NCBI GenBank assembly: GCA_022013085.1
Contig: JAKLQX010000056.1
Location: forward strand, 1 to 47,552
Length of the DNA stretch: 47,552 nt
Origin: Candidatus Omnitrophota bacterium
Lineage (GTDB): Bacteria; Omnitrophota; Gorgyraeia; Gygaellales; Profunditerraquicolaceae
Direction of reading: 5' to 3'
Below, piece by piece: positions 1 to 47,552 of the stretch. The first letter of the stretch is position 1; each line of letters opens with the position of its first letter. The notes under the pieces are model-generated. The model was not told where the DNA came from, searched no databases, and worked only from the letters and a program-made list of their open reading frames with translations. The translations under genes were made by a program, and so were the position numbers.

Positions 1-114
1 AGAATCCATTTTGAAGCTTTTAGCGATGCTTAAGATTTCAGGTATACGGCAGGCTCCGTCGAGAAGACTGAATTGGGTATGCAGATGTAGGTGGATAAAT
101 TCTGAGTGTGGCAT
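1..114 (-). CDS. dnaE: DNA polymerase III alpha subunit, N-terminal fragment running off the window
   Basis: Not in the ORF track because it is truncated. Minus-strand ATG at 114..112 translates to MPHSEFIHLHLHTQFSLLDGACRIPEILSIAKSFKMDS. This has the HxH...S-LLDG opening of the DnaE PHP domain. Confidence 0.6.
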   Translation of the reverse strand, partial: MPHSEFIHLHLHTQFSLLDGACRIPEILSIAKSFKMDS

Positions 115-144
115 TAAAGGTTCTTGCTTTTAAAGCGAACTAAT

Positions 145-1686
145 TTATTCCCACTCAATAGTTGCAGGAGGTTTAGAGCTGATATCGTAAACAACCCGAT
201 TAATTCCTTTAACTTCATTGATAATGCGGTTAGAGATTCTCTCCATTACCTCATAAGGAAGTTTTACCCAGTCGGCAGTCATGCCATCAAAGCTGGAGAC
301 GCAGCGCAGTGCCGCAACATTTTCATAAGTACGCTGGTCACCCATGATGCCTACGCTTTTTATTGGTAATAATATGGCAAAAGATTGCCAGATCTGTTCA
401 TAAAGCCCTGCTTTAGAGATCTCTTCAATTACGCGTTTATCCGCTTCACGTAAAAGTTCAAGGCGTTCTCTGGTTATCTCCCCGATAATTCTTACTGCTA
501 AGCCTGGCCCGGGAAATGGCTGCCGTAAAATGATATTTTCAGGTAATCCTAACTGCCTTCCAATTTCTCGCGCCTCATCTTTAAATAACTCTCTTAACGG
601 TTCAATTAATTTTAGATGCATATGCGCGGGTAATCCACCCACATTATGATGGCTTTTGATTTTTCTGCTAGGGCCCCCTGTCGGAGAAATGGATTCAATG
701 ACATCCGGGTAAAGAGTGCCTTGGCCTAAAAATTTCACGCCTTTGATCTTTTTGGCTTCTTCTTCGAATACCTTAACAAATTCATCGCCAATTATTTTTC
801 TTTTTTCTTCCGGATTGGTTATTCCCTTTAGGCGTTCAAGGAATCTTTTGCTTCTATCTACATAACTTAAATTAAGGTGGTATAAGTTTTTAAATACGGT
901 TTTGATCTGTTCAGCTTCGCCTTTTCTCAGCAAACCGTTATCGATAAAAATACAGCGTGAATTTTTTCCGATGGCTTTGTGAATAAGCAGAGCAGCTACA
1001 GAAGAATCTACTCCACCGCTTAAGCCCAGGACCATTTTATCTTTACCAACTGTAATTTTAATATTGGCGATAGCTTCTTTAATAAACGATTGCATGGTCC
1101 ATCTGCTTAGGCAGCCGCAGGATTTAAATAAAAAATTACTTAAGATTTGGCTACCTTTTTCTGTATGTGTTACTTCAGGATGAAACTGTACGGCAAATAT
1201 TTTTTTCTTTTGATTAGATATAGCTGCGATCGGGGTGTTGGTAGTGTGCGCGCTGGTATGGAATCCCGCGGGCATTTTAGTTACGTAATCACCATGGCTG
1301 GCCCAACAAGTAAAATTGCCTGGCATATGGCTAAAAAGATCACGGTTATCATCCACGAACAGCTCGACTTTGCCGTATTCGCGTTCCCGGGTGTGTTTTA
1401 CTTTTCCCCCGAGCATTTCGCAGATAGCCTGCATCCCATAACAAATTCCAAGTATTGGAACACCAAGTTTAAAAATACCTTTGTCAGGATAAGGTGATTT
1501 TTTATCAACCACTGAAGCGGGGCCACCGGATAAGATTAATCCTTTGGGATTTAACGCGGCAATTTCACTTGCCGGCGTGTTGTAGGGAATAATTTTAGAG
1601 AATACTTTGCTTTCCCTGACACGGCGCGCGATTAACTGGGTGTATTGTGAACCAAAATCTAAGATTAATATTGTTTGCCTGGTCAT
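145..1686 (-). CDS. guaA: GMP synthase (glutamine-hydrolysing)
   Basis: 513 aa. N-terminal class I glutamine amidotransferase ([22 protein letters not shown]). PP-loop SGGVDSSV. Conserved C-terminus PPATIEWE. Confidence 0.97.
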
Positions 1687-2843
1687 TTTCCCATTCCTAC
1701 TTTTTGGCCTACCTGAAATATCTTACCTTCAGTCTGGATTGATGGTGCGATAATAATTTCTACGTCATGCATTTCTTTAAGGTTTGATGCTCCAAGTGAA
1801 CCCATGGATGTTTTTAAAGCACCAATAAGGTTTTGCGAGCCGTCATCTGTTTTCGCCGGGCCTAAAAGAATCTCTTTTAATGACCCGGTTGTGCCCACTT
1901 GTATACGGGTACCACGTGGTAGATTGACATGTGAAGTAGCCATTCCCCAATGGAATCCTCTTCCCGGTGCCTCGCAGGCGCGTGCAAAACTTGATCCAAT
2001 CATTACTGCGTCTGCTCCGCAGGCAAAGGCTTTGCAAATATCTCCACCGCGATTCATCCCTCCATCAGTAATAATAGAAACATATTTTCCTGTGCGTTTA
2101 AAGTAAAAGTCGCGTGCTCCTGCGGCATCTACTGTTGCGGTTACTTGCGGGACGCCAATGCCTAATACGCCGCGGGTGGTGCAGGCAGCTCCCGGGCCAA
2201 CGCCAATAAGTAAGCCGCTTGCGCCGGTAGCCATAAGTTCCACAGTTGTTTCATAAGTAACGCAGTTTCCTAGAATAACCGGGATGGAGATAGATTTACA
2301 GAATTTATTCAAATCAAGCACTTTGTATTGTGTGGAGATATGCCTGGTGGTAGTTACTGTTGACTGTAAGACAAAAATATCCGCTCCGGCAGCAATGGCG
2401 AGTTTTGAGAATTTTTCAGCATTGGCTGGGATACAGCTGACTACCGCGGTAGCTTTTGCTTTTTTTATCTGGGCTACTCTTTTTGAGACGAGTTTTTCTT
2501 TAATCGGAGTGGTGTAAACCTTTTGGATTAACTCTGTAGCTTTTTGCGGGGTAGCTTTGGCAATCTCTTGCAGCACTTCATCGGGATCTTCATAGCGCGT
2601 TTGGATACCATCTAAATTTAAAACCGCGATTGCCCCTAAGCGGGACATTTCAATGGCAAATTTTACATCGACAACTCCATCCATAGCAGCAGCAAGGATA
2701 GGTATATTAAATTTTTTATCCCCAAATTCAAAGCTTATGTTAACTTCATTGGGATTTACGGTTTGTGCACCGGGGACTAAAGCAATCTCATCAAATCCAT
2801 AGCATCTTCTTGCGCGCCTGCCTATACCAATCCACTCTGCCAT
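1683..2843 (-). CDS. IMP dehydrogenase family protein without CBS pair (GuaB3-like)
   Basis: 386 aa. IMPDH-type TIM barrel with [11 protein letters not shown] catalytic-Cys loop. Too short to carry the CBS subdomain. 4-nt overlap with guaA. Confidence 0.85.
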
Positions 2844-2863
2844 TTTTAAATCTCCCCTTTATT

Positions 2864-2889
2864 GTAAGGGACGTTTAAACGTCCCTTAC
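2864..2889 (-). promoter_or_regulatory. Perfect 10-bp palindrome in the guaB3-guaA leader
   Basis: GTAAGGGACG-TTTAAA-CGTCCCTTAC. It ends about 20 nt upstream of the ATG and directly before the AGGGGAG Shine-Dalgarno. No U-tract follows. Confidence 0.3.
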
Positions 2890-2966
2890 CGGTCTGTAAC
2901 CTATTGTTTTTCAATAATTTACGACTTTTTGCTCAGTTTTGATGAGTAATTACGAAAAGATATTAA

Positions 2967-2995
2967 ATTCTACACCTGTTTAACCCGTTTGTCAA
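2967..2995 (-). promoter_or_regulatory. Sigma70-like promoter for guaB3-guaA
   Basis: Minus strand reads TTGACA, 17 nt, TAGAAT. This predicts a leader of about 115 nt. Confidence 0.45.
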
Positions 2996-3013
2996 TATTT
3001 ATTTTGGTTTAGC

Positions 3014-3052
3014 CTAAAAGCAAAAAGCGCAGATTTTATCTACGCTTTTTGC
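3014..3052 (-). terminator. Rho-independent terminator after groEL
   Basis: Minus strand: GCAAAAAGCG, 13-nt loop, CGCTTTTTGC, then TTTT. Lies 36 nt after the groEL stop. Confidence 0.6.
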
Positions 3053-3087
3053 TTTTTACCCTATCTACTAACAACTATTTGCTGTTT

Positions 3088-4722
3088 TTAATACATTCCT
3101 CCGCCGCCCATCCCGCCCATTCCACCTCCGGGTGGCATCTTGTCATCTTTTTCAGGTTTATCCGCGATTATAGCCTCAGTTGTGAGTAATAGCGCGGCAA
3201 TACTGGCAGCATTTTGCAATGCTGAACGTGTTACTTTTGTGGGATCAATTACGCCAGCTTCAATCATATCTACATAAGCATCCTGGCTAACATCGTAACC
3301 AATATTGGTTTTTTCCTGTTTGATTCTTTGTACAACTACTGAACCTTCTAGGCCTGCATTTTGAGCAATCTGCCTTAAGGGCTCTTCAATAGCGCGCTTT
3401 ACAATATTAACGCCTATTTTCTCATCACCTTCAAGCTTTAGTTTATCTAAAGCAGCAATAGTACGGATAAAAGCTACTCCGCCGCCTGGAACGATTCCTT
3501 CTTGAGTAGCTGCGCGTGTTGCATGTAAGGCATCTTCAACTCGGGCCTTCTTTTCTTTCATCTCAGTTTCAGTAGCAGCACCTACATTAATTACTGCAAC
3601 GCCACCAGCTAATTTAGCCAAGCGTTCTTGTAGTTTTTCTTTGTCATAATCTGAATCGGTATCTTCAATTTGTTTCTTTAACTGGCTGATTCTAGCATTG
3701 ATTGCTGCATTTTTACCAGCACCTTCGACAATAGTAGAATTTTCTTTGTCAATTTTAACTTTTTTTGCTCTCCCGAGATCTTCCACTTCAATATTTTCTA
3801 ACTTAATGCCTAGATCTTCGGTTAATGCTTTTCCGCCGGTTAAAATAGCGATATCTTCGAGCATAGCTTTGCGCCTATCACCATAACCCGGTGCTTTTAC
3901 CGCGCAGGCAACAAAGGTGCCGCGGATTTTGTTAACTACTAAAGTTGCCAAGGCTTCACCATCTACTTCTTCAGCAATGATCAATAATGGTTTTCCTACG
4001 CGAGCGATCTTTTCTAATAAAGGAAGAATATCTTTAATTGAAGATATTTTTTTCTCATAAATGAGAATATAGGGATCTTCTAAAAGAACTTCCATTCTTT
4101 CCACGTCAGTTACAAAATATGGCGATAAGTATCCCTGGTCAAATTGCATACCTTCGACAACCTCGAGAGTTGTGGCGGTGGATTTTGCTTCTTCAACCGT
4201 AATCACTCCGTCTTTACCAACTTTATCCATTGCTTCGGCAATTAACTCACCGATAGCGGTGTCTGAGTTAGCCGCGATACTTGCTACCTGGGCGATCTCT
4301 TTTTTATCTTTGATAGGAGTAGAAAGTTTGCCCAGCTCTTCAACTACTTTTTCAACCGCTTTTTCAATTCCGCGTTTTAAAGCCATAGGATTTGATCCGG
4401 CAGTTACATTTTTTAATCCTTCACGATAAATTGCTTCCGCTAAGATAGTAGCAGTGGTAGTTCCGTCACCTGCGATATCAGAAGTTTTTTCAGCAACTTC
4501 CTTTACCATCTGGGCGCCCATATTCTCAAAAGGATCTTCTAAATCAATTTCCTTGGCTACGGTAACTCCGTCTTTTGTGATTGTGGGAGAGCCAAATTTC
4601 TTGTCGATTACCACATTGCGCCCCTTAGGGCCTAAAGTTACTTTTACTGCTGCTGTCAGCTGCTCTACGCCGCTTAAAATCTTGCGACGCGCATCATCAC
4701 TATACAATAATTGCTTTGCCAT
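3088..4722 (-). CDS. groEL: Chaperonin GroEL
   Basis: 544 aa. [15 protein letters not shown] start, [11 protein letters not shown] motif, C-terminal [12 protein letters not shown] tail. Confidence 0.98.
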
Positions 4723-4773
4723 ACTTCCTCCTCTTGCAACTGTTTTCCCGACTCAAAAATTCGTCGAGATAAG

Positions 4774-5064
4774 TTACTTAATAATTGCTAAAATGTCCTC
4801 TTCGCGTAAAATTAACAACTCTTCGCCTTCTTTAGTGGTAATTTCATTTCCGGAATATTTTCCGAATAAAACCTTATCTCCTACTTTTACTTCTGGCGCT
4901 TGCACAGTTCCATTTTCTAAAACTTTGCCTCTTCCTACTGCTACAACTTTAGCTTCTTGTGGTTTTTCTTTGGCAGTATCAGGCAGTACAATTCCGCCCT
5001 TACTTTTATTTTCTGCCTCTAAAGGTTTGACCACGATGCGATCACCCAATGGTTTGAGTTCCAT
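4774..5064 (-). CDS. groES: Co-chaperonin GroES
   Basis: 96 aa. [14 protein letters not shown]...[22 protein letters not shown]. Lies immediately upstream of groEL. Confidence 0.97.
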
Positions 5065-5125
5065 TTTGCTACCTCCTTTAAGTAATTTATTCCGCCGGAT
5101 ACTTCTAAGGCAGGAACTTATTCTA

Positions 5126-5152
5126 TTAGCACTCTTTTCTCTAGAGTGCTAA
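5126..5152 (-). promoter_or_regulatory. CIRCE operator (HrcA binding site)
   Basis: Perfect TTAGCACTC-N9-GAGTGCTAA inverted repeat. Lies between the promoter -10 and groES. Confidence 0.95.
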
Positions 5153-5179
5153 TTATAGATAAAAAAAATTTCTTGTCAA
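5152..5179 (-). promoter_or_regulatory. Sigma70-like promoter of groES-groEL
   Basis: Minus strand reads TTGACA, 16 nt, TATAAT. The -10 abuts CIRCE. Confidence 0.7.
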
Positions 5180-5192
5180 GAGTTTTTATTAT

Positions 5193-5816
5193 TTATGATC
5201 GAAACTTTTTAAATTCATCAGGGCAATCGTTCTCGCTAGATACGATTTTATTATCGCTGCTAACTAAGATAAATTTTTCGTTTTTGTATTCGAAATTCAG
5301 TGTATAGTTGGTGCTAACTGTATAAAAATATGGGTTAATATCACTGATATTCGGTGGATGATTTTTTTCTACGTACAATACTTCTTGTACAATGACCGCG
5401 GCCTTATAAAAAGAAACAAGTGAATCTGTTTTAATTACATCACTTTTGACCACTTCATATTTATACCCTTTTAAGTAATATTCGTAGTGCCCCGGCGGAA
5501 ATAGCGATAGTTTTTCCCACTCCTGCTCAAGGCGCGTATTCAATTTACCTGTTTTATCTTTTTTAGCCGTATTTATCCAATTTTCTGTTGCTTGGCCTAA
5601 GCGAAAATTTAGCTTAATAATCAACTCTTCCTGTTCTCTTTGTTTTTGTGCATCATGATTCTTAAGCGCTTGTTCAAAATTAACTTTAGCCGTATCATTT
5701 TTTCCACTGGATTTGTCTGGTTCTTCACAAAAAAGCTTTTCAAACCCAAGGATGCATAAAAAACAGGCAGTTATTACGCAGGCTCTAAAAATTACGATTT
5801 TTGATTTCATTTTCAT
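5193..5816 (-). CDS. Hypothetical secreted/lipoprotein-like protein
   Basis: 207 aa. N-terminal hydrophobic signal-like segment (KIVIFRACVITACFLCILG). No motif I recognise. Confidence 0.6.
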   Translation of the reverse strand: MKMKSKIVIFRACVITACFLCILGFEKLFCEEPDKSSGKNDTAKVNFEQALKNHDAQKQREQEELIIKLNFRLGQATENWINTAKKDKTGKLNTRLEQEWEKLSLFPPGHYEYYLKGYKYEVVKSDVIKTDSLVSFYKAAVIVQEVLYVEKNHPPNISDINPYFYTVSTNYTLNFEYKNEKFILVSSDNKIVSSENDCPDEFKKFRS

Positions 5817-6534
5817 AAATAAGGCTAAGTCCTTTTAAAGTTAGATTACGGTCAATTTTTATGCTTATGTCAGAGTATTTTTTAACTAAACTAATGCTTC
5901 CTCCTGTGCCGATAATCTGGGTATGTTTTCCGATTTTACGCTTAATCCTGCTTGCTAAACCATTGGCAAGAACGCCTGCACCAATAACTACTCCGCTTAA
6001 TATGCTGCTTATTGTATTAGTTCCGATAAGCTCTTTGGGATATTGTAGCTTAATCCGCGGAAGCAGTGCGGTTTTTTCATTTAAGGCAGCTAGAGAAATT
6101 CCCAGTCCCGGAAGAATCAAGCCTCCTAAATATGCCCCCTGTTTAGAAATTACGTCGAAAGTCAAAGCCGTCCCGGAATCGATGACAATCAAAGGCGCAC
6201 CGTAAAAAATTAATCCCGCGTAGGCGTTCACTAAGCGGTCCTGGCCAACTTGGTTTGGGTTTCGGTAGCGGTTTTTAATTGGTACTTGCGCATCTTTTCC
6301 TATTATATATGGCCTCTTACCAAGCATTCCTGTTAGATCTTTCTTAACCGCGTTAGTCAATTTAGGAACAACGCTGCAGATAAGTGTATCTGTAATTTTC
6401 AAGGGGCCTATTTTTTTACGAAATTTATTGAGAGAATATTGTTTTGAAGGTATATCAAATATTTTTTTAATAGCGTTATTATTAAAAATACCGCAACTTA
6501 TATTGGTGTTTCCAATATCAATAGCCAGTAGCAT
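5785..6534 (-). CDS. coaX: Type III pantothenate kinase
   Basis: 249 aa. MLLAIDIGNTN ASKHA phosphate-1 motif. Typical CoaX length. Confidence 0.9.
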   Translation of the reverse strand: MLLAIDIGNTNISCGIFNNNAIKKIFDIPSKQYSLNKFRKKIGPLKITDTLICSVVPKLTNAVKKDLTGMLGKRPYIIGKDAQVPIKNRYRNPNQVGQDRLVNAYAGLIFYGAPLIVIDSGTALTFDVISKQGAYLGGLILPGLGISLAALNEKTALLPRIKLQYPKELIGTNTISSILSGVVIGAGVLANGLASRIKRKIGKHTQIIGTGGSISLVKKYSDISIKIDRNLTLKGLSLIYENEIKNRNF

Positions 6535-8491
6535 TTTTTAACTCTTTAACCCTGTCTCTTAAAGTAACAGCTTTTTCAAATTGCAGGTTACGTGCAGCTA
6601 ATTCCATTTCATATTCTAGCTCAAGAATATATTTATGCAACTGGTATTTTTCAAACGGCTCTCTGCTAAGCCCTTGAACGAATTCAGAGGCAGCTTCTAA
6701 GTTTTCAATTCCCAGCTTGATTGATTTTTTGATGGATTTAGGGGTGATCGCATTTTTCTGATTAAATTTAAGCTGCAACTTTCTTCTCTGCCTGCTTTCA
6801 CTGATTGCTTTTTTCATCGATGAGGTTATACTATCAGCATACATGATCACCGTTCCATTAATATTTCGCGCGGCTCGTCCGCCTACTTGAATAAGGCTGG
6901 TTGCAGAACGTAAAAAGCCCTCTTTATCAGCATCTAATATCGCCACAAGGGATACTTCGGGTAAATCCAAACCTTCGCGTAGTAAGTTTATCCCCACCAA
7001 ACAGTCAAATTTCTTAAGGCGTAACTCTTTTAATATCTGTGAACGCGTAATAGTTTTTATTTCAGAGTGTAAGTATTTGACTTTTAATCCGGCATTTGTT
7101 AAGTAATTAGCCAGGTCTTCGGACATTCTTTTAGTAAGCGTGGTTACCAAAACCCGTTCATTATTCTTAGCGCGTGTTTTTATTTCATTGATTAAATCTT
7201 CAATCTGGCCTTCTGTATGTTTAACGATGATCTCGGGGTCAAGCAGTCCTGTGGGCCGGATGATTTGTTGGATAACCTTGTTTTCACTTAAGCTTAGTTC
7301 ATACTTATCCGGGGTTGCCGAAACGAACACTACTTGTTTTACGATTTCATTAAATTCGTTAAACTTCAAAGGCCGGTTATCTAGGCATGAAGGAAGCCTG
7401 AATCCGTAATCAACTAAGGTTTTTTTTCTTGCTTGGTCTCCGGCGTACATTCCCCTTATTTGCGGGATAGTAACATGCGATTCGTCAATTATAGTTAAGA
7501 AGTCCCCAGGAAAATAATCTATCATGGAATATGGGCGGGAGCCATTTGGCCTGCCACTTATGTGACGGGAATAGTTTTCAATACCATGGCAGTAGCCGAT
7601 TTCTTTAAGCATTTCTAAATCATAGTTTGTACGTGATTCTAGGCGGTTTGCTTGGAGTAGTTTGTTCTCACTTTTTAAATTTTTAAGTTGGCTAGCCAAT
7701 TCCTCTCTTATTGATTTTATCGCTTCCAGTGTTTTATCTTTAGAAACAATAAAATGTTTTGCCGGATAAATGGCAATTTTCTCAACCTGGTTTATAACTT
7801 TAGCGCTTATTGGATTAATTATCGAGATTTTTTCTATACCTGACGCGTTTAACTCTATGCGTACAGCTTTTTCCCAATAAGAAGGAAATATTTCAACTAC
7901 TTCTCCGCGTACCCTGATTTTTCCGCGCTTAAACTCATAATCATTGCGCTCATATTGGATTTGAATGAATTTATCGATTAGTGCTTCGCGCGTAATCTTC
8001 TGAGCCTTATTTATAATTACTAGCTGTTCTTGGTAATCTTGCGGTGAACCTAAATTATAGATACAGGAGACTGAGGCTATAACAATACAATCTGGCCGGC
8101 TCATTAATGAAGTAGTAGTTGATAGGCGTAATCGGTCAAGCTGCTCATTAATAGAGGAATCTTTTTCAATATAAGTATCTGTTTGGGGCAGGTATGCTTC
8201 TGGTTGGTAATAGTCGTAATAACTTACAAAATATTCTACTGCATTATATGGAAAGAATTCAAGGAATTCAGAATAAAGCTGGGCAGCTAGTGTTTTGTTA
8301 TGTGAAATTATTAAGGTGGGTAAGTTCGTTTTAGCAATAGTGTTGGCTAAGGTAAAAGTTTTTCCGCTTCCTGTAACGCCTAAAAGTGTAGAGTAACGCT
8401 TTTTAGCGTTAATTGTTTTAGTAAGCTCATTAATTGCTTTAGGCTGGTCGCCAAGTGGAGAGAATTTGCTGATTAGCTTAAATCTTTGCAT
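6518..8491 (-). CDS. uvrB: Excinuclease ABC subunit B
   Basis: 657 aa. Walker A GVTGSGKT, helicase motifs, C-terminal UVR domain (LELAARNLQFEKAVTLRDRVKEL). Confidence 0.97.
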   Translation of the reverse strand: MQRFKLISKFSPLGDQPKAINELTKTINAKKRYSTLLGVTGSGKTFTLANTIAKTNLPTLIISHNKTLAAQLYSEFLEFFPYNAVEYFVSYYDYYQPEAYLPQTDTYIEKDSSINEQLDRLRLSTTTSLMSRPDCIVIASVSCIYNLGSPQDYQEQLVIINKAQKITREALIDKFIQIQYERNDYEFKRGKIRVRGEVVEIFPSYWEKAVRIELNASGIEKISIINPISAKVINQVEKIAIYPAKHFIVSKDKTLEAIKSIREELASQLKNLKSENKLLQANRLESRTNYDLEMLKEIGYCHGIENYSRHISGRPNGSRPYSMIDYFPGDFLTIIDESHVTIPQIRGMYAGDQARKKTLVDYGFRLPSCLDNRPLKFNEFNEIVKQVVFVSATPDKYELSLSENKVIQQIIRPTGLLDPEIIVKHTEGQIEDLINEIKTRAKNNERVLVTTLTKRMSEDLANYLTNAGLKVKYLHSEIKTITRSQILKELRLKKFDCLVGINLLREGLDLPEVSLVAILDADKEGFLRSATSLIQVGGRAARNINGTVIMYADSITSSMKKAISESRQRRKLQLKFNQKNAITPKSIKKSIKLGIENLEAASEFVQGLSREPFEKYQLHKYILELEYEMELAARNLQFEKAVTLRDRVKELKNATGY

Positions 8492-9351
8492 AAGGAATGT
8501 ACATCAAGAGAGATATCTACGGATGTAACTGAATCCGTTAGTTCTCCGACGGAAATTATATCAACTCCTGTTGCGGCGTATTTTTTTATATTTTTCAGGC
8601 ATATACCGCCGCTTGCCTCAAGTTTAGTTAATTGGTGCGGGATAGCCATTGCTTTCTTGATATCACTAATTTTCATATTATCCAGCATGATAATGGCAGG
8701 CTTTAATTGTAAAGCCTTCTTAAACTCATTAAGATTTTGAACTTCAATCTCAATTTTTTCTTTTTTAGGGATTTTTAACAAGCCGATACACCTGTCAGCA
8801 GCCTTGATATGGTTATCTTTGATTAAGATCATCTCATCCAGGCACATCCTATGGTTATATCCGCCTCCGATTCTTACCGCGTATTTTTGTACTTGCCTTA
8901 AGCTTGGTAAGGTTTTACGTGTATCGGTAATTTTTGTTTTAAAAGGGTGGATCTTTCTTACAAATTTATGGGTTTTAGTGGCAATTCCGCTTAATAAGGA
9001 TAAAAGGTTCAGGCTTACTCTCTCCGCGGTAAGAATGCTCCTGGCAGACCCTGATATGACAGCAATGGTTTGTTTATTTTTAACCCGAGCTCCTTCTTTA
9101 ATTATCGTTTTGAATTTTAAGCTGGGGTCAACGGTTTTAAACACTTTTTCAGCGATTAAAACTCCGCAAAGTATAAAATTTTCTTTGGCGATAATTTTCG
9201 CTTGGATTTTTTTATTCTTTTCAATGCAAAGCTGAGTGGTAATATCTTTGCTGCCGATATCTTCCAGTAAAGCTTGTTTTATAAAGGCCGCAATCGTTTT
9301 AAGATTGATCTCAGGCTTATTTTTAGATAAAAAATGTTTAGCGTAAGCCAT
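8473..9351 (-). CDS. nadC: Nicotinate-nucleotide pyrophosphorylase (quinolinate phosphoribosyltransferase)
   Basis: 292 aa. Matches the QPRTase pattern (DTRKT, RIGGGYNHR, IMLDN, EASGGI). Confidence 0.9.
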   Translation of the reverse strand: MAYAKHFLSKNKPEINLKTIAAFIKQALLEDIGSKDITTQLCIEKNKKIQAKIIAKENFILCGVLIAEKVFKTVDPSLKFKTIIKEGARVKNKQTIAVISGSARSILTAERVSLNLLSLLSGIATKTHKFVRKIHPFKTKITDTRKTLPSLRQVQKYAVRIGGGYNHRMCLDEMILIKDNHIKAADRCIGLLKIPKKEKIEIEVQNLNEFKKALQLKPAIIMLDNMKISDIKKAMAIPHQLTKLEASGGICLKNIKKYAATGVDIISVGELTDSVTSVDISLDVHSLCKDLS

Positions 9352-12031
9352 TTTTAATCGCTTCTAGTTTTACAATCTGCTGGTGCATATCATTCAATTT
9401 TGTTTTCTCAGTATCCACAATTTCCTTCGGTGCTCTGCCTAAGAAGTCTTTATTTGCCAGCATAGTTTCCTTATTCTTTATTTCAAACTTCAGTTTATCG
9501 ATTTTTGCCTGGTTTTTTTTGTAAATTTCTTCCGCGTCTACAATCCCCTGCAAAGGCATCACAATATGCATATTTTTAAGCACATAGGCGTATTCATTTT
9601 TCTGAACAATATATTTTTCAGAAAAAATCAAGTTTTCAATTTTGGCCAGGTTTTTTATATAAGGAATTAGTTGCTCAAGCGAATCCCGTCCCTCTTTATT
9701 TGCGGGCGTAAGTTTGATTTCAATGCGGCTGGTTAAATCAACTTCAAGCTCTTGACGCATATTTCTAATAGTATTAATAATATCAAAAGCTAGCTGCATC
9801 TGTTCTTCATCATTTTTATTGATTAACTCATTTTGTAGATGTGGCCAGGTTTGTTGCATGATAGAGCCTTTTGCCCCGGGTAACTTTTGCCAGATTTCTT
9901 CCGTGATAAAAGGCATAAACGGATGCAAAATCCTTAAATATTTTTCTAAGATTTTAAACATTACTACTTGTGTATTTTTCTCAAGTATTTGAGGCTTGGC
10001 TAATTCTATATACCAGTCGCAGAATTCATGCCAGAAGAACGCGTATAAACTATTCGCTGCTTCATTAAATTTAAAGTTGTCGAGTTCTTTTTCCACCTTT
10101 TCCAGCGTCGTGTAAAAACGGCTTAATATCCAACGGTTAAGTAAATCTAGTTTTTCTTTTTTAAAGAAGACGCATAAATCCACAGCTATGCCTTCAGGGT
10201 TAAGATTTATCAGGATAAAACGCGAGGCATTCCAGATTTTATTGGCAAAATTTCTTCCTTGTTCAAACTTTTCTTTTGATAAATATACATCCTGGCCGCA
10301 CGCGGTTATGGAGATTATGCTGAAACGTAAAGCGCAAGTACCGTATTGATTAATAATTTCAAGGGGATCGATAATATTGCCCAATGATTTGGACATTTTT
10401 TTGCCTTCAATGTCACGCACGGTGCCATGAATATAGACATCTTTAAAAGGAATCTGTTTTTTAAATTCTAACCCCGCCATAATCATACGCGCTACCCAGA
10501 AAAAAATAATTTCAGGCGCAGTTACTAAGGTGGCAGTCGGATAAAAATATTTTAGGTTAGCGTTTTCTTTAGGCCAATAAAGGGTAGCAAATGGCCAAAG
10601 CCAGCTGGAAAACCAGGTATCCAAAACATCTTCATCTTGAGTTAATTCTGTTGAGCCGCATTTAGGACATTTGTCAGGCTTAGTACGAGATACGATTACT
10701 CCCTTTTCTATTTTTGATTTTTGATTTTTGATTTTTGAATTTTCTTGGGATTTCCCTGCCTGGCATTCCTTGCAATAATAGACAGGGATACGGTGCCCCC
10801 ACCAGATTTGCCGTGAGATGCACCAATCTTGGATATTTTCCATCCAGTTTAGGTAAACTTTTTGCCAACGCTCAGGATGAAATTTGATATGCCCTTTTTT
10901 GACTGCTGCTATTGCGGGCTTTGCCAGAGGCTTCATCTTTACAAACCATTGTTTTGATAGGTATGGCTCAACTAATGTGTGACAGCGATAGCAATGCCCT
11001 GCGGAAAGTGCGTGCGGCTGGATTTTTTCCAGTAACCCTATTGATTTTAACTCTTCTATGATTATTTCTCTTGCAATAAAGCGATCAAGCCCGCAGAATT
11101 TTCCAGCTGCTGCATTCATCGTCCCGTCAGGCGAGAGCACATTAATAAACTCTAAATTGTGTTTTTTACCTAATATGTAATCGTTAGGGTCATGTGCCGG
11201 AGTAACTTTTACGGCACCCGTGCCAAATTCCATATCTACCAGGGTATCTGCAATAATTTTTATCTGCCTGTTCATTAAAGGGAGTATCAAGATTTTGCCG
11301 ATATATTTCTTGTAGCGTTTATCTTTAGGGTTGACTGCTACGGCAGTATCTCCTAGCATAGTTTCGGGCCGTGTTGTAGCAACACTGATAAATTCTTTTG
11401 GGTTATCTTTTAGAGGGTATTTTAGATAGTAGAGGCTGCCCTGGAGTTCCTTATGCGCAGCTTCTTCATCACTTAACGCAGTAAGGCATCTTGGACACCA
11501 GTTAATAATGTATGTTCCTCTATAAATTAATTTCTTTTCATAAAGCCTTACAAAAACTTCTGTAACGGCAATAGAATATTCGCAGTCCATGGTAAAGCGT
11601 TCGCGGCTCCAATCGCATGATGCGCCGAGTTTTTTTAGCTGGCGGATTATAGTTGAGCCGTAAAGTTCTTTCCACTGCCAAACTCTTTCGATAAATTTAT
11701 CTCGGCCTAAATCCTGGCGTTTTAATCCTTCTTTAGCTAATGTTTTTTCTACGACATTTTGCGTGGCAATACCAGCATGGTCAGTTCCCGGCATCCAAAG
11801 AACATTTTTCCCTTTCATTCTTTGGTAGCGGATTAAAATATCCTGGATGGTATTATTGAGGGCATGGCCCATATGCAGGGCGCCAGTTACATTAGGCGGG
11901 GGGATAACTATGCTATAGCTAGATTTATCTGAAGCGGGTTTTGCGGCAAAAAGGTTATTATCTTCCCAGTACTTATACCACTTATCTTCAATTTCTTTTG
12001 GATTATACTGCTTGGAAAGTTCTTCGCTCAT
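9338..12031 (-). CDS. valS: Valine--tRNA ligase
   Basis: 897 aa. HIGH-type motif PNVTGALHMGHA, KMSKS motif, C-terminal coiled coil. Confidence 0.97.
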   Translation of the reverse strand: MSEELSKQYNPKEIEDKWYKYWEDNNLFAAKPASDKSSYSIVIPPPNVTGALHMGHALNNTIQDILIRYQRMKGKNVLWMPGTDHAGIATQNVVEKTLAKEGLKRQDLGRDKFIERVWQWKELYGSTIIRQLKKLGASCDWSRERFTMDCEYSIAVTEVFVRLYEKKLIYRGTYIINWCPRCLTALSDEEAAHKELQGSLYYLKYPLKDNPKEFISVATTRPETMLGDTAVAVNPKDKRYKKYIGKILILPLMNRQIKIIADTLVDMEFGTGAVKVTPAHDPNDYILGKKHNLEFINVLSPDGTMNAAAGKFCGLDRFIAREIIIEELKSIGLLEKIQPHALSAGHCYRCHTLVEPYLSKQWFVKMKPLAKPAIAAVKKGHIKFHPERWQKVYLNWMENIQDWCISRQIWWGHRIPVYYCKECQAGKSQENSKIKNQKSKIEKGVIVSRTKPDKCPKCGSTELTQDEDVLDTWFSSWLWPFATLYWPKENANLKYFYPTATLVTAPEIIFFWVARMIMAGLEFKKQIPFKDVYIHGTVRDIEGKKMSKSLGNIIDPLEIINQYGTCALRFSIISITACGQDVYLSKEKFEQGRNFANKIWNASRFILINLNPEGIAVDLCVFFKKEKLDLLNRWILSRFYTTLEKVEKELDNFKFNEAANSLYAFFWHEFCDWYIELAKPQILEKNTQVVMFKILEKYLRILHPFMPFITEEIWQKLPGAKGSIMQQTWPHLQNELINKNDEEQMQLAFDIINTIRNMRQELEVDLTSRIEIKLTPANKEGRDSLEQLIPYIKNLAKIENLIFSEKYIVQKNEYAYVLKNMHIVMPLQGIVDAEEIYKKNQAKIDKLKFEIKNKETMLANKDFLGRAPKEIVDTEKTKLNDMHQQIVKLEAIKNGLR
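10711..10738 (-). repeat. Heptanucleotide tandem repeat (TCAAAAA)x4 inside valS
   Basis: Plus strand reads tttttga four times in a row. It encodes SKIKNQKSKI within the Cys-rich insertion of ValS. Confidence 0.9.
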
Positions 12032-13593
12032 TGATTGTCTTTAAGCAGCTTATACTCTACGCTGTCAACTAAAGCTTGCCAGCTGGCTTCTATTATATTT
12101 TCATGCACACCGATGGTATCCCAGATATCTAATTTATCCTGGGATTGGATTAACACGCGTACTTTTGCGGCGGTGCCTGCTTTTCCATCTAGAACGCGCA
12201 CCTTAAAGTCAGATAGGTGCATTGAAGCTAGAGTCGGGTAGAAATCCTTTAAGGCCTTGCGTAGGGCATTGTCTAATGCGTTAATCGGGCCATCGCCTTC
12301 AGCAGCAGTATGCTCTTTAACCCCTTTTACCTTTAGCTTAATCACCGCTTCAGAGGTAATTTTATTATTTGAGTGTTTTTCAATAACTACTTTAAAACCT
12401 TCTAGTTCAAAAAACTTCTTATATTTTTTTAACGACTTTTGCATTAATATCTGAAAAGATGCTTCGGCAGCTTCAAATTGAAATCCCTGATGTTCAAGCG
12501 ATTGTACTAATTCCAGTATTTTTTTAGTTTGCGGGTCTTCCTTGCTTAAATCATAGCTTAAGTCTTTTGCTCTTAGCAAGATTCCGGTTTTCCCTCCTAA
12601 TTCAGAAACTAGAATGCGTCGCCGGTTCCCCACGCAAGACGGATCAATATGTTCGTAAGACAATGGGTTTTTCATTATGGCATTAATATGCATACCGCCT
12701 TTATGGGCAAAAGCTGAATCCCCCACAAAAGGTTGTTCGTTTTTTGCGCGCATATTACTAATTTCGCTGACAAAATGCGATAGATGAGTCAGCTGTTTTA
12801 GTTTTTCATCTGAGATACAGTCAATTTTGAGCTTTAATTTTAGATTAGCAATAATGGTTATTAAATCAGCATTGCCGCAGCGTTCTCCATATCCGTTAAT
12901 GGTTCCTTGCACCATAGTTGCACCAGCCTCTACAGCTGCCAAGGAGTTAGCAACAGCTACACCTGCGTCATTATGGCAATGGATGCCCAGATCGATTTTA
13001 ATTTTACTTTTAACTTCAGTTATTACGTTTATTACTTCCGTGGTAAGTGTCCCGCCGTTAGTGTCGCATAGACAAATTGATTGGGCTCCCGCATCTTGGG
13101 CACTTAACAATGTTTTTAAAGCATAATCTTTGTTTGCTTTATAAGCGTCAAAAAAATGTTCAGCATCATAGATTACAGGTAAACCTTTTTTAACTAAGAA
13201 ATTAATCGTGTCCTTAATCATAGCTAGATTTTCATCCAATGTGGTTTTTAAGACAGCCGTTACATGAAAATCCCAGGTTTTACCAACAATGGTGATTACT
13301 TGCGCGTTAGATTTTAAAAGGGCAAGTATGTTGTTGTCTTCTTCTGCTGTGATGTTTGGCCTGCGGGTCATACTAAAAGCAGCAATTTTTGAGTTTTTAA
13401 GTTTACGTTGGCTTATTTTTAAGAAAAATTCGCGGTCTTTAGGATTTGATCCTGGCCAGCCTCCCTCGATAAAGTCAATGCCGATTTTATCTAATTCTTC
13501 GGCAATGCGGATTTTATCCATTACTGAATAAGAAATCCCTTCCCCTTGCGAACCGTCACGTAATGTGGTGTCGTATAATTCTATTCTTTCCAT
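12028..13593 (-). CDS. cimA: (R)-citramalate synthase (LeuA/CimA family)
   Basis: 521 aa. LYDTTLRDGSQ start, HCHND, and a long C-terminal regulatory domain of the Geobacter/Leptospira CimA type. Confidence 0.85.
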   Translation of the reverse strand: MERIELYDTTLRDGSQGEGISYSVMDKIRIAEELDKIGIDFIEGGWPGSNPKDREFFLKISQRKLKNSKIAAFSMTRRPNITAEEDNNILALLKSNAQVITIVGKTWDFHVTAVLKTTLDENLAMIKDTINFLVKKGLPVIYDAEHFFDAYKANKDYALKTLLSAQDAGAQSICLCDTNGGTLTTEVINVITEVKSKIKIDLGIHCHNDAGVAVANSLAAVEAGATMVQGTINGYGERCGNADLITIIANLKLKLKIDCISDEKLKQLTHLSHFVSEISNMRAKNEQPFVGDSAFAHKGGMHINAIMKNPLSYEHIDPSCVGNRRRILVSELGGKTGILLRAKDLSYDLSKEDPQTKKILELVQSLEHQGFQFEAAEASFQILMQKSLKKYKKFFELEGFKVVIEKHSNNKITSEAVIKLKVKGVKEHTAAEGDGPINALDNALRKALKDFYPTLASMHLSDFKVRVLDGKAGTAAKVRVLIQSQDKLDIWDTIGVHENIIEASWQALVDSVEYKLLKDNQ

Positions 13594-13605
13594 AGTAACC
13601 CTCGA

Positions 13606-14832
13606 TTAAAGGCTTAATCCAAACTCTGCGTGTAATTTCCTTACCGCTATTTCAGCAAATTTCTTTTTTATAATACAAGATATGCTAATATCTGAGGTAG
13701 AGATCATCTCAATATTAATTTTGTTAGCTGCCATTATCCCGAACATCTTCGCGGCAACGCCGTGATGCGATTTCATGCCCACGCCTACAATGGAAACTCG
13801 AGCAATATCTTCATTTAAGAGAACTTCGCCTGCAGCGATGTCCCGGGCTACCTTTTTAGTTATTTTGCTTGCTTTTGCGCAGTCGCTTTTAGCAATTGTA
13901 AATGATATATCAGTTAGCCGGGTATGGCTTACGTTTTGCACAATCATATCAACACTTACTTCTGCCTCGGCTAGATGCTTAAATAACCTTACGGCAATTC
14001 CAGGTTTATCAGAAACCCCGCAAAGCGTAATTTTAGCCTCGTTTTTATTTAAGGTTATTCCGCTCACTACCACATCTTCCATCTTATCTACCTCCTTGAT
14101 AATCATTGTTCCGCAACTTGTTGAAAATGAAGAACGCACATGTAAAGGTACGTTGAATTTTTTAGCTACTTCAATAGACCGCGCTTGCATAACTTGCGCG
14201 CCAAGTGAAGCCATTTCAAGCATCTCATCATAAGTGATCGCGTTAATCTTTTTTGCCTTTGGCTCAATCCGCGGGTCAGTAGTATAAATGCCTTCAACAT
14301 CAGTGTAGATTTCACAAGAATCTGCACCTAATTCTTTAGCTAAGGCTACAGCAGTCAAATCTGAACCGCCTCTGCCTAGAGTAGTTATATCTTGATTTAA
14401 AGTTACTCCCTGGAAACCGGCGACAATAACTACTTTATCTTTTTTTAATTCTGCTTTAATTTTATCGGTATTTATTTTTATAATCCTGGCGCGAGTATGG
14501 CTTGTGTCAGTAATAATGCCTACTTGGGCACCGGTAAATGAGATAGCTTCAATCCCTAATTTATGAATAGCCATAGCTAAAAGCGCGACTGATATTTGTT
14601 CTCCTGTAGAAAGCAGCATATCCATCTCACGCTCTGAAGGGTTGGTATTGATTTTATTAGCCAGCGTAATTAATTCATCGGTAGTATCACCTAAAGCAGA
14701 TACAACTACAACCAGATGATAGCCTTTTTTTCGGGTTTCAACTACCCTTTGCGCTACCTTTTGTATGCGCTCAACATTTGCTACAGATGAACCTCCATAT
14801 TTTTGCACAACTAAACCTTTATTATGCATCAC
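13606..14832 (-). CDS. lysC: Aspartate kinase
   Basis: 408 aa. VQKYGGSS motif. Two C-terminal ACT domains. Confidence 0.95.
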   Translation of the reverse strand: MMHNKGLVVQKYGGSSVANVERIQKVAQRVVETRKKGYHLVVVVSALGDTTDELITLANKINTNPSEREMDMLLSTGEQISVALLAMAIHKLGIEAISFTGAQVGIITDTSHTRARIIKINTDKIKAELKKDKVVIVAGFQGVTLNQDITTLGRGGSDLTAVALAKELGADSCEIYTDVEGIYTTDPRIEPKAKKINAITYDEMLEMASLGAQVMQARSIEVAKKFNVPLHVRSSFSTSCGTMIIKEVDKMEDVVVSGITLNKNEAKITLCGVSDKPGIAVRLFKHLAEAEVSVDMIVQNVSHTRLTDISFTIAKSDCAKASKITKKVARDIAAGEVLLNEDIARVSIVGVGMKSHHGVAAKMFGIMAANKINIEMISTSDISISCIIKKKFAEIAVRKLHAEFGLSL

Positions 14833-14841
14833 TTGTTCTCC

Positions 14842-16068
14842 TTATAAGCGCGGGGTGTTTAAGAAATAGTCCATTAATTCATACCCATTTTCAAAATAAA
14901 GTTCTGATTTTTGCGCTTCTTTCTCGCTATAATTATTAAAACCTTTAGCAATGATACCATTACCACACATTGCAAAAGGAATTGCTTCTGAGGTGTGTGT
15001 TTTTAGTGATAGCGGTGTAGCGTGATCAGGTAAAACCATAATACGAAAATCTTTTTTGTCTTTACAATATTCTAATATTGTCCCTACAACTAGCTGATCA
15101 AATCGTTCAATAGCTGTGAGTTTTTCCCGCAGATCACCATTATGCCCGGCTTCGTCAGGGGATTCTACATGTACAAAAGTAAAGTCATGTTTTCCTAGAG
15201 ATTTAATTGCCGCTTTAGCTTTCGCTTCGTAATCAGTATCATAATAACCAGTTGCCCCTATTACATTAATTACTTCCAGGCCGAGAATTCTTCCTAATCC
15301 TTTGATTAAGTCGACTGCTGATATAACGCTTCCTGATAACCCAAATTTATCTAGGAATTTAGGCATATTTGTTTTTTTGCCTTGGCCCCACAGCCAAATC
15401 ATATTGCCTGGGTTCTCTTTTAAGTCTAAGCGCACTTGATTGATCTCGTGATTGTTTAGTATTTGGCGAGAATCAAGCATAAGCTTTATAATTAAATCTG
15501 CGTTATCACCTCTAGGCAGGTTTTTACTGATACTCATCCCTGTGATATCGTGTGGCGCTTGGCAAATTAAGGACTCCAACTTTAATTCAGCTCCGCGCTT
15601 AACTAAAAGCAGGTGCCTATAGCTTACTCCGGAAAAAAATCTTAATTTATTGCTACCTAACTTTTGATCAATGAATTTGATTAATTGATCCGCTTCTTTT
15701 GATTTGATATGCCCAGAGCTATAATCAAGTAAAATATCATCACCGGCAGTAATTAAATTACAGCGGAAGACAACATCGTCGTCTTCTAACTCTATGCCCA
15801 AATTAGCGGCTTCCAAAGGCCCCCTGCCTGAATAATATTTTTTGGGGTCATATCCTAATATAGAAAGATTAGCTACGTCGGATGCGGGACTCATCTTATC
15901 GGGAATAGTTTTAGCTTGTCCTAACAAGCCGTTTTTGGCGATAAAATCCATATTCGGAGTACGCGCCGCCTCTAAAGGAGTGCGCAACTCTAACTCGGGA
16001 ATCGGGTAATCTGCCATTCCATCTGCAACTAAAACAATGTATTTAGTTTTAAACATATTTTCTCTCAA
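14842..16068 (-). CDS. Cofactor-independent phosphoglycerate mutase family protein (ApgM-like); proposed homoserine kinase subgroup by context
   Basis: 408 aa. Metalloenzyme-superfamily opening (IVLVADGMADYP) and ESPDEAGH motif. Embedded between aspartate kinase and thrC/hom. Confidence 0.8.
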   Translation of the reverse strand: MRENMFKTKYIVLVADGMADYPIPELELRTPLEAARTPNMDFIAKNGLLGQAKTIPDKMSPASDVANLSILGYDPKKYYSGRGPLEAANLGIELEDDDVVFRCNLITAGDDILLDYSSGHIKSKEADQLIKFIDQKLGSNKLRFFSGVSYRHLLLVKRGAELKLESLICQAPHDITGMSISKNLPRGDNADLIIKLMLDSRQILNNHEINQVRLDLKENPGNMIWLWGQGKKTNMPKFLDKFGLSGSVISAVDLIKGLGRILGLEVINVIGATGYYDTDYEAKAKAAIKSLGKHDFTFVHVESPDEAGHNGDLREKLTAIERFDQLVVGTILEYCKDKKDFRIMVLPDHATPLSLKTHTSEAIPFAMCGNGIIAKGFNNYSEKEAQKSELYFENGYELMDYFLNTPRL

Positions 16069-16861
16069 TTAATTTAATTAAGTTGTTAACCATTGCCGGT
16101 TTTGATAAAAATGGGCCGTATGCGTCTGTTTTATTTACTAGATATGCGCTATATTGTTTATCAAGCAAGTTGTTACCTACTGCTAAATCTAGATTAGCTG
16201 ATTTAATAAGGTTACGTGTTTTTTTAATAAGTTTCCTAGCTTTAAAGTGTGGCTCAAATTTAAAACCTACCAGAAATGCATTTGGTTTAAGCTTACGTAA
16301 ACAATTAATAATTTTAACTGTCGGTTTAAGTATAAGTTTAAGTTTTTTGCATCCTGAGCTTATTTTCTTATTATCAGAAAGCTTAGGGGCAAAATCGCTT
16401 ATTGCAGCGGATTGAATTACAATATCGAAATCTTTCTTAAGTTCGCTTTTTAATAAAGTATTTAACTCTTTAAAAAATGAAAAACGTTTTACCTTTATTT
16501 TGTTATCTAAGCTAGCGATGTTAACCGGGCCTAACAAAAGAGTAACCCTGCAGCCTTGTTGAATAAATTTTTTAGCTAACTCAATTCCAGTTTCACCGGT
16601 TGCAGTATTACTTATAACCCTTACGCTATCTATTGCCACCCAAGTGGGCCCAGAGGTTATTAAAACCTTTTTTCCTTTTAACCCAGATTTTGCAATAGCA
16701 AAATCTGCCCTTCGGGCCGCTACGCCGTAACTTGTTACGGCTAGCGGGGTTAACCCCGCCAAAGGCGGCCTTCGGCAAAATTTGCATTGCACCTTTTTGT
16801 GTATCTTTTTTCGTCGGTACGGCGGCTTCAATGCAAATTTTGGGTTAAAATTAGTATCCAA
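16049..16861 (-). CDS. coaB: Phosphopantothenate--cysteine ligase (stand-alone CoaB domain); start codon unresolved
   Basis: The conserved domain begins at LKGKKVLITSGPTWVAIDSVRVISNTATGETG. The about 60 codons upstream are the G+C-rich hairpin region and look non-homologous. The longest ORF starts with TTG. Confidence 0.75.
   Translation of the reverse strand: MDTNFNPKFALKPPYRRKKIHKKVQCKFCRRPPLAGLTPLAVTSYGVAARRADFAIAKSGLKGKKVLITSGPTWVAIDSVRVISNTATGETGIELAKKFIQQGCRVTLLLGPVNIASLDNKIKVKRFSFFKELNTLLKSELKKDFDIVIQSAAISDFAPKLSDNKKISSGCKKLKLILKPTVKIINCLRKLKPNAFLVGFKFEPHFKARKLIKKTRNLIKSANLDLAVGNNLLDKQYSAYLVNKTDAYGPFLSKPAMVNNLIKLIERKYV
16684..16837 (-). other. G+C-rich chain of overlapping hairpins at the thrC/coaB junction
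   Basis: Hairpins seen: CAGATTTTGC-AATA-GCAAAATCTG; GCCC-TTC-GGGC; CCGCTA(C)GCCGTAAC-TT-GTTACGGCTAGCGG; GCGGGGTTAACCCCGC; CCGCC-AAA-GGCGG; GCC-TTC-GGC; and outer TTTGCATTG...CAATGCAAA. The 16707..16776 core is about two-thirds G+C by hand count. Confidence 0.7.
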
Positions 16862-17921
16862 TCTCTTTTAATATCGTTTTAATATTAGGCCTAAGTAGTT
16901 TTGGTTTTTTTACGCTTTTTATGGCTCTTTCAGGATCCTTCAAACCATGGCCGGTTAATATACACACAATTTTACATTTGTTAGTAGTATTAATTTTTCT
17001 AAAATATCCGTTTTTGATTAATTTTAATAGTCCAGCAATGGATGCCGCTGAGGCTGGTTCAGCAAAAATACCTTCTTTTTGCGCCAGAATTTTATAGGCT
17101 TCTAATATTTGGTTATCTGTTACTATATCGATTAGCCCATTAGATTCATCACGTGCCTCTAGCGCACTTTTCCAGCTAGCTGGGTTTCCTATTTGAATGG
17201 CGGTGGCAATTGTTTTAGGATCCTTAATAGGTTTATTTTTTACTATGGGACAAGCGCCTTCTGCTTGAAAACCTAGCATACTAGGAAGTTTCTTGCTGAG
17301 CCCTCCTGTTTTGTATTCTTTATATCCTTTCCAATAAGCAGTGATATTTCCTGCGTTTCCTACTGGCATAATTTGGAAATCTGGAGCATCTCCAAGGTAA
17401 TCGCATATTTCAAAACTACCGGTTTTTTGTCCTTCGATGCGAAAAGGATTAAGGGAGTTAACAAGAGTTACTGGGTATTTTAAACTAATCTCTTTAGCTA
17501 ATTCTAAGGCCGTATCAAAATTTCCGCTTATTGCCAAGACTTCTGCTCCGTGGATTAATGCCTGGCTAAGTTTTCCTAGCGCAATTGCGCCGCTAGGAAT
17601 AAGCACAATACATTTTATGCCGCCGCGAGCCGAATATGCCGCAGCAGATGCAGAAGTATTACCCGTTGATGCGCAGATAACCGCGGTAGCTTTTTCTTCA
17701 CAAGCCTTGGATATAGCTAAGGTCATTCCGCGGTCTTTAAATGAACCTGTAGGGTTAGCTCCTTCGCATTTTAGATATATCTCGAAGTTCTCACCGGCCA
17801 ATTTACTCAAATAACTGGCAAAAACCAAGGGGGTATTGCCTTCATTTAAAGTAATTATTGGGGTTGCTTGCCCGACGGGTAAATATTTTTTATATTTTTC
17901 AATTATACCATAGTTTTTCAT
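16851..17921 (-). CDS. thrC: Threonine synthase
   Basis: 356 aa. PLP-lysine motif GSFKDRG. Confidence 0.95.
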   Translation of the reverse strand: MKNYGIIEKYKKYLPVGQATPIITLNEGNTPLVFASYLSKLAGENFEIYLKCEGANPTGSFKDRGMTLAISKACEEKATAVICASTGNTSASAAAYSARGGIKCIVLIPSGAIALGKLSQALIHGAEVLAISGNFDTALELAKEISLKYPVTLVNSLNPFRIEGQKTGSFEICDYLGDAPDFQIMPVGNAGNITAYWKGYKEYKTGGLSKKLPSMLGFQAEGACPIVKNKPIKDPKTIATAIQIGNPASWKSALEARDESNGLIDIVTDNQILEAYKILAQKEGIFAEPASAASIAGLLKLIKNGYFRKINTTNKCKIVCILTGHGLKDPERAIKSVKKPKLLRPNIKTILKEIGY

Positions 17922-17926
17922 CTTTA

Positions 17927-19222
17927 CTAAACGCCCTCAATTCTTATAGCTATGGATTTTTCCTTAATATCGGTTAATTTATCAATCATCTTTAAGGCGC
18001 TGCGCAGGCTTTTTTCTTTTGCCTGGTGGGTGATCATAACTACTGGGACAACCTGTGATTTTAATTTCTCTTTTTGTGTTACGGAAGCAATACTAATGCC
18101 GTATTTTGCCAAAATTCCTGATATCTTAGCTAATACACCAGGTTTATCTATTGCCATAATACGTATATAGTATTTATTTTCAAATTCATCTATTTTGCGT
18201 AAACCTTTAATTAAATTATCTTCTACCGTATTTAAGGTCGGACGGAATAGGCCAGCTTTTATATCTTGAGTAAGGTCAACTATATCAGAAACAACCGCTG
18301 AAGCAGCAGATAATTGGCCTGCTCCTGGCCCGTAAAACATAAGATCGCCTGCTAAGTCGCTGGATACATAAATAGCATTAAAAACTCCGTCTACTGAAGC
18401 CAACAGGTGTTCTTGTGGCAAGAAAGTTGGGTGTACTCGAACTTCCAGTTCATTGCCTTCTTTTTTTGCAATAGCAAGTAGCTTTATTGTGTATCCTAAC
18501 TCTTTGGCGTAATTTATATCTGCTAAGGATATATGAGATATGCCTTCAATAAATATATCCTTAAGGTTGACTATTCTTCCAAATGCTAAGTAAGTTAGTA
18601 GTACTAATTTATGCGCTGAGTCAATGCCTTGAATATCTAAGCTGGGGTCTTTTTCGGCAAAACCCTTTGCTTGCGCCGCGCTGAGGGCAGTTGAGAAGGT
18701 GCAGTTTTCATCAGACATTTGCGTAAGCACGTAGTTTGACGTGCCGTTAACAATTCCAAAGACACAACTAAATTTATTAGCTATCAAACCTTCTCTGATT
18801 GATTTTATTATCGGTATTCCCGCCCCTACTGAAGCCTCAAAGTAAATATTCTTGCCTCTTTCGGATGCTTCCGCAAATAACTCTAAGCCATGCTCAGCAA
18901 GCAAAGCTTTGTTTGCGGTAACTACATGTTTTCCCTTCTTTAAAGCGCTTAATATATAATCTTTCGCGAGGGTAGTCCCTCCCATTAATTCTACAACAAT
19001 ATCAATCGCCGGGTCGTTAAGAACTAAATTGGCATCACTGGTCAGTAAAGATTTATCTATCAAAACATCTCTTTTTTTTGTAGTATCTTTATCGCAGATT
19101 TTTTTTATAGCGATTTCAATCCCGATTTTTTGAGCAAGAAAAGCCTTTCTTTGTTGAAGGATTTTTATGACCCCACATCCTACATTACCGAAACCAATTA
19201 GGCCGATATTTATTTTCTTCAC
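17927..19222 (-). CDS. hom: Homoserine dehydrogenase
   Basis: 431 aa. GFGNVG Rossmann motif, C-terminal ACT domain. GTG start. Confidence 0.95.
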   Translation of the reverse strand: MKKINIGLIGFGNVGCGVIKILQQRKAFLAQKIGIEIAIKKICDKDTTKKRDVLIDKSLLTSDANLVLNDPAIDIVVELMGGTTLAKDYILSALKKGKHVVTANKALLAEHGLELFAEASERGKNIYFEASVGAGIPIIKSIREGLIANKFSCVFGIVNGTSNYVLTQMSDENCTFSTALSAAQAKGFAEKDPSLDIQGIDSAHKLVLLTYLAFGRIVNLKDIFIEGISHISLADINYAKELGYTIKLLAIAKKEGNELEVRVHPTFLPQEHLLASVDGVFNAIYVSSDLAGDLMFYGPGAGQLSAASAVVSDIVDLTQDIKAGLFRPTLNTVEDNLIKGLRKIDEFENKYYIRIMAIDKPGVLAKISGILAKYGISIASVTQKEKLKSQVVPVVMITHQAKEKSLRSALKMIDKLTDIKEKSIAIRIEGV

Positions 19223-19299
19223 CCCGCACCTTCTTTCTTATTTAATTTGTTAAACCGCATGGCTTTAATAGTTGAATAATTAGAAGGTGCGGGGTTCAT
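19219..19299 (-). CDS. 26-codon mini-ORF inside a palindromic cassette upstream of hom (copy A)
   Basis: ATG at 19299. Peptide is MNPAPSNYSTIKAMRFNKLNKKEGAG. Its TGA overlaps the hom GTG (GTGA). The ends of the ORF form a perfect 14-bp inverted repeat (19221..19234 and 19282..19295). Confidence 0.35.
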   Translation of the reverse strand: MNPAPSNYSTIKAMRFNKLNKKEGAG

Positions 19300-19302
19300 A
19301 AA

Positions 19303-19659
19303 TTACCCTTTCTTAAGATAATAGCTGACTGTTTCATTAATTACCTTATGGTGTTTTTCATCGACGGATAGAAAAATAAGCCTTGTATCATAAATGATAT
19401 CTTTGGTAATTTCTCTGGATTCTAAAACTCTGCTAATCAGCTTAATCGGGTTTGGATCAAAAGGTAAGCGGATCTCAAGGCCTAAGATTGTCCCGATTGG
19501 AAATTTGCAATTAGTCGTGAGTAGCATCCCACCTAAACATAAATTTTTGGTTTGGGTTATATCAGTGGTTGTGTCATTCTCTAAAATTCTATACGAAACA
19601 ATAAACCTGCCGTTTGCTCTTGGGTATTTTCTTTTCTCTAGTCCTGAGTAAGTAGCCAT
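19303..19659 (-). CDS. PilZ domain protein
   Basis: 118 aa. RKYPR (RxxxR) and NLCLGG (D/NxSxxG-like) motifs. Confidence 0.8.
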   Translation of the reverse strand: MATYSGLEKRKYPRANGRFIVSYRILENDTTTDITQTKNLCLGGMLLTTNCKFPIGTILGLEIRLPFDPNPIKLISRVLESREITKDIIYDTRLIFLSVDEKHHKVINETVSYYLKKG

Positions 19660-19704
19660 TTAATACGCCTCCTTTTTAATGAACCAATTTTACTTCTTAA
19701 TAAG

Positions 19705-19779
19705 TCGGGGCGGACAGATTTGAACTGTCGACCTCTTGAACCCCATTCAAGCGCTCTAGCCAAACTGAGCCACGCCCCG
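19705..19779 (-). tRNA. tRNA-Pro (GGG)
   Basis: CGGGGCG acceptor stem. Anticodon arm CTTGA-ATGGGGT-TCAAG. T-arm GACAG-TTCAAAT-CTGTC. No encoded CCA. Confidence 0.9.
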
Positions 19780-19800
19780 TATTACATTTTGCGTGCCCCG

Positions 19801-20799
19801 CTATATCTCTTCCTTGCTTTTTCTCGTCATCAAATCGTTTACTGCCCTTGAAGGTGTTTTGCCCTGATATAATAATTTATACACTTCTTTTGTTATGGGC
19901 ATATCTACTTTGTATTTTTTACTTAAGGCAAAGGCAGATTTTGCTGTAGGCACACCTTCAGCTACCATTTGCATATGTTTATAAATCTCTTTTAAAGTTT
20001 TTCCACTTCCAATCTGTTCTCCTACAAATCGATTTCTGCTCTGTTTGCTTATACATGTAGTTACAAGATCGCCTAATCCGCTTATTCCGCTAAAAGTTTC
20101 TAAAGTTGCGCCCATTTTCTTACCTAATCTAGAGATTTCAGCTAAACCACGCGCTAGTATTGCTGCTTTAGTGTTAGTACCATACCCCAATCCATCGGAT
20201 ACGCCGCAGGCAATAGCTATTACGTTTTTTAAACTCCCTCCTAATTCTACTCCTATAACATCCGGATTAGTGTATACGCGGAATCTTTCTGTATTAAATA
20301 TGGTTTGTAATAATTTACGTACTTTCTTGTCACGGGAAGCGATGACAGCTGTTGTTGGAATGCCTTTGGCTACTTCGCCGGCAATAGTCGGACCGGATAG
20401 CACTGCTAATTTAACTGATCCTAACTCTGAATTAATTATTTCCGAGATTCGTTTCGAAGATTTTATTTCGATACCTTTAGTAACGCTTAAGAAAATTGTA
20501 TTTTTGCTAAAATTGCCCTTAATTCTTTTTAATATATTTCGTGTATACTGCGAAGGAATGGCTAAAACAATAATATCTTTGCAAAAAATAGCTTTTTTAA
20601 GATCGCTAGTGATTTCGATTTTTCTAGGGATGCGTATTCCAGGTAAAAATTTAGAGTTTAACCGGTTTTTAGCCATAGTCTTAGTATAATTTTCAAAAGC
20701 ACCCCAAAGGGTGACTGCATAGCTTTTACTAGAAAGTAGTATAGCTAATGTTGTCCCCCATCCCCCATCCCCTAACACAGAAATCTTTAGTTTGCGCAT
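19801..20799 (-). CDS. gpsA: NAD(P)H-dependent glycerol-3-phosphate dehydrogenase
   Basis: 332 aa. VLGDGGWGT dinucleotide fold. Typical GpsA pattern throughout. Confidence 0.95.
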   Translation of the reverse strand: MRKLKISVLGDGGWGTTLAILLSSKSYAVTLWGAFENYTKTMAKNRLNSKFLPGIRIPRKIEITSDLKKAIFCKDIIVLAIPSQYTRNILKRIKGNFSKNTIFLSVTKGIEIKSSKRISEIINSELGSVKLAVLSGPTIAGEVAKGIPTTAVIASRDKKVRKLLQTIFNTERFRVYTNPDVIGVELGGSLKNVIAIACGVSDGLGYGTNTKAAILARGLAEISRLGKKMGATLETFSGISGLGDLVTTCISKQSRNRFVGEQIGSGKTLKEIYKHMQMVAEGVPTAKSAFALSKKYKVDMPITKEVYKLLYQGKTPSRAVNDLMTRKSKEEI

Positions 20800-20804
20800 T
20801 ATTT

Positions 20805-21554
20805 TTATTTTATCACTAAATTATTTTTATTTGTTCTTAATTTTGCCAGGTCCCAGGCGTAATCATAAAGATGCAACCCTTTGCTTACAGCAATAATTTC
20901 GCCGTCATCAACCCCGATTTCTTCAGCCATATATTGTTTAACTAGTTGTAGCCCGCCTAAATTAGAGGGAAAACCTCCCCAGAGATCCCAGGAACGAAAG
21001 TACAGAATAAAATGAAGTTTGCCATAACGCAGGCGCGTATCGATTAACCTTAAACAAGGTGGGTCAACTAATTTGATATCTGATGGCATACCGATTTCCA
21101 TTACCGCTTGGTTAGTTCCTGGCCCGTTTTCTTTGTACATTTTAATTACTTCTTCTATTTGATTAACATTTAAAGGCATATCATGTGTTAGTTCTTTACC
21201 GTCTAAGGTTTGCGAAATTCTCACCTTAGGATCCACTAACCTTTCTCCATAAGTATAATCTTCGGTTTCTGTCTTTGCTCCAGTGAGTAAGTAACTCAAA
21301 TATCCTTGAATGTAATTCATATCTGTTGGTGCGGGGATATTCATGCCTTCCGGTATAATTGGGATTATTTGGTGATTGGGCTTACGCACCCTTAGAGAAA
21401 CAAAATCAAATTCTAAGCGTTTTTGTCCCTCATAGCTTCCGCGAGTGATTGTATAAGCATGGCCCTTATCTAATATCGCAGATAAGCATTGAAACCACGC
21501 ATCATCTAAATCAAAAGCATCTATGTAAACAGGTTTTAAAAATTCATCGCTCAT
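20805..21554 (-). CDS. Thymidylate synthase (ThyA-fold) family protein, archaeal/methanogen-like type
   Basis: Active-site-like DPPCL, and YFRSWDLWGGFPSNLGGL matching ThyA QRSxD..G.PFN. I start it at MSDEF, 1 nt after the regulator stop, rather than at the longer track ORF. Confidence 0.7.
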   Translation of the reverse strand: MSDEFLKPVYIDAFDLDDAWFQCLSAILDKGHAYTITRGSYEGQKRLEFDFVSLRVRKPNHQIIPIIPEGMNIPAPTDMNYIQGYLSYLLTGAKTETEDYTYGERLVDPKVRISQTLDGKELTHDMPLNVNQIEEVIKMYKENGPGTNQAVMEIGMPSDIKLVDPPCLRLIDTRLRYGKLHFILYFRSWDLWGGFPSNLGGLQLVKQYMAEEIGVDDGEIIAVSKGLHLYDYAWDLAKLRTNKNNLVIK

Positions 21555-21555
21555 A

Positions 21556-21945
21556 TTAAGTGTTACTCCCGCTTTCTTTGGCGCTTTTAACAAATTGTTT
21601 AAAGGTAGTTATTATTTGTGATATGGGCATATTTTTACCGATATATCCTGAACATCCAAGTTGTTTTGTTTTACTAATCAAATCTTCATCGTAGCCGAAT
21701 CCGGTAATCATAACTACTGGAAGATTAGAATAGCTATCTCGTATATTTTTTAGAACCTCTAATCCGCTTACGCCGGGTAATTTGATATCCAAAAGAACCA
21801 CGTCAAAGTTTTCTTTTTTAAGTAGCTCTAACGTTTCCTCTCCAGTAGCGCAGGTATTTGTTTTATACCCTTCTTTTTTTAACAGTTCAGAAAACAAATC
21901 TCTTACTGCTTCTTCATCGTCAACTATTAAAATCTTGTAAACCAT
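21556..21945 (-). CDS. Single-domain response regulator (CheY-like receiver)
   Basis: 129 aa. ILIVDDE, phospho-acceptor context VVLLDIKLPG. No output domain. Confidence 0.9.
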   Translation of the reverse strand: MVYKILIVDDEEAVRDLFSELLKKEGYKTNTCATGEETLELLKKENFDVVLLDIKLPGVSGLEVLKNIRDSYSNLPVVMITGFGYDEDLISKTKQLGCSGYIGKNMPISQIITTFKQFVKSAKESGSNT

Positions 21946-21956
21946 CGCCCCTCCCC

Positions 21957-23411
21957 TTAGTTAAAAGGTAATTTAATCGTAAAAGTTGTCCCTTGATTAA
22001 CTTGGCTTTTTAATTCAATTGATCCGTTATGATTTTTAATAATGTTATGACAGATTGATAAGCCTAACCCAGTGCCGTCGTGTTTCGTTGAAAAAAAAGG
22101 CATAAAAATGTTTTTTAGTTGGCTTGGCGGTACTCCGGTTCCCGTATCGCTAATTTGTATTTGCGCATAAAGATTCTGAAAATTGCTTGTGGTAATTTCA
22201 ATTACTCCGCCGTTTGGCATGGATTGACAAGCGTTTATGAGAAGGTTAAGAAAAACTTCCTGCAGCTGGTGCAAGTCCCCCTTTATTTTAGGCATCTCCT
22301 TTTCAAAGTTTTTCTTTATTTCAATTTTAGACATCGGAAGATTATTATAGTAAATAAGCGGTAAAACTAACTCAATGGCATCGTTTATCGCAATTGCTTC
22401 AAAAGTGGGGGTTGTTTTACGCGAGAATTTTAAAATTCTATCGACAAGTTTACGAATACGGTCAGTTTGAGCGCCGATTAAATTAAGGCTGTTTTTAACT
22501 TTTTGGTTAAGCCGTTCATCTTTGAGCATTTCCAATCTTCCGGATATGACAAAAAGAGGGTTATTAATTTCATGCGCCATACCCGCGGAAAGTTGGCCTA
22601 AGGCTGCTAATTTTTCCGCTTGGAATATCTGGTATTCTAATTTTTTTCTTTCAGTGATATCTTTTGCAATAAAAATATAACCTGAGAGTTTTCCGGTTGA
22701 ATCCAGGAATTGATTAACGGTTAAAATTACCGGAATAGTTCCGTTAGTTTTAGTAACTAGGTCTATTTCAGTTTCATATTTACCGAAATTGCGTACGTTT
22801 TCCAGAATAGATTGTAAATTAGCCGCAGAGTCAAAATTGTGCAGAATGGAAACGTGTTTAAAAATGATGTCTCGTTTGTTCCAGCCTAGCATTGTTTCTG
22901 AACCCATACCAAAATAGGTGATATTCCCATCCAGGTTAATCAAATATAAGGCATATTCTTTTATTCCGGAAAAGATATTCTTTAACGTTTCCCCGATATT
23001 TTTTAGCGAAGATTCTCTTTCTTTAGTCTCAGTAATATCGTGTCCGACCAATATGTTTCCTTCGATCTGGTTATTTTCAGCCTGAATTGGAGTAAGATTC
23101 CAAGCAATAAACCTTTCGTTACCTTCCTTATCCAGGATGGCTCCTTCAAAATCCTTGCCTCTTTTATACTTCATGGAATCATCCATGACTGCTTTGAGCA
23201 GGTCCTTTTTTATGATGCTATTTTTGTTGCGGAATAATATACTGAGCCAATTTTTACCGATGATTTGTTCATGATTAAGGCCGGTTATGTCTTTTAATTT
23301 TTTATTGCAGAAAATAACGTTTTCATGATTATCTAAGTAAAGCATAATTACGCCCGAGTTATCGAGCAATTTATGAAGCATCTCTTTAGTTTCTTCAATA
23401 GTTATTTTCAT
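21957..23411 (-). CDS. PAS-domain sensor histidine kinase
   Basis: H-box AHEINNPL, G-boxes DTGTGV and GTGLGLS, two PAS-like segments. Start set at MKITIEE, because the longer track ORF overlaps a tRNA-Gly fragment. Confidence 0.9.
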   Translation of the reverse strand: MKITIEETKEMLHKLLDNSGVIMLYLDNHENVIFCNKKLKDITGLNHEQIIGKNWLSILFRNKNSIIKKDLLKAVMDDSMKYKRGKDFEGAILDKEGNERFIAWNLTPIQAENNQIEGNILVGHDITETKERESSLKNIGETLKNIFSGIKEYALYLINLDGNITYFGMGSETMLGWNKRDIIFKHVSILHNFDSAANLQSILENVRNFGKYETEIDLVTKTNGTIPVILTVNQFLDSTGKLSGYIFIAKDITERKKLEYQIFQAEKLAALGQLSAGMAHEINNPLFVISGRLEMLKDERLNQKVKNSLNLIGAQTDRIRKLVDRILKFSRKTTPTFEAIAINDAIELVLPLIYYNNLPMSKIEIKKNFEKEMPKIKGDLHQLQEVFLNLLINACQSMPNGGVIEITTSNFQNLYAQIQISDTGTGVPPSQLKNIFMPFFSTKHDGTGLGLSICHNIIKNHNGSIELKSQVNQGTTFTIKLPFN

Positions 23412-23423
23412 TTTCTGTTTTAA

Positions 23424-23463
23424 AGCGGGAGAGGGGAATCGAACCCCCATATATTTGTGCTTG
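23424..23463 (-). pseudogene. tRNA-Gly 3'-half fragment
   Basis: CAAGCACAAATATAT-GGGGG-TTCGATT-CCCCT-CTCCCGC-T. T-arm and 3' acceptor strand are intact. The anticodon-stem strand is disrupted relative to GCTAT. No CCA. Confidence 0.7.
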
Positions 23464-23512
23464 CCCCGCCGGTCTATTAATAATTTGGCGGGGTCCCGCC
23501 TCGTCTCTATTC

Positions 23513-23586
23513 TGGAGCGGGTGATCGGAATCGAACCGACATATATAGCTTGGAAGGCTATTATTCTACCATTGAACTACACCCGC
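23513..23586 (-). tRNA. tRNA-Gly (TCC), CCA encoded
   Basis: GCGGGTG-TA-GTTC-AATGGTA-GAAT-A-ATAGC-CTTCCAA-GCTAT-ATAT-GTCGG-TTCGATT-CCGAT-CACCCGC-T-CCA. Confidence 0.92.
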
Positions 23587-23603
23587 ATAATAATCTTAAT
23601 ATT

Positions 23604-23644
23604 GGCGGGAGAAGGCTATTGTTCTACCACTGAACTACTCCCGC
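23604..23644 (-). pseudogene. tRNA-Gly 5'-half / internally deleted fragment
   Basis: GCGGGAG-TA-GTTC-AGTGGTA-GAAC-A-ATAGC-CTTC, followed directly by TCCCGCC. The acceptor strand matches the 3' fragment at 23424..23463, not the intact tRNA-Gly. Confidence 0.7.
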
Positions 23645-23658
23645 GTCGGTAGAATTCT

Positions 23659-23959
23659 TGGGCAGGAGAGGATTCGAACCTCTGAAGCACAGGTGCAACA
23701 GATTTCAAGTGCCCTCAAGTTACCTTGAGGCTTGGACTATCTCATCACCTTGGCTATAAATAGCTTTAGGCGGTAGGCGCTTAGTCTCTGCACCTTCCCT
23801 CCCTCTTGGTTTCGCAAGATAACGGGAGGGCTTGGCTCAGGATTGCCCTTAACTTTTAAGTCAAGGGGTTCCCTGAATTCACCTACTTTTCCATCTCGCT
23901 TCTCAACGAGACGCTGCGTTTACACAGTCTGTCCCCTTTGGCCACTTGGGTACCTGCCC
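23659..23959 (-). tRNA. tRNA-Tyr (GTA) interrupted by a group I intron
   Basis: Exon 1 is 23959..23924 (GGGCAGGTACCCAAGTGGCCAAAGGGGACAGACTGT). Exon 2 is 23705..23659 (AAATCTGTTGCACCTGTGCTTCAGAGGTTCGAATCCTCTCCTGCCCA). Joined, they give a canonical class II tRNA whose anticodon arm CAGACUGUAAAUCUG matches E. coli tRNA-Tyr. Confidence 0.9.
23706..23923 (-). ncRNA. Group I self-splicing intron (IC3-like core), 218 nt, no internal ORF
   Basis: The 5' exon ends in U, which can form a U-G wobble with intron GCAG (P1). The intron ends in G. Core strings UCAGGGAA, GGGCAAUCCUGAGCCAAGCC, AAGGUGCAGAGACU and AGUCCAAG are near-identical to cyanobacterial tRNA-Leu introns. P9 is CCUCAAG-GUAA-CUUGAGG. Confidence 0.88.
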
Positions 23960-24557
23960 ATATTAAAACAAAATCTTTAATCCAATTGTCTATTATTCCT
24001 AATAATTTCTTGTCATTATACCTAATATGCACCAAACCATAAATTAATTTTCTTTTACTTAAGTTAGGGTTACCTTTTCTAATAAAAGGTTTGGTAAATT
24101 GCTTTAAAGAAATTTTTGTTAGATTATGCCAATATAATTTTAAAGAATTTACATTTTGATAGGAATATCCGTAAAGATAAACTCTCAACCGCTCTTCTTT
24201 TGCACCGCAAATTTCTCTTAAAAATCTTAAAAAAATTTTTATCATTTTCGGGTTACTATTTACAAAATCCACAGAATTACCTTTTGATGTTCCTTCGGCC
24301 CAATATAGCATAATTCCCGCTATTTTCAATTTCTCTTCCGCGATAGATAAATCAGTCTTGATCCTAAATTGAGGTCTACTTTTATTGACAACATAATTAA
24401 CTTCGGAAAAAGAACGACGTGGTATATTATTCTCGCGCATAAAATCATGCAAGCGCCACATCGAAATATTTAATCTCTTAGCGGTTTCTTCTAAATTACG
24501 TTCTTCGTTCCAATACAGGCTTTTAACTTCGTTAACATCAAGAATACTTTTATTCAT
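23883..24557 (-). CDS. HTH plus LAGLIDADG-like putative homing endonuclease, free-standing
   Basis: 224 aa. N-terminal HTH (LEETAKRLNISMWRLHDFMRENNIPRR). IAGIMLYWAEGTSKGNSVDFVNSNPKMIKIFLRFLREICG resembles a single LAGLIDADG motif with the following beta-sheet scaffold. The last about 25 codons read through tRNA-Tyr exon 1 and 41 nt of the intron. Confidence 0.55.
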   Translation of the reverse strand: MNKSILDVNEVKSLYWNEERNLEETAKRLNISMWRLHDFMRENNIPRRSFSEVNYVVNKSRPQFRIKTDLSIAEEKLKIAGIMLYWAEGTSKGNSVDFVNSNPKMIKIFLRFLREICGAKEERLRVYLYGYSYQNVNSLKLYWHNLTKISLKQFTKPFIRKGNPNLSKRKLIYGLVHIRYNDKKLLGIIDNWIKDFVLIWAGTQVAKGDRLCKRSVSLRSEMEK

Positions 24558-24566
24558 ATATTTTTT

Positions 24567-24639
24567 AGCCGGCGAGAGGAATCGAACCCCCGACCTTTTG
24601 TTTACAAAACAATTGCTCTACCAACTGAGCTACGCCGGC
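24567..24639 (-). tRNA. tRNA-Thr (TGT)
   Basis: GCCGGCG-TA-GCTC-AGTTGGTA-GAGC-A-ATTGT-TTTGTAA-ACAAA... T-loop TTCGATT. No CCA. The 5' end lies 1 nt after the nnrD stop. Confidence 0.9.
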
Positions 24640-24640
24640 A

Positions 24641-25495
24641 TCAACTACACATCTTTAACGCATCCGGAATCCGATTGATGATGTCCGATGCGATTAATCC
24701 CATTTGCGTTTTATCTTTTGCTGCTATATCTCCGGCTAAGCCATGAATAAGCGTAGCGTATTTAGCAGCAGTAAAAGCATCTAATCCTTGGGCTAGGAAT
24801 CCGCCTACTACGCCGCTAAGCACATCCCCGCTTCCGGCTGTAGCCATCCCAGGATTGCCACTCTTATTTATATAAGATTTTCCATTAGGGTTAGCTACAA
24901 TACTATTATGGCCTTTAAGGATAATTACACTATTATAATATTTCGCGTACTTTTGCGCAATCAATATTCTTCTCTTGCGTACTTGCTGCATACTTAAATT
25001 AAAAAGCCGAGAAATCTCTTTTTCATGCGGAGTAAGCACGATTTCAAAAACGTGTCTTTTCAATATTCCTAAATTATTATTTAAAGCATTAAGCGCGTCC
25101 GCATCAATAACCATAGGATGTTCGCAACTACTAATAACTTTTCTTATCAAAGCATAGGTTGATTTATTCTCTCCTAATCCCGGACCAATAATTAATACAT
25201 TAATGCGTTTCAGCATTAAGGATATTTTAGCAAAAGCAAGCAAGCTCAATGTCCCCATTTTAGTTTCTTCTAGCGGTAAACTCATAACTTCTTTTGGTTT
25301 AGTTTTTATGATACCAAGGTTAATGCTTTTTGGTATACCTAAAGTTACTAAACCAGCGCCACTTCGCATGGCGGCTTCTGCGCATAACAAAGCAGCTCCT
25401 GAGAATCTGCTAGATCCAGCCAAAATTAAGATGTGGCCGTAATCACCCTTATGAGTTTTAACTTTTCTTTGTAACAATCGCGTTGGCAACCGCAT
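24641..25495 (-). CDS. nnrD: ADP-dependent NAD(P)H-hydrate dehydratase (YjeF C-terminal type)
   Basis: 284 aa. HKGDYGH and GSGDVLSG motifs. Confidence 0.9.
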   Translation of the reverse strand: MRLPTRLLQRKVKTHKGDYGHILILAGSSRFSGAALLCAEAAMRSGAGLVTLGIPKSINLGIIKTKPKEVMSLPLEETKMGTLSLLAFAKISLMLKRINVLIIGPGLGENKSTYALIRKVISSCEHPMVIDADALNALNNNLGILKRHVFEIVLTPHEKEISRLFNLSMQQVRKRRILIAQKYAKYYNSVIILKGHNSIVANPNGKSYINKSGNPGMATAGSGDVLSGVVGGFLAQGLDAFTAAKYATLIHGLAGDIAAKDKTQMGLIASDIINRIPDALKMCS

Positions 25496-25814
25496 AAGTT
25501 TTGACGTGCGAAATCGAAATGCACGCAGTTATATTTTTACCCCGGCCGTTAAGAAATAGACAAACAGGTTTGCCTTCTTTATCATTAAGTATCTGAATAT
25601 CCTGCCAGGAAAGCTTATTATCTCCTGCTGCTTTAAAAATTGCTTCTTTAGCGGCAAATCTGCCAGCTAAATGCTGATAAAAGCTTGTTTTGGTTTTAGC
25701 GCTTACCAACTCAGCTTTAGTAAAAATCCGTTTTAGAAAATCATCGCCCCATTTTTCAACTGCCTGCCGTATTCGCCTTACTTCAGTAATATCTACTCCC
25801 GTACCGATAAGCAT
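25458..25814 (-). CDS. acpS: Holo-[acyl-carrier-protein] synthase
   Basis: 118 aa. GTGVDITEVRRI opening. FAAKEA motif. Confidence 0.9.
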   Translation of the reverse strand: MLIGTGVDITEVRRIRQAVEKWGDDFLKRIFTKAELVSAKTKTSFYQHLAGRFAAKEAIFKAAGDNKLSWQDIQILNDKEGKPVCLFLNGRGKNITACISISHVKTYAVANAIVTKKS

Positions 25815-26527
25815 TATCTTATTAGCCCTCGCATCTGCCTAACTGCGTTTGGCAAACCTATATATAACGCTTTGCAAATAATGGAATAACCAATATTAAG
25901 CTCTTCTATGCCTTTAATCTTAGCGATAAGTTTGACGTTACTATAATTTAGCCCATGTCCAGCAAAAACTTTCAGGCCTTTAGCTAAAGCATAGCTAACA
26001 GCGGCCTTAATTTCATTAAGAAACTTTTTCTTTTGTAAATTATTCTTAGCGTTAGCAAAACGGCCAGTATGTAATTCAACTATTTTCGCGCCCACCTGTT
26101 CCGCGGCAGCGATTTGTTTGAAATCAGGGTCTATGAATAAGCTTACAAAAATACCTGCTTTTTTTAACTTTGATAAAGCAGCAGCAATTTTCTTAGCGTT
26201 AGCTATAACATTTAACCCCCCTTCAGTGGTTAACTCTTCTCTTCGCTCTGGTACAAAGGTAGCTTGATAAGGTTTAATCTTACAGGCAATACTTACTATT
26301 TCAGGCGCAATGGACATTTCAAGATTAAGCTTAGTTTTTATTTTTTTTCTTAAAGATTTAATATCTTTGTCTTGGATATGCCTGCGGTCCTTCCTTAAGT
26401 GCGCCACTATGCTGTCTGCTCCCGCAACTTCACATAGATATGCTGCATATACAGGATCAGGCATAGATCCACGCCGCGCCTGGCGTAAAGTTGCTACATG
26501 GTCAATATTTACACCTAGTTTAGGCAT
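25814..26527 (-). CDS. pdxJ: Pyridoxine 5'-phosphate synthase
   Basis: 237 aa. LGVNIDHVATLRQAR opening. HLRKDRRHI. Confidence 0.95.
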   Translation of the reverse strand: MPKLGVNIDHVATLRQARRGSMPDPVYAAYLCEVAGADSIVAHLRKDRRHIQDKDIKSLRKKIKTKLNLEMSIAPEIVSIACKIKPYQATFVPERREELTTEGGLNVIANAKKIAAALSKLKKAGIFVSLFIDPDFKQIAAAEQVGAKIVELHTGRFANAKNNLQKKKFLNEIKAAVSYALAKGLKVFAGHGLNYSNVKLIAKIKGIEELNIGYSIICKALYIGLPNAVRQMRGLIR

Positions 26528-26528
26528 A

Positions 26529-26666
26529 TCAGTAGTAAATTTTCTCTCCTAAAACATAAAACCAAACAGTTATTGCTAAAGCTAAGGAAATGATTTTTAG
26601 CCAAGGATGGTTTGTAACTAAATGCGTTAAACGGTGAAAGATATCTATTTTTCTTTTATTCTTCAT
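26529..26666 (-). CDS. 45-aa small membrane protein resembling only the N-terminal anchor of CdaR/YbbR
   Basis: Below the ORF-track size cutoff. The ATG overlaps the cdaA end. Peptide is MKNKRKIDIFHRLTHLVTNHPWLKIISLALAITVWFYVLGEKIYY. The TGA lies 1 nt before the pdxJ ATG. Confidence 0.45.
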   Translation of the reverse strand: MKNKRKIDIFHRLTHLVTNHPWLKIISLALAITVWFYVLGEKIYY

Positions 26667-27417
26667 TTTCAATCTCAATTAAATGTTTTATTTTTGATTC
26701 CAGCTCTAACTTACTTAAATCTTTATAAAATCTTTTACGATAGATTATAGATATATCGCAGCGTTCTTCGGAAACAACAATTACTATGGCATCTGTTTCT
26801 TCACTTAAGCCTAGCGCGGCACGATGGCGCGTACCAAAAACTCGGCTTAGTTCTTGATTTGTAGTTAGAGGCAGAATACAGCTTGCTGCGGCAATGCGCT
26901 CATCTTGAATTATTAATCCTCCGTCATGTAGTGGATTATTGGGGGTAAAAATTGCTTGTATTAAATTCGCAGATATTCGTGAGTCTACGATCTCGCCACT
27001 TTGGATATAGGAAGCCAACGAGTCATTTTTTTTAATAGCAATTAAACCGCCCAGTTTATTTTTTGCCAGGTTTTCACAAGCTTCTGCAATTTGTTTAATC
27101 GCAAGGCCTGTTTCTTCTTCATTCAAATTGTTTTTAAAAAACTTCCTTTTGCCTAACTGGGCAAGTCCTTGCCTAATTTCGGGATGAAAAATAATTAATA
27201 AAGCGATCACCGAAATCCCAAAAAGTTTTTTCAGCAGCCAGTTTAATACCAGAAAATCAAATTTTTGGAAAATAAAGAATGCAAACACTAAGATAGTTAT
27301 GCCGCGTAATACTTGCAAGGCGCTCCTGCCTTCAAAAAAAAGCATTATCTGGTAGATGACAAACCAAAGAATTACAACCTCGGTCAATATTCTCCAATTT
27401 AGAATTAAATTATGCAT
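26656..27417 (-). CDS. cdaA: Diadenylate cyclase CdaA (membrane-anchored DAC domain)
   Basis: 253 aa. Three N-terminal TM helices. DAC motifs LHDGGLII and GTRHRAALG. Confidence 0.92.
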   Translation of the reverse strand: MHNLILNWRILTEVVILWFVIYQIMLFFEGRSALQVLRGITILVFAFFIFQKFDFLVLNWLLKKLFGISVIALLIIFHPEIRQGLAQLGKRKFFKNNLNEEETGLAIKQIAEACENLAKNKLGGLIAIKKNDSLASYIQSGEIVDSRISANLIQAIFTPNNPLHDGGLIIQDERIAAASCILPLTTNQELSRVFGTRHRAALGLSEETDAIVIVVSEERCDISIIYRKRFYKDLSKLELESKIKHLIEIENEE

Positions 27418-28621
27418 TAATATTTTTTCCTATTGCTTGAACAATTCTAAGTGCCTGGTTAACCTCTAAGACATCATGTACGCGTAATATATGGGCGCCA
27501 CGTTGGGCTGCCACTACGCAAGTTGCCAGTGTGCCTATAGTTCTATTTTGTATATTTGTTCCCAAGATTTTACCGATAAATGATTTTCGTGAAGGCCCTA
27601 GGAGTATCGGTTTGCCTAATATTTTAAAATCAGCCAATTTTTTTAAAATTTGAAGATTATGTTCTAATGTTTTGCCAAATCCGATTCCAGGGTCAACAAC
27701 AATCTTATTTGGTTTTATTCCGTATGATTCTGCGCGCTTTATAGCTTGCTTAAGGTAAGTAGTTACATCATCCATGAAAGATTCGTAGGCAATTACTTTT
27801 TGCATATTCAGAGGTACCCCTAACATATGCATGATTACTACGGCAACGTCATAATCAGCCGCAATACGCATCAGCTGGTTGTTTCTTAGCCCTGAAATGT
27901 CGTTAAGCATTACTGCCCCATTATCAAAAGCAGCTTTAGCAATGAGTACCCTAGTAGTATCAATAGAAATTGGCGCGTTAATTCTCTTTGCCAAAAGTTT
28001 TACCACGGCAATTGTGCGCGACATTTCTTCTTTTATGCTAATACTTTTTGCCCCTGGACGAGTAGATTGTCCGCCAATATCGATTATATCCGCCCCATCC
28101 TTAAGCATTTGTTCTGCTTTTATCAAAGCAAGTTTGCGGTAATCTTTGGATTCTGAATTATATAAACCGTCACCGCTGAATGAATCTGGGGTAATATTGA
28201 TTATCCCCATAATGTGCGTTTTTTCTCTTAGTTTTAAGGAATATTTCCCCAATTTTAAAGTAAAATCATCTAAAGAATAGTTTTTTATATTTTGATCTAG
28301 CTCAGAAGCTAATTTTTGTAAACCAAAAGGCTGAAGTTTTAATTTAGTGCAAAGGCCGTTTAGTTGGTCGGATCGGCCAATTATCAGGCAATCAGTTTTC
28401 TTAAGTTTTCCGCTAAGCGCTCCTTTGGCTAATGCTGCATCTGCCCCCAAAGAAAGCATCTCTTGTTTAATGATATTGGCGGAAATATTTGATATTGAGT
28501 TTAAGTGGATTAAAAATGCTGAGGTTTTAGGCAGCATGATCTTGATCCCGTAAGGATCAACTCCGATATCATGCATAATATTCTCTACTTCTTTTCGGCA
28601 ACTAAATCGGAAGATACGCAT
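27410..28621 (-). CDS. folP: Dihydropteroate synthase with N-terminal extension domain
   Basis: 403 aa. IMGIINITPDSFSGDG. Pterin-binding barrel from about residue 135. Confidence 0.9.
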   Translation of the reverse strand: MRIFRFSCRKEVENIMHDIGVDPYGIKIMLPKTSAFLIHLNSISNISANIIKQEMLSLGADAALAKGALSGKLKKTDCLIIGRSDQLNGLCTKLKLQPFGLQKLASELDQNIKNYSLDDFTLKLGKYSLKLREKTHIMGIINITPDSFSGDGLYNSESKDYRKLALIKAEQMLKDGADIIDIGGQSTRPGAKSISIKEEMSRTIAVVKLLAKRINAPISIDTTRVLIAKAAFDNGAVMLNDISGLRNNQLMRIAADYDVAVVIMHMLGVPLNMQKVIAYESFMDDVTTYLKQAIKRAESYGIKPNKIVVDPGIGFGKTLEHNLQILKKLADFKILGKPILLGPSRKSFIGKILGTNIQNRTIGTLATCVVAAQRGAHILRVHDVLEVNQALRIVQAIGKNINA

Positions 28622-28625
28622 TTAT

Positions 28626-30482
28626 TTAAACCAAATCGCTTTTTTCAATTCCCAGTATACGTTTTACTTCTGTTCCGCTTAAAACCTCTTTTTCCAGCAA
28701 GGAGTCTGAAAGTAGCTTAAGTTTATCTAAGTTGTTTCTTAAGAGGTTTATTGCTTTGTCGTAAGCGTCATGGGTAATCTTTTTTACTTCCTCATCGATA
28801 GTTTGAGCAGTCTGCTCACTATAGTTTCTCTCTTCCATAATGTCGCGTCCTAAAAATACCAAGCCTTCTCTTCTTCCTAAGGTTAGGTTGCCTAGTTTTT
28901 CCGACATTCCGAATTGCGTAACCATACGCCTAGCCATACCGGTAGCTACCTCTAAATCATTTTGCGCTCCAGTAGTAACTTCGTTTAAATTAATTTGTTC
29001 TGAAGCCCGGCCACCTAGTATCATGGTAATCTCTGAGAGTAATTCTTTTTTAGTCCAGTAATGCCTATCTTCTAAGGGAGGGGTAAAGGTATAGCCACCT
29101 GCCAGCCCACGAGGAATAATTGAGACTTTTTTCAAAGGATTGACTTCCGGTAAGAGCAAGGAAAGTAAGGCATGCCCGGATTCATGCAAGGCAGTAATCT
29201 CTTTTTCTTTTTTAGACATAATGTGGCTTTTCTTTTCCGGGCCCATTAGCACTCTTTCAACTGATTTATCTAAGTCTGATTCTTCTACTGCTTCTTTGTT
29301 ATTGCGTGCAGCCATAAGCGCAGCTTCGTTGCATAGATTTGCAAGGTCCGCTCCAGAAAAACCCGGAGTTTGGCTGGCCACAGATTTGAGGTTAACTGAT
29401 TCGGCGAGTTTGATTTTTCGAGTATGTACTTTTAATATTGCTTCGCGTCCCAAAATGTCCGGCAAGCTTACGATAATAGTACGATCAAACCTTCCTGGCC
29501 GCAGGAGTGCGGGATCTAATGTGTCTGGGCGGTTTGTAGCAGCAATTAGAATTAAACCTTGTTGCGCATCAAAACCATCCATCTCAACTAGTAATTGATT
29601 AAGAGTCTGTTCGCGCTCGTCGTTGCCTCCCCCGATTCCTGAAAAACGCAGCCGGCCCACAGCATCAATTTCGTCGATAAAGATTATTGCCCCTTTACCT
29701 GAAACTTTTCCAGCTTTACGGCCTTGGCCAAAGAGGTCTCTTACTCGGCTTGCCCCTACACCTACAAACATTTCTACAAAATCTGAGCCTGATATACTAA
29801 AAAAAGGCACTCCTGCTTCTCCTGCCACTGCTCTGGCAATTAAAGTTTTACCACATCCCGGTGGCCCAATGAGCAGGACACCCTTGGGGATTTTCCCTCC
29901 CAATCTTTGAAATTTTTTAGGATCTTTAAGAAATTCAATAACTTCCGTTAGTTCTTCTTTAGCCTCATCAACTCCGGCAACGTCATTAAAAGTAGTTTTT
30001 TCTGTTTCACCTTGAATTTTTGACTTAACTTTTCCGAAAGTCATGATTTTGTTACCTAATTGCTCACCGCGAGCAGCCATCATCCACCAAAAGAAAATCA
30101 GTAGCAATATTGGGCCTAGATTAAATAACAAAGAAACCCAAAATGTACGCGCGGGTTTAATATCGAAATTTTTTAAATTCTGGCGCATGAGCGTAAGCAT
30201 ATCCGGGTCGCTCTCTGGCATATTTACAAAAAACTTTGTATTATCCGTAAATTCTCCATGCAGGATAGTTTCAGTTTTAGAAACTTGTTTTATTGTGTCA
30301 GGGCTGTTTTTTAAAACAAGGTAAAATTTGCTATACGAAATTTCTTTAGGGATGCCAGTTACGGGTATGCTGTTGAAGGTATTCACCAACATGATAAAAA
30401 TAAAAAAAACCAAAAGCCAACCAAAAGGAAAACGTTTAAATATATTGTTTTTATTTGATTTAGGTTTATTCTCTGGGGTCAT
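28626..30482 (-). CDS. ftsH: ATP-dependent zinc metalloprotease FtsH
   Basis: 618 aa. Walker A GPPGCGKT, second region of homology, HESGHAL zinc motif. Confidence 0.97.
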
Positions 30483-30531
30483 TTTTAATTCTCCAATTTT
30501 AAATAAATTTTTAAATAAAGTTTAGGTTTTT

Positions 30532-30560
30532 ATTATATCCACAAAAAGATGTAAAATCAA
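30532..30560 (-). promoter_or_regulatory. Sigma70-like promoter upstream of ftsH
   Basis: Minus strand reads TTGATT, 17 nt, TATAAT. Confidence 0.45.
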
Positions 30561-30573
30561 GTAATTTATGGAT

Positions 30574-31536
30574 TTAGCGCCTGTAAAACCGTAAGAAATT
30601 ACGCGCTTTTTGCACGGAGATTCCTTTAGGAAGGTCAACAATAGATTCTTCTGGCCGGTTATTAAGCAGGTCTTCTACTTCCTTGATATGTTTAAAACTT
30701 ATTCTACGCGTGTCTCCTTGGATGTAAGCGATATTTTGCCTAATCTTAAGCCGTAAAATAGCTAGGTGTAATTTTTGGGCCTTTCTTATATTAAGCTTGC
30801 CAACGTCGGTTTTAAGATTATTTTTAGCAACCTGATCTAGGTATTCGTAATCGTACGAAACGCTTTCAGCTAAATTTGCAAGTAACTCCACAATATTTTG
30901 GTTATACGTACGTTTTAACAAAGGAATCAAATTATGCCGTATTTTATTGCGAAAAAATAGATCTTCTCTATTCGTAGGGTCTATGCGCGGTTTCACTTTC
31001 CTTTGTTTTAAAAAACTTTGGATTTCCCGGCGCTTTGTTTCTAAAAGAGGACGAATAAAAGTTACGCCTTTAATTGTTCTAAGTGGAGATATCCCGCTTA
31101 ATCCGCATAAACCAGTTCCTCGTAACAGGCGCATTAATACGGTTTCTGCCTGGTCATCAAGATTATGGCCTAAAGCAACTTTATTAGCTTTAATTTTTTG
31201 GGCAGTTTTAATCAGAAAAATCAGCCTTTTTTCTCTAAGAAACTCCTCTGAAGAACACTTAATGCCTTTTATTTTTGAATCTAACTTTTCTATTTTTATG
31301 GGGATATCAAGCTTATCTGCCCATTGCTTTACAAAAAGCGCATCTGTTTTAGAATCTTTACGCAAGCCATGATCCAAGTGCGCGATATGTAAAGTTAGCC
31401 CAAGGGTATTTCTTAAGCTAGCTAATTTAAACAGCAGCGCAAGCGAATCTGGGCCTCCTGAAACAGCCACCAGGATAATATCTTTTCTTTGGATCAAATT
31501 ATATTTTTTAATTGTTTCCATAGCTTTACTCAGCAT
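30574..31536 (-). CDS. tilS: tRNA(Ile)-lysidine synthetase (short form)
   Basis: 320 aa. PP-loop VAVSGGPDS. Confidence 0.9.
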   Translation of the reverse strand: MLSKAMETIKKYNLIQRKDIILVAVSGGPDSLALLFKLASLRNTLGLTLHIAHLDHGLRKDSKTDALFVKQWADKLDIPIKIEKLDSKIKGIKCSSEEFLREKRLIFLIKTAQKIKANKVALGHNLDDQAETVLMRLLRGTGLCGLSGISPLRTIKGVTFIRPLLETKRREIQSFLKQRKVKPRIDPTNREDLFFRNKIRHNLIPLLKRTYNQNIVELLANLAESVSYDYEYLDQVAKNNLKTDVGKLNIRKAQKLHLAILRLKIRQNIAYIQGDTRRISFKHIKEVEDLLNNRPEESIVDLPKGISVQKARNFLRFYRR

Positions 31537-31602
31537 GGAATTATTTTAACACAAATATAACAAATGTTGACTTTTCTTTTATAAAAGAGTATTTTAAATA
31601 AT

Positions 31603-32874
31603 GTGGCTAGTAAAATAATAACTAAGCAAGAAAAAAAAATTGTTTTCCAGAATTTCATCTCCCTCTCTACTCTCCAGGGTATTAATTACATTCTGCCTTT
31701 AATTGTTCTGCCTTATTTAATCAGAGTGATCGGAATCGAAAAATTTGGTTTGATTGCCTTTGCGCAAGCATTAGTACAATATTTCATGATTTTAACAGAT
31801 TACGGATTTAGCCTATCGGCAACCAGGAAAATTTCATTATGCGCTGACTCCGATAAAAAAATAAGCGCAATTTTTTCTTCAGTAATGACGGTTAAGCTTA
31901 TCTTCGCGTTAATAAGTTTCTTATTACTCTGTGTTATCTTAGCATTAATACCTAAATTCCGAGATGATTGGTTAGTTTATATCCTAAGTTTTGGCGCAGT
32001 TATTGGCAATACATTATTTCCAATTTGGTTTTTTCAAGGCAAAGAAAAAATGAGTTATATAACAAAGGTGAACGTGTTTAGCGGGATTATTTATGCTATT
32101 TGTATTTTTATTTTTATAAATTCTCCCAAAGATTATTTACTAGTACCGCTATTAAATTCGCTTTTATTTATAATCGCTGGAATTCTTGGCCTTTACATTG
32201 CTTTTAGAAGGTTTGAGTTAAAGTTTATTTTGCAGAAATATACTGATATACAAAAAGAGCTTAAAACAGGCTGGGATATTTTTATCTCTGTAGTATCTGT
32301 GAATGCTTATACTACAACTCGGGTTTTTGCAGTAGGCCTGCTTACTAACAATGTGTTCACAGGCTATTATTCTTTGGCTGAAAGAATCGCTAACGTAATT
32401 CAGTCGTTCCCTATGGATTCATTTTCTCAAGCAGTATTCCCAAGGATCAGTAAAGTTTTTGCAAAGAATAAACAGAGAGCAATGGCCATAATGTATAGGA
32501 TTCAGGATAATATAACTCTGGGTTTTGTTATCAGCTTGCCTATTGCCTACTTTCTCTCTCCCTGGATTATCCTATTTGCTTGCGGATATCAATATCAAGA
32601 AGTTATATTTACTTTGAGGCTATTGCTAGGAGCGGTTTTTTTTGTAGGAGCAAATGTTTTTAAGGTGCAATTTCTACTTGTTTGCGGGAAACCAGATCTT
32701 TATGCGAAAATTCATATATTTGCTGCAATTATTGGGTTACCCCTAATATTTTTACTTATAATAAAGTTTTCTTTTCTAGGAGCGGCAATCGCTACGGTGT
32801 TGATTGAAGCCGGGGTATTTATTTGTACTTCCCTTATTATCGATAAACTCGCAAAGAAAATTATAAAAAATTAA
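31603..32874 (+). CDS. Polysaccharide/oligosaccharide flippase (Wzx-like, MOP superfamily)
   Basis: 423 aa with about 12 hydrophobic segments. The N-terminal region is typical of polysaccharide biosynthesis (Wzx) proteins. GTG start. The only plus-strand gene. Confidence 0.75.
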   Translation: MASKIITKQEKKIVFQNFISLSTLQGINYILPLIVLPYLIRVIGIEKFGLIAFAQALVQYFMILTDYGFSLSATRKISLCADSDKKISAIFSSVMTVKLIFALISFLLLCVILALIPKFRDDWLVYILSFGAVIGNTLFPIWFFQGKEKMSYITKVNVFSGIIYAICIFIFINSPKDYLLVPLLNSLLFIIAGILGLYIAFRRFELKFILQKYTDIQKELKTGWDIFISVVSVNAYTTTRVFAVGLLTNNVFTGYYSLAERIANVIQSFPMDSFSQAVFPRISKVFAKNKQRAMAIMYRIQDNITLGFVISLPIAYFLSPWIILFACGYQYQEVIFTLRLLLGAVFFVGANVFKVQFLLVCGKPDLYAKIHIFAAIIGLPLIFLLIIKFSFLGAAIATVLIEAGVFICTSLIIDKLAKKIIKN

Positions 32875-32901
32875 GGCAGGCGTCCTTCACTTCTTTAATT
32901 G

Positions 32902-33183
32902 TCAGCTTCTCTTAGTTTCTATAAACTCCGTACCAATTTCATATCTATCATTAGCAGCATCTTCTCTTACCCAAGCTACTTTGACAAAAGCTCCATAAGG
33001 GTACTTTTTTAATGTGAAATTTACCTTTAGCACGCTCTTCTTTAGGATAAATTCATGGCTATAAAAACATATACCGCCCTGACTGATATTTTTGCCTATA
33101 GAAGTCTTGGTTTTTGGTGCATTTGAAAGTTCGTAAGTTACTCCTGAGGAAAATGGGATACGTGTAAATTTTCTTCGCTCCAT
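32902..33183 (-). CDS. PilZ domain protein
   Basis: 93 aa. RKFTR (RxxxR) and NISQGG (D/NxSxxG) motifs. Confidence 0.85.
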   Translation of the reverse strand: MERRKFTRIPFSSGVTYELSNAPKTKTSIGKNISQGGICFYSHEFILKKSVLKVNFTLKKYPYGAFVKVAWVREDAANDRYEIGTEFIETKRS

Positions 33184-33201
33184 AATATTTAAGGAACTTC
33201 C

Positions 33202-33231
33202 TTTTCGAAAATTGATAGTGGCGGAGAGTGG
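33202..33231 (-). repeat. Distal copy of 30-bp direct repeat (tRNA(CAU) 3' end plus trailer)
   Basis: ttttcgaaaattgatagtggcggagagtgg. 29/30 identical to 33282..33311. Confidence 0.9.
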
Positions 33232-33281
33232 CCCTGCTACGCTTCGCTTCGCAGGACTGCCTTCATAGCTGCATCGCCACT

Positions 33282-33311
33282 TTTTCGTAAATTGATAGTG
33301 GCGGAGAGTGG
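33282..33311 (-). repeat. Proximal copy of 30-bp direct repeat, overlapping the tRNA(CAU) 3' end
   Basis: ttttcgtaaattgatagtggcggagagtgg. Covers the last 13 nt of the tRNA and 17 nt of trailer. Confidence 0.9.
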
Positions 33312-33372
33312 ATTTAAACCACCGACCAAGCGGGTATGAGCCGCGTGCTCTATCAGGCTGAGCTACTCCGCC
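33299..33372 (-). tRNA. tRNA with CAT anticodon (elongator Met or lysidine-dependent Ile2)
   Basis: GGCGGAG-TA-GCTC-AGCCTGATA-GAGC-A-CGCGG-CTCATAC-CCGCT-TGGTC-GGTGG-TTTAAAT-CCACT-CTCCGCC-A. The G1:C72 pair excludes an initiator. The CGCTTGGTCG.TGGTT segment resembles E. coli tRNA-Ile2. Confidence 0.8.
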
Positions 33373-33379
33373 AAATCAA

Positions 33380-34168
33380 CTACTTCCTTCTATAAGCGTC
33401 TAAGAATGAATTACAATAAATATTTTTATTCAAAATTAATTCTGACGTGATTAACGCGTCCATAAGCTCTTTATCTTTCGGATCAAGTATAGCAGAATTT
33501 AACCCGTAAGCAACAGCCATGGTTAAAAATGTACGGTTAATTAAGCTGCGTACATGTGTGCCTTGTGAAATATTGCTTAGCCCAATAATAGTTTTTGGGC
33601 TAGGTTCAGAGATTATCTGAAATTCATGGATCGATTCTAAGATATCTTTAATTTGGGCTTGAGCAACATTAACTGGCAGAACAATCGGATCTAAGTATAA
33701 GTCTTCAATTGCAAATCCATGTTGTTGGCATGCAGTAATAATGGTTGCCGCCAGCTCTAACCTTTGATCTTTGTTTTGAGGAATTCCCTTGGTGTTAATA
33801 GCTATCCCTATTAGTTTAGAATTATATTGTTTAGCTAGCGGGATTAACAAATCAAGTTTTTCTTGATCAGCTGTCGTGGAGTTGATAATTGTTTTGTTTT
33901 TAGAAACTTTTAATCCTTCCTCAATGACTTTATTGTTACTTGAATCTAGGCAAAGCGGTTTATCAGTTACTTCTTGGATTGTTTTGACTAACCAAGGCAT
34001 ATCCGTTAATGGCTGTTTAGAAGCCGGCCCGCAATTAACATCTAAAGCATCAGCTCCGCAGGCAATTTGTTCTAATGCGCATCTTTGCACTTCTTTTTTA
34101 TTATGCTCTTTAATTGCTGCGCCAATATTGGCGTACATTCCATTAATTAATTCACCGATAATAAACAT
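33380..34168 (-). CDS. acsE: Methyltetrahydrofolate:corrinoid/iron-sulfur protein methyltransferase
   Basis: 262 aa pterin-binding barrel. IIGELING opening. Lies directly after acsD. Confidence 0.85.
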   Translation of the reverse strand: MFIIGELINGMYANIGAAIKEHNKKEVQRCALEQIACGADALDVNCGPASKQPLTDMPWLVKTIQEVTDKPLCLDSSNNKVIEEGLKVSKNKTIINSTTADQEKLDLLIPLAKQYNSKLIGIAINTKGIPQNKDQRLELAATIITACQQHGFAIEDLYLDPIVLPVNVAQAQIKDILESIHEFQIISEPSPKTIIGLSNISQGTHVRSLINRTFLTMAVAYGLNSAILDPKDKELMDALITSELILNKNIYCNSFLDAYRRK

Positions 34169-34171
34169 AAG

Positions 34172-35083
34172 TTAATTTTTGAATAACCTCTCAATATAAT
34201 TACTGGTTTTTTCGATTGCATTAGGGTGGCGCATAATTAAAAGATCTGCCCCTGATTGAATAAGGCTGGTTGCGGTAATTGTTTCCCAGATAACCCCCTG
34301 TTGGGGCGAAGTTTTTGCTTCTTTTGTTCTCCAAGCCTCTTGGCCCACAAAACAGATAAAAGGCATAGCTAATGTTTTATCCCCAGATAAAGCTGCTAAA
34401 CGCGCTCTTTCCATAATGGAGTAAGCGTATTCTAGTCCGTAACCCAAAGCACCAATAGTGGGGTTCATCACAATTCGCTCAAGACTCAATCCCATATCAG
34501 AAATCAGGATATTCAATTGTTTAGCGATATTAATATCAATTGGGCTTTCAGCAATAATATTGTGTCCATCCGCAAGAACACTGGCAACTAAAGTTTTGTA
34601 ATTGTTTTGTACAGCGCAACCAATTAGGCAGCGCGTAGCTTTAGCTGCTTCTGAGCAAGCCGGCATAATCAGGTTGTCTTTTGTATCATCTCCACTGCCT
34701 ATAATTATTAAAGGGACTTTTATTTTGCTTAATAGCGTAGAAACGAATTTTGCTGCTTGGCAGGCGGTTTTATTTCCTAGATCAGGATGCGTGCCCTGCA
34801 TTTTCAGGCAGAGTAGCTCAGCCTTATATTCATTCACGCATTTCTCTGCCCAGGCAAAAGGATCATTTAAAACTTTACCATAGGCATTAACCAATTCTTC
34901 CGGCCACTCTTGTGGCGGTATATCCCAGATTTCAAAGGCGATCCTAGGCTTATTCGGGATATTTCCTTCCCGAAATAATAATGGCAGGGTATTCTGTCCA
35001 CCAATGCTTACTTCATTTTTATTGCCAATAGTTACAGTTGAAATTGCACCTGGCCATTTTTCAAGTGCTAGTTGTGAGACCAT
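34172..35083 (-). CDS. acsD: Corrinoid iron-sulfur protein small subunit
   Basis: 303 aa TIM-barrel CdhD/AcsD pattern. Lies in the acsC...acsE context. Confidence 0.8.
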   Translation of the reverse strand: MVSQLALEKWPGAISTVTIGNKNEVSIGGQNTLPLLFREGNIPNKPRIAFEIWDIPPQEWPEELVNAYGKVLNDPFAWAEKCVNEYKAELLCLKMQGTHPDLGNKTACQAAKFVSTLLSKIKVPLIIIGSGDDTKDNLIMPACSEAAKATRCLIGCAVQNNYKTLVASVLADGHNIIAESPIDINIAKQLNILISDMGLSLERIVMNPTIGALGYGLEYAYSIMERARLAALSGDKTLAMPFICFVGQEAWRTKEAKTSPQQGVIWETITATSLIQSGADLLIMRHPNAIEKTSNYIERLFKN

Positions 35084-35820
35084 ATTTTTTCTCCTAATGT
35101 ATTAAATATTTTTAATACTGGCGAATCTGATTTTAAATTAAAAATCGATTGACTAGCTAAACTTAATTCTTCAAGACTTAAGTCAAAAGGCAAACTCCCT
35201 AAATACTCCAGGTTAGTTTCTCTAATTTTTTCTTTATCTACATTTTTATTAAAACGATTAATTAATAAAGTACTTCTTTTTACTTCAAATTTAACCTGTT
35301 TAGTTAATTCATTAATTCTTTGCGCCGATTTTAAGCCTATATTAGAGGCGTCTGATACAACAACAAGGCAGTCAGCGTAACGGGTAATACGCCGAGATAG
35401 ATGTTCTAATCCCGCTTCATTGTCGATTACTATATAATCGTAATCCTTGATTAATCCAGCCATTATCCCGCGCAAACAATTATTTACGTAGCAATAGCAT
35501 CCAGGCCCCTCAGGCGCGCCCATGTTTAATATGTCAAAACCATCGCCTTCCTGGATGGCTGATTGAATTTGGTATTGAATAAATCGTTCCTTAGGCGTAC
35601 CCACAGGTATTTTATCCGGTGAAGCTGATATATCGTCAAGAATTGCGCCAATACTACCCTTGTTTTTTGTTCCCAGAAGTTCACCCAAATTACTGTTTGG
35701 GTCAGCATCTATAGCTAGAACTGAACCAAGTTTATTATTTTTAATACTACGTATAATTAGGGCCGCGATTGTAGTTTTTCCTGTGCCGCCTTTGCCTGCC
35801 ATAGTAATTACATAACCCAT
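35068..35820 (-). CDS. cooC: CooC/AcsF-type P-loop nickel-insertion ATPase
   Basis: 250 aa. Deviant Walker A GKGGTGKTT. CxC-like GPGCYC metal motif. Confidence 0.85.
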   Translation of the reverse strand: MGYVITMAGKGGTGKTTIAALIIRSIKNNKLGSVLAIDADPNSNLGELLGTKNKGSIGAILDDISASPDKIPVGTPKERFIQYQIQSAIQEGDGFDILNMGAPEGPGCYCYVNNCLRGIMAGLIKDYDYIVIDNEAGLEHLSRRITRYADCLVVVSDASNIGLKSAQRINELTKQVKFEVKRSTLLINRFNKNVDKEKIRETNLEYLGSLPFDLSLEELSLASQSIFNLKSDSPVLKIFNTLGEKIWSHN

Positions 35821-37746
35821 TTAAAATTTTACGTTAGGAAACTTTTTTAAATCAGTATGCGGAAAAAATAAAGCCTGGCTGTATTCATCCATATAATCCG
35901 GATCAACAGATAATTCAAAATAAGTGATTTTAGAAGCAAGCGAATCCGCCATGGACATGGCCTCATCTGATAATAGAATTTGCCTGGCTCCGGCTAAGGC
36001 GCTGTTACCGATAAACACAAACTTAGAACGTTCCAGGTCTGGCAATAAACCAATTTTAATTGCTTTATCAATATCTAGGTATGTGCCAAATCCTCCGGCG
36101 ATAAATATTTTAGCGATTGACGAAAACTCTAAACCCAGATGTTTAACTAAAATAGCAGTAGCAGAATATATCGCTCCTTTTGAACGCTTAAGGTTTTCAA
36201 TGTCTGCCTCGGTAATCACAATTTCCAAACCCGTTTCTGTTTCATTTTTAAAACAAACTACAAACTCTTTTCCACTGTCAGTTTGCCGAATTCTCGAACC
36301 CGTAGCCTTAATCTTCCCACTTTTATCGATAATCCCCGTCTCTAACATTGCAGCTAATAGGCCAATATAGCCAGAACCACAGATTCCCCTGGGTAATTTA
36401 TCCGCAATAGTGGAAAATTTAACATTAAAATCTTTCTTGTTTATCTCTACTTTTTGTATTGCCCCGGAACTGGCACGCATACCACTGGTAACCCCGCTTC
36501 CTTCAAAAGCAGGGCCTGCCGATGCAGCGCAAGCTACTAAAAAATCCCTATTTCCTAAAACAATCTCGCCGTTAGTGCCTATGTCAATTAGTATAGAAGG
36601 CTGCTCTAACTTGTATATCCCGCTGGAAAGAATTCCTGCTGTGGTGTCTCCTCCTACATAGCTAGAAACACCAGGCACGCAAGAAAGCAATCCTCTGGGG
36701 TTAATATTTATTCCTGCTTCCGCAGCGCGCATAACAGGAAGAAAATTTGCCGTTGGCACGTAAGGCGTTTTACGAATAGGTGCTGGATCAACACTTAAAA
36801 GTAAATGGATCATTGTGGTGTTTCCTGAGCAAACAATACAATTAACATCATTAAGGTCGATATTATGTTCAAGTGATAGATCTCTAATAATTTGATTCAT
36901 CGTGTCAGTTACAGCAAGATGCAGTTTTTCTAGTCCATCGGCTTGGCCGGCATAAATAATGCGCGTAATCACATCGCTGCCAAATGCTGCTTGTTGGTTA
37001 TAGGTAGCTTTTGTTCCAATTATTTTTTTGGAATTAAGATCAACCAGTTGCCCGGAAATAGTAGTTGTGCCGATGTCAAAAGATAAACCGAAGTTCTTGC
37101 TTGTAGTATTTCCAGATTCAACCAGGACAATTTCTACAGTATCGTTACGTAACCCCAAAGTAACGGTGATTTTCCAATCTGAGTCGCGTAATAATTCACC
37201 TAGTTGACGGATATTGAATATTCCGGTTTGCATTACGGGAAATTTTCCAAGAGTGCGTAATGAACGAACAACTCTTTCAAGGTCGCTTACACTGTCATTA
37301 AGCGTTGGCTTAGGCAACTCAAGATATAGTTTTGTGGCAAAAGGCGAATGTTTAAAAACGCCATCTTGTGAATTAGTTTTTATCAGCTGGATATCTTCGG
37401 CTTTAGAATACAGTCCACCTAAACGTTCCTCTAACTCATCGGGCGTAAGTTTATCAAAATTAAGGCGAGAGTTTGCAGGAATTTCTACTTCTAAGTCGCT
37501 ATGAATAGTTGTTAAGCAAGCTAAATGTATATTGTTTTTTCTTTCTTCCGCAGTAATTATGCCGCTGGCTTGGCTGTTAACTTCTCCGCTTTTAACTTTT
37601 ACCTTGCATCTTCCGCAAACACCATCTCCACCGCAAGTAGAGTTAACATAAATCCCAGCAGAGATAGCCGCTGAGAGAATAGTTTTATCTTTCTCAACTT
37701 GAATACTTTTATTATCCGGAGAGAAACTAACTTTAAATTTTTGCAT
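35821..37746 (-). CDS. Reductive activase of corrinoid iron-sulfur protein (RACo-type: 2Fe-2S ferredoxin plus ASKHA ATPase)
   Basis: 641 aa. N-terminal CGGDGVCGRCKV plant-type ferredoxin. Large ASKHA-like body (FDIGTTTISG). Confidence 0.85.
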   Translation of the reverse strand: MQKFKVSFSPDNKSIQVEKDKTILSAAISAGIYVNSTCGGDGVCGRCKVKVKSGEVNSQASGIITAEERKNNIHLACLTTIHSDLEVEIPANSRLNFDKLTPDELEERLGGLYSKAEDIQLIKTNSQDGVFKHSPFATKLYLELPKPTLNDSVSDLERVVRSLRTLGKFPVMQTGIFNIRQLGELLRDSDWKITVTLGLRNDTVEIVLVESGNTTSKNFGLSFDIGTTTISGQLVDLNSKKIIGTKATYNQQAAFGSDVITRIIYAGQADGLEKLHLAVTDTMNQIIRDLSLEHNIDLNDVNCIVCSGNTTMIHLLLSVDPAPIRKTPYVPTANFLPVMRAAEAGININPRGLLSCVPGVSSYVGGDTTAGILSSGIYKLEQPSILIDIGTNGEIVLGNRDFLVACAASAGPAFEGSGVTSGMRASSGAIQKVEINKKDFNVKFSTIADKLPRGICGSGYIGLLAAMLETGIIDKSGKIKATGSRIRQTDSGKEFVVCFKNETETGLEIVITEADIENLKRSKGAIYSATAILVKHLGLEFSSIAKIFIAGGFGTYLDIDKAIKIGLLPDLERSKFVFIGNSALAGARQILLSDEAMSMADSLASKITYFELSVDPDYMDEYSQALFFPHTDLKKFPNVKF

Positions 37747-37749
37747 AAG

Positions 37750-39117
37750 CTAGAGAGCTATGGTTTGCCTTCCAATAGGCAAAGCCAAAGTCAAATTTTT
37801 TAAAAATGTGGGGATTCCCGCTGCCTCCTTAGGCCCCACAATTACTTTAAATCCTGATCGCTCCTCAAGATCTCCGCTCATTATTGCAACATAGCCTGGG
37901 ATAATTAGATTCCTATGTTTAACTGCATCTTTAACGGCGAATTTACCTAATGCGCGGGTAACGCTTTCAGCATTAAATTTTTCTGCTGCCCAGGCAGTTA
38001 ATACTGACATACCTTCAGTATCAACGCTTAAGATATAAACAGGTATTTTACTTGTCTCTACTTCACTTAAGACCGTAAAATAACTCAAAGAAAAATTAGT
38101 AGTAATTAAAACTGGGGATTTATCGGTTGTTTGCCCAATTGCGTAAAGCTTTGGTTCAATTTGAAGAGGCTTTTGAGGATCAGTATAAATATTTTGCCTA
38201 AGGGTGAGAATTGAGAGCACCTCCCATGTTTCTACGCCTTTAATTAAGACAACGCTTGCGTATTTAGCTATATAAGCAGTTGCCTCTATCGCTTCTTCAT
38301 AAAAGTCAGTGTTATTTACGATAGCTAAGGTGGGATAGCCTAAAGCGCGGTTGGATTTTTTAAGCGCTTGCCTGCGAACTTGAGTTAAATCCCAGATCTT
38401 TTCAGCAATTGGCTTTACTCCTGTATCTAAAATTAGGTTATTTACTCCTAGGCCATTAAGTTCTTTAGTAAGTTCGCAAAGCGCATCAATATCGCTAGCT
38501 GATACTACTAGCGCGAGATCAAAATCTTTGGCAAGTTGGCTAATTTGCGTAAGGTTATTTTTTGTGGCACAATAAAGCAAAGGCTTGCGCTCTTTAGCGA
38601 TTCCAGCTGCCTCTTGTAAGCAGAGTATATCGCTACTCATTAACATAATCGGTAGAGCAGTATTATTTAAAACTAACTTAACAATATCTAAGAATCTGCC
38701 CTTATCTTTATTTTGTCTAATCGCGACTAAGTTTACATTTAATTTTTGGCCAACGCGCTCAAATTTTAGTTGATTAATTTTACTTAAGAGAAGCTTTATT
38801 TCTTCATTTTCCGAATCGTCATCAATTATAAAACCCACTCCCGTTGGATTACGGAATTTTTCTTCATGCCTAAACATTACTGTTTCGTTACCAATCTCAA
38901 ATTTAGATTCCCCGCTGCCTAGGCTTACAAGTTTAATTGGCGGTAAGGCTTGGGCTTCCAGAGTAGCTTTTGCATCAAGCGACACAAAAGGGCATTTTTC
39001 AATTGCTAATGTTTTTTTAGCCAACTGCATGGCAAAAGCGAGGCAAGTAGCTAAACCGCATTGCCGGCAATTAGTTTTAGGTAATAGTTTGTAAATATCC
39101 AGACCTGAAAGTGCCAT
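37750..39117 (-). CDS. acsC: Corrinoid iron-sulfur protein large subunit
   Basis: 455 aa. N-terminal 4Fe-4S motif CRQCGLATCLAF. C-terminal B12-binding Rossmann-like domain. Confidence 0.88.
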   Translation of the reverse strand: MALSGLDIYKLLPKTNCRQCGLATCLAFAMQLAKKTLAIEKCPFVSLDAKATLEAQALPPIKLVSLGSGESKFEIGNETVMFRHEEKFRNPTGVGFIIDDDSENEEIKLLLSKINQLKFERVGQKLNVNLVAIRQNKDKGRFLDIVKLVLNNTALPIMLMSSDILCLQEAAGIAKERKPLLYCATKNNLTQISQLAKDFDLALVVSASDIDALCELTKELNGLGVNNLILDTGVKPIAEKIWDLTQVRRQALKKSNRALGYPTLAIVNNTDFYEEAIEATAYIAKYASVVLIKGVETWEVLSILTLRQNIYTDPQKPLQIEPKLYAIGQTTDKSPVLITTNFSLSYFTVLSEVETSKIPVYILSVDTEGMSVLTAWAAEKFNAESVTRALGKFAVKDAVKHRNLIIPGYVAIMSGDLEERSGFKVIVGPKEAAGIPTFLKNLTLALPIGRQTIAL

Positions 39118-39119
39118 GA

Positions 39120-39791
39120 TTATTTTTTATTGATTAAGCTGGCGAAATATCCTGCGCCAAATCCGTTGTCAATATTTACTACTGTAACCCCCGGTGAACA
39201 ACCATTGAGCATGGTTAACAGCGCGCTCAAGCCGGCAAAAGAGGCTCCATATCCACAGCTAGTTGGAACAGCGATAATTGGTGCTTTAACTAGCCCGCTG
39301 ACTAAACTGGCTAACGCGCCCTCCATCCCCGCGACTACGATAATTATTTGCGCGTTCCTTAACTTTTCAATATTAACCATTAGCCGATGTACACCGGCTA
39401 CGCCAACATCATAGAGTTTTTCTACGCGGTTGCCCATTACTTTCAGGGTTACTACTGCTTCTTCAGCTATAGGGATATCGCTTGTGCCTGCAGAAATCAC
39501 CAAGACTGAGCCCTTCGAAAGCAATTTTTTTTTCTTTAAAATAAAACCAATTTTTGCCAGAGGCGCATATTTTAAAGCAGGGATAGATTTTTTTAAGAAG
39601 GCAAATGTACTTTTATCTAATTTTGTTAGCAGAAGATCTTCCGTTGACTTAGCAATTTTACTGGCGATAGCCAACAGGTGCTTTCGATCTTTACCCGGAC
39701 AATAAATTACTTCACCAAACCCTTTACGTTTTAATCTGTCAGTATCAAGTTTGGCAAACCCCAGGTCACAAAAACCTTGTCTTTCAGACAT
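39120..39791 (-). CDS. larB: LarB-type (PurE-like) pyridinium-3,5-biscarboxylic acid mononucleotide synthase
   Basis: 223 aa. N-terminal LarB-specific segment, then PurE fold (VISAGTSD, VVAGMEGALASLV). Its stop lies 2 nt before the acsC start. Confidence 0.75.
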   Translation of the reverse strand: MSERQGFCDLGFAKLDTDRLKRKGFGEVIYCPGKDRKHLLAIASKIAKSTEDLLLTKLDKSTFAFLKKSIPALKYAPLAKIGFILKKKKLLSKGSVLVISAGTSDIPIAEEAVVTLKVMGNRVEKLYDVGVAGVHRLMVNIEKLRNAQIIIVVAGMEGALASLVSGLVKAPIIAVPTSCGYGASFAGLSALLTMLNGCSPGVTVVNIDNGFGAGYFASLINKK

Positions 39792-39795
39792 TTAT

Positions 39796-40107
39796 CTAAA
39801 ATCCCCGGTAAACAAGAAGTCCCAGTAGGATTATAAGAATTGTGGCAAAGATATAAAAATCGTTAAAATATAAGAAATCACGAATTTTATCTTGCCGCCC
39901 TACTTTTTCTCTTTCACCGGATTTATGGTGGTCGTTTTGATGAGTTTTTCGGTATTCATCAACCTGTTCTTTTTTAAAACGCAAGTAGACCCCTCCGACT
40001 TTATAAGCAGGCAGAGTGCCTTTTTCTGCTAGATCTAATACATCTTTTTCTGATACTTCCAACAGAAGAGAAGCATCTCTTACAGTAAGCAATTTTTCTT
40101 CAGACAT
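39796..40107 (-). CDS. Excisionase-type HTH protein with C-terminal transmembrane anchor
   Basis: Start set at MSEEK, 2 nt after the upstream stop. HTH is LLTVRDASLLLEVSEKDVLDLAEKGTLPAYKVGGVYLRF. C-terminal segment FYIFATILIILLGLLVY. Confidence 0.7.
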   Translation of the reverse strand: MSEEKLLTVRDASLLLEVSEKDVLDLAEKGTLPAYKVGGVYLRFKKEQVDEYRKTHQNDHHKSGEREKVGRQDKIRDFLYFNDFYIFATILIILLGLLVYRGF

Positions 40108-40109
40108 GA

Positions 40110-40613
40110 TTATTTCCCGATTTTTCCTGACGCTATCCAATTATCAATTGCTATACGCTCAAACTTCCAATCGTTACCTTCTTTACTTCCGGGCACTTTT
40201 CCTGAATTAGCCCACTCCGTAATAGAGCTTAACTCTACTTCTAAGTATTCTGCTAACTGTTCAGCATTTAAAAAATCATGCAGCATTGTGCATTGTCCTT
40301 GAAAAATTGCGCCTTCCGCTATATTAAGTTTTACTGGGTAGATATGCCCTTCAACAACGGCATGAGGCAGAAGAGTGAGCCTTTCTTTTGCAATAATTTT
40401 ACCCTTGATTTTTCCGCCGACAATTATGTTGTCTCCTTCAATATCTGCGTTAATTACAGCCGTAGCGCCAATTGTAAGATTACCACGTGTTTTAAGGTTC
40501 CCCTCAAATTTACCATTAATACGCAGATTAACGGGATCCTTAAAACTTAAAGTACCCTGCATTGCGGCATCAACATCCAAAATTTTTTCTTCCAGCTTTT
40601 TTTTAAATGCCAT
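40110..40613 (-). CDS. Bactofilin domain fused to a C-terminal excisionase-type HTH
   Basis: 167 aa. Beta-helical bactofilin repeats (INGKFEGNLKTRGNLTIGATAVINADIEGDNIIVGGKIKGKI). Then LNAEQLAEYLEVELSSITEWANSGKVPG. Confidence 0.75.
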   Translation of the reverse strand: MAFKKKLEEKILDVDAAMQGTLSFKDPVNLRINGKFEGNLKTRGNLTIGATAVINADIEGDNIIVGGKIKGKIIAKERLTLLPHAVVEGHIYPVKLNIAEGAIFQGQCTMLHDFLNAEQLAEYLEVELSSITEWANSGKVPGSKEGNDWKFERIAIDNWIASGKIGK

Positions 40614-40627
40614 GCTTACCTCCGGTT

Positions 40628-41068
40628 TTAAGTTTTCGCATCCCTGGAAATTGTTTTTTCAAAAAAACGTAAAAAGTGCAATACAATTAAAACCAAAATC
40701 GTAGCATAAATTGCTATTTTGTTAAAACCACATCCTACTGCTAATCCAATTCCTGAAACTACCCATAAGCTGGCCGCAGTAGTTAAGCCTCTAACGCCTT
40801 TCGGCTCTCTGATTATCGTGCCTGCTCCTAAAAAACCAATTCCCGTAATTACACCTGCGGCAATACGCGCAGGATCCAATGAAACCGTATCTTTATATAT
40901 ATCAAAAACATATAAGGATGTCAACATGATAAGACAAGATCCTAATGCTACTAGTATATGTGTGCGTAAACCAGCATCTCTACGATGTACCTGTCTTTCA
41001 AAACCAACTAATCCGCTTAAAACCAGGGTTAATAACAAGCGTATAACCATTTGAAAATCAGTAGGCAT
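40628..41068 (-). CDS. mgtC: MgtC/SapB family membrane protein
   Basis: 146 aa. Four TM helices. The GFERQ...AGLRTH motif typical of MgtC. Confidence 0.85.
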   Translation of the reverse strand: MPTDFQMVIRLLLTLVLSGLVGFERQVHRRDAGLRTHILVALGSCLIMLTSLYVFDIYKDTVSLDPARIAAGVITGIGFLGAGTIIREPKGVRGLTTAASLWVVSGIGLAVGCGFNKIAIYATILVLIVLHFLRFFEKTISRDAKT

Positions 41069-41079
41069 AATTCCTCCCG

Positions 41080-42063
41080 TTAGTTAAACTGCACGTTTAA
41101 ATAAAGATTATCTTTTGCGCCTTGCTTGTTAAGTTGGTATGCCAGCCCACTAACCATAGCTGCATTATCCATGCATAGGCTAATACTAGGGAAAAAACAT
41201 GTAATTCCGGATTCCTTAGTAGAAGCTAAAAACTTATTTCGCAAGTTACTATTAGCAGCAACCCCGCCTCCTATTAAAAGTTGTTTTACATTTTTGCGCT
41301 TACAAGCAATTAAGGCTTTTTTTATCAAAGTATTGATCACAGTTTCTTGAAAGCAAGCTGCCAGATCCTGCTTTATACAGGTATTTACTTTTTTACCTTT
41401 CAAATAATACAATACTGAAGTTTTTATCCCGCTAAAACTAAAATCCAGTTCATTTTTAGTTCCGGAGCAGGCAAATTTAATCTTATATTTGTCACCGCGC
41501 TTAGCTAACCTTTCAATTAGAGGGCCGCCAGGATAGCCAAGCCCTAATATTTTAGCTACCTTGTCAAACGCTTCTCCGCAAGCGTCATCATTAGTTTGGC
41601 CGATTACCTGGATATTAGAAAAATCCTTTATATAGAACAGGCTTGTGTGCCCTCCTGAAACCACTAAAGCTATTACCGGCAATTTAATATTATTATGGCA
41701 AAGAAAATTAGCATAAATGTGGCTATAAACATGATTAATACCTAAAAGCGGTTTTTCTAAACTTAAAGCCAAAGCTTTTGCAAAAGAAATACCGACAAAC
41801 AGTGAGCCTGGCAAGCCAGGGGTGATTGTACAAGAGATAAGATCAATTTTTTTAGGGGAGATTTTAGCCACTTTAATCGCTTCTAAGAACACGCTGGCAA
41901 TACTTTCTAGTTGCATGCGTGAGGCAATCTCTGGCACCACTCCTCCGTATTTGCTATGTAGCTTGAGGCTAGAGGCAACTATATTAGCTAAAATCTTTTT
42001 GCCATCTTTAACTAAAGCTACAGAAGTTTCATCACAAGAACTTTCTATCCCCAGAACTATCAT
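41080..42063 (-). CDS. tsaD: tRNA N6-adenosine threonylcarbamoyltransferase
   Basis: 327 aa. VLGIESSCDETS opening. HxxxH metal site (HVYSH). Confidence 0.95.
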   Translation of the reverse strand: MIVLGIESSCDETSVALVKDGKKILANIVASSLKLHSKYGGVVPEIASRMQLESIASVFLEAIKVAKISPKKIDLISCTITPGLPGSLFVGISFAKALALSLEKPLLGINHVYSHIYANFLCHNNIKLPVIALVVSGGHTSLFYIKDFSNIQVIGQTNDDACGEAFDKVAKILGLGYPGGPLIERLAKRGDKYKIKFACSGTKNELDFSFSGIKTSVLYYLKGKKVNTCIKQDLAACFQETVINTLIKKALIACKRKNVKQLLIGGGVAANSNLRNKFLASTKESGITCFFPSISLCMDNAAMVSGLAYQLNKQGAKDNLYLNVQFN

Positions 42064-42830
42064 TTAGCTACCTCTGAAACAAAAACGAATTTATAACCTT
42101 CTCTTGCTAACTCCGGGAGCATCTCTTTTAAAACAAGTAAGGTATTCTTTCGGTCATGACCTATACCTATAGCTATGCCTTGATGGTATGCTATTTTTTT
42201 TAATTCGTTAACCTGGTTTTTTATATACTCCGGGTTATTTTGGTTATCCAGAAATACATCCCTTTTGGCAAATCTTAAACCTATTTTTTTGGCTAATGAC
42301 GCACAAACAGATGCGCTTGTTACGAAACTGTCTAGAAAGTATAGATTGTGTTTCTTTACCTCCTGCATAACCATTGTGCTTGATTTTATATCTTGAGTAA
42401 CGCGCGAACCCATATGGTTAGAAACGCCTTTTGCAAAAACGAGATTAGCTAAATCTTTATTTATAATTTTGCGTATCTCCTCCTTATTCATGTTAACGCT
42501 GATAGTATTTTTTTCTACCTTACGGGATTCTTTAGGCTCCATAGGTAAATGCAGGATAATCTCTTTCCCAAACTTATGTAATTTTTGTACAACTGAAGTC
42601 GTATTTCTTAGGTTAGGTAAAACAGCGCAAGTTAAAGGTTGTTTTATCTGGCAAAGTATCCCTAAATTATTTTGGTTATATCCCCAATCGTCTATAACAA
42701 TAGCAATCTTGCCTTTCGATATAGGGATAATCTTTGGTGGAACTTTTTTATAAAGAGGGGCTAAAATAATCGCAATAAAAATAATCAAACATAGTATTAT
42801 TGCGATTGAAACGATAAATTTATTTTTCAT
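42060..42830 (-). CDS. Divergent polysaccharide deacetylase (YibQ-like)
   Basis: 256 aa. N-terminal TM. IAIVIDDWG and NHMGS motifs. Confidence 0.8.
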   Translation of the reverse strand: MKNKFIVSIAIILCLIIFIAIILAPLYKKVPPKIIPISKGKIAIVIDDWGYNQNNLGILCQIKQPLTCAVLPNLRNTTSVVQKLHKFGKEIILHLPMEPKESRKVEKNTISVNMNKEEIRKIINKDLANLVFAKGVSNHMGSRVTQDIKSSTMVMQEVKKHNLYFLDSFVTSASVCASLAKKIGLRFAKRDVFLDNQNNPEYIKNQVNELKKIAYHQGIAIGIGHDRKNTLLVLKEMLPELAREGYKFVFVSEVAK

Positions 42831-44025
42831 TATATAACTTTATTACTTTTAAGGCATCCACAGCCCGGGTAATTTGCGGATCAGTTTTATAATCAAACGT
42901 ATTTTTAATATCCCAGCCGGCAGATTGGCTTTCCTTATTCGCTTCTATTATAATATCTGGTGTAACCCCTAACCCATGAATAATTTTTCCAGATGGAGTA
43001 AAATAACGGCTGGTAGTAAGCCTTAATGCTGAGCCATCTCTTAATGGTATAACGGTTTGCACTGAACCCTTACCAAAAGATTTTGCGCCTATTATTATTG
43101 CGCGTTTATAATCCTGTAAAGCTCCGGCAACAATTTCACTGCCAGAAGCAGATCCTTCGTTAATCATAATTACAAGTGGCAACTCACAAATAGAATTTTT
43201 ACTTTCGGAATAGAATTTAAGATTTTGATCTTCTCTCCTGCTTTTAGTATAAGCGATCAATTTATTTGGCTGGATAAACTTTCCTGCAATTTTTACAGCC
43301 ACATCTAATAAGCCGCCAGGATTATTACGTAAATCAATGATTAACGCATTCATCCCCTGTTTAGATAAATTACTCAAAGCATTATTAAATTCTTGCAACG
43401 TATTTTCACGAAATTCGGTTAATCGAATATAAGCGATTCCGTTAACAAGCATAAGTGCGTGTTTAATATCTTTAATTTTAATTATCGCTCTAGTGATTTT
43501 AAAATCTAAAAGCTTCTTTTCCGTGTCTCGTAATATGGAAAGGCTTACGCTTTCTCCTGTCTTACCGCGCATTTTTTTTACTGCATCAGTTATAGTCATT
43601 TCACGAGTTAACGCGTCATTTATTTTTACAATATGGTCATTGGGCTTGATGCCTGCTTTCCAGGCCGGGGTATCTTCAATGGGAGTAATTACAGTAAGTA
43701 AGCCATCTTTAATGGTGATCTCAACACCCAGCCCTCCAAATTTACCTTCTGTATCTATTTTTAGATTATTATAAGTATCCGGATCCATAAATTGACTATG
43801 TGGGTCAAGTGAAGAAAGCATTCCTTTTAATGACCCATAGATTAAATCCTTAGGTTTTGCCTCGTCCACATAGTCATTTTTTATAATTGCCAAAGTATCA
43901 GAAAATAATTCTACTTGGCGGTAAAGCTCATCTTTATTTTTCTTTTCATTGTTAGTTTGCGCAACTGAAACCCCCATAAATATGGTAAAAGATAACACAA
44001 CGATAATAAATAAATTTTTACGCAT
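42820..44025 (-). CDS. Carboxy-terminal processing protease (S41) with PDZ domain
   Basis: 401 aa. Signal sequence, PDZ domain, GSASGSEI catalytic Ser and downstream Lys. Confidence 0.92.
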   Translation of the reverse strand: MRKNLFIIVVLSFTIFMGVSVAQTNNEKKNKDELYRQVELFSDTLAIIKNDYVDEAKPKDLIYGSLKGMLSSLDPHSQFMDPDTYNNLKIDTEGKFGGLGVEITIKDGLLTVITPIEDTPAWKAGIKPNDHIVKINDALTREMTITDAVKKMRGKTGESVSLSILRDTEKKLLDFKITRAIIKIKDIKHALMLVNGIAYIRLTEFRENTLQEFNNALSNLSKQGMNALIIDLRNNPGGLLDVAVKIAGKFIQPNKLIAYTKSRREDQNLKFYSESKNSICELPLVIMINEGSASGSEIVAGALQDYKRAIIIGAKSFGKGSVQTVIPLRDGSALRLTTSRYFTPSGKIIHGLGVTPDIIIEANKESQSAGWDIKNTFDYKTDPQITRAVDALKVIKLYNEK

Positions 44026-45452
44026 TAAGATAACCTCCGCCTTATCAATTCTTGGACTGTTTTAGGATTAGCCTTGCCCGCGCTTTTCTTCATTACTTGG
44101 CCTACTAAATACATAAGTGCGTTTGTTTTTCCAGCCTTAAAATCATTTGCAGGTTTCGTATTTTCCCGGATAACCGTAAGGATAATTTGTTCAAGCTCGC
44201 AAGTCGCAGAAATCTGTAATAAATTATTTTCATTTATCAGTTCAAGCGCTGATTTTTTGGAATCAAGCATCTGGGATAAAACGCTTTTAGCAGATAGGTG
44301 CGAGATCTCTTCTCGAGCAACGAAACCAATTAAATTAATTAACTCAAGGATAACAACTCCTGTTTCGTGTAAATTAATTTTTTTAGCATGTGCCTCAGAC
44401 ATTAAAGGCCCAATTAACCAGTTAACTATATGTTTTTTATCTTTTTCCGGGTACTGCTTTAAACACTCTTCCGCAAATTCACTATCTTTTTTAGAGCTAA
44501 CTAAGATTCTTGCGTCGTATTCGGATAAAGAATAATCCATCATAAAACGTTTCAGCTTATCTTGAGGTAATTCTGGAAGTGATTCTTTTATATTATTGAT
44601 TTGGCCTTGGTCAATAATAAAGGCTGCTAGGTCCGGATCAGGAAAATACCTGTAATCCTTAGCCCCTTCTTTACTACGCATGGATATAGTCATCCCTTTT
44701 TCTGCGTCCCATAACCTAGTTTCTTGCAACATAGCGCTCCTGTTAACAAGTAGCTCAGTTTGACGAATTACCTCAAATGTCAAAGCGTCTTTTACTCCTT
44801 TAAAGGAGTTCATATTTTTAAGCTCAGTTTTGATACCAAGCTCTTTTACGCCTTCGGGCCGTAAAGAAATATTTGCATCGCAACGCAAAGACCCTTTCTC
44901 CATATCGCAATCAGAAACATCTAGATACTCAATAATACTTTTTAAGCTAGTTAAATAATCAAAGGCTTCTTGGGGGCTGGATATTTCCGGTTCGCTTACA
45001 ATTTCAAGTAGTGGAATTCCTGTACGATTAAAATCCACTAAGCTTATATTTGCCTCATGGATGAGCTTACCAGCATCTTCTTCCAAATGTACTCGGGTTA
45101 TACCAATACGTTTGGAATTTTGTCCCGTAGTAATATTCAGGAATCCATTTTTTGACAAAGGCAGGTCAAACTGTGAAATCTGATAGTTTTTTGGCAGGTC
45201 AGGATAAAAATAATTCTTGCGATCAAATTTAGTATGCTCTTGAATCTGGCAATCTAAAGCCAAAGCTACTTTAATGGCGGAGTTTAGCGCCTGTTTATTA
45301 TAAACCGGGAGTGTTCCGGGAAATCCTAGGCATACCGGGCAGCAACTAGAATTAGGGGTTTTCCCAAAATCAATAGCGCAACCACAAAATGCCTTGGTTT
45401 TAGTTTTTAGCTGTAAATGTACCTCTAGCCCTATAACAGTTTGGTATTTCAC
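44025..45452 (-). CDS. gatB: Asp/Glu-tRNA amidotransferase subunit B
   Basis: 475 aa. VIGLEVHLQL opening. GTG start. Confidence 0.96.
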   Translation of the reverse strand: MKYQTVIGLEVHLQLKTKTKAFCGCAIDFGKTPNSSCCPVCLGFPGTLPVYNKQALNSAIKVALALDCQIQEHTKFDRKNYFYPDLPKNYQISQFDLPLSKNGFLNITTGQNSKRIGITRVHLEEDAGKLIHEANISLVDFNRTGIPLLEIVSEPEISSPQEAFDYLTSLKSIIEYLDVSDCDMEKGSLRCDANISLRPEGVKELGIKTELKNMNSFKGVKDALTFEVIRQTELLVNRSAMLQETRLWDAEKGMTISMRSKEGAKDYRYFPDPDLAAFIIDQGQINNIKESLPELPQDKLKRFMMDYSLSEYDARILVSSKKDSEFAEECLKQYPEKDKKHIVNWLIGPLMSEAHAKKINLHETGVVILELINLIGFVAREEISHLSAKSVLSQMLDSKKSALELINENNLLQISATCELEQIILTVIRENTKPANDFKAGKTNALMYLVGQVMKKSAGKANPKTVQELIRRRLS

Positions 45453-45550
45453 CCCGTACCTTCTTTCGTATTCAGAATTATTCCAATATCTATGCTCTCA
45501 AACCTTAATATTTTAAAATATAATGAATAATTAGAAGGTGTGGGGTTCAT
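45449..45550 (-). CDS. 33-codon mini-ORF inside the palindromic cassette between gatA and gatB (copy B)
   Basis: The ATG overlaps the gatA TGA (ATGA). Peptide is [33 protein letters not shown]. Its TGA overlaps the gatB GTG (GTGA). Arms lie at 45451..45464 and 45533..45546. Confidence 0.35.
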
Positions 45551-47004
45551 AGCTTGGGTTTTAATTTATGCCACTGGGTATTTTGCTCATATACATGCGC
45601 TACTCTAAAAAGTACCTCTTCATTAAATGCTTTAGCCATAATTTGCAAACCTACTGGCAGGCCGTTTTTAGTAAAACCGCAAGGAATAGATATTGCCGGT
45701 ATTCCAGCTAAGTTAACCGATATGGTGTATATATCCGAAAGGTACATTTCCAGTGGATCTTTTGTTTTTTCTCCGATTTTAAATGCCGCAGTAGGGCAAG
45801 TAGGAGTGATAATGCAATCAAAATCTTTGAAGATTTTATCAAAATCCTGTTTTATAAGCGTTCGCACTTTTAAAGCGCGTAAATAATACGCATCGTAATA
45901 ACCGTGAGATAAAGCAAACGTTCCCAAGATAATTCTGCGTTTTGCTTCGTCACCAAATCCCTCCCCGCGTGTTTTTTTGTACATTTGGATTAGATTATCT
46001 GATTTTGCCCGGTAACCATACTGCACTCCATCAAATCTAGCCAAATTGGAACTTGCTTCAGCAGTCGCGATAATGTAGTAGACTGGGACAGCGTACTCTG
46101 TATGCGGTAATGACACTTGATGTGAAAAAGCGCCTAAAGTATTAAGTTTAGCTATAGCCTCTTGGATAATAATTTTAACCTCAGCATCCATGCCATCAAC
46201 AAAATATTCTTTAGGTATACCAAATTTTAAACCTTTAATATCTAATCCTAAACTTTTAGTATACTCTGGTACAGGTTGATTTATGGAAGTAGAATCTTTT
46301 GGGTCGAAACCCGAGATAATTTGGCTTAAAATTGCTGCATCACGCACATCTTTAGTAATTGGCCCAATCTGATCTAAACTCGAAGCAAAAGCAATTAAGC
46401 CAAAGCGTGAAACTCGGCCATAAGTAGGTTTTAATCCTACAACGCCACAAAAAGATGCAGGTTGGCGGATTGAACCTCCGGTATCTGAGCCTAATGCCCA
46501 GATTGCCTCATCAGAGGCTACAGCAGCAGCGCTGCCACCTGATGAGCCACCAGGAACACAATCTAAATTCCACGGATTATGCGTTGAACCGAAATATGAA
46601 TTTTCAGTTGAAGATCCAAAAGCAAACTCGTCCATATTTGTTTTTAAAGGAAAGATCTCCGCAGAAGCCTCTTTTAGCTTATTGATTACTGTAGCATTAT
46701 ATGGCGGGTTAAAACCTTGTAGTATTTTTGAACAGCACTCTGTAATAAAGCCTTGAGTACAAATATTATCTTTAATGCTAATGGGTAAGCCATATAAATT
46801 AAGGCCATTCCGGCCGGGCTCTTCAGCTTTAGTTTTTATACTCTTAGAAGAAATGAGTTTATCCATTCTGACATAAGCTTTTACTTTTTTATCAGTCTTT
46901 TGTATACGCGTATAAAGCGCGTCCTGTATAGCTTGAGCAGTAGCTTCTTTTTTTGAAAGCTTATCCAGTAACTCATGAGCTGTTAAATGATTAAGTTCAG
47001 TCAT
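45547..47004 (-). CDS. gatA: Glutamyl-tRNA(Gln) amidotransferase subunit A
   Basis: 485 aa. Amidase signature [12 protein letters not shown]. Confidence 0.96.
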
Positions 47005-47291
47005 TATTCGATTATCTTCGGTACGCTGAAGAAATTTCCTTTTTTGCTTGGGGCATTTTCCAGGGCTTTTTCTGGAGTTAAACAGATATGCGGTTCATCA
47101 TCGCGCAAAACATTACATACTGGCAAGATATGGCTAGCTGATTTAATCTGCTCTGCATCTAAACAGCTTAATTTATCAATAAAGCCTATAATATCATCTA
47201 GTTGCAAAGACAGCCTTTCTAACTCAATAGGCTGCAATTCGATACGCGCTAAATGTGCAACATATTCCACTGTTTTCTTATCTATCGCCAT
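47004..47291 (-). CDS. gatC: Glutamyl-tRNA(Gln) amidotransferase subunit C
   Basis: 95 aa. VAHLARIEL motif. 1-nt overlap with gatA. Confidence 0.9.
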
Positions 47292-47313
47292 TGCTCCTCC
47301 AAATTAATGAAAT

Positions 47314-47342
47314 ATTTTAACAAACTTTGATGCGAAAGTCAA
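47314..47342 (-). promoter_or_regulatory. Sigma70-like promoter of gatCAB
   Basis: Minus strand reads TTGACT, 17 nt, TAAAAT. A GGAGG Shine-Dalgarno precedes gatC. Confidence 0.5.
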
Positions 47343-47552
47343 GCAGGTCATACCTGTCGAGTTGTAGTATTCCTACGCGTCTGCCTTGTCTTGGCTTTCA
47401 CCATGTGTTACAAATGCCTCTGCTAGTTTTCTCACTCAGGTCGATTTTTTTACGCCAATGATCTTTCGCATTTCGGCGGCTGCTGAACTCGCGCCTCGTG
47501 TTCTCACTCGGCGCTCAAACAGCATCGCCGTTCCGAGATTGCCCCGCCTTTG

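Follow-up and report, generated by a model that had tools for sequence, protein, structure and literature searches.

Correia or NEMIS elements of Neisseria are short MITEs with inverted repeats and a TA duplication. They are intergenic, occur in either orientation and have no known origin from a nuclease gene. The IS200/IS605 and REP/RAYT systems use HUH/Y1 transposases and make no target duplication. GIY-YIG homing endonuclease genes are free-standing or intron-borne, some of them in frame with the upstream exon, and the homing enzymes bind, by way of an added DNA-binding domain, a single long site in a single gene. Translational coupling by the unfolding of a hairpin at a start codon is known from MS2 coat-replicase and from ATGA/GTGA operon junctions, and a stop codon overlapping a start as GTGA is a classic arrangement for reinitiation. 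Split ribosome-binding sites are known in phage T4 genes 38 and 25. The SAS and ESAS sequences of Cluster K mycobacteriophages are repeats found a few bases before start codons, in one orientation, with a Shine-Dalgarno-like core and often an inverted repeat (Pope et al. 2011, PMC3203893); their origin and function were not established in that study. In the Ssn system a nuclease gene is bracketed by hairpin-forming NTS/SRM repeats, which are also scattered genome-wide in many copies, and the enzymes cleave single-stranded DNA only (Chenal et al., Nat Commun 2025, PMC11893778). The authors of that work noted the IS-like layout; they do not mention start codons, MITEs or target sites, and they report no mobility or duplications (PMC11893778). 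Our search of the literature for elements that insert into start codons found no description, the nearest being Ssn/NTS and the phage SAS.

The cassette at the hom start

The window, meaning the whole stretch of DNA analysed, comprises 47,552 nucleotides of a 1.39-Mb Omnitrophota genome (G000). On its minus strand a PilZ-domain gene is followed by hom, whose product is a homoserine dehydrogenase (Pfam Homoserine_dh 3.6e-61). The cassette between them is very probably a 73-bp non-autonomous (MITE-like) copy of a small mobile-element family with a nuclease parent, inserted in the TGAA of the hom start ATGAA and carrying a putative relay layout. A sequence-only reading had described a 26-codon ORF filling the spacer, with codons 2-6 as the reverse complement of its last codons, a Shine-Dalgarno-like element and the GTG start in the 3' arm, a mini-ORF stop overlapping the hom start, and a second copy in the same window. 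All these features are present (Table 1). The arms ACCCCGCACCTTCT and AGAAGGTGCGGGGT make a perfect 14-bp inverted repeat, and the mini-ORF TGA (19221-19219) overlaps the hom GTG (19222-19220) in a GTGA junction. When a 141-nt region was folded as RNA the stem was present (-43.1 kcal/mol, z = -5.3, none of 200 shuffles as good), and the predicted stem includes AGGTG together with the G and U of the hom GTG. The new GTG takes the exact place of the former first codon, and AGGTG precedes it by 4 nt. The native hom Shine-Dalgarno sequence, AAAGGG, is within the 3' end of the PilZ gene and, in the empty site of the closest genome, ends 5 nt before ATGAAG.

It had also been stated that the peptide is not a Thr/Ile-rich attenuator leader, and this agrees with what was found. 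The peptide has one Thr and one Ile, and the search for a terminator-like site at the cassette found none. Rfam gave no family for window positions 19209-19305. The only matches were sub-threshold ones to plant microRNA precursors (28 bits against a gathering score of 94), which a generic long hairpin typically gives.

Copy B lies between gatA (Amidase, 4e-149) and gatB (GatB_N, 5e-120). Here the earlier description needs a refinement, as the stem on the gene strand has two adjacent A.C mismatches and the fold is no better than that of shuffled sequences (z = -0.9). Within the window the arm motif is found 4 times, where 0.24 occurrences would be expected. The longest inverted repeat of the window is a different one, at 41859-41996, with 27-nt arms that are 78% complementary and 84 nt apart.

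Table 1. Features of the two cassettes in the window and their neighbouring genes
Feature	Position	Strand	Basis or remark
PilZ-domain gene, upstream	19303..19659	-	ORF list, Pfam PilZ 4.6e-05; stop TAA 19305-19303
Orphaned original hom start ATGAA	19295..19299	-	ATG 19299-19297; closest genome, G010 (L016), without element here
26-codon mini-ORF MNPAPSNYSTIKAMRFNKLNKKEGAG	19219..19299	-	ATG 19299-19297, TGA 19221-19219
Upstream TGAA duplicate	19298-19295	-	part of the ATGAA at which the mini-ORF begins
5' terminal inverted repeat CCCCGCACCTTCT	19282..19294	-	mini-ORF codons 2-6; anti-SD-like
Element interior, 47 nt	19235..19281	-	remnant of 5' and 3' ends of GIY-YIG nuclease ORF; alignment of all copies and 294/295-nt full-length copies
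3' terminal inverted repeat AGAAGGTGCGGGG	19222..19234	-	AGGTG = new SD; last G (19222) = first base of new GTG
Downstream TGAA duplicate	19218..19221	-	TG completes GTG start; TGA = mini-ORF stop
hom, 431 aa, regenerated GTG start	17927..19222	-	Pfam; N-termini of relatives
Copy B	45448..45550	-	94-nt element 45452-45545
Copy B TGAA duplicates	45546-45549 and 45448-45451	-	
Copy B orphan ATG	45550-45548	-	overlaps gatA TGA
Copy B new gatB GTG	45452-45450	-	

The evidence for insertion comes from empty sites. In the closest genome of the genus (G010) the hom product is identical at 426 of 432 residues, with 6% third-position differences, and hom and its flanks are 97.5% identical. The element is absent from its hom site, which reads ...TAATTT-ATGAAGAAA..., and the junction ...AAGAAAGGGTAATTT-ATGAAGAAAATAAAT (TAATTT-ATGAAGAAAATAAAT) is exactly what remains of the window sequence when the 73-nt element and one TGAA are removed. 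Thus, the element sits inside the original hom ATGAA start. At gatA/gatB the same genome lacks the 94 nt, and its junction aligns with the window sequence to either side of the element, the two aligned parts overlapping by 4 nt. A single TGAA is present at both empty sites, and no element copy was found in that genome against 46 in the source genome. The idea of a device built into hom therefore gives way to a mobile-element insertion, since the sister genome has empty sites for both window copies and the family has 46 dispersed copies.

The relatives agree with this. Across the genus the N-terminus is visible at 28 hom loci, of which 25 have a simple empty site. In all 27 relatives with the hom N-terminus the gene starts at the same codon, which is ATG in 25, a rebuilt GTG in G024 and TTG in G006. 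In G024 the hom start contains another variant, 50 nt long, whose arms differ and whose TGAG duplication fits the ATGAG start of that gene; judged by its sequence, it is an independent insertion into the same hom start codon. In G006 (L043) an unrelated spacer of about 60 nt, ending AAGAAAGGAAGGTTATT, separates PilZ from the TTG-start hom, and it could be a decayed element of the start-codon family. Contigs with occupied junctions were also found in three other metagenome runs; in one of these runs a contig skips exactly 77 nt with a 4-nt ambiguity, which is a hint only, as its short side is just 26 nt.

A family at gene starts and its nuclease-coding relative

In the 1.39-Mb genome there are 43+43 occurrences of the arm motif, compared with 1+1 of a reversed control, and the paired arms make 46 units. 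Most units are 73 nt long; there are further classes of 70, 76, 94 and 145 nt and some odd lengths. The terminal inverted repeats of the family are 13 nt long (CCCCGCACCTTCT / AGAAGGTGCGGGG) and give perfect arms of 13-14 bp. All 46 copies adjoin a gene start with a duplicated target tetranucleotide, TGAA in most, and almost all flank-oriented copies read ATGAA-element-TGAA. The frame of the rebuilt start, made of the last G and TG, opens into ORFs of 100-823 codons at 34 of the 46 copies. The remaining 12 were inspected and each of them is at a gene start too. Two of them have TTG starts and duplicate TTGA, others are nested or in tandem or have a decayed orphan start, and the short genes behind some of the 12 presumably code for ribosomal proteins L29, L36 and S6, as read from their N-termini. 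Among its refutations the sequence-only reading had named a common dispersed repeat with no positional relation to start codons. The repeat is indeed common and dispersed, but its relation to start codons is strict.

The target duplication co-varies with the local sequence, being TGAG/TGAG three times, TGAT/TGAT once and TTGA/TTGA twice. The tetranucleotide thus tracks its surroundings, which marks it as a true duplication and not a part of the element. In element variants that end GGGA it is ATG that is rebuilt and not GTG. With respect to the gene the orientation is fixed, with 36 copies forward and 5 ambiguous; turned round, 22 of 31 copies would have an open frame too. GC skew gave no obtainable signal for orientation against replication, 91% of all genes having a G-rich sense strand.

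Among the 73-nt copies per-site variation is 2.6% in the repeats and 15-25% in the interior, so that the repeats are six to ten times better conserved. This conservation fits a requirement for the ends in mobility as well as a role of the RNA helix. Copy interiors within the source genome differ by about 24%, whereas its host DNA around hom differs by about 3% from that of G010. Either many diverged founders entered recently, or G010 has lost all its copies, or the interior mutates fast; scarless loss of a copy through slippage between the TGAA repeats is conceivable. Copy number across the genus is patchy, with 0 to 62 matches per genome to the 3'-end motif. The ATGAA-element-TGAA layout is also present in further families of the order and in MAGs that carry a Planctomycetota label.

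A nested insertion is seen in contig 64 of the source genome (6272-6375), where an arms-only unit of 26 nt (TCCAGCACCTTCT + TGAAGGTGCTGGA) lies in an ATGAA inside another element. The TGAA is duplicated again, and this ATGAA target is not a gene start. In tandem arrays of two other genomes (G024 L086, L087, L089, L091; G021 L109) the second element lies within the GTGAA or ATGAA start rebuilt by the first, and the rebuilt start is thus itself a target.

The choice of target was examined with a crude gene model of the source genome, which has 1,280 genes, about 260 of them starting NTGAA. Roughly one in seven of these starts is occupied (about 36 of about 260). The genome contains 13,369 TGAA sites, and none of the 2,446 that fall outside the crude gene calls is occupied. 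Targets are used in the order TGAA, TGAG, TGAT, and starts followed by G, C or T are never occupied in this genome. When 36 occupied sites were compared with 208 unoccupied ATGAA starts no extended target motif appeared; the one difference was a slight enrichment of A at -7 to -5 in the occupied sites. The complete absence of intergenic copies argues that start sites may be chosen by the mechanism rather than left over by selection afterwards. We would go further only tentatively, at somewhat less than an even chance: recognition of start sites could be inherent in the movement of the element and not a matter of selection after insertion; a bare GIY-YIG nuclease with hairpin ends could be a new kind of site-directed mobile element, its nuclease gene having no start or stop of its own; and about one in seven genes of this genome with an ATGAA start could be translated by relay from a hijacked start.

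The likely parent of the family is a longer copy with the same ends. In the source genome the only nuclease copy with these repeats is a 294-nt one in contig 58, with Pfam GIY-YIG at 7e-13 and one frameshift in an A-run. Intact 295-nt copies with identical ends are found in two other genomes, in the start codon of a gene beginning VKLIFEKHKEGR (G060) and in that of a gene which, by reading, we take to be nrdR-like (G020). Each of these intact copies is read as one 100-codon ORF, MNPAPS...GIY-YIG...EGAG, which begins at the host ATG, crosses both repeats and ends at the duplication's TGA. The full-length element has neither a start nor a stop codon of its own, and between its 13-nt repeats there is nothing besides the GIY-YIG ORF. 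The nuclease consists of the catalytic domain only, its Pfam matches being GIY-YIG, T5orf172 and MUG113 and its nearest solved structures UPF0213 proteins and SLX1. No recognised transposase (DDE, HUH, serine or tyrosine) was found in the parent by Pfam. Of 111 database homologues, most of which bear the label Omnitrophota "GIY-YIG nuclease family protein", about 38 have M-x-PAP(S/P) at the start and about 50 have (E/K/G)GAG at the end. Of the long form, the 73-nt units keep some 25 nt at the 5' end and some 35 nt at the 3' end. The peptide of the mini-ORF is thus a fused stump of the N- and C-termini of the nuclease.

The source genome has two more small GIY-YIG reading frames. One, in contig 105 (4419-4640, L011), has inverted repeats of the CGTCATTCTGAG...GAAGAATC type, which resemble the published NTS/SRM; the genome thus has a classical Ssn-like unit beside the start-codon family. 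The other is in contig 99 (5856-6071, L012), directly behind a tRNA-3'-end-like sequence and in front of another tRNA-like stretch.

Expression across the element and its movement

The layout suggests how hom could still be expressed. The element went into the TGAA of the hom ATGAA, with duplication of TGAA. The old ATG with the native Shine-Dalgarno sequence now opens the 26-codon ORF, which passes through the element and stops at the downstream TGA. The last G of the element and the duplicated TG make the new GTG, with AGGTG of the 3' arm as its Shine-Dalgarno sequence. In the mRNA the paired inverted repeats may hide both of these. A ribosome coming from the orphan ATG, or one finishing PilZ 3 nt upstream (or gatA in the case of copy B), would open the 5' arm and so free AGGTG and GTG, and on terminating at GTGA it could go on to hom. 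Such a hand-over would make the insertion nearly neutral. In full-length copies the same layout would express the nuclease from the hijacked start.

Whether the hairpin is in fact melted by translation of the mini-ORF, with termination and reinitiation at GTGA, we judge from the sequence to be about an even question. The translational relay that had been proposed earlier keeps its structural basis, as the GTGA junction, the Shine-Dalgarno sequence and start in the 3' arm and the 5' arm as codons 2-6 permit it, but it clearly does not apply to every copy. The ORF is open to the TGA and ends at GTGA in 27 of the 46 copies, and in the other 19 no ORF reaches the TGA. Copies without a full frame include those in front of genes which, from their N-termini, we take to be L29 and S6. 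Lengths of 3n+1 are found in 31 of the 41 oriented copies and in every subfamily with at least three copies. The open frame could simply be inherited from the nuclease ORF. No codon periodicity was found in the interior, where variation at positions 1, 2 and 3 is 0.15, 0.125 and 0.18, so that purifying selection on the peptide is rejected. Among the stem changes 10 are compensated doubles, which may mark subfamilies, and 22 are single-sided; the latter have no G-U bias in favour of the sense RNA (5 G.U against 7 A.C on the sense strand), and these counts carry no information on selection of the stem as RNA. Together with the 19 copies lacking the frame and the absence of periodicity and of G-U bias, the interrupted stem and ordinary fold of copy B count against a strict requirement for the relay.

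It is possible, although we lean against it, that the element is mobile as described and that the mini-ORF has no role. Ribosomes would then initiate directly at the rebuilt Shine-Dalgarno sequence and GTG, before the hairpin closes in the course of transcription or when it breathes, and the hairpin would only lower expression. The 19 copies whose ORF is not open to the TGA speak for this, as do the lack of codon periodicity and of G-U bias and several copies that have no orphan ATG, keep the stem and precede probably essential genes. However, a perfect G+C-rich stem of 13-14 bp over the Shine-Dalgarno sequence and start should strongly block free initiation. Moreover, the amplified subfamilies are all 3n+1 and the 27 copies end exactly at GTGA.

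For the movement of the DNA itself we know of no single-domain GIY-YIG enzyme that transposes DNA or makes 4-bp duplications. Candidate routes would be a staggered cut, a strand-specific single-stranded DNA route as for Ssn-type nucleases, and templated repair triggered by the nuclease. Elements with symmetric ends do not usually keep to one orientation; the fixed orientation seen here could be explained either by a strand-specific single-strand route or by templated repair on TGAA microhomology. If the latter is taken as the whole process, the duplication does not come from transposition. The nuclease would break an empty TGAA start, and repair would copy an occupied site, priming and re-annealing on the TGAA microhomologies. 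We consider such templated insertion unlikely. It agrees with the orientation fixed against the asymmetric TGAA, as an oriented donor would give, with the second elements inside rebuilt GTGAA starts in G024, and with the established knowledge that GIY-YIG enzymes are nucleases and not known transposases. On the other hand, a microhomology of four bases is very little, and templated insertion alone leaves the use of TGAA only at start codons unexplained. A co-conversion tract, as a sign of homing by recombination from a diverged donor, was looked for at hom and not found, which also counts against templated insertion; the differences between the source genome and G010 are even (0-6 per 50 nt) and do not rise at the junction.

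Two further explanations of the hom cassette fare worse. If the hairpin were extruded, the native Shine-Dalgarno sequence could serve the GTG across the base of the stem as a split ribosome-binding site, or an initiating ribosome could move from the orphan AUG to the adjoining GUG. By geometry only, the stem sets AUGAA beside GUGAA, and the native Shine-Dalgarno sequence would be about 10-12 nt from GUG if the stem is skipped; but the G and U of GUG are paired within the stem, and the 295-nt full-length copies have the same ends and yet their ORF must be read through, so that this is very improbable. A regulatory leader evolved by the host for hom or amino-acid operons, sensing via the peptide, has next to no probability: it would suit a leader-sized ORF before a gene of the threonine/methionine pathway, but 46 copies lie before unrelated genes, 25 of the 28 hom loci of the genus including that of the sister genome have no element, the peptide has no regulatory codons, and neither a terminator nor an Rfam family was found, and with these copies, empty sites and absent signals a hom-specific leader or attenuator is ruled out.

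Comparison with known systems

If the reading as a mobile element with a relay layout holds, a mobile element would be able to insert harmlessly into compact genomes, choosing the only spot at which its own end can stand in for the start codon and ribosome-binding site that it destroys. For the expression of its own gene it would rely on the host start. In Omnitrophota dozens of GTG starts and "hypothetical proteins" of 26-33 codons would then be footprints of the element, and the "GIY-YIG nuclease family proteins" of 100 amino acids beginning MNPAPS would be products of host start codons fused to it. For the recently described Ssn-type nucleases with a single GIY-YIG domain this would be a link to actual mobility. 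In addition, the affected genes would form a natural series in which a short ORF precedes a start closed off in a defined hairpin.

The cassette differs from amino-acid leader attenuators in having no regulatory codons and no terminator-like site and in lying before unrelated genes. As in MS2-type coupling, the downstream start is in a helix whose other strand is in the upstream frame, and a stop overlaps the start; the difference is that a mobile element brings this arrangement along complete and has placed it before dozens of genes. SAS and ESAS resemble the family in their place before start codons, their single orientation, their Shine-Dalgarno-like core and the frequent inverted repeat, and are set apart by the target duplication, the empty sites, the orphan start codon and the linked nuclease of the present family. 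With homing genes it shares a selfish nuclease ORF that uses host expression signals and leaves the host gene functional, but its enzyme is a bare catalytic domain and its targets are dozens of unrelated genes that have only (A)TGAA at the start in common. The hairpin ends, tetranucleotide targets, strand-specific and oriented insertion and small non-autonomous palindromic derivatives are those of IS200/IS605 and REP/RAYT, whereas the co-varying duplication and the GIY-YIG nuclease are unlike IS200/IS605.

The features of a MITE are all present, namely inverted repeats, a co-varying target duplication, dispersed copies with empty orthologous sites and a longer coding relative with the same ends, although unlike the usual MITE parent this relative encodes no recognised transposase. 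Like Correia/NEMIS, the elements are short and numerous, make a duplication, are co-transcribed with their neighbours and supply expression signals; unlike them, they target start codons in one orientation and rebuild the Shine-Dalgarno sequence and start. The likeness to Ssn is in the single-domain GIY-YIG protein of about 94-100 amino acids and in repeats that both bracket the gene and are dispersed. The arms of the start-codon family (CCCCGCACCTTCT) are however unrelated to the NTS/SRM consensus (CGTCATTCCC...GGGAATC type). In the present family both repeats belong to a single unit as its ends, this unit has a target duplication and empty sites, copies are confined to start codons, and the ORF borrows the host ATG and stops at the duplicated TGA. 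We see in the family an inverted-repeat mobile element, a kind already known, whose enzyme and target logic are new; the cassette in the window is a typical member.

Follow-up and report, generated by a model that had tools for sequence, protein, structure and literature searches.

Group I introns of bacterial tRNA genes are classically hosted by tRNA-Leu(UAA), tRNA-fMet, tRNA-Ile(CAU), and tRNA-Arg(CCU). The locus described here raises the question of whether a tRNA-Tyr gene can also carry such an intron and remain functional, and what kind of intron it would be. [quoted passage not shown] All coordinates and sequence strings quoted in that prediction were found, on the minus strand. The locus is very probably a functional tRNA-Tyr(GUA) gene of a Candidatus Omnitrophota genome, with a compact IC3-like group I ribozyme that carries no ORF inserted into the anticodon loop between U35 and A36.

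The split tRNA-Tyr gene

With introns allowed, ARAGORN calls an 85-nt tRNA-Tyr(gta) with a 218-nt intron at "actgt-Intron-aaatc". This intron-aware search was one of the checks proposed with the prediction; another, a search with the Rfam group I model, gave a full-model match to RF00028 (Intron_gpI) at 23933..23713 on the minus strand, with 100.3 bits (E = 6e-25) against a gathering score of 50. The insertion falls between CUGU and AAA, i.e., at anticodon positions 35/36, and the covariance model, the tRNA finder, and comparative covariation agree on a group I intron at this predicted site. As had also been proposed, the two exons join into a canonical long-variable-arm (class II) tRNA-Tyr, which is the fold returned by ARAGORN for the sequence spliced in silico. 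CCA is not encoded in exon 2. Coordinates of the gene, its intron, and its neighbors are collected in Table 1.

Table 1. Features of the split tRNA-Tyr locus, listed in the direction of transcription (positions in the window)
Feature	Position	Strand	Details
tRNA-Thr(UGU)	24567..24639	-	Upstream member of the conserved Thr-Tyr-Gly cluster; ARAGORN, Rfam
224-aa ORF	23883..24557	-	Occupies the spacer between tRNA-Thr and tRNA-Tyr (0 nt to the 5′ end of the latter); a neighbor of the intron and no component of it
tRNA-Tyr(GUA) exon 1	23924..23959	-	36 nt; 3′ end ACAGACUGU; acceptor 5′ strand, D arm, 5′ anticodon stem, and loop nt C32, U33, G34, U35; ARAGORN (introns allowed and spliced sequence)
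Group I intron	23706..23923	-	218 nt; 5′ end GUAAACGCAGC, 3′ end CACUUG; bounds from ARAGORN, Rfam RF00028, and covariation
P1	23914..23927	-	Exon CUGU plus intron G1 (23927..23923) paired with internal guide CGCAG (23918..23914); loop UAAA
P2 hairpin	23893..23912	-	GNRA tetraloop L2 GAGA at 23904..23901; compensatory changes in 8/8 pairs
P3 5′ strand GUAGGUG	23880..23886	-	Partner 23779..23773
P4	23837..23876	-	23876..23871 with 23842..23837; encloses P5 hairpin 23867..23846
P6 (GCC/GGU)	23792..23836	-	Encloses P6a/P6b (23830..23797)
P7 5′ strand G-(A bulge)-GACUA	23782..23788	-	Pseudoknot with P7 3′ strand UAGUCC 23739..23734
P3 3′ strand CGCCUAC	23773..23779	-	Covariation alignment
P8 hairpin	23746..23772	-	CCUAAAG...CCAAGG motif; 4/5 outer pairs covary
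J8/7 (AUGAGA) and P7 3′ strand (UAGUCC)	23734..23745	-	9/12 columns invariant, the other 3 nearly so
P9 hairpin	23713..23730	-	GUAA tetraloop 23723..23720; compensatory changes in 6/7 pairs
3′ tail GCACUUG	23706..23712	-	Omega-G at 23706; terminal G invariant in the alignment
tRNA-Tyr exon 2	23659..23705	-	47 nt; 5′ end AAAUCUGU; A36, A37, A38, 3′ anticodon stem, long variable arm, T arm, acceptor 3′ strand, and discriminator A; sequence and ARAGORN
tRNA-Gly(UCC)	23513..23586	-	Downstream member of the conserved Thr-Tyr-Gly cluster; ARAGORN, Rfam

The split gene was missed by default ARAGORN and by a whole-window Rfam tRNA scan, and intron-aware ARAGORN was required for its detection. Since default tRNA finders miss it, genomes with this arrangement will appear to be without tRNA-Tyr in completeness and annotation pipelines. 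No second tRNA-Tyr was found on the 47.5-kb contig by ARAGORN (default and intron-aware) or Rfam. The seeming absence of a tRNA-Pro from the Rfam table proved to be a filter artefact, and a promoter and terminator scan was uninformative, returning 5 sites versus 3.6 expected. Three independent assemblies contain the sequence, at 100% identity in the Logan and ENA contigs and at 97% in the JGI contig, which rules out an assembly artefact.

Structure, conservation, and proposed splicing of the intron

The pre-tRNA folds at -123 kcal/mol, compared with -90.9 +/- 5.3 for shuffled sequences (z = -6.1), and P1, P2, P4, P5, P6a/b, P9, the acceptor stem, and the T arm are recovered by an energy-only fold. 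The intron has no internal ORF, and its P5 is a simple hairpin with no P5abc.

Related introns were sought by a pattern scan of GTDB genomes. The pattern required the conserved core strings GAGCCAA, AGGUGNAGAGACU, and GACUGU, so that conservation of these strings is partly by construction; the covarying helices lay outside the pattern. Intron placement by ARAGORN was unreliable in the related loci, with spurious Thr(tgt), Ser(tga), and His calls. Junctions were re-derived on three conditions (U at -1, G at omega, and an anticodon stem with all five pairs intact), which did not settle the Burkholderiales tRNA-Asp loci. In 49 additional tRNA-Tyr genes, drawn from different species-level genomes, the scan recovered a homologous intron inserted at exactly the same position. 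Roughly 37 of these loci are labelled Omnitrophota, and the intron-bearing tRNA-Tyr arrangement is widespread in that group. All 49 share the gene order PdxJ, AcpS, Nnr, tRNA-Thr, tRNA-Tyr. The presence of the intron tracks this conserved synteny, which suggests vertical descent, and in this lineage the intron seems to be ancient and transmitted mainly vertically, like the cyanobacterial tRNA-Leu intron. The same intron clade also occurs in tRNA-Asn and probably in tRNA-Asp, and group I introns in tRNA-Asn were seen on two contigs that also bear archaeal marker genes.

In the alignment of the 49 introns, 95.3% of pair cells hold standard pairs, versus 32–47% when the partners are slid. Changes on both sides of a pair, i.e., compensatory changes, occur in 48 of 76 pairs, and none of 500 shuffles reaches any of five covariation measures. 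For example, five of the seven P3 pairs show compensatory change with 99.4% of cells paired, P4 is 99.3% paired, and compensatory changes are found in 6/8 pairs of P5 and 7/7 of P6a, while P6 is invariant and P6b lineage-specific. The alignment bears out the predicted hairpins P2, P5, P6 (itself invariant), P8, and P9, the last with the GUAA tetraloop that had been foreseen.

Hardly any variation was seen in the 5′ splice-site U•G, in P7, or in the terminal G, all of them essentially invariant, and J8/7 is conserved. In P1, the guide CGCAG (intron nt 6–10) forms a U35-G7 wobble at the 5′ splice site; all 49 sequences keep the four exon pairs unchanged, and the fifth pair covaries (GC 24, AU 11, GU 3, CG 2, UG 1). 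The original prediction had described both the pairing with intron GCAG and the final intron G, and the former is conserved in all 49 related introns and the latter present in every aligned member. The P7 pseudoknot was assigned from the structure line of the Williams seed alignment; the Rfam model does not annotate it. P7 pairs are invariant across the 49 sequences, except in two sequences at the outermost A-U pair, and this helix presumably binds guanosine. Taken together, the RF00028 score, the U at -1 with its U•G in P1, the omega-G, and the covarying P3-P7/P4-P6/P8 core place the intron in group I. Moreover, the outermost pair of the anticodon stem, which is formed between the two exons, covaries (AU 17, GC 16, CG 10, GU 4, UA 2), which indicates that the spliced tRNA is under selection.

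From this structure, a splicing pathway can be proposed. tRNA-Thr, the ORF, tRNA-Tyr, and tRNA-Gly would be transcribed jointly, and the intron would fold into P1–P9 with a P3/P7 pseudoknot. L2 (GAGA) and L9 (GUAA) are both GNRA loops that would probably clamp the fold as two tetraloop-receptor contacts, docking on P8 and P5, respectively, as in the Azoarcus intron. The CCUAAAG...CCAAGG motif of P8 resembles a tetraloop receptor in sequence. Since L2 is GAAA in most relatives versus GAGA in the window intron, and the P8 motif is off consensus, this tertiary clamp may be weaker here. The guide 5′-GCAG-3′ would pair with C32-U33-G34-U35 and present the U35-G wobble, free guanosine in P7 would attack after U35, and G218 would then occupy the guanosine site while the 3′-OH of U35 attacks before A36. 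Joining of the exons would restore the loop CUGUAAA. Inspection by eye revealed no P10, i.e., no pairing of exon 2 with the guide region, and the exons would most likely be held by the five-base-pair anticodon stem. In Anabaena pre-tRNA-Leu, the anticodon stem is described as holding the exons together (Zaug et al. 1993, cited in PMC3984707).

Catalysis by the intron, i.e., self-splicing, is what we infer from these features, and the cell presumably relies on this gene for tyrosine decoding. If it is the sole tRNA-Tyr, all tyrosine decoding would hinge on RNA self-splicing. In cyanobacteria and plastids, leucine (UUA/UUG) decoding depends on RNA self-splicing.

The adjacent ORF and alternative explanations

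The ORF next to tRNA-Tyr lacks its own stop codon; its reading frame runs across exon 1 and into the intron, where it ends at a TAG in P3. It consists of an N-terminal helix-turn-helix and an uncharacterized alpha/beta core. The core has no match among Pfam, NCBIfam, or PDB profiles, and distant or long members of the family match Pfam only through the helix-turn-helix. Profile and structure searches detected no motif or fold of the GIY-YIG, HNH, LAGLIDADG, PD-(D/E)xK, or Endo VII kinds in the ORF. A LAGLIDADG endonuclease had been suspected from the motif GIMLYWAEGT and was rejected, as it found no support in Pfam, PDB profiles, AlphaFold plus Foldseek, or hhalign. For instance, the best PDB match of the AlphaFold model (E = 0.077) is not a LAGLIDADG protein, the best match among viral models is labelled LAGLIDADG with E = 0.01 and a TM of 0.23, and hhalign against I-CreI gave a probability of 0.13%.

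A metagenome sample of loci chosen by the ORF alone placed homologues at 45–53% identity directly upstream of intron-less tRNA-Tyr (~30 loci) or tRNA-Thr(GGU), and in the subset scanned with Rfam the intron was confirmed to be absent. The ORF thus goes with tRNA 5′ ends, not with the intron, and a strict ORF-intron partnership, given the many homologues beside intron-less tRNA-Tyr in this sample, was demoted to a rival reading. The ORF belongs to an uncharacterized family whose members always abut the 5′ end of a tRNA gene.

It is unlikely that the intron is still mobile and spreads with the upstream ORF, which would act as a free-standing homing endonuclease cutting intron-less tRNA-Tyr alleles, while the intron protects the host gene by splitting the target. 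The ORF, which in the window lies 0 nt from the 5′ end of tRNA-Tyr, occurs upstream of the intron-bearing tRNA-Tyr in ~27 of the 49 loci, is reduced to decayed remnants in two (L038 and L069), and is cleanly absent from 13; the Thr-Tyr spacer measures 600–870 nt with the ORF and 8–55 nt without it. A selfish gene would be expected to show such a mixture of present, decayed, and cleanly absent copies. In addition, distant homologues (30–41% identity) abut intron-bearing tRNA-Asn genes in other lineages, the helix-turn-helix resembles (E down to 9e-6) DNA-binding modules from phage families that bear the annotation "HNH endonuclease", and tandem-core versions occur in the wider family. Comparable phage systems are T4 SegB, described as a free-standing homing endonuclease in a tRNA gene region, and the "collaborative homing" reported for two pairs, cyanophage F-CphI and the psbA intron, and T4 mobE and the nrdB intron (PMC13096335, PMC6083498, PMC2790892). 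Like SegB, F-CphI, and mobE, the ORF is small, wedged between conserved genes, variably present with decayed copies, and adjoins an ORF-less intron, and its N-terminal helix-turn-helix recalls phage endonucleases. Unlike them, it is chromosomal, has no detected nuclease motif, and also stands beside intron-less tRNA genes. Of the marks of a homing endonuclease gene, presence or absence at one precise site with degenerate copies was found, and a recognizable nuclease domain was not. The homologues beside intron-less tRNA-Tyr and tRNA-Thr(GGU), together with the synteny that points to vertical descent, also argue against current mobility. A broader version of the idea is more doubtful still. It holds that the ORF represents a large, unrecognized family of tRNA-targeting free-standing homing endonucleases with a fold unseen among solved nucleases, that the ORF-less intron with its GCAG guide is the partner that immunizes the host gene, and that together they spread the intron among GUN-anticodon tRNAs (Tyr, Asn, Asp) across bacterial phyla and DPANN archaea.

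The physical linkage of ORF and intron in many genomes could also mean that splicing in vivo needs a protein helper, with the adjacent ORF as a maturase, for example. The lack of an apparent P10 and the GAGA form of L2 point the same way. However, this explanation is improbable, as the 13 intron-bearing loci without the ORF, and those with only remnants, retain intact and covarying introns and exons. Furthermore, compact tRNA introns such as those of Azoarcus and Anabaena self-splice efficiently without protein (PMC3984707). Least credible of all is that the locus is a decaying pseudogene, i.e., an inactive intron relic in a disused tRNA-Tyr copy, since the catalytic-core elements are intact and essentially invariant, compensatory changes across the 49 species-level genomes preserve the helices as well as the split anticodon stem, and the gene occupies its canonical position in a tRNA cluster. 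A functional gene interrupted by an ORF-less ribozyme remains the preferred reading.

Place among known tRNA introns

The list of tRNA intron classes was extended to 21 in a purely computational study by K. P. Williams (bioRxiv 2020, doi 10.1101/2020.01.27.920355), whose seed alignment includes "Mba143.Tyr.4Ug". According to the same preprint, IC3 is the subgroup given in the GISSD database for the four classical tRNA classes. The view that tyrosine is an unusual host therefore needs qualification. It holds insofar as tRNA-Tyr is outside the four classical hosts, but Tyr.4Ug had already been catalogued, and the arrangement is widespread in Omnitrophota. Since Williams lists Tyr.4Ug, the window intron is not a new class; it is a solid new example of an already catalogued type that is common in Omnitrophota. 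A literature search for peer-reviewed accounts of a tRNA-Tyr group I intron, or of group I introns in Omnitrophota, found none, the Williams preprint being the only source.

Knowledge of group I introns is unchanged by this example, the class having been catalogued computationally in 2020. With ~50 species-level genomes, one conserved site, and rich covariation, the set could provide a second natural system in which to study a vertically inherited tRNA ribozyme. It could also act as a phylogenetic marker for Omnitrophota, with a gene order shared across the candidate phylum.

The window intron shows the Tyr.4Ug pattern, with CUGU before it, G at its end, and AAA after it. It shares with Mba143 the host tRNA-Tyr(GUA), the site after the fourth anticodon-loop nucleotide, the U at -1, the terminal G, and the internal guide GCAG. 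Identity to Mba143.Tyr.4Ug is 63.9%, the second-lowest among the eight seeds compared, and the core strings differ, being AAUUCAGGGAA, AAUCCUGAGCCAAG, and GGUGCAGAGACUAAGCG in the window intron versus GAUAACGGUGAAA, AAUACCGUGGGAA, and CCGUAGAGACUAGAUA in Mba143. On these grounds, at least two intron lineages seem to occupy the Tyr site.

Judged by its sequence, the intron is of the compact IC3-like tRNA type. It sits in an anticodon loop, is 218 nt long without P5abc or an ORF, contains GGGCAAUCCUGAGCCAA and GGUGCAGAGACU, and is akin in sequence to the classical IC3 tRNA introns, with which it shares GGGCAAUCCUGAGCCAAG and GGUGCAGAGACUA. The original prediction had noted a likeness to cyanobacterial tRNA-Leu(UAA) and Azoarcus-type IC3 introns, and this impression was sound. 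The tRNA-Leu(UAA) intron of Synechococcus elongatus (Sel1.Leu.3Ug) is 71.5% identical, the highest value among the eight catalogue seeds compared, and the cyanobacterial intron shares the core strings GGGCAAUCCUGAGCCAAG and GGUGCAGAGACU. Both introns are compact, reside in a tRNA anticodon loop, and appear to have persisted vertically for long within one phylum, and in both the anticodon stem probably stands in for P10. They differ in host tRNA (Leu versus Tyr), in their internal guides, and in site, the cyanobacterial intron lying between positions 34 and 35 and the window intron between 35 and 36. The 3′ domain of the window intron has a single P9 hairpin with GUAA and the J8/7 sequence AUGAGAUAGUCC, whereas classical introns have a larger P9/P9a/P9b region and AAGGGAUAGUCC in place of that J8/7. 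The structurally solved IC3 intron of Azoarcus tRNA-Ile(CAU) (Aol6.Ile2.5Ug) is 65.4% identical. It is inserted 3′ of the anticodon and differs in P9 and tail, but it is likewise ~200 nt in length, lacks P5abc, carries GNRA loops on P2 and P9, and shares the core strings GAGCCAAG and AGAGACUA. Its P8 holds a CCUAAG...UAUGG-type receptor, and the P8 motif of the window intron resembles such a receptor.

A tRNA-Tyr gene split by a group I intron

The original prediction of a tRNA-Tyr(GUA) gene divided in its anticodon by a 218-nt group I intron held to the nucleotide, since the minus-strand sequence and ARAGORN run with introns allowed agree on the exon and intron coordinates. The junctions read GGGCAGGUACCCAAGUGGCCAAAGGGGACAGACUGU (exon 1), GUAAACGCAGC...CACUUG (intron), and AAAUCUGUUGCACCUGUGCUUCAGAGGUUCGAAUCCUCUCCUGCCCA (exon 2). 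Default ARAGORN does not see the gene and outputs only Pro, Gly, Thr, and Met tRNAs over the window. With introns allowed, it calls tRNA-Tyr(gta) with a 218-nt intron placed at "actgt-Intron-aaatc", and the exons joined in silico give a canonical tRNA-Tyr with a long variable arm. The Rfam group I intron model matches 23933..23713 (minus strand) over its full length with 100.3 bits (E = 6e-25), against a gathering score of 50. The same whole-window scan left a tRNA-Pro(GGG) at 19705..19779 (minus strand) below its gathering threshold; odd biology was rejected as the reason, as a separate search of that region gives the gene 61.4 bits, and the miss is a speed-filter artefact.

The pre-tRNA has a fold energy of −123 kcal/mol versus −90.9 ± 5.3 in dinucleotide shuffles (z = −6.1), and P1, P2, P4, P5, P6a/b, P9, the acceptor stem, and the T arm are all recovered by an energy-only fold. 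An assembly chimera is ruled out, because the split-gene sequence recurs in three independent assemblies (Logan, 100% identity; ENA, 100%; JGI, 97%). In all three assemblies of the organism (L001, L002, and L003), the contig breaks within or just after tRNA-Tyr, near the repeat formed by tRNA-Gly and its truncated copy, which probably confuses assemblers.

Features of the split tRNA-Tyr locus, elements of its intron, and two tRNA-Asn introns from other contigs
Feature	Position	Strand	Details
tRNA-Thr(UGU)	24639..24567	-	
224-aa ORF	24557..23883	-	hypothetical protein at NCBI
tRNA-Tyr exon 1	23959..23924	-	sequence and intron-aware ARAGORN
group I intron	23923..23706	-	218 nt; sequence and intron-aware ARAGORN
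tRNA-Tyr exon 2	23705..23659	-	sequence and intron-aware ARAGORN
truncated tRNA-Gly copy	23602..23644	-	between tRNA-Tyr and tRNA-Gly
tRNA-Gly(UCC)	23586..23513	-	
P1	intron nt 6-10 (CGCAG)		pairs with exon C32-U33-G34-U35 and intron G1
P2	intron nt 12-31		GAGA tetraloop
P3			GUAGGUG with CGCCUAC
P4			UCAGGG with UCCUGA
P5	intron nt 57-78		
P6			GCC with GGU; extended by P6a/b
P7			G-(bulged A)-GACUA with UAGUCC; pseudoknot
P8	intron nt 152-178		receptor-like motif CCUAAAG/CCAAGG
J8/7			AUGAGA
P9	intron nt 194-211		GUAA tetraloop
3′ tail			GCACUUG; last base is the terminal G
tRNA-Asn(GTT) intron, L114	5973-6168	+	Rfam group I, 84.8 bits; DPANN-labelled MAG
tRNA-Asn(GTT) intron, L113	3690-3888	-	Rfam group I, 81.3 bits; DPANN-labelled MAG

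All of the helices first proposed (P2, P5, P6, P8, and P9 with its GUAA tetraloop) are present in the derived structure. The 5′ splice site lies at a U35-G7 wobble within P1, formed with the guide GCAG as had been anticipated. No ORF occurs within the 218-nt intron, and a P10 pairing was not found in the intron-bearing pre-tRNA-Tyr. The anticodon stem between the two exons would likely substitute for P10, as in Anabaena pre-tRNA-Leu, where an inter-exon anticodon stem takes its place (Zaug et al. 1993, as cited in PMC3984707). Catalysis and tertiary docking of this RNA are presumed, and the cell would presumably depend on this single tRNA-Tyr gene.

Related introns and selection on the spliced product

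The pattern GACTGT-N65-95-GAGCCAA-N12-42-AGGTGNAGAGACT, scanned over 185,579 species-representative genomes, matched at least 119 loci, and nearly all of those listed carry the guide GCAG. Splice junctions were re-derived under a rule that demands U at −1 and G at omega, a fully paired anticodon stem, and recognition of the spliced product by ARAGORN. By this junction rule, at least 49 loci are tRNA-Tyr(GTA) with introns of 181–267 nt at the same site (between positions 35 and 36), and at least 29 are tRNA-Asn(GTT) interrupted at that site. About 37 of the Tyr loci among the matches listed bear an Omnitrophota label. Seven others are labelled Planctomycetia or Planctomycetales (L032, L049, L075, L079, L085, L095, and L118) and show the order PdxJ-AcpS-Nnr-tRNA-Thr-tRNA-Tyr(intron), as in the Omnitrophota MAGs. 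These probably belong to that lineage too, with either misassigned taxonomic labels or a block held in common by these PVC lineages. In one MAG (JAZDFW01), the entire block occurs in two distinct versions (L012 and L024), which suggests a mixed bin.

Covariation was counted on an alignment of the 49 Tyr pre-tRNA segments under our own structure model. Standard pairs fill 95.3% of cells, versus 83.5% in shuffled controls and 32–47% with slid partners. Both-sided changes occur in 48 of 76 pairs, compensatory change occurs in 432 cells, and none of 500 shuffles reached any of five covariation measures. Part of the conservation in the core strings arises by construction, since the search pattern contained them, and the covarying helices (P2, P3, P5, P6a, P8, and P9) lie outside it. 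In contrast to these, the exon pairs of P1, with the U•G among them, show no variation (49/49), nor do P6 and the terminal G that had been named as the last intron base; in P7, variation is confined to the outermost A-U pair of two sequences. The outermost pair of the anticodon stem, whose strands lie in separate exons, also covaries (AU 17, GC 16, CG 10, GU 4, and UA 2). This covariation is direct evidence that selection acts on the spliced tRNA-Tyr. Structure and evolutionary conservation are directly observed, and the locus is very likely the organism's working tRNA-Tyr gene, carrying an intron able to splice itself.

Some members carry lineage-specific hairpin insertions. In L049, L063, L068, and L107, a hairpin of ~49 nt lies just before the terminal G (alignment A2 columns 303–351), while L025, L028, L066, and L080 have an extra, P7.1-like hairpin directly after the P7 5′ strand (columns 168–209), similar to one in the Lys.2Ug, Asn.4Ug, and Phe.2Ug seeds of Williams.

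The guide GCAG pairs with CUGU (nt 32–35), a sequence common to the GUN-anticodon tRNAs Tyr, Asn, and Asp, which offers a simple explanation for how one intron clade came to occupy an identical position in more than one kind of tRNA. Introns of the same kind follow U35 in tRNA-Asn loci of Patescibacteria and others (e.g., L027, L043, and L110), again with guide GCAG. They apparently also occur in tRNA-Asp(GTC) of Burkholderiales (e.g., L006, L013, and L036), where ARAGORN calls ~19 of the matches listed tRNA-Asp, though the junction rule does not place their splice sites. One intron clade thus seems to use the CUGU shared by GUN-anticodon (queuosine-family) tRNAs.

The neighbouring reading frame

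Genes on the minus strand are ordered PdxJ, AcpS, NAD(P)H-hydrate dehydratase, tRNA-Thr, the 224-aa ORF, tRNA-Tyr(intron), truncated tRNA-Gly, tRNA-Gly, a PAS histidine kinase, and a response regulator. The order Thr-Tyr-Gly is familiar from bacterial tRNA clusters such as the thrU-tyrU-glyT-thrT operon of E. coli. The truncated tRNA-Gly copy (GCGGGAGUAGUUCAGUGGUAGAACAAUAGCCUUCUCCCGCCAA), unique to the window among all loci compared, keeps the 7-bp acceptor stem, D arm, and 5′ anticodon stem, has lost the anticodon through the T arm, and folds as a minihelix (−15.4 kcal/mol).

The ORF spans the Thr-Tyr spacer without a stop codon of its own and runs through exon 1 to a TAG in P3, so that RNase P cleavage of the transcript would leave its mRNA without a stop codon. 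Its homologues likewise end in translated tRNA, in differing frames, and an AlphaFold model (overall mean pLDDT 81) places residues 202–224 below 50 (disordered). Phage families with an HNH endonuclease annotation match the N-terminal helix-turn-helix through their DNA-binding part (E down to 9e-6). The alpha/beta core has the invariant motifs YWAEG (Y85-W-A-E-G89), RxR (R123/R125), and HxRYxD (H177-x-R-Y-x-D182), plus Y127/Y129, among homologues; it gave no sequence-profile match in Pfam, NCBIfam, or PDB and no Foldseek match among PDB or viral models, leaving a first guess of LAGLIDADG unsupported. The family is very large (no fewer than 4,999 clusters when grouped at 50% identity, with E ≤ 1e-3), and its members vary in the type of N-terminal helix-turn-helix, some having tandem cores. 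It may represent a new family of free-standing homing endonucleases.

The distribution of the ORF bears on a possible but unproven role as a homing endonuclease with the intron as its partner. Homologues occur in L005, L007, L012, L014, L024, and others, and in L123–L202. The ORF is present at about 27 of the 49 intron-bearing Tyr loci (spacers of 600–870 nt), cleanly absent at 13 (8–55 nt), and reduced to decayed remnants in L038 and L069, with several further loci having intermediate spacers. This pattern looks like that of a selfish insertion and speaks for the partnership. In a sample of 80 metagenome loci picked by the ORF alone, however, the intron follows all homologues above about 53% identity, whereas those at 45–53% immediately precede either a tRNA-Tyr that lacks the intron (about 30 loci) or tRNA-Thr(GGU), with no intron by Rfam in the subset scanned. 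The family is therefore tied to the tRNA 5′ edge and not to the intron. It always abuts the 5′ end of a tRNA gene, whether tRNA-Tyr with or without an intron, tRNA-Thr(GGU), or intron-bearing tRNA-Asn; L035, L075, and L084 have paralogues on the downstream side of tRNA-Gly, and the one in L035 overlaps the start of another tRNA. A partnership with a homing endonuclease is, moreover, unnecessary for explaining the intron.

Relation to known tRNA introns

In archaea, group I introns have been published only from rRNA (Nawrocki et al. 2018, PMC6125680), and Williams (bioRxiv 2020) set aside the one earlier case in an archaeal tRNA as mis-binning. The tRNA-Asn introns of L113 and L114 merit a proper look. 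The 509-kb contig of L114 encodes topoisomerase VI (subunits A and B) and arCOG04150, a KH protein universal in archaea, and in L113, only 74 nt separate arCOG04150 and the intron; both introns look genuine.

In bacteria, four tRNAs count as the classical hosts: Leu(UAA), fMet, Ile(CAU), and Arg(CCU). Tyr does stand outside these, as originally stated, but it is not an unlisted host. A scan of 80,413 bacterial assemblies yielded 21 host/site classes (Williams, bioRxiv 2020, doi 10.1101/2020.01.27.920355), and Tyr.4Ug (intron after the fourth anticodon-loop nucleotide) is already catalogued, because the seed alignment includes "Mba143.Tyr.4Ug" (CUGU/AA...) together with Asn.4Ug, Asp.4Ug, and others. 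That prior record is computational only and in a preprint only; literature searches found no peer-reviewed description of a tRNA-Tyr group I intron. The window intron is a group I, IC3-like, Tyr.4Ug intron, and so belongs to a class known already.

Within that class it is distant from the Tyr.4Ug seed (63.9% identity, second-lowest of eight Williams seeds), and more than one intron lineage thus seems, from sequence comparison, to use this tRNA-Tyr site. Its 3′ domain (single P9 hairpin, J8/7 AUGAGAUAGUCC) is approached more nearly by the Lys.2Ug, Asn.4Ug, and Phe.2Ug seeds than by classical introns. The closest of the eight seeds overall is the tRNA-Leu intron of Synechococcus elongatus (71.5%), in keeping with the kinship to cyanobacterial tRNA-Leu introns that was first recognized from the core.

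Follow-up and report, generated by a model that had tools for sequence, protein, structure and literature searches.

The locus considered here raises a simple question: what is the 102-nt reading frame (ATG to TGA, 33 residues plus a stop) that lies on the minus strand between gatA and gatB in a Candidatus Omnitrophota genome? The window analyzed is a stretch of 47,552 nucleotides (contig JAKLQX010000056.1, assembly GCA_022013085.1), in which the identities of gatC, gatA (Amidase) and gatB were confirmed by Pfam, with the GatB_N domain beginning at residue 5. The first-pass annotation described the reading frame as the second copy (here copy B) of a cassette with recurring termini, and these termini, 27 and 19 nt long, do occur again in a cassette that spans 19219-19299 (copy A) and nowhere else in the window, with 0 and 0.03 matches, respectively, expected from shuffles. 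Equally well founded are the ATGA overlap with the gatA stop codon and the GTGA overlap with the gatB start codon, which chain gatA, the mini-ORF and gatB, and the residues MNPxPSNYS, K..RF and KEGxG that the peptides of the two copies have in common. The divergent middle part does stay in frame, the count given as 33 codons being 33 sense codons plus the stop, 34 in all. Three readings had been left open, namely a peptide, a sense RNA hairpin, and a tiny MITE that happens to preserve the coupling, and it is the last of these that the data favor. The cassette is not a peptide gene and is most unlikely to be a dedicated RNA switch; it is, very probably, a non-autonomous, internally deleted MITE copy of a mobile element of about 295 bp that is found in Omnitrophota and inserts on start codons.

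That the cassette is an insertion is apparent from genomes that lack it. In a sister genome (G010), whose flanking sequences are 93–98% identical to this genome at the nucleotide level, exactly the 94 nt of the element proper are missing, and the flanks abut and share one TGAA. The comparison of gatA-gatB spacers in relatives, which had been proposed as a check, gave the same result, the insert being absent from eight relatives as well as from the sister genome: in the eight relatives the junction reads ...CT ATGA AATA, and the empty sites of all nine genomes take the form CT/TT ATGAAATA. The copy A locus is also empty in the sister genome (...taattt ATGAAGAAAATA), and precise empty sites with a single xTGAA were found there at all seven testable loci, which include both window copies and a nuclease-bearing copy discussed below; locus C44:31926, which has no counterpart in the sister genome, was left out as uninformative. 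Arm 11-mers number 1 in the sister genome versus 75 in this genome. In four other metagenomes the gatA-gatB insertion is present and fixed, and no empty-site joint was seen among their contigs, which drop rare variants. The features of the insertion are collected in Table 1. The left duplication together with the preceding A (45550) makes up the mini-ORF's ATG, at which gatB originally started, and the right duplication together with the last G of the element (45452) makes up the present GTG start of gatB.

Table 1. Features of the gatA-gatB insertion and of its partner copy in the window, with the operon junctions that carry intact parent reading frames in related genomes.
Feature	Position	Strand	Remarks
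Inserted element proper (copy B)	45452..45545	-	94 nt, 102-nt subfamily; from first C of left arm to last G of right arm
Left target-duplication copy, TGAA	45546..45549	-	Its TGA is the gatA stop codon
Right target-duplication copy, TGAA	45448..45451	-	Its TGA is the mini-ORF stop
Left terminal inverted repeat	45533..45545	-	Sense CCCCACACCTTCT; one G-to-A relative to consensus CCCCGCACCTTCT
Right terminal inverted repeat	45452..45464	-	Sense AGAAGGTACGGGG; one G-to-A relative to consensus
Mini-ORF, 33 codons (MNPTPSNYS...KEGTG)	45449..45550	-	Remnant of the parent GIY-YIG gene, with its N- and C-terminal codons
gatA	45547..47004	-	Stop codon inside left target-duplication copy
gatB	44025..45452	-	GTG start formed by last base of element and TG of right duplication
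Copy A, 73-nt element, 81-nt subfamily	19222..19294	-	On start codon of homoserine dehydrogenase gene
Copy A duplicated TGAA	19295-19298 and 19218-19221	-	
Parent junction 1			gcvPA/gcvPB-like; named solely from end and start sequences
Parent junction 2			dCMP deaminase/nrdR; 4-nt overlaps with neighbors on both sides
Parent junction 3			ABC ATPase/permease; 4-nt overlaps with neighbors on both sides
Parent junction 4			RND adaptor/pump; downstream 4-nt overlap only, upstream gene ends 5 nt before element
Parent junction 5			purN-like

The two window copies belong to a family of about 48 palindrome-ended elements in this 1.39-Mb genome, five of which make up the 102-nt subfamily. The terminal inverted repeats form a 13-bp stem that is perfect in 25 of the 48 copies, with 11 of 13 pairs formed in copy B. 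Where TGA is present on both sides, the 4-bp TGAN duplication has the same fourth base on the two sides in 37 of 37 copies, and this base co-varies between the sides (33 A, 3 G and 1 T); other duplications are TCAA (twice) and TAAA (once). A host start codon was assigned where the xTG shares its frame with a downstream ORF that is 80 aa or longer; by this criterion 34 of 37 well-formed copies lie exactly on one, co-oriented with the gene, and the stop codon of the upstream ORF falls within the ATGA in 21 of the well-formed copies. A rough census counts ATGAA about 230 times at first start codons and about 510 times elsewhere between genes (binomial P ~1e-14). Part of the start-codon bias may be due to selection, since some elements are nested inside other copies and a start codon is thus not strictly required. 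The copies diverge internally from their own consensus by 7–29%, as against only about 5% between the host and the element-free sister genome, and a single recent burst does not explain this divergence. A second species (G024) carries more than 39 copies, with matching duplications in 16 of 20 and a start-codon location also in 16 of 20; its gatB contains a decayed 15-nt remnant fused in frame, the only such fusion.

The source of these cassettes can be recognized in related genomes, where intact GIY-YIG genes of the Slx1/UPF0213 type (100-106 codons, ORFs of 303-321 nt) are bounded by the same 13-bp arms, about 24-bp in extended form, in a full element of about 295-300 bp that holds this one gene. 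The nuclease ORF runs from the ATG of the host to the duplicated TGA and lacks both a start and a stop codon of its own. Intact parent ORFs occupy five operon junctions, all different (Table 1), of which the nrdR site is empty in this genome; the 4-nt overlaps at the ABC, nrdR and RND sites were taken from independent gene calls. The nuclease matches the Pfam GIY-YIG family (PF01541) with an E-value of 1e-16 and has invariant residues Y15, Y26, G28, R36, H40 and E60, which include the catalytic Tyr, Tyr, Arg, His and Glu, and its nearest solved relatives in a Foldseek search are Slx1 (probability 1.0, TM 0.6) and UPF0213. The body of the gene has a dN/dS of 0.09-0.18, with dS >1, which shows that the nuclease-bearing parent element is under purifying selection. 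By comparison, the first 18 and last 15 nt of the ORF are identical in 7 copies, and the arm-encoded tails of the protein are predicted to be disordered, with low confidence in the model. More distant homologues have co-varied arms (CCCCGCCCTTCC / GGAAGGGCGGGG) in the same ATGAA...GGGGTGA frame. The consensus of the 81-nt subfamily corresponds to the first 28 nt of the full element joined to its last 53-60 nt, with 222 nt lost in frame, and both the 81- and the 102-nt cassettes derive from the nuclease-bearing element by internal deletions that keep the frame. The only cognate nuclease copy of this genome is frameshifted, and no close nuclease homologue was found in the second species. Other GIY-YIG genes of the genome (C80, C99 and C105) were considered as the parent and set aside, as they do not have these arms.

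On the basis of these data, the following mechanism can be proposed. The element inserts at A|TGAA on a host start codon and duplicates TGAN, so that the ATG of the host starts the frame of the element and the second TGA ends it. The last G of the element and the duplicated TG supply a new GTG start for the host gene, 4 nt past the Shine-Dalgarno-like GAAGGTG of the right arm. Between gatA and gatB, the native ATGA stop/start overlap was split by the insertion into two, one of the gatA stop with the mini-ORF start and the other of the mini-ORF stop with the gatB start. This GAAGGTG, 4 nt ahead of the GTG, is a feature of the consensus right arm; in copy B itself the box is weakened from GGTG to GGTA. 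Upstream of native ATGs, AGGTG most commonly stands at the same spacing of 4 nt, a usage that is deduced from upstream k-mers; a search of the assembly for the 16S 3' end, for an anti-Shine-Dalgarno check, did not find it. Within the sense hairpin, both the Shine-Dalgarno-like box and the initial base of the GTG are buried. Ribosomes initiating at the old ATG would melt the arm hairpin and re-initiate at the GTG, and gatB would therefore stay expressed; such a design of read-through and restart probably leaves the neighboring genes expressed in general. The nuclease would mobilize both the full-length and the deleted forms, and its probable substrate would be the arms folded into a hairpin or cruciform, by analogy with the structure-specific Slx1 and the hairpin-directed Ssn nucleases. 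We infer both the transposition chemistry and the translational coupling. To our knowledge, no lone GIY-YIG nuclease carries out transposition, and host factors or another enzyme may be needed for it. Current mobility in this genome is doubtful, because the nuclease is frameshifted here and because the second species, with its more than 39 copies, has no close homologue of it.

An alternative that retains mobility assigns it to a different enzyme: the arms would be those of a conventional IS/MITE or REP system, with a DDE or HUH/RAYT transposase as the mobilizing enzyme, and the GIY-YIG gene would be a passenger or a settled homing endonuclease. Although GIY-YIG enzymes include no known transposases, and the MITE-rich second species lacks a close nuclease homologue, we consider this unlikely: in every gene-bearing copy examined the nuclease ORF is the only one between the arms and fills precisely the span from the ATG of the target to the duplicated TGA, the arms co-vary with the divergence of the nuclease, arm pairs no more than 320 nt apart in the genome enclose nothing except this ORF, and elements of the REP/IS200 type make no target duplication, whereas this element has one. 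Bacterial MITEs that are co-transcribed with operons, such as Chunjie of Geobacter and Correia of Neisseria, are likewise short, with terminal inverted repeats and a target duplication, occur in tens of copies and several size variants inside operons, and are internal-deletion derivatives of a longer element. Known MITEs, however, derive from DDE-type IS elements, whereas the parent here is about 300 bp long, is filled end to end by a nuclease ORF and inserts on the start codon itself; a 2024 review, which describes Chunjie, mentions neither GIY-YIG nor start codons. The REP/RAYT and IS200/IS605 systems rely on tyrosine enzymes of the HUH type and leave no target duplication; the Omnitrophota element, by contrast, has a GIY-YIG enzyme and a 4-bp duplication in 37 of 37 copies. 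Shared with REP/REPIN and RAYT and with IS200/IS605 are palindromic hairpin repeats that flank one small nuclease-type gene, strict orientation and a short specific target (general knowledge and the Discussion of PMC11893778). The Rickettsia palindromic elements are also palindromic and translated after insertion with the reading frame kept, but they form in-frame fusions inside host ORFs, whereas the Omnitrophota element is a frame of its own between ORFs. Free-standing GIY-YIG homing endonuclease genes (phage seg, I-TevI type) are similarly wedged between host genes and absent in close relatives; the Omnitrophota nuclease differs in having no DNA-binding domain (its best NCBIfam match, to a group I intron endonuclease model, is far below the cut-off), and its element in occupying many unrelated sites, with inverted-repeat ends, a target duplication and multiplied gene-less derivatives.

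The working model for the proposed element was borrowed from Ssn, a GIY-YIG protein with a single domain and a length of about 94-100 aa (Chenal et al. 2025, Nat Commun, PMC11893778). The ssn gene is bracketed by hairpin-forming NTS/SRM repeats, which are also dispersed as many gene-less copies, and the authors liken the repeat-gene-repeat layout to an insertion sequence; Ssn binds only one of the two strands of the hairpin, in single-stranded form, and its cut falls in the flank a few nucleotides upstream (PMC11893778). The likeness consists in the small GIY-YIG protein, the bracketing hairpin repeats and the dispersed gene-less copies. Among solved structures, the Omnitrophota nuclease is closest to UPF0213 and Slx1, and the published SRM motif, used as a regular expression, has four matches in the genome, none of them in the 48 elements or in the elements plus flanks. 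The Ssn paper reports no target duplication, start-codon insertion, borrowed host start or stop codons, or empty sites, and the terms 'start codon', UPF0213 and Omnitrophica are absent from it (PMC11893778). A search of the literature that combined GIY-YIG with start codons, MITEs or target duplications turned up no account of such an arrangement. We put forward, tentatively and at somewhat less than even odds, that the full-length element is autonomous and represents a novel type of insertion sequence, far smaller than any other at about 295 bp, with a 100-residue Slx1-like GIY-YIG nuclease as its sole protein. It would target host start codons (A|TGAA), borrowing the ATG, duplicating the TGA and giving the host gene a new Shine-Dalgarno box and GTG, and would thereby spread through the operons of streamlined bacteria at almost no cost to the host.

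Very improbable is the view that the element acts mainly in cis as an RNA hairpin, maintained through host selection as a stabilizer of mRNA, an attenuator or a regulator of translation. The hairpin of the sense strand is indeed stable (-25.8 to -33.6 kcal/mol), every copy points in the direction of transcription, and the 81-nt family has more sense G.T wobbles than A.C in its inner stem (22 cells versus 4, at 7 positions versus 3), so that the stem leans to the sense strand, with few independent positions. The inner stem nevertheless has no double compensatory pair, and its bias would fit a strand-specific single-stranded DNA substrate equally well; the same operons are expressed in the sister genome without any copy; and the target duplications and the nuclease-bearing parent mark the element as mobile DNA. 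The arms, in which covariation on each strand had been suggested as a check, lend the strand-specific RNA reading no support, since across the 48 copies they show no strand bias (6 sense versus 7 antisense wobbles and 12 plain mismatches, with 13 compensated cells). The first-pass annotation had correctly seen one transition in each arm of copy B, giving two adjacent A.C mismatches on the sense strand and G.U on the plus strand. These two transitions are private to this assembly, as positions 45541 and 45457 have the consensus base in the four other metagenomes at the gatA-gatB locus, and together with the lack of strand bias in the arms genome-wide this removes them as evidence on the RNA strand.

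Scarcely credible, finally, is that the mini-ORFs code for a family of small functional proteins (26-33 aa) that are translationally coupled into operons: the frame is kept open in 15 of 15 core 81-nt copies and 5 of 5 102-nt copies, where 11.2 and 3.6 would be expected with random placement of the same substitutions (P ~0.012 and 0.17), and the N- and C-termini are conserved, but the open frame is inherited from the parent ORF via in-frame deletion, the conserved termini are DNA-level inverted repeats (synonymous sites are invariant there, against dS >1 in the nuclease body), and the same residues are low-confidence tails in the full nuclease protein. The shared Arg, from which a weak hint of selection on the peptide had been drawn, is indeed encoded by CGG in one copy and AGG in the other. 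Among copies, pN/pS is about 0.5-0.6, and changes are distributed evenly across the three codon positions; broken frames, which were to speak against a peptide if found in further copies, are present in 19 of the 48 (stops or frame-breaking lengths), and a Pfam search with the mini-ORF peptide gave no match. The residues common to the copies come from both ends of the nuclease gene, and on all these grounds the peptide reading is rejected.

For a start-codon MITE with a nuclease-bearing parent, several consequences follow. If the nuclease moves these elements, GIY-YIG would join the DDE, HUH, serine and tyrosine enzymes as a driver of bacterial transposition, and the unit moved would not reach half the size of the smallest IS known. 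The nuclease and its arm pairs are candidate site- or structure-specific DNA tools, as has been proposed for Ssn. In genome records, those of Omnitrophota among them, hundreds of 'hypothetical' ORFs of 26-33 aa, and GTG starts, are probably artefacts of insertion. The design is an exceptionally clear case of a selfish element built to be neutral: it inserts on the start codon, borrows the ATG, duplicates the TGA and donates a Shine-Dalgarno box and GTG, features that together would explain how such repeats multiply in the tightly packed operons of 1-Mb genomes.

The cassette at the gatA-gatB junction (copy B) has 33 sense codons in a frame running from ATG to TGA. Its ATG has TGA in common with the stop codon of the 485-aa ORF upstream, and its TGA has TG in common with the GTG at which the 475-aa ORF downstream starts. 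The Pfam neighbours are gatC, gatA (Amidase) and gatB, the GTG-started protein matching GatB_N from residue 5 onward; together with the ORF coordinates they bear out the chaining of gatA, mini-ORF and gatB through ATGA and GTGA that the first-pass annotation had proposed. Both termini quoted there occur once more in the window (copy A; see table), and shuffled sequence gives almost no matches. When the two copies are compared, the shared peptide motifs, the CGG/AGG difference and the single transition in each arm are all as described.

Features of the element family and neighbouring repeats
Feature	Position	Setting	Remark
Copy B, 102-nt cassette	window 45449-45550 (minus)	gatA-gatB	
Copy A, 81-nt cassette	window 19219-19299 (minus)	between unnamed 118-aa ORF and homoserine dehydrogenase	
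Nuclease-bearing 302-nt copy	G000 C58:6426-6727 (locus L184:251-552)	purN-like start codon (parent junction 5)	GIY-YIG domain
Parent junction 1		gcvPA-like/gcvPB-like	named from end and start sequences only
Parent junction 2		dCMP deaminase/nrdR	
Parent junction 3		ABC ATPase/ABC permease	
Parent junction 4		RND adaptor/RND pump	
Nested insertions	G000 C64:6268-6378 and C103:34514-34621	within other copies	identical internal position of host copy
Left-arm remnant	G024 L022:2480-2510	gatA-gatB	15 nt, in frame
GIY-YIG gene of second repeat family	G000 C105:4303-4697		
NTS-like sequence	G000 C104:38179-38206		
Direct repeats	window 23395-24597		contain GGAATCGAACC

Comparison with relatives, which the first-pass annotation had suggested as a check on the gatA-gatB spacer, finds the insert missing. 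In eight relatives (GatB 70-80% identical) gatA and gatB overlap as ...CT ATGA AATA.., and in the nearest relative, G010, whose flanking DNA is 93-98% identical, the junction has a single ATGAA and lacks exactly the 94-nt element plus one TGAA. The homoserine dehydrogenase site is also empty in G010, as are five further loci, including that of the 302-nt copy; for a sixth, no counterpart was found in that genome. These filled and empty pairs show that the element is mobile and confirm the target duplication.

Pairing of the arm cores CCCGCACCTTC and GAAGGTGCGGG across G000, the genome containing the window (1.39 Mb, 108 contigs, 39% GC), yields 48 elements. Two lengths predominate: 81 nt, with 21 copies of which 15 form a tight subfamily, and 102 nt, with five copies including the gatA-gatB cassette. 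The remainder have odd lengths from 48 to 153 nt, apart from one 302-nt copy. Arm 11-mers number 75 in G000 versus one in G010. Although identity between them is about 95% in the flanks compared, G000 has about 48 elements and G010 essentially none. Internal divergence among copies is 7-29%, against about 5% for G010. This suggests either a source pool that was diverse or fed by horizontal transfer, or a G010 lineage that lost its copies by precise excision. In the sampled populations (four other metagenomes) the gatA-gatB copy is fixed.

All well-formed copies, read in the sense direction, have the form A-TGAN-CCCC...GGGG-TGAN, and the fourth base is equal on left and right in all 37 copies with TGA on both sides (33 A, 3 G, 1 T); three more copies are bordered by TCAA/TCAA or TAAA/TAAA. 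This makes CCCC...GGGG the element itself and the 4 bp at its sides a duplication; the mini-ORF ATG is host sequence, and the GTG of the downstream gene is the last G of the element joined to the duplicated TG. A downstream ORF of 80 aa or more lies in frame with the xTG in 34 of the 37 well-formed copies, an upstream ORF stops within the ATGA in 21 copies, and the downstream gene has the orientation of the element in 45 of 47. Reconstructed empty sites resemble ordinary start regions, SD-like purines being followed by A-TGAA. A rough census based on a home-made ORF map places about 230 ATGAA on first start codons and about 510 at other intergenic positions, and the observed occupancy of start codons is therefore far above random expectation (P ~1e-14), an excess that may arise from selection against copies at other sites. 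Among 20 copies fetched from a second species, G024, 16 have matching duplications and 16 lie on start codons. Several of them are stacked on a GTGAA made by an earlier copy, as if the GTGAA left by one insertion were itself a favoured target. Tandem copies, with the left flank of one formed by the right arm of another, occur at G024 loci L149, L151, L154 and L160.

The 302-nt copy is the sole nuclease-bearing member in G000, and a 1-nt loss in an A-run splits its GIY-YIG frame, a break that may reflect true pseudogenisation, a fault in the assembly or a programmed shift; G024 has no cognate nuclease. Other species and metagenomes have intact versions of 303-321 nt, bounded by these arms and with the layout MNPAPS...GIY-YIG core...KEGAG-stop, and parent-type elements occupy five different junctions, counting the G000 site. 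According to others' gene calls, the nuclease gene overlaps both neighbours by 4 nt at the ABC and nrdR sites; at the RND site a 4-nt overlap exists downstream only, the upstream gene stopping 5 nt before the element. The nrdR site is without the element in G000. With a Pfam GIY-YIG match of 1e-16, invariant Tyr, Tyr, Gly, Arg, His and Glu residues, and UPF0213 proteins and the Slx1 nuclease domain as its closest relatives by sequence and fold, the parent protein is a single-domain GIY-YIG nuclease. Proteins of this type form more than 110 clusters, most of which bear the label Omnitrophota; many are annotated from an internal Met. In the nuclease body, pairwise dN/dS is 0.09-0.18 with dS >1, and seven copies are identical over the first 18 and last 15 nt, synonymous positions included; these alignments show purifying selection on the gene and constraint on the arms at the DNA level. 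In the predicted structure, the residues that the arms encode (1-8 and 95-100) form low-confidence tails, and more distant homologues (44-48% identity) have different arms that are still palindromic, in the same ATGAA...GGGGTGA frame.

The 81-nt consensus corresponds to the first 28 nt and last 53-60 nt of the full element, with 222 nt lost in frame. The 102-nt form also has both ends in common with the full element and, compared by eye with the 81-nt consensus, has about 21 extra nt in its right half. The peptide motifs common to the copies are thus what remains of the two ends of the nuclease. Since identical deletion boundaries recur in many copies, these spread after the shortening and did not arise through separate decay in place. 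One nested insertion is a 26-nt palindrome of two joined arms with its own TGAA duplication, lying within an 81-nt copy, and the arms by themselves therefore appear to be enough for mobilisation; the second nested insertion, 72 nt long and flanked by a TAAA duplication, lies in another copy. The presence of the remnant at the G024 gatA-gatB junction suggests repeated use of the site or partial deletion. It adds MNPTPY to the GatB N-terminus and has the G-to-A arm variant of the window copy, which other populations of the window's species lack.

The first-pass annotation had left a DNA palindrome, a sense RNA hairpin and a peptide as readings of the cassette. Among 624 arm-pair cells in the 48 copies, 13 are compensated, 12 mismatched, 6 sense wobbles and 7 antisense wobbles, and the palindrome is therefore kept without strand preference. 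The transitions in copy B, taken earlier as a possible clue to the strand, are present as described but fail as such a clue: neither is seen at the locus in the four other metagenomes, where contigs spanning the insertion have the consensus base at 45457 and 45541, and they are ordinary private mutations. In the 81-nt inner stem, 22 G.T versus 4 A.C cells (at 7 versus 3 positions) lean to the sense strand, with no double compensation found there; this weak hint suits an mRNA hairpin and a strand-specific single-stranded DNA substrate equally. A selected peptide is contradicted by the 19 elements of 48 lacking an open ATG..TGA frame (29 have one) and by a pN/pS of 0.5-0.6 among copies, with changes spread evenly over the three codon positions. 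Frames of the 81-nt subfamily are open in 15 of 15 copies against 11.2 expected (P ~0.012, ignoring shared descent), a result consistent with mild selection on read-through rather than on a product.

Ssn, a 94-aa GIY-YIG enzyme, binds just one strand of its flanking hairpin repeat, in single-stranded form, and cleaves a few nt upstream of it, in a layout remarked on as IS-like (PMC11893778). By analogy, it is the closest experimental precedent for the putative transposition step of the parent nuclease; Slx1, nearest to that nuclease in fold, cleaves branched and hairpin DNA, going by database entry titles. The Ssn paper (PMC11893778) reports no duplication, start-codon targeting or borrowed codons, and the published SRM motif does not match the Omnitrophota arms. 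Neither GIY-YIG nor start codons come up in a 2024 review of prokaryotic MITEs, and full-text literature searches found no description of a start-codon MITE with a GIY-YIG parent. On these comparisons the family is therefore filed as a MITE/IS-like element with an Ssn-like nuclease-hairpin pairing.

Other repeats were noted alongside. A different small GIY-YIG gene lies between inverted repeats of a second family, CGTCATTCTGAGG ... CCTCAGAATGACG, which is dispersed at about 15-20 other places in G000 and has a start resembling the published NTS/SRM box (CGTCAT). One of only four SRM-motif matches in the genome is a near-perfect likeness of the Neisseria NTS consensus (TGTCATTCCCGCGAAAGCGGGAATCTGG). 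At L091 and L092 (genomes G003 and G055), other GIY-YIG paralogues of the genus, one with three stops, adjoin hairpin repeats of an unrelated kind (GCATCTC...GAGATGCAACGGGGCA), suggesting that the genus has several pairs of nuclease and repeat. The direct repeats in the window look like T-arm regions of several clustered putative tRNA genes.

In the native state gatB would be coupled to gatA via ATGA, and insertion would double this type of overlap at the junction. The SD-like GAAGGTG is sequestered, together with the first base of the GTG, in the computed sense RNA hairpin (-25.8 kcal/mol in copy B, -33.6 kcal/mol in copy A), which a ribosome initiating at the old ATG would have to melt. Canonical SDs are used in G000 (GGAGG is 13-fold enriched), and the commonest position of AGGTG is 4 nt before native ATGs, the same spacing as in the arm. 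Such a scheme of translational coupling probably operates at the cassette.
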